Positions 1-41,881 of a stretch of DNA of 41,881 nt are shown here, in pieces; position 1 is the stretch's first letter, and the number at the start of each line of letters is the position of its first letter. Below the pieces are notes generated by a model. That model searched no databases, was not told the DNA's origin, and was given only the letters and a program-made list of their open reading frames with translations. This DNA comes from Octopus sinensis. Its lineage: Eukaryota. The translations under genes and the position numbers were made by a program. Where the stretch lies: positions 1 through 41,881 of the forward strand of contig NW_021836822.1 in assembly GCF_006345805.1 (NCBI RefSeq), in the 5' to 3' direction.

Positions 1-100
1 AAAAGAAGAAGAAGAAGAAGAAGAAGAGAAGGAGGAGGAGAAGAAGAAGAAGAAGAAGGAAGAAGAAGAAGAAGAAGAAGAAGAAGAAGAAGAAGAAGAA
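1..100. repeat. (GAA)n/(GGA)n microsatellite
   Basis: Purine trinucleotide run read directly from the sequence. Confidence 0.95.
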
Positions 101-615
101 GACAGCAACAAACTCATGGTACCAATTTATTACTATAAAGACAAGGAAGTTAAATTAGTAAAAGTGTTGACTTCATCATGCTAACAACAAGGGAGATAAC
201 TGCTGCCTCCTAAGTGACCGATTGCCTGCCATCATATTGACATTGTCAGCCATGTTTTCACTCTTAACGCTATTTGAGGTAAGAAGTATATTGATAAACT
301 AATGGCTTTGATGTTTTATTATTGTTATTTTTGTTGATGTGATTCTTATTGCGGTTATTATTGTTGCTGTTCATTGTGTTGTTTTTATTGTTGTTGTAGT
401 ACTGATTTTTATTTTACTGCCGCGGTTCAACTACCATTGCTACTATCACAACTATCCTACAAATAGTACTAAAATTAATACTTATGCTACTAATATTAGC
501 ACTACTAGTGCTGTTGCTAATACAACTATTATTATCATTATTATAATTAATACCAGTAGCAGCAGTAGCAACACACTGCGGCATTAGCAGCAGCAGCACT
601 AGCTGCAGCAACTGC

Positions 616-638
616 AGTAGTAGTAGTAGTAGTAGTAG

Positions 639-670
<32 letters not shown>
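616..670. repeat. (GTA)n microsatellite
   Basis: Run of gtagtagta units. Confidence 0.95.
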
Positions 671-671
<1 letters not shown>

Positions 672-840
672 TCGTTGTCAAGTTGTTTGATGAGACAGCA
701 ATCTCTTTGTAGAGAGCATTATATAGGTGAGTAGGGAGAGGGGATAAATTGTTGGTTAAAAAGAGTGATGGAAAGAGGAGTCAAAGAGAGCAAGAGAGAG
801 AGAGAGAAGGAAGAGAATGGCTTTTGGCATTGTTTTGTCA

Positions 841-1100
<260 letters not shown>

Positions 1101-1305
1101 AAGTAGTATAAGGTTATGTTTCAGTGTTTTTGGTTTGCGAAATGGACTGCAGCCATCTCTGATGAAACGGACTAAACAACAAAAGCAAAATAAGAGCAAC
1201 AAAAAAAATATAATAATGGTTTTATTTTTATTTTTATTTTCGCTTTGATAATCAGTGACATTAGGCTACCAACACAACTACTGCTATTACTATTTGTACA
1301 GCTAT

Positions 1306-1349
<44 letters not shown>

Positions 1350-1380
1350 GCTGTTGTTGGTTTTGTTGTTTTCACATTTT

Positions 1381-1571
1381 GGCTCAAGGGTAGCAATTTC
1401 AGATGACAGGATAGTCGATTTCGTTGACACCAGTATTCAACTGGTACATTATTTATTGACTTCGAAAGGATTAAAAAGGCAAAGTCGACATCGGCGGACT
1501 TTGAACTCAGAACGTAAAGAATAAAGCAGAAACGCCAATAGGCATTTTTGTCCTACGCGCCAACAATTCTG
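1381..1571 (-). mobile_element. tRNA-derived SINE, family A (degenerate copy)
   Basis: Reverse complement matches the window's other copies (gagttcaaa...gtcgactttgcctt...gtaccagttg). A more decayed partial copy follows at ~1585-1700. Confidence 0.8.
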
Positions 1572-1767
1572 ATTTCTGATTTAGGTACCAGGTCATCAAG
1601 TTTGGCTGTTATTTCACTGGTATTTTATTTCATCGATACTGGAGAGATGAAAGGCGTTATTAACTTTTACGATATTTGAACTCTTTACGTAAAAGTCCAT
1701 AAGACATACAGCAAGATCAAAGACATTGAGTGTTAGGTGTATTTCTTTTTTTAAGTCACTTTCGCGT

Positions 1768-2136
1768 AATCAGTGGCTAGTTCAGTTGTATACGAAGCTA
1801 AGGTCACTTCTGTTTTGCCACATGACGAAACTGATCAGGAAAATATATATTAGGTTATGTGAAAGTCACTTAAAAAAGATCGGTCAACCACCAATCTTCT
1901 TTCTGGCACGTAGAAAAGAAAAGCACTAAGCTTGCTACCCACTTCCGGAAATTAAAAGCCAAAAATGTCGAACGTCATCAGGTGGAGCATTGGACAAGTA
2001 CCTCACCAAACATTAATTAGTCAAGTAGGTGCTGGCTGTGTAAACCTAAGAACTCTGCCGACCCACTCATTTTAAGATCGGATTTTTAACAAGATGCAAG
2101 CATCATGACAAGTTTTTGCTGTCGAACTGGATGAGG
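1768..2136 (+). mobile_element. Penelope-like element, frameshifted GIY-YIG endonuclease C-terminal relic
   Basis: Joining frames by hand gives SSVVYEAKVTS...KIYIRLCESHLKK/RSVNHQSSF...STKLATHFRKLK...IRWSI...RCWLC...RCKHHDKFLLSNW. This matches the VY..YIG..KR..NH..SF..STxLxxHxWxLK..WSI..CxLC..CxH..KFLL pattern of Penelope-like GIY-YIG domains. Confidence 0.7.
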
Positions 2137-2602
2137 CAACCCTCTAATTATTAAGCGTATCGTTTTACAAACCTTTGCTTTTCTCCTCCGATTAAGCCCC
2201 ACCAGCGTTTTTAAAATCATATATAAACTATTACCAGTATTCTTGTAACAGATCGAAGGGAACAAAGTCTCCCTTTCCCTCTAAACTTTTTCTCGTTTTA
2301 CCTCGATTTTGTCTTGGTTTTTTTTTCTCGTCTTCTCTTAGTTCCGAGAATGGGTAGTTTTGTTTGTTGTAGTTGTACATTTGCATTTTGCAAACGTGTT
2401 ATGTTCAGAAAGTTTATTATTACGTGTGACATGTAAGACGGCTATGATGTTAAGAAGGCAGATAGCGCGACTTCCTCTTCTTTGGGATTTTTGATTTGTT
2501 TTGCTTTGTTCTGTTTCCGATGTCATTGATATAGCTAAGAGATCATGTATTTATTGGAGAAGTCTTGTAAATGGTGAAGTCTGAAGTATTCCTGTGATCA
2601 AT

Positions 2603-2807
2603 TTATTCTTTTATTCTTTTACTGGTTTCAGTCATTTAACCGCTGCTATGCTGGAGTACTGCCTTTAGTCGAACGAATCGGCCACAGAACTTATTCTTTG
2701 TAAGCCTAGTACTTATTCTATCGTTATCTTTTGCCGAGAACGTAAACACACCAACATCGGTTTTCAAGCGATGCTGTGGGGACAAACACACGTACACACA
2801 CACGCAC

Positions 2808-2867
<60 letters not shown>

Positions 2868-3025
2868 GGTGTGCTTCTTTCAGTTTCTGTCTACCAAATC
2901 CAATCACAAGGCTTTAGTCGGCCCGAGGCTATAGTGAAAGACACTTGTCCAAGGTGTCTTGCAGTGGGACTGAACCCAGAATCATATCATTTGGAAGCCA
3001 GCTTCTTACCACATACCTACGCCTG
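2603..3025 (-). mobile_element. tRNA-derived SINE, family B, with internal (CA)n
   Basis: Reverse complement matches the copy at 10833-11273: B-box-like ggttcagtccc head, body, and a gactgaaac plus (aaaagaat)n tail. Confidence 0.9.
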
Positions 3026-3229
3026 GCAAACGTTTTTCTTTTTAGTTCTTTTATAGTTTGGCGGGGGGGGGAGGTCATTTTTTCAGAATCTTTCCTCTGG
3101 GATCTAGACCTTTTTGAGGTCCTTCCGCAGTTGTTTTTTTTTCTGCATTTCTAATCTGACGTATCCTTATCACCGTCTTCTTTCTTATATTAAATGCTGA
3201 AATAACATTTTAAGTTGAATATACTTTTA

Positions 3230-3690
3230 AGGAGACGAGATGATTGAATGTTTAGCGCGCCGGATAAAATGCTAGGTAACATTTCTTCAAGGTTCTTTAC
3301 GTTCTGAGTTCATATTTCGCTGAGGTCGTCTTTGCTTTTCATCTTTTAGGGGTCCCGAAAATAAAACACCAGTCAGATACTGAGATCAATGTAATCGAAT
3401 TTCCTACTACCCCTAAAGTTGAGAAAATTGCTAAAATTGCTTGTCGTGTGCCAAATTTTGTAATAATTATTTCAAAACAGTTTTAAAAAGATGAGCGGGA
3501 AGAATGGTTTGCACGTCGGACAAAATGCTTAGACGCACTTCTTTCGACTGCTTACGTTCCGAGTTCAAATTCCACCGAAGTCGACTTTGTCTTTCCATAG
3601 ATTAAAAACGCAATCAAGTGCTGAAACAGATGTAATCGATATGCTCCTCTTTTCAAAATTGCTGGCCTCATGCCAAAATGAAAGAATTAT
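3230..3690 (+). mobile_element. two tandem degenerate family A SINEs (~3230-3470 and ~3490-3690)
   Basis: Each has aaaatgct..., ttacgttcygagttca, gargtcg.ctttg and a tgccaaa tail. Confidence 0.8.
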
Positions 3691-4974
3691 TTTCAAGCAT
3701 TTTTAAAGAATAACAGCTAAGCATTTGCTCATTGTATGCCTCTATATTCAGATTGGAATCAAATTTAACGTGAAATCCCTGTCAACTTGATATTCTGGAT
3801 ATCCACTGTATTATAGTCAGGATTAGTCTATCTGTTGTTATCAGATTAGTTAATCTGTTGTTAAGTCAATGGGATAAGATTTGGAGATTTCATTGCGAAT
3901 TATAACGGATCACATGACTCTGTAGAGGACTTTTTATCTCGTATCTTGCTTGTTTGATATTGCTGCCTGTATTGTTATTGTCCCTTAAATCAACATCCAT
4001 GTAGTAGACATTTCACCAAAGAAATTCTACTCATAACCACCACATTTTTTCTATATTTTCGTTGCTTTTTTGTTTTTGTTTTGCCTTTTTCTGTATATAT
4101 ATATTCAATACTACGTTATCCAATACCCAATTTCTTTTTTAAACAGTGAGAAGTAATTCGAGGTAGATTTAGCAACTATTTCTAGCTGGTCGATCAAATA
4201 CAAAAAGCGACAACTTTCGATGGTCCGTGTTGATTTGTAGTAGTGGAGGTTCACAATTTTGATAAAGTCAAAATAACTCAGAAATCTATTTATCAGTAGA
4301 TAAGAAGCCATTAAAACACAGACGTTACGAAACAGAAGAGAAATGACTTTTAGATGCAAGATAATGGGAACAAACTATATTTCTTTTTTGCCGTATTTTT
4401 CTCTACTTTTGTTTTTATTTCAGGACTGAAGGTATATTTTAACTATAATATGAAGAAAACTCTCTATTTTTTATCATTTTAATTTATTTGTTTTTTCTTA
4501 GTATTTTTCCTTCAAATCTCTAAGGGAATTTGCATACACCATTACACATTGTAATCTCCATTTTGTTTTGACAAACCAACGTAAACTAAGAGAGATACAT
4601 TGCTGGCGGCCATATTTATCATTTTCTCATGTAATGTAAAGTCAACGACACATCTCAACTCAATGCTTATATTTGTTTAAATGTATTTTAGCTTGTACAA
4701 TTTAGGCATTCACGTCCGAAATATTTCACTGAGAAATAGTTTAGGGAGTGATTACTAGTTTGTTTGTAGTTTAGTTATTTGCTTATTTTTTGCTTTCATA
4801 AAACCACTTAAACTCACACCAGACTTTCAACAAAAAAAAATTGTTTTGTTAGTACGATTCTTCTTGTTTATTTACAACGTTGGCTTCCTAAATGTATGAA
4901 TATATATAAACATACATGTGTATATGTGTGTGTACGTATGTACGTATGTATGCATGTATGTATATACATACATA

Positions 4975-4977
4975 CAG

Positions 4978-5008
<31 letters not shown>

Positions 5009-5028
5009 AAATAGATAGATAGATAGGC

Positions 5029-5059
<31 letters not shown>

Positions 5060-5073
5060 TAGATAGATAGAAA

Positions 5074-5106
<33 letters not shown>

Positions 5107-5135
5107 AGATAGATAGATAGATAGATAGATAAACA
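4975..5135. repeat. (GATA)n/(GACA)n microsatellite
   Basis: Tetranucleotide run read directly. Confidence 0.95.
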
Positions 5136-5487
5136 GACATAGATGTGTACATATATTCACGCACACGCATATGAATATAATGCATGTGTGAGAGTGTGTG
5201 TATAATAATATATTTACATCAGTAGACACATTCATATGAATGTATACACCTATATATATGCATGTACATATATTCAGATATCTGTGCGTGTGTGTATATG
5301 TGTTTGTGTGTCCCCGGTGTATACAACTGAAATAGAAATACAATCCTGCTTTGTACAATACTTCAAATAAATACACCATTAAAATACATAATACTGTGAT
5401 TTTTTTTCTTTCTGCTTTCTGCGAGAGAAATCTCTTTTTAGACATAGAAACGCAACATATATCCAAGCGAAGCGTACATTGTCCCTA

Positions 5488-5878
5488 CAGTGATTCATGA
5501 GAACGTCAGACGCGTTCAGGCTTTTGGGGCCCTTTTCAATGACATCTGGAAATTCGTCCCCTCCGATATGTAGCCAATAATGAACAATACATTCACTGAT
5601 ATTTCAGAAAGGTTGCCGAGTTGAAATAAATTCGAAATACGCAATAAATCAAAACAGTTCGCTGTGTGTTATCTGTGTGTTATGCGTAACAAATATACAT
5701 AAATAAAAGGCTTTGATCTTTGTCTGAGAGAAAATATCTTCCTAAACATGAGTATGTTATTCATTGCTCAATATATATCGGAGGGGACAAATTTCGTCTA
5801 AGTATATGGCAACTGGGTACACGTCATTGACAAGGAACAGAAAGGCCGAAACTGCTTTGACGATCTCGTGAGTCACTA
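5488..5878. mobile_element. MITE with long imperfect terminal inverted repeats, probably Tc1/mariner-derived
   Basis: Left end ta|CAGTGATTCATGAGAACGTCA...TCAATGAC...GAAATTCGTCCCCTCCGATAT mirrors the reverse complement of the right end (AGTGACTCACGAGATCGTCA...TCAATGAC...GAAATTTGTCCCCTCCGATAT). No ORF. Confidence 0.75.
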
Positions 5879-5897
5879 CCAGGATTATTGAGTTTTT

Positions 5898-6262
5898 AAG
5901 GCGACAAGCTGGCAGAAAAATCTGCAAGCCAGGCGAAATGCTTAGCGGTATTTCGTCTGCCGCTACGTTCTGAGTTCAAATTCCACCGAGGTCGACTTTG
6001 CCTTACGCACATGAATCGATATAATAGACTTAATCCGTATGTCTGTCCTTGTTTGTCCTCTCTGTGTTTAGCTCCTTGTGGGTAGTAAAGAAATAGATAT
6101 TTCGTCTGTCTTTACGTTCTGAGTTCAAAATCCGCCGAGGTCAACTTTGCCTTTCATCCTTTCGGGGTCGATAAATTAAGTACCAGTTGCATACTAGGGT
6201 CGATCTAATCGACTGGACCCCTCTCCAAAAATTTCGGGCCCTGTGCCTAGAGCAGAAAAGAA
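5898..6262 (+). mobile_element. family A SINE, dimeric form
   Basis: Head + core + tail-1 (ccttgtgggtagtaaagaaata), then a second B-box/core unit with tail-2. Same layout as 29582-29980. Confidence 0.9.
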
Positions 6263-6684
6263 TATATTTCTTTTCTATCATAACATGTCTAAGAAGAGAT
6301 TTTCTCTCAGGCAAAAACCACAGTATCGTGTCTTTCCATCGTTTATGTAGGTTAAAAATGAAACGCAAATGGTTATATAGTATATTTACTGTTAGAGAAC
6401 CTATCATATGGATATGTGGTGCATATAAGCACTAGTGTTTATATCGCTAGCGGGAGATATACAAATGTTTATATGCACTACAATTCCACATGAGAGCTCT
6501 CAAGGTAACTATCGCAGTATTCTGTGTTCCAACACAACATCCACTTTTAAATGCTGATAAATATTATCTTTTCGTATCAATATTGCGTCTGTCGTTATTG
6601 ATTATTTTAAATATATATATAAGAGGTAATTATCCACTCCCGCCAAGAATGACCATAGAATTACACCTAGAAAATTCCCCTCCG

Positions 6685-6866
6685 AGGCATAAGTCTGAGT
6701 AAGGTTGTTTATAGAAGACCAGCAGTCGCCCATGCATACCACACTCCTCTCTCTACACTTCCCATGTTATCCAAGCGAAGGGCAAGGGCCGGTACAGCTT
6801 GGCGCCAGTGACGTCGCAATACAGCGTTGTCCTGGAATCGAACTCAGAACTTCGCGTATGCAAGTA
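6685..6866 (-). mobile_element. tRNA-derived SINE fragment (different family, probably internally deleted)
   Basis: B-box reverse complement ggaatcgaactc at ~6834. The body resembles cephalopod SINE tails as I remember them. Confidence 0.55.
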
Positions 6867-6877
6867 TGTATACATAC

Positions 6878-7330
6878 TTTTTTACTCTTTTAATCTTTTA
6901 CTTGTTTTAGTCCTTTGACTGTGACCATGCTGTTGCACCGTCTTTAGTCGAGCAAATTGACTTCAGGACGCTTTCTTTGTAAGCCTAGTAGTTATTCTAT
7001 CAGTTTCTTTTGCCGAAACGCTAGGTTACGGGGTCGTAAACACACCAGCATTAGTTGTCAAGCGATGTCGGGAGATAAACACAGACACACAAACGTATAC
7101 ACACACACACACAGACATACACACACATATATATATATATGTATATATACACACACACATATATACGACGGGCGTATTTCAGTTTTCGTCTACCAAATCC
7201 ACTCACAAGGCTTTGGTCGGCCCGAGGCTATAGTAGAAGACACTTGCTCAGGGTGCCACGGTATGGGACTGAACCCGGAACCATGTGGTTCGTAAGCAAG
7301 CGACTTACCACACAGCCACTCCTACGCCTA
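6878..7330 (-). mobile_element. family B SINE, full length
   Basis: On the minus strand: head aggcgtaggagtggctgtgtggtaag...gggttcagtccc, internal (TG/TA)n, and tail aggactaaaacaagtaaaag. Confidence 0.9.
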
Positions 7331-8029
7331 TTAGGTGAGAGAGAAATACTTTTAAATTCACACACATAATTAGTATGTATGTAGATATGTATGAGTGCGT
7401 GTGTGTATGTGTATGTATGTGTGTGCGTGTATGTGTGCTCATGTGTGGTTTGAGAGGAGACGATAGCGTCACTACCTTGAACCATTCTAGAAACAATGTT
7501 TGTTATGATATCGAAGACACGGTATTTATCACACAACGATTGATTGATTTTTTTTTTTTTTTGTAAATCATTCATATCGTCTATGGGAAGTCGAGATATA
7601 ATTGTATTGCGACAAACAAGAATTTACCATTCTAAGTGCATTTGGCACCTTCACACTTCGCATTCAAATTTACTTTTATTGCAGAACTAAAAATACATAG
7701 ATTATATTTACAGTTTTCGGAACACTTAACACTGTTTCTTCTCACCGGAAAATGGTTGTGCATTTAAAAAGCCGTGAGGAGAAGTCATTAGTACACTAAG
7801 ATAATTAGTATACTAAATCTACCATTCGCTTGTGTTAATTATACAAGCTACAGCTAATTAGCCGTTTACTGGTAATCAGCCAAAACACAGAGTAATTTAA
7901 CTGCATTATAAATACATTGCACACAGTCACAGCTGAGTGAGTGATAGTAATTAGAATGGACGTCCTCCCTGCTGGCGTAAAAGGATCGCTAGTTCAAATT
8001 GCTAATACAAGTTTCTTGGTCATATCGTA

Positions 8030-8480
8030 TATGAGGTGCGTTCCAGAAGTTTTGAGACGTTGTTAGGAAAGCCAGTTATGATTGTCCTGCATTATTGTAA
8101 TTTTTGTATATACTTCTTTTCTATGCAGTTTTTGTACATCTAATAAGATGACCTGTCGACTTTTGTTATTCCAGTCTGAAGGAGATGGCTGTTACAGCAC
8201 TTTGAATATACACTACCGAACACAGCTTGTCACAGCTGACTGTTTGATTGAATACAATCGGGACGTTAAGACAATTTGGAAGATCGCTATACAATAAGGT
8301 TTTGTGTTAAACTAGGCAAAAAACGCTAGAGAAACATATGAAATACCCCCAGAATGCTTATGCATTAACTTGCATGTGCCCAGTATCTGTTTTTCGCTGG
8401 CTGAAGAGGCCAGACAAAGCAAATTCACCGAAAAGCTTATGATGATCCCCGCTTTTCGACAGGAAGAGCATCACATGAAG
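8030..8480 (+). mobile_element. internally deleted mariner relic
   Basis: TIR-like start taTGAGGTGCGTTCCAGAAGT resembles the 16061 TIR. RYTIRFCVKLGK/NARETYE (~8285-8345) is a typical mariner transposase N-terminus, and KLMMI..FD resembles KVM..FFD. Confidence 0.65.
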
Positions 8481-8762
8481 TCGTGGGTTATACACTCATA
8501 CTCACACACTTGTGATATATATATTTATATATATATATACACACACACATATATATATATGTATGCATATATATATATGTGTGTGTGTGTGTGTTAGGAA
8601 TTACAAAGTTTTGCATGTTAGATAAACATGTAAAAGATATCTTTCATAGAATTTCTTCAGATAGAGAATCGAATAATACTCTGTATCTGTGTGTCTCTTT
8701 CTCTCTCATTTCTGTGTATGTGTCTGTATGTACGTGTGTGTGTGTGTGTGTGTGTATGTACG

Positions 8763-8793
<31 letters not shown>

Positions 8794-9180
8794 TGTGTGT
8801 GTGTGTGTGTTGTACACGTCTGTGAGGTTCCATGAACAACTGATACTCATTACAGAAGATTTTGTTCCAAGACATTTGATTCCATATTTATTAGCATATT
8901 TCTAGCATCGACATCAGGCGGTTTGTTGTTATAAGACAGTATAAAGACCGTTTTGAGTCTGGATTGAATAATCCAATGATGTATTTAATATAAGCTGTTC
9001 TGTGGACATTAGTATCATCAATCATTTACAACAGAGACTAATATTGAAGAAATTGACTGATGTTGTTGCTTTTATATAAGTTAAAACCACAACCAAGTAG
9101 CTGTCTATATAAAGCACTCTGCAGTAAAGGTCTTTCCAAAATATGTCATGCCCAACGTTGGTCGCTCGTCCACATATACC

Positions 9181-9413
9181 TATTTCTTTTCTACCCACAA
9201 GGGGCTAAACACAGAGGGGACAAACAAGGACAGACAAACGGATTAAGTCGATTACATCGACCCCAGTGCGTAACTGGTACTTATTTAATCGACCCCGAAA
9301 GGATGAAAGGCAAAGTCGACCTCGGCGGAATTTGAACTCAGAACGTAACGGCAGACGAAATACGGCTACGCATTTCGCCCGGCGTGCTAACGTTTCTGCC
9401 AGCACGCCGCCTT
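9181..9413 (-). mobile_element. family A SINE, full-length tail-1 monomer with ~20-bp TSD
   Basis: Intact A/B-box head (ggcggcgtgctggcagaaacgttagc...gagttcaaattcc). Flanks are gtcgctcgtccacatatacc (9161-9180) and gttgcttgtccacatatacc (9414-9433). Confidence 0.92.
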
Positions 9414-9610
9414 GTTGCTTGTCCACATATACCACAGTGTTTCTCTTTATGTTTTGTCACACGAAACTGTCCGTCAATAGATTAAGTATGCAACCAAATA
9501 GAATTGTATAATGGTAGTTGTGGTGGATTGGAAGATCAATAGATTGTCCGATAAACTATCTTGTAATATTAAGCTACCGCTAGGCCAGTGAGCTGGTAGG
9601 ATGGTTAGTA

Positions 9611-9873
9611 AAAAAAATAAGGAAATGCCCCCTTTTAAAGCCTAGCCAGGCTCATGGGCCAGGTTTCCAGGTTTCTATGGCGTATGTGTTCCCCAGCTGG
9701 ACGGGACGCCAGTCCATCGCAGCGTTACTCATTTTTGCCAACTAAGTGGACTGGAGGAACGTGAAATGAAGTGCTTTGCTCAAGAACACAACGCGTCGCC
9801 CGGTCCAGGAATCGAAACCATAATCTTACGATCATGGTGCTGACACCCTTACCACTAAGCCACGCGCCTCCAC
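9611..9873 (-). mobile_element. tRNA-derived SINE with V-domain-like core (family C), 13-bp TSD
   Basis: Head gtggaggcgcgtggcttagtgg...ggtttcgattcc. Core gcgatggactggcgtcccgtccag resembles the V-SINE central domain. TSD aggatggttagta (9598-9610) / aggatagttagta (9874-9886). Confidence 0.85.
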
Positions 9874-9971
9874 AGGATAGTTAGTACGCTGCGCAAAAAT
9901 GCTTAGCGGTATTTCGCGTGTCTTTATGTTCTAAGTTCAAATTCCGCCGAGGTCGACTTCGCCTTTTATTC

Positions 9972-10112
9972 TTATCTTGGAGATGAATATGTTATTCATT
10001 GTTCGCTGTATATGAGAGGGGAAATATTCGTCTAAATATATGACGACTGGGTACACACCATTCACAAGAATCAAACAGAACGAAAATGCTTTGACGTCCT
10101 CGTGAGTCCCTG
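9972..10112 (+). mobile_element. right arm of the 5488-5878 MITE family
   Basis: atgaatatgttattcattg...ttcgtctaa.tatatg.c.actgggtacac...gctttgacg..ctcgtgagtc aligns to 5749-5878. Confidence 0.8.
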
Positions 10113-10832
10113 CCCGGACGATGTTCTAGTTGAGGACTGGGGTCGTTATATTCGTCTTTACCCCTACCCGCGAACTTGATAGCCTCGTGCCAAAATCGGA
10201 AACCATTAAATTACAGATCTTTACATTCTGAGTTCGAATCCTGCTAATGTCCATTTTGCATATCCTTTATCCGATCTCGATTAGATAAAATACTATGGCG
10301 TCTGAATTAATATAATCGATTAAAACGCTTGAAGGTCATGTTTCCAGCATGGCCGCAGCCAAATGATGTAATCTGTACAGGCGAAGAGAGGTAACAAAGA
10401 CTCCACTAAGTCCCAGCTGCTATCATCTCTCACCGACCCAAACCATATAATGTGTAATATTCAGAAATTTAAGTACTCTAGGTTTTAATGGGTTATAATG
10501 AGCGACATACCCTATACATCAGTCCGTATTTTGTAACCTTTACAACAGTGTGATTTTCCAATTCCGACTCTGCAACGGCTTCTTTCTTCCTCAGAGGATC
10601 ACATTAAAATCTTGGAACAACGGAATAGCGGTAACCGATTTACTACCGAGTGTGAAAAATAAAATATGTTGACAGGTAATCATTGTATCATTGATGTCTT
10701 CACCGCTGTAGCTAGATTCTTGAACTTCACAGTTGCCATGCCATCTATGATATGCTTCCACACTAACTACATCACCGTCTGTGCTTATTGATAAGCCAGT
10801 CCATAATAGCAAAAAAGGTTGATCACACATCC

Positions 10833-11273
10833 TGGTGTGGTAAGTAGCTTGCTTATCAACCGCATGGTTCCGGATTCAGTCCCACTACGTGGCACCATGG
10901 GCAAGTGTCTTCTACTATAGCTTTGAGCCGACCAAAGCCTTGTGAGTGGATTTGGTAGACGGAAACTGAAAGAAGCCCATCGTATGTATAAATATATATA
11001 TATGTATCTATGTATGTATGTATGTATGTATGTATGTATGTATGTGTGTGTATATGCTTGTGTGTCTGTGTTTGTCCCCGAAATCGCTTGACAACCGATG
11101 CTGGTGTGTTTACATCCCCGTAACTTAGCAGTTCGGCAAAAGAGAGGATAGAATAAGTACTAGGCTTACAAACAATAAGTCCTGGGGTCGATTTGGTCGA
11201 CTAAAGGCGGTGCTCCAGCATGGCCACAGTCAAATGACTGAAACAAGTAAAAGAGTAAAAGAGTAAAAGAGTA
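10833..11273 (+). mobile_element. family B SINE with internal (TATG)n and LINE-like tail ending in (GTAAAAGA)n
   Basis: tRNA-like head, conserved body, and tail ggcggtgctccagcatggccacagtcaaatgactgaaac followed by short tandem repeats. Confidence 0.92.
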
Positions 11274-11494
11274 ATATCATGATGAAGGGTTATTAGTATC
11301 TTTTACTAAAACTCGCCAGGGAAACTAAGAATACTCTTTGTAGCGCATTTATTACATGTAGCGAAGGAGCAAAGAGGACTTTTACAAACTGATCGCGCGC
11401 CAAACTTTATGGTACGATTCAAATACTTGGTCACAATACCAAAGGCTTGACGGCTTGAGATATACTGATTCGTTATCGACAGCTATGTTTTTAT

Positions 11495-11764
11495 ATTATT
11501 TACATTATTTACATCCGACGGATATTTGTCCTCATCTTGTTTGTTGTTAACACAACGTTTCGGCTGATATACCTTCCAGCCTTCTTCAGGTGTCTTGGGG
11601 AAAATTTCGAACCTGGGTTCTCATTGCTAAGGTATTTTTCGATGTTATTATTAGTACTATTATTGTTATTGTTATTGTTCACGTCACTGCTTGGAATCGA
11701 ACTCGGAATCTTGGGGTTAGTAGCCCGCGCTCTTAACCACTACGCCATATGCCCGTGGGCATAT
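11495..11764 (-). mobile_element. tRNA-headed non-autonomous retroelement carrying a hammerhead ribozyme
   Basis: Minus strand: hairpin ATATGCCC-AC-GGGCATAT, A box TGGCGTAGTGG, B box GAGTTCGATTCC, (AAT/AAC) spacer, hammerhead motif, and a 3' (ATGTAAATA)2 end. Confidence 0.75.
11549..11594 (-). ncRNA. minimal type I hammerhead ribozyme (Penelope-type)
   Basis: Minus strand reads GACAC-CTGAAGA-A-GGCTG-gaaggtatat-CAGCC-GAAA-CG-TT-GTGTT. Both core boxes are present, with a 5-bp stem II, a 5-bp stem I (one G-U) and palindromic AACGTT in place of stem III. Confidence 0.75.
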
Positions 11765-11999
11765 ATTTAAACTATGTTTGTTTGTTTTTTAAATGGGATG
11801 GGAATAAATTATGATATTAGAAAGCCTAATTGTGAGACAAATTATAAGAATGTAAACACGTTTCTTGCATATTTCCTATGTACGTAAAAACTGAGTAGAG
11901 TCTCCTGAGAGACCGATTCTCAGTTCGTTGACCACTCCTCAGAGTAAACGCATATATGTTTGCTTGGTGTATACAACTCGTGTATGTGGATGCAGGCAT

Positions 12000-12056
<57 letters not shown>

Positions 12057-13110
12057 TGTGTGAGTGTATGTGTGCGTGTGTGTGTGAGTGTATGTGTGAG
12101 TGTGTCCAGAGACCGAAAAACAGATATGAAGAGATTGATGAAAGGATAGAGAGAAGCGACAAAAGCAGAGAAAATAGATAAAATATTTGAAAGACATCCT
12201 AAGCAAACGATACAATAAGTCACGTGGCCGAATAAAATTCTCAAGAGACGTGTCATATGAGTAAACGAGAAAAAAAATAACAGATCAATGTCGTTTTCTC
12301 TGCAATTATTGGTTTTATGGTCTCTGTCATAATTGTAATTTCATTTTGATGTTTTATTAAAAGCATTTAAGAAAAAAATTATTGAGAAAACATTGGTTTA
12401 TTTTGATGGGGGTGTATGGTGACCTAAGAAACACACGGTACGAGTGTGTATGTATGAAAGAGATGGAAAGATCATGTGAATGCCTGTGTGTGTGTGGTAA
12501 TCGTGATTGTAAACAGGTAGTCAATAGGTTAGAGAAATTGTGAATAAATATTTCATTATATATTTATATATATCATATATATATAACATATATACATTAT
12601 ATATAAATATTTCATTATATATGTATATAAACATATATGTGCATGTGTGTGTATATAAATGTGCTTGGATGTATGTATCAGTATATATGTGTGCGTGTAT
12701 TTGTTTCTAGTGTATACACGCAGATTTTCTTATCTACATTCACATATGGGATGATTTGAAATATATCCTATTTCAATGAGTGGAATTTCTGTGTGTATAC
12801 GTGTGTTGTGTATGCGGGTATATGTGTATGTGTAGGTGCGCGCATGCGCGGCTGTGTGCGCTTGCGTGTGTGTGTATGTATGTATATATAAATATATATA
12901 TATATAGCATTATTGTTATTGCTATTATTAGTATTCGACGCATAAATGTGTATAATGTTATGCGTGTATATTCACACTCGATCAGATATACATATGTATT
13001 CCTGTATGGTTTATTCACAAATACGTGTTTAAGTATGTATCTGTATTTCCTTTCCATTCACACTTCCAATCTAGATTTACGAGTATGCATATATATATAT
13101 ATATATATGT

Positions 13111-13148
<38 letters not shown>

Positions 13149-13154
13149 GTGTGC

Positions 13155-13186
<32 letters not shown>

Positions 13187-13801
13187 ACATATATATGTAT
13201 ATGTATATATATTTGTATATATATACATATATATATGTATATGTATATATATTTGTATATATATATGTGCGTGTGTATACTTATATAGAAAGAGAGAGAA
13301 GAGGAAGGAGAGAGGGAGAGAGGGAGAGCCTTAACAACACATACAAAATAAATGCACGTCTCTAACATAAATAACACACATTTATCTCTACCAGGAGCTA
13401 TTTATCAAATATTTGAATGCACGCATATTCACAATCAGATGTATAAACGCATGCACATACGCACACATCTATATATTCTAAATGTATATGTATATATATA
13501 TATACTCACACCCACATACATTCATATATATATACATTGTATACACATATGAATGCACGCATATTCACAATCAGATGTATACACGCATGCACATACGCAC
13601 ACATCTATATATTCTAAATGTATATGTGTATATATATATATACTCACAATCACTGGACACAATCACTAAGAAACATGTATTGTTTCAACTGATACACATA
13701 CATACATAATAAATACATGTGTATATACACGCATTTAAGTGTGTATGTACATACATATATAGGTGTGTATATGTATATATATATATACATATATGTGTGT
13801 G

Positions 13802-13833
<32 letters not shown>

Positions 13834-14179
13834 TGTATGTAGTATGTATGTATGTTTGTTTGTGTGTATGTGTACACAGAAGCAAACAGGGAAAGATATA
13901 CGCACATACACAAATCTGTAAGATATGGGTATTGATATACACATATATATCTATATATATATATATTATATATATATATATACATTTACATGCACGTACA
14001 CACCAGACACACACATACGCATACATACACATATATATATTTGTGTGTGTATGTGACGAGAGAGACAGAGAGAAGGGGAGAGGTGTGTACATATAAGCGT
14101 ATATGCACATACATATAGCGAGAGAGGAGGGAAAGAGACAGAGAGAAAGAAAAAAGGAAAGAAAGAAAGAAAGCAAGAC

Positions 14180-14217
<38 letters not shown>

Positions 14218-14220
14218 GAA
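12000..14220. repeat. compound (TA)/(TG)/(TATG)/(GAAA) microsatellite-rich region
   Basis: Read directly; it produces the many YI/CV/HT pseudo-ORFs. Confidence 0.85.
13414..13648. repeat. ~97-bp direct duplication (period 136)
   Basis: tgaatgcacgcatattcacaatcagatgtata...tactcaca occurs at 13414-13510 and again at 13550-13648. Confidence 0.9.
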
Positions 14221-14789
14221 AAGAAAGAGGAAGGGAACGAGAAAGATCAAAACCCATCAAAAGTTTGGCTCAGACCAGGAATGGTGGAAATAATATTCTC
14301 GCCTCGCACATAATCAAATCGCAGCAGCTTTAGTATAGAGAAACGGCGCGTTGAGTCGCTTATGACGTTAAACAAATCTAATCTGTAAATTATGCATTAA
14401 ATTGTCTTGAACTAGTGCCATTTCCTCTGTAAACGGCACCAGTAACTTGTACGATAACGCCTTCAATCAATAGTTTTACCACTTCATACTGACAAACTAA
14501 ACTATTATGATACTAAAGATATCAACACAAACACTTACTCACATCAACACACACACACGTATATGAATGTATATATATATATATACACGCGCACAAACAC
14601 ATACATACACACACGTATTTATATATATATATATATATAACACTTTGAAAACAGCGATGATACATTTCGAAGTCAATATATATTTACGAGGTGTTTGTCG
14701 GTGGCGGCGGCGGCGGCGGCGGTGGTAGTGGTGGTGGTGGTTGGTAGTGGTGGAGTTGAGGGGTGGCGGGTAGCTGGTTGAGTTTCTTC

Positions 14790-14868
14790 TTGTTATCATT
14801 ATCATTATTACTATTGTTATTTCCATTATTATTATTATTATCATTATCATTATTATTATTATTAATAC

Positions 14869-14901
<33 letters not shown>

Positions 14902-14958
14902 CATTATTATTATTATTATTATTATTATCATCATTATCACCATCATTATCATTGTTAC

Positions 14959-15001
<43 letters not shown>

Positions 15002-15103
15002 ATTATTATCATTATTATTATCATTATTATTATCATCATCATAATCATTGTTACTGTTATATTATTATTATTATTATTATAATTATTATTATTATTGTTA
15101 TTA

Positions 15104-15134
<31 letters not shown>

Positions 15135-15160
15135 CCCTATCATTATTATTATTGTTATTT
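14790..15160. repeat. (ATT/ATC)n microsatellite
   Basis: Read directly. Confidence 0.95.
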
Positions 15161-15949
15161 ATTACTGCTGTTCTTAATATTATTCTTATTATGTTTTTCG
15201 TTTCGTTGGCAAACCTCGATGTTACTAAAAGGTAAATTTTCGTGGGGGGGGGGAGGAGAATTATTGGGGGGTTTTTCGAGGGTGGTTGTTTGCGGGGGAT
15301 TGTTTGCTCTTCTTTCATGTTGTTTATATTTTATCTTTTATTACTTTTTTATTTTTGTTTTTTATTTGGAAACGGTAAAGAAAAGCAAAGAATTTGCTGA
15401 AAGGATGAAGTATTAGAATCATGAAACGAATTCAAGATGGATTGTAAATTCTTACTCTTTGTAAAGAATTTCCTTACATTCCCTTCATCCCCACCCCGCC
15501 GATCACCCTCCTCCGCCTTATCCTCCTCCTCCTCATCATCATCATCCCCCCTCATCTTCATCTTCCTTGCCTCCTCCTTCTCACCTCCTCTTCATTTCCT
15601 CAACGCCTTCCTCACTCCCCTCTTTCACCCTCATCTTCATTCTCATCACCCTCTTCTTCCTCAGTCATCCGTATCATTATCATCATCATCACCATCACCC
15701 TCCACGTTATCATCACACTCCTCCTCCGCATCAACGCCAACTCCTACCCCTGAAGCAGGAGTAGGAGTACGAGGAATTACTTTACATTACATTTATTTAC
15801 ATGATTTTAGAAACATTTTGATCCATTTGTCATTGTTTTTCCAGGTAAATTTATATTCAAACATGTTAGTATTTTATCCAGAAGCCTATACATTTCCATA
15901 AAGGTTTCAGTTCACACAGACGACTTTAATAGAACTTTTGATTTTTATC

Positions 15950-16052
15950 GATGTTGGGGTCCCTCAAATCGTGGTGTTTTCTAGAGAGCGCGATGCGTTT
16001 GTGTGCTTGAGCATGACACAGCGTCTAAAGTTACTCCAGTTTACTCAGCTGA
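15950..16052 (+). mobile_element. degenerate family C-like SINE head, ending at the mariner
   Basis: gcgatgcgtttgtgtgcttgagca...gttactccagtttactcagctg resembles the reverse complement of ~9740-9800. Confidence 0.5.
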
Positions 16053-16060
16053 TACACATA

Positions 16061-17339
16061 CGAGGGGCGTTCAATAAGTAATGCCCCTGACCCACTTCCC
16101 ATAGCAGTAGAGCAACGAAACCTGGCACAGTTATTAGTCTTTTTCTACATAGGAACCACCCAGAGTTACGCATTTCTCCCGTCGTTTGATGCAGCTCTGG
16201 AGACCGTTTTTGTAGATGACCCCAGCTTGATCCTCCAACCACGACGTGACTTCAGAAATCAAGGCTGCATCATCTGGGAAACGCTTTCCTTTCAAAAACA
16301 ACTTCATGGCTGGAAAGAGGTGAAAATCAGAGGGTGCAGGTCAGGAGATGGGGGATGAGTTCATAGCCGCACGCCTGTGCTTCTGATCTGGCGACAAGCG
16401 AGTTGTGGATCGGAGCGTTGTCCAGCAGGAGGAGGATGCCTTTGCTGATCTTGCCCCGCCTCTTGATTTTGATAGCTTCTCTTAATTTCCTCAAAAGTGA
16501 AGCATAATACACTCCTGTAATTGTGGCACCCTTTGCCAAGAAATCTGTCATCACTACTCCGTCCTGGTCCCAGAAGACTGTGAGCATGACCTTGCCAGCG
16601 GAGGGCTGCACCCTTGCCTCTTTGAGGAGGTGAGTCACGGTGCTTCCACTGCATTGACTGGGCTTTGGTCTCTGGATCATAGTGATGGACTCAGGTTTCA
16701 TCCTGTGTAATCAGTCTTTTGAAAAATGTTGACTCATCTTCTTGGCACATCTTCAAATTCCTCCTCGCGCTATCGACGCGTTCTTGCTTCTGGAAAGGTG
16801 TGAGCAGCCTGGGAATCCATCTGGCAGACACCTTTTGCATATGCAAATGGTCATGAATGATAGTTTCCACAGACCCGGTACTAATCTTGACTTCATGGGC
16901 TATTTGGCGAATAGTTGTGCGTCTATCTTCCAAAATCGCAGCCTCAACTTGACGGACAGATGCCTCATCAATGGCAGAAGGGGGCGACCAGATCTGGGAG
17001 CTATTTCCACAAAGTTCCGACCATGTTTGAATTAACGATGCCAGCGTTTTACAAGGTCGTATGATGGGGCATCATCACCATAAGTTACTTTCATTTCATC
17101 AAAAGTCTCCCGTGGTGTGCGTCCTTTCAAATACAAAAACCGCATCACTGCTCGACACTCAACAGGCTCCGTTTCACACTTGACTCAGTTCAAACACCTG
17201 TAAATCAGAAACCACAATTAGTTCAGAGCTGTAATTTGCCACTTAATCTATAGAGATATAGGTAATTGCACATGCAAAATTTCAGCTAGATCAAACAACT
17301 GCAAGTGGGTCAGAGGCATTACTTATTGAACGCCCCTCG
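16061..17339 (-). mobile_element. full-length mariner DNA transposon (1279 bp)
   Basis: 37-bp TIRs CGAGGGGCGTTCAATAAGTAATGCCYCTGACCCACTT at 16061-16097 and 17303-17339 (one mismatch). TA TSD at 16059-60 and 17340-41. Confidence 0.97.
16134..17172 (-). pseudogene. mariner transposase, inactivated
   Basis: Motifs RSGRP, SARWIPRLLT, ITQDET*VHHYDP, SAGKVMLTVFWD, DNAPIH, SPDL/APSDFHLF and GSYVEKD*. The start codon is ACG, there are stops at ~17032 and 16691, and several frameshifts. Confidence 0.95.
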
Positions 17340-17340
17340 T

Positions 17341-17384
17341 ACATACATACATACATACATACATACACACACACATACACACAC

Positions 17385-17463
<79 letters not shown>

Positions 17464-17477
17464 ATATTTATATATGT

Positions 17478-17512
<35 letters not shown>
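17341..17512. repeat. (CATA)/(CA)/(TA) compound microsatellite
   Basis: Read directly. Confidence 0.95.
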
Positions 17513-17516
<4 letters not shown>

Positions 17517-17592
17517 TAAATAAAATAAAACATATGCATATATATAAACATATATGTACGTACCTACCTCTACATGTACATATACACGCATA

Positions 17593-18420
17593 TATGAGTA
17601 CAGGACACCAAAAGGATGTCGAACACAATGAGAAACGAAAACATAGACACAAACCAAAGGAACTGGACATTTATTTAAAAACAGCAAAAAAAATAGAGTA
17701 CAGGACAATTAACACAAAGAAAAAAGCCCTTCTTCAGTCGCTAAAGGTTTCATCTACTCTACGTTTCGAAGGATAAAAGCGAGACGTACCTTCGACAAGA
17801 AAACTTTCCTTCCTGCGAAAAGCAAATCAATTAAAATTCTGAGATCTTTTCGCAGAGGGGTAAAAAATGGTAACAACAGGACAGTAACGACAGTACAAAT
17901 TGTAAACAGTAAAAGACAGGACAAGGAAAAACAAGATAAGAAGGGCTGTTGACGCCGAACGAAAAAAAATATTGCAAACGCAGAATTTTTTATGGACGAC
18001 GAGTGGAGCAAAAAGAATGTCGTCCATTACCTTGAGAGAGCCAGGCGAGATTGACAGCAGAGGAAGTGACGTCGCGGTGAAAGACGGGAAGGCGGAATTC
18101 AGTCGCGAGTGACGACGGGAAAGGGGCGGGGGAGGAGAGGAAGGAGCGAGATTCAACGAGACAGAGAGAAGAAAAAGGGAAGGGGAGATGGATGAAAGGA
18201 AAAGAAGGGGAATCTGCGAGGAAACCATGAAGAATGAGAGGGGGAGAGAGAGAGAGTGAGAATGAGAGAGAGGAAGAGACAAGTGTTAGTAGAGGAAAGG
18301 AAAACAAAGAATGAAGGCTGAGAAAGGGATGGAACAGAAAGGTTTAAGAGTGCGCGTGAGAGTTAATATCAAGAACAAAAACTTGATATAAAGAACAATC
18401 TTACTTAAGGGGGTGCGTAG
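17593..18420 (-). mobile_element. unclassified interspersed repeat, possibly a Penelope pseudo-LTR/UTR
   Basis: Non-coding block flanked by TA microsatellites. It has a CpG-rich promoter-like part (TGACGTC, GGAAGTG, GGGGCGGGG), hammerhead core words CGAAACG and CTGAAGA on the minus strand, and GAGTACAGGACA repeated at 17596 and 17696. Confidence 0.4.
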
Positions 18421-18441
18421 TTATATATATATGTATACACG

Positions 18442-18507
<66 letters not shown>

Positions 18508-18694
18508 ACATGTATACATACATGCATGTATGTATATGTATATACACATACATGGAGGAAGTAAATAGACACCTTTAATTTTCAAAATTTCTGATCTAAG
18601 CGTCTTAATATGTTTTTAGAGGTGTAGAATTTATAATGTAATTATTGTTTTTCATTCTAGGTGCCATTTTATTAAACATTTGCGAAGAGTAACC

Positions 18695-19708
18695 ATGCCA
18701 CACACAAAAATGCGGCAGAACTGTCAGATTTTCAAAGAGGTCGTATTGTTGGGCAGTCTGAGGCTGGTCTTAGCCAGCGAAAAATTGACGAAAATCTTCA
18801 AATTCCTCTTGCTACTGTTAATAGAATTATAGTTCAATTCAAAAGCCAATGAAAAGAATCAACAGATTCTCATCCTGGCCGACCTGGGCCCTTGGAAAGG
18901 AAGCATCGCTGTTTGAAGAGAATAGTGGAAAACGAACCCCGTTCGAAGTCTTCTGACATTGCAAAATAGCTAGAAGCTAGTCCAAGAACGTGTGTTACAT
19001 ATTTGCATAAGTTTGGATATTATGGGCGAGCAGCTAAAAGAAAACCTCTCTTTCAACCAATTAATATCATGAAAATAAATGGGCTAAGAAGATGTCAGAA
19101 AAATCCAGTTCATTTTGGAATAGAATGATTTTCTCAGATGAATCCAGATTTGCATTATTTTCGGACAGTGGACGTGTTTGGGTCTGGAGACTTTCCAAGC
19201 AAGAATTTGATTTGAAACGACTCCAACCAACTGTGAAACATGGCGGTATCTCTGTAATGGTATGGGGAGCTGTCACCAGCAATGGTCGTTCTGAGCTGAT
19301 CGAATGTGTTGGAACCATAAACTCTGAAAAATACATCGAAATACTTAAGCAAGGACTACTTCCAATGTGTTCACATGGTAACATAACAAAAAATTACTTT
19401 TATTCATGGAGGATGGGGCTCCATACCACACAGCGAAAAGGAATCAACAATAGATGATCGAAAATGGGATCAAAAAGTTCCCTTGGCCGATCCAATCGCC
19501 AGACATGAACGCAATTGAAACTCTTTGGAGCATACTAGATAGAGCTATACGAAAAACTCGACAGAAACCTAAATCTAAATATTAATTGTTTTGATTGTTA
19601 CGTGAAAAGTGGGCAGAAATTCCACAAGAGACAATCACAAATCTTATCAGTTCAACGCCAAAAAGAGTTTCTGAATTAAAAACTGCAAAGAGAATGGTAA
19701 CTAAATAG
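18695..19708 (+). pseudogene. Tc1-family (DD34E) transposase, decayed
   Basis: [52 protein letters not shown], then 34 residues to WPIQSPDMNAIE. Multiple stops and frameshifts. TIRs are not clearly recoverable. Confidence 0.93.
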
Positions 19709-20067
19709 TATGTAGTCGTACCTATGGATTACTTTTCAATTGTCCAGAATTCCACCGTACGCGCGCCGGAGTATGTGTGCACATGTGATTGTGCTGATAG
19801 TTTTTGTAATATTTCCTCATTATGTACACTTGCTTGCATAATATGCTCAATAATAACTATCATTCACAGATGTTTTGAAACAGCTGTAAAGAGCTATTTT
19901 TATCTTGTAATATATATACAGAACGCATCAATAGATGAATTCGAGCCATCAATAATTGTCTATCGCTTCTCTACATATATGTGAATGTATACGCATGTAT
20001 ATATATATATTTATATGTGTGCGTGTGTATAACATATTGTATATATATACCCATATAACATATATGT

Positions 20068-20144
<77 letters not shown>

Positions 20145-20320
20145 TCTAAATTAGTATGCTGGTGATGGCATTAATAGTAAGATAATATAGAAAATATTGA
20201 TCTCAGGTTATTGGTACAAATGAGAGACAAACATGAAGACCTGAAGTATATTTTATTTATTTGGCAAAAAAGCTGGTGATTCACTCCCAGCACTAACTGA
20301 ATCATCAGTTTTCTCCATAC

Positions 20321-20372
<52 letters not shown>

Positions 20373-20378
20373 AATAAT

Positions 20379-20410
<32 letters not shown>

Positions 20411-20469
20411 CATATATATATACATATATATATATATACATATATATATATATTTACATTATATATATA

Positions 20470-20520
<51 letters not shown>

Positions 20521-20758
20521 CATAGTCCTAACATTTGATATGTCAGTGATGTCATTAAAGGGATAAAGGAGATTTATAAATATATAATTACATATAATCT
20601 TTACAGGAAGTAGACTAGTGACGGCAAAGTATTGTTTACTAAATCTGAGCTTGTTTCTATTTTCTGACTCGCAGTTAATTATAATGCTTCATATCCGTAT
20701 TATTGATTAAGTAAAATAATTAATTCATTCGTAGCGTCAGCATGATGAGTTATCAAAT

Positions 20759-20920
20759 AGGCGCAGGCGTGGCGGTGAGGCAAAAAGCTTGCTTCCCTAC
20801 CATATAGTTTCGGGTTTCGTCTCACTGCGTGACACTTTGGGCGTGTGTCCTCTACTATAGCCGCAAAGCCGACAAAAGGCTTGTGAATTGATTTGAATGA
20901 CGGAAACTGAAAGACAACCA
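20759..20920 (+). mobile_element. family B SINE, 5' half
   Basis: ggcgcaggcgtggcggtg...tctactatagcc...gacggaaactgaaaga, ending at the internal TA tract. Confidence 0.85.
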
Positions 20921-20940
20921 GGTATATATATCTATATATA

Positions 20941-20977
<37 letters not shown>

Positions 20978-20979
<2 letters not shown>

Positions 20980-21560
20980 AGTTTCAGCTCATAGCTGTGG
21001 CCATGCTGGAACACCACCGTTTTGCCACACAGTTCCTGCTCTAATATGAGATCCTGCTCTAATATGTGACACTTGGTGTAGAATGGAGTTATGATGTAGC
21101 TACCCTTATTTGCACATCTTGCCGTGAGGTAAGTTCATCTGGGACTCTCGACAAGAAGAGGTCCACCCTGGATTTAAAAACGCAAACATCTACTTTGTGT
21201 ACATTCCTCAGGCTATTTGGGGAAATATTAAAAAGTTGTGGGACCCTAAAACCCAGGCTGTTGCAGTAACTTGTCCTGAAGCGCGATGACATTGTTGGGA
21301 TCTTTGGCACTGTGCGGTGTCGACCCGTTCTGGCATTCGTGTAGCTTTCAATGCCAAAATTTGGCACAATTCCTTCCAAGATCTTCCACATGTATATTAC
21401 TGCATATCTCTCCCGCCTTCGTTCCAGGGAGTAGAGGCTTGGCGGTCTCAGCCTTTTCCCAGTAGCTGAGCTGTTGCAAAGAGACGATCTTCTTTGTGAA
21501 ACTTCGCTGGATTGCTTCAAGGTCCGCTGTTAATTTTACACTGTTGGGTGACCATAGCTT
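20978..21560 (-). mobile_element. CR1/L2-group LINE, 5'-truncated 3' end (ORF2 C-terminus + 3'UTR)
   Basis: LWSP...LEAIQRSFTKKI...LSYWE/RL..LYSLERRRERY..IY.WKILEG.VPN...FN..P..LRN...FKS..D.FL..VPD is the typical CR1-group RT C-terminal region. It ends in a stem-loop tail. Confidence 0.88.
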
Positions 21561-21694
21561 ATAATAGATAAGAAACATTGGTACAACGAGACACCAATGT
21601 TTGCTGGAAATAGGAGTCGATAACGATGCGACGTTACGTAAAGCTTCACTGAAATGCATAATGGGAAAGGTGTATGCTGGAAGCACTTTCTTCT

Positions 21695-21888
21695 CTACAC
21701 CTCACTATATTTTCTAAGTGGAACTTCAAAAGGTGTATGAGGGCTTGAGCGAAGGGAAACCTCTTTGTCCTCAATATATCCAGCCTCGCTCACAACGCGA
21801 TCTCTTTCATCGTAACCTAAAGACAGGTCTCGGCCAAACCTGGGTCGAAACTTAGCTGATTCTGATAGGGTCGAGACCAAATCTTTTA
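21695..21888 (-). CDS. candidate terminal exon of an RPRF-amide (NPF/NPY-like) neuropeptide precursor
   Basis: Acceptor-like aaatattttatcaacag precedes xKDLVSTLSESAKFRPRF-G-R-DLSLGYDERDRVVSEAGYIEDKEV...YSEV*. It has an amidation Gly, a basic site and an acidic C-peptide. No signal-peptide exon was found. Confidence 0.3.
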
Positions 21889-22324
21889 CTGTTGATAAAA
21901 TATTTGATGAAATGTAAGCGTTCATAAATATGTTGTGCAATTGTGGTCTTTATGGCACAAGCATTAAGACGACAACGCAACATTCCGTTTACCGTAGAGA
22001 GAGACTGCGAAAAATATCAAACGTATTAAAGCGTTGTGGTCGATTATAGATTTGATAGACTGGATCGGAATAACTATATGGGAAAATTTTCTATTTTCCG
22101 ACAGATAATCACTAGAAAAGGTGAATTAATTAGTGCACGAATTAACGAGAGAATCTATAAATATATATACGTGCATGCATAAGTGCGTGCATGCGTGCTT
22201 GTGTGTGTGTGTGTGTGTGCGTGTGAGTATGCGTGCAGGCATATTTGCGAATGCATGCTACTTTGTGTGAATATGCGTGTGTCTGTGCGCGTAAGTTTGT
22301 ACATATATTCATGCTTCTGTGGTG

Positions 22325-22493
22325 GGTGGACAGGCAACCTGTTGGTTATGAAGACTAGGGATCCAGTTGGACCGATAAACGGAACAGCCTGCACGTGAAA
22401 TTAACGTATACACGTGGTTGAGTACTTCATAGACATGCGTGACCTTAACTTAGTTCTCAGGGAAATTCAGCATGAAACGGAATGCAACAAGGC
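22325..22493 (-). mobile_element. SINE 3' fragment (cephalopod-type family recognised from memory)
   Basis: cctgttggttatga...ccagttg..ccgat.aacggaacagcctgc.cgtgaaattaacgt...gttctc.ggga.attcagc. Single copy in the window. Confidence 0.5.
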
Positions 22494-22494
22494 A

Positions 22495-41881: not shown

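What the first reader, a model, noticed from the sequence alone, without database searches (positions are those of the whole stretch)
11495..11764. tRNA-promoter + hammerhead ribozyme element: candidate Penelope-mobilised SINE or Pol III retrozyme
Seen: on the minus strand a tRNA-type internal promoter (A box TGGCGTAGTGG, B box GAGTTCGATTCC) is followed ~100 nt later by GACAC CTGAAGA A GGCTG(loop)CAGCC GAAA CGTT GTGTT. This is a minimal type I hammerhead with stems I and II formed and a palindromic AACGTT replacing stem III. The element has no LINE-type tail and no obvious TSD. Established: stem-III-less hammerheads are typical of Penelope-like element pseudo-LTRs and are thought to act as dimers. 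SINEs normally borrow LINE tails; the schistosome Sm-alpha repeat is a rare tRNA-plus-hammerhead precedent. Inference: this is a self-cleaving Pol III element that parasitises Penelope RT/GIY-YIG machinery. A Penelope endonuclease relic lies in the same window (~1768-2136).
Basis: partly seen in the sequence, partly recalled or inferred. Interest (0 to 1): 0.85.

Follow-up and report, generated by a model that had tools for sequence, protein, structure and literature searches.

The report
Penelope retrotransposon with tRNA-derived end repeat
This short repeat is the stand-alone end piece of a protein-coding Penelope-type jumping gene whose end repeat starts with a tRNA-derived promoter sequence and holds a hammerhead ribozyme motif, and the gene's lack of the usual stop signals hints that it may be read by the polymerase that normally makes tRNAs.

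Summary
Observation confirmed. A box, B box and minimal hammerhead lie where stated, in a roughly 293-nt repeat (1,932 exact 35-mers) with a tRNA-Arg head. Copies carry the Penelope-like element (PLE) footprint: an inverted piece upstream in 43 of 73 sites (downstream 0), a ~35-nt tail on exactly one arm in 31 of 34 pairs, and ~12-bp target duplications. The partner is in the same genome: the whole repeat, head included, is the pseudo-LTR of a 2.65-kb Poseidon-type PLE whose 835-codon ORF starts inside it. So it is not a SINE that borrowed a tail, and not a retrozyme: 5' ends ignore the cut site (1 of 38). The relic at 1768-2136 belongs to another PLE family. Of 45 pieces reaching the head, 40 stop there. 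The PLE majority has no T4 run on its sense strand (4.8 expected; 1 of 37 related PLEs also has none), hinting at Pol III transcription of a coding element; untested. The scan noted this SINE-like family before on other DNA. I found no paper on it.

The parts
11770..11779 (-). Candidate target-site duplication, upstream copy
   Evidence: 8 identical nt, 9 of 10, with 11481-11490; family TSDs are mostly 10-13 nt; 5 nt of filler lie between it and the element
11747..11764 (-). 5' hairpin ATATGCCC-AC-GGGCATAT; GCCCAC (11760-11755) equals the last bases of the PLE 3' UTR, the rest is probably a short fold-back
   Evidence: sequence; UTR/head junction in ORF-bearing copies; 30 of 45 head-reaching pieces have an inverted piece directly upstream
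11680..11754 (-). tRNA-Arg(ACG)-derived head, start of the pseudo-LTR
   Evidence: alignment score 62 to this genome's ACG-anticodon tRNA gene (L221), shuffles 25.8 +/- 4.5, maximum 47 of 2000; other tRNAs not compared
11737..11747 (-). A box
   Evidence: sequence; matches the A+B pattern that also finds the real tRNA
11694..11702 (-). B box
   Evidence: sequence
11645..11680 (-). (AAT/AAC)n tract of variable length
   Evidence: alignment of 29 copies
11491..11624 (-). First ~45 codons of the PLE ORF (ATG at 11624-11622); this copy has one extra T (T4 at 11604-11601) that shifts the frame and could end a Pol III transcript
   Evidence: same module opens a 391-codon natural frame in L240/L270; window translation
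11549..11594 (-). Minimal type I hammerhead motif (helices I and II, no helix III), predicted cut after 11554
   Evidence: features listed in PMC4209133; cleavage untested
11529..11536 (-). 5' arm (GATGAGGA) of a 3' hairpin whose other arm lies in the tail missing from this copy
   Evidence: pair probability 0.7-0.99 in the family majority; same arms in the sister family
11491..11512 (-). GTAAATAAT repeats, the short (tail-less) 3' end class
   Evidence: 3' ends are bimodal: 245-275 in 37 of 73, 289-293 in 34 of 73, 2 shorter
11481..11490 (-). Candidate target-site duplication, downstream copy
1838..2053 (+). Broken GIY-YIG-like relic of an unrelated, older PLE family; not the partner
   Evidence: 25 other genomic matches at 37-55% identity; no Pfam hit; no match to the partner endonuclease

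Best explanation
The element is a solo copy of the ~293-nt pseudo-LTR (tRNA-Arg-derived head, AAT tract, ORF start, hammerhead motif, optional tail) of a 2.65-kb Penelope/Poseidon-type retrotransposon of the same genome, and it was most likely pasted by that element's own reverse transcriptase-endonuclease from an RNA that probably begins at the tRNA head. [quoted passage not shown] Inferred steps: (1) the A/B boxes start transcription a few bases upstream of the head, probably by Pol III; (2) the PLE protein makes a ~12-nt staggered cut in AT-rich DNA; (3) both cut ends prime reverse transcription at two fixed internal sites about 90-100 and 130 nt past the ribozyme core, as shown in vitro for the anole Poseidon element; (4) because those sites lie only ~260-290 nt from the RNA 5' end, most products are pseudo-LTR-only copies that look like SINEs, while initiation in the downstream repeat gives ORF-bearing copies; (5) the two cDNAs meet head to head, helped by the near-palindrome GCCC-AC-GGGC, giving one long and one short arm inside one TSD. 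The uncut RNA is the template; the ribozyme is probably off during copying. Solo copies with head and tail may seed further copies.
For: Module runs in frame into a PLE ORF at G000:C6:12.22 Mb, 95% identical over 171 nt. Of 20 extended ORF loci, 3 begin at head positions 1-4 and 7 continue from the ORF end through a short UTR into the head again. [quoted passage not shown] Solo and ORF copies have the same age, median 6.0% and 6.1% divergence, and share diagnostic variants. Footprint in 73 sites: inverted piece upstream 43, downstream 0; tail on exactly one arm in 31 of 34 pairs, Fisher p=2e-6; shared flank word of 10 nt or more in 15 of 34 pairs against 0.16 in mismatched pairs; this is the layout described in PMC8557442 and explained in PMC11167929. 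40 of 45 head-reaching pieces stop there. UTR 35-mer just upstream: 385 exact matches against 1,932 for the ribozyme. No T4 run on the sense strand of the 2,685-nt majority; 1 of 37 related frames has none, pooled observed/expected 1.47.
Against: No transcript start, Pol III occupancy or cleavage was observed: three unstranded RNA runs of a related species (one study) show depth that follows copy number and no defined ends in the repeat. The pile-up is partly fold-back: 30 of the 45 pieces abut an inverted piece (some pairs counted on both arms); without them 10 stop and 5 go on. The T4 deficit is P=0.0075 (base shuffle), 0.02 (synonymous shuffle) but 0.08 (dinucleotide model), and compares a majority sequence with single natural copies. 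A named octopus protein appears to use the GTAAAT site as a splice donor, which is a Pol II use of one copy. Pfam did not call GIY-YIG on the broken C-terminal piece. No intact natural full ORF was seen. A coding Pol III RNA would be uncapped (established knowledge), so translation is unexplained.
Confidence: 0.8

Rival explanations
1. True PLE-dependent SINE: most short copies descend from solo Pol III masters that hijack the PLE enzyme in trans; the autonomous element merely shares or later captured the unit.
For: Short copies outnumber UTR-bearing ones about 5 to 1 by exact 35-mers; 23 of 73 sites keep a full A+B match; none of the 29 closest relatives of the window copy has PLE body beside it; an older tRNA-headed sister family showed no clear ORF in 33 loci.
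Against: Same age and shared diagnostic variants in solo and ORF-linked repeats; internal initiation near the 5' end of the PLE's own RNA yields the same product; no solo-specific lineage was demonstrated.
Confidence: 0.3
2. Ordinary 5'-truncated PLE stubs: the tRNA piece is a passive passenger in a Pol II pseudo-LTR, and the pile-up at the head comes from fold-back at the GCCC-AC-GGGC palindrome.
For: 30 of 45 head-reaching pieces are fold-back junctions; RNA depth rises towards the 3' end as for truncated copies; Drosophila Penelope uses a TATA-less internal promoter like that of LINEs (PMC2377424).
Against: 10 plain ends and 3 full-length elements also start at the head; A and B boxes are intact in the majority; T4 runs are absent only here and in 1 of 37 relatives.
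Confidence: 0.2
3. Pol III retrozyme: self-cleavage releases monomers or circles that are reverse-transcribed, as proposed for Sm-alpha and metazoan retrozymes.
For: The motif has all four hallmarks of PLE minimal hammerheads; promoter-plus-hammerhead order recalls Sm-alpha.
Against: 1 of 38 internal 5' ends at the cut, 2.7 expected; 2 of 73 sites with a tandem piece; helix I not predicted in full RNA; no compensatory changes between families; no reads piling at the cut (weak: unstranded cDNA library).
Confidence: 0.05
4. LINE-mobilised SINE that picked up a Penelope fragment.
For: LINE ends with restriction-like endonuclease C-termini sit in the AAT tract of some copies.
Against: Fixed two-class 3' ends without a simple-repeat tail, two-armed insertions with both 3' ends outward, and an ORF-bearing PLE with the same ends. 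The LINE ends lie inside the tract, as insertions into it.
Confidence: 0.02

Closest known systems
Penelope/Poseidon PLEs and their pseudo-LTRs (anole PAc, PMC11167929, parts 1-2 of 4 read; D. virilis Penelope, PMC2377424, passages; PMC8557442, passages)
   Same: Single RT + C-terminal GIY-YIG-type ORF, ORF start overlapping the hammerhead region, inverted 5'-truncated arm, 30-40-nt one-sided tail, two internal 3' end classes a similar distance past the ribozyme.
   Different: The pseudo-LTR opens with a tRNA-derived A/B-box head; the sense strand lacks T4 runs; pseudo-LTR-only copies dominate and stop at the head. Only 2 of 80 related metagenome PLE loci had a sense A+B match, neither within 400 nt upstream of a detected hammerhead.
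Schistosome Sm-alpha / Sj-alpha (seen through PMC6765202 and PMC2770079, passages; originals by title only)
   Same: tRNA-type Pol III promoter followed by a type I hammerhead, tens of thousands of copies.
   Different: Sm-alpha is described as tandem, self-cleaving and without a named autonomous partner in those passages; this element is dispersed, head-to-head, has a minimal ribozyme and is the end repeat of a coding PLE.
Cassandra, Helenus, Ajax (TRIMp3; PMC10886601, passages)
   Same: Small-RNA-derived Pol III promoter inside a terminal repeat.
   Different: Those are non-autonomous LTR elements of at most ~1.3 kb, and the paper argues their autonomous partners must use Pol II; here the repeat belongs to an autonomous, ORF-bearing PLE.
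Metazoan non-LTR retrozymes and non-autonomous PLEs such as MRC1 (bioRxiv 10.64898/2026.07.22.740005, parts 1-3 of 5; PMC7761336 and PMC8557442, passages)
   Same: Non-coding hammerhead repeats related to PLE pseudo-LTRs.
   Different: Those are head-to-tail arrays said to lack promoters; this has a promoter-like head and few tandems.
Octopus tRNA-derived SINEs of Ohshima and Okada 1994 (title seen in reference lists only; names OK, OR1, OR2 and their tRNA-Arg origin are recalled)
   Same: Possibly the same repeat under an older name: tRNA-Arg-like head, octopus host (named protein hits).
   Different: Could not be compared; no sequence was available to the tools.

Membership tests
PLE pseudo-LTR (Penelope/Poseidon) | Direct repeat flanking one RT + GIY-YIG ORF | tested here: met
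   unit 2,652 nt, repeat at both ends; RVT_1 hit; endonuclease region 52% identical to homologue P0152, though no Pfam GIY-YIG call on the broken piece
PLE pseudo-LTR (Penelope/Poseidon) | Inverted 5'-truncated copy upstream and 30-40-nt tail at one end only | tested here: met
   43 of 73 upstream, 0 downstream; 31 of 34 one-sided
PLE pseudo-LTR (Penelope/Poseidon) | No CX2-5CxxC linker before the endonuclease (separates Poseidon from Neptune/Nematis) | tested here: met
   no such motif in the majority ORF; no RT tree with named clade references was built
Minimal type I hammerhead of PLEs | Core CUGANGA/GAAA, extra nucleotide before helix II, G10.1-C11.1 pair, palindromic 15.2-16.2 | tested here: met
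   sequence against the list in PMC4209133; descriptor hit, 0 of 200 controls
Minimal type I hammerhead of PLEs | Covariation in helices I and II | tested here: inconclusive
   helix II identical in two families while its loop differs at 4 of 10 places; helix I 3' strand changes without compensation; no Rfam hit
Minimal type I hammerhead of PLEs | Self-cleavage as dimer or with protein | not testable with these tools
   bench test needed
SINE (SINEBase definition, PMC3531059) | Under 700 bp with tRNA-derived head and A/B boxes | tested here: met
SINE (SINEBase definition, PMC3531059) | Reverse-transcribed by a partner LINE; simple-repeat tail | tested here: not met
   partner is a PLE; two fixed 3' ends
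SINE (SINEBase definition, PMC3531059) | Independent non-autonomous lineage | tested here: inconclusive
   same age and shared variants with ORF-linked repeats; no full subfamily analysis
SINE (SINEBase definition, PMC3531059) | Transcribed by Pol III | not testable with these tools
   only indirect signs; RNA runs uninformative
Non-LTR retrozyme | Head-to-tail arrays of two or more ribozyme units | tested here: not met
   2 of 73 sites with a same-strand piece downstream
Non-LTR retrozyme | Unit boundaries at the cleavage site or circular RNA | tested here: not met
   1 of 38 internal 5' ends within 4 nt of the cut; circles not testable

The most novel reading that the evidence does not exclude
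An autonomous, protein-coding retrotransposon that is transcribed end to end by RNA polymerase III from a tRNA-derived promoter in its pseudo-LTR, has purged Pol III terminators from a 2.5-kb ORF, and sheds its own 5' end as a SINE-like family of ten thousand or more copies through two-site internal priming: a direct route by which a Penelope element gives birth to SINEs.
Probability: 0.4. Interest if true: 0.9.

Novelty: new variant of a known kind. Interest (0 to 1): 0.72.

Why it matters
SINEs are defined as LINE passengers, and Pol III promoters in terminal repeats are described for non-autonomous elements only in what I read (PMC10886601). Here a coding Penelope element carries the tRNA head itself, so one family links SINE-like repeats, PLE pseudo-LTRs and hammerheads. 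It offers thousands of short, simple insertions to test the unresolved PLE integration mechanism (two priming sites, two arms, one TSD) and a clear prediction that a coding retrotransposon can run on Pol III. It also suggests that part of what octopus repeat libraries call SINE is PLE end repeat.

Tried and rejected
Partner search that failed first: 20 GIY-YIG loci and 18 extended loci (mostly Neptune-type by their Cys linker, label recalled) have their own hammerheads and no match to the 3' module; 20 loci of the window relic's family likewise; 30 of 156 head-less pattern hits showed no shared new upstream sequence; 7 loop-variant hits were ordinary copies; protein searches with the module returned only short or chimeric gene calls. 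The relic alone found no public homologue and no Pfam family. Rfam gave no hammerhead or tRNA hit. Sequencing runs: no RNA holder listed; laid runs are unstranded and show no ends in the repeat, so they count neither way on Pol III or cleavage. My first A/B-box pattern failed its positive control and was corrected. The first DNA-alignment attempt for covariation was out of register and was used only by eye. The top hits are biased towards two-armed copies, so architecture counts use the ribozyme-anchored sample instead: 73 of the first 74 listed places on contig C1 (of 1,932; one skipped because already fetched), which favours young copies; L137a/b look like a local duplication. Junction spacers AC/GT/AT could not separate annealing from CpG decay.

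Full report
Observation. The A box, B box and minimal hammerhead are at the stated places on the minus strand. A descriptor for the ribozyme hits only this site in the window and none of 200 Markov controls; the isolated motif folds with helices I and II. It shows the four features that PMC4209133 lists for PLE minimal hammerheads. Rfam has no hit for it. The head aligns to this genome's ACG-anticodon tRNA gene with score 62 against a shuffle maximum of 47; other tRNAs were not compared.

Family. The genome (2.72 Gb) holds 1,932 exact matches to a 35-nt ribozyme pattern, control 0; simple decay arithmetic gives about 8,000-16,000 before allowing for CpG loss. The unit is about 293 nt. Runs labelled as seven organisms hold part of its words, and named protein hits place it in Octopus sinensis and O. 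bimaculoides, so the host is inferred to be an octopus. An older sister family shares ribozyme, 3' hairpin, tail and a tRNA-like head.

Insertion footprint. I took 73 of the first 74 listed ribozyme sites on contig C1. An inverted piece of the element lies upstream in 43 and downstream in 0. The 3' ends fall in two classes, 245-275 (37) and 289-293 (34), with 2 shorter. In 34 two-armed insertions the ~35-nt tail is on exactly one arm in 31, on both in 1, on neither in 2 (Fisher p=2e-6). The outer flanks share a word of 10 nt or more in 15 of 34 pairs (one is a TA run) against 0.16 in mismatched pairs. PMC8557442 describes this layout for PLEs, and PMC11167929 shows in vitro that the tail lies between two internal reverse-transcription start sites. 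The window copy is a tail-less arm with a short 5' hairpin and a candidate 10-bp TSD with one mismatch.

The partner. Searches among other PLE families failed. The 3' module has an open frame in both families. Searching the genome with a related peptide gave a locus where the module opens a 391-codon frame of PLE type. That ORF has 581 first-look candidates. In its copies the repeat lies in front of the ORF and again behind it, after a short UTR ending in GCCCAC. Of 20 extended loci, 3 start at head positions 1-4 and 7 run from the ORF end into the head. The in-script majority has an open 835-codon frame from an ATG at repeat position 130, with RT and GIY-YIG-type motifs and no Cys linker; one piece hits RVT_1; 112 public homologues are nearly all RT proteins, the best sharing the ribozyme-encoded N-terminus. 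Solo and ORF copies are equally old (6.0% and 6.1%) and share variants. So the element is the pseudo-LTR of a Poseidon-type PLE; the clade label rests on domain order and the missing linker, not on a tree. The relic at 1768-2136 matches a different family and not this one; no partner body is in the window.

Why so many short copies. Of 45 pieces that reach the first 12 bases of the repeat, 5 continue into the PLE UTR, 30 abut an inverted piece and 10 simply end. A 35-mer just upstream of the head has 385 exact matches against 1,932. The simplest reading is an RNA 5' end at the head: internal priming 260-290 nt downstream then yields repeat-only copies, from the PLE's own RNA or from solo copies. 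Fold-back at the palindrome may inflate the pile-up, and some pairs are counted on both arms.

Pol III hint. The majority unit has no run of four T on the sense strand in 2,685 nt: expected 4.8 (base shuffle, P=0.0075), 2.9 (synonymous shuffle of the ORF, P=0.02), 2.5 (dinucleotide model, P=0.08). Two other PLE ORFs of this genome have 9 and 10. Of 80 related metagenome loci, 43 had a long intact frame and 37 an expectation of 3 or more; 1 of these has none, and pooled observed/expected is 1.47. Decayed natural copies of the partner have 0-1.3 per kb against a control median of 4.6. This is suggestive only. RNA reads of one study in a related species follow copy number and show no ends. One named protein seems to splice out of a copy at GTAAAT.

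Ribozyme role. Internal 5' ends do not favour the cut site (1 of 38, 2.7 expected), tandems are rare, and helix I is predicted to be sequestered in the full RNA. For the anole element uncut RNA is the main template and cleavage needs protein. A retrozyme life cycle is therefore unlikely here.

Known or new. The footprint and minimal hammerhead are known PLE traits. Promoter-plus-hammerhead has a precedent in Sm-alpha, and small-RNA promoters in terminal repeats in Cassandra, Helenus and Ajax, all non-autonomous. Ten full-text searches (two searches returned 0 papers) showed no tRNA-headed PLE or PLE-dependent SINE. Read: parts 1-3 of 5 of the 2026 retrozyme preprint, parts 1-2 of PMC4209133, PMC11167929 and PMC13282606, passages of PMC8557442, PMC7761336, PMC3531059, PMC8967140, PMC2770079, PMC6765202, PMC2377424, PMC10886601, PMC5786205; no supplements; Repbase, Dfam and the 1994 octopus SINE paper were not available, so the repeat may already have a name. 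Earlier notes of this scan reached the SINE-on-Penelope reading on other DNA, and one called it the end repeat with a tRNA-like promoter inside; I saw them after my footprint counts and together with or after finding the partner.

Verdict. Real, high-copy, PLE-mobilised; best filed as a new variant of Penelope/Poseidon elements with a tRNA-derived pseudo-LTR. Interest 0.72; 0.9 if Pol III transcription of the coding element is shown.

Noticed in passing
L113, L161, L115, L120, L137 (AAT tract upstream of the ribozyme): 5 of 73 sampled copies have the 3' end of one of two LINE families directly before the AAT tract; 4 translate to C-termini like restriction-type endonuclease LINEs (Dong/R4-like, label recalled), probably insertions into the tract.
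   Followed up: partly
L190-L219, L243, L253: Older sister family with a longer spacer, GUA cleavage triplet, same 3' hairpin and tail, inverted arms and a tRNA-like head; no clear ORF partner in 33 loci.
   Followed up: partly
proteins P0004-P0151 (ENA and other assemblies): A third relative from other organisms appears as short spurious gene calls, often in ~114-nt partial tandems; its reading frame is in register with the two families here.
   Followed up: no
protein P0001: A named Octopus sinensis protein isoform starts with 37 codons of this repeat, apparently spliced near the GTAAAT site onto a cysteine-rich receptor-like sequence: possible exonisation.
   Followed up: no
G000:C2:3.12-3.16 Mb (L223-L232): Tandem array of dozens of ACG-anticodon tRNA genes at ~206-nt spacing.
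   Followed up: no
L052-L061: Young Neptune-type PLE families with intact 775-883-codon frames, some with a second upstream frame and a hammerhead-like motif with a long loop on both strands.
   Followed up: partly
window 1768-2136; L171-L189: Old GIY-YIG-like family with a CxLC motif (Hydra-clade-like, label recalled), all copies broken.
   Followed up: partly
L320 (metagenome contig): The one related PLE frame with no T4 run (1,419 nt, 3.3 expected); no A/B box seen near it.
   Followed up: partly
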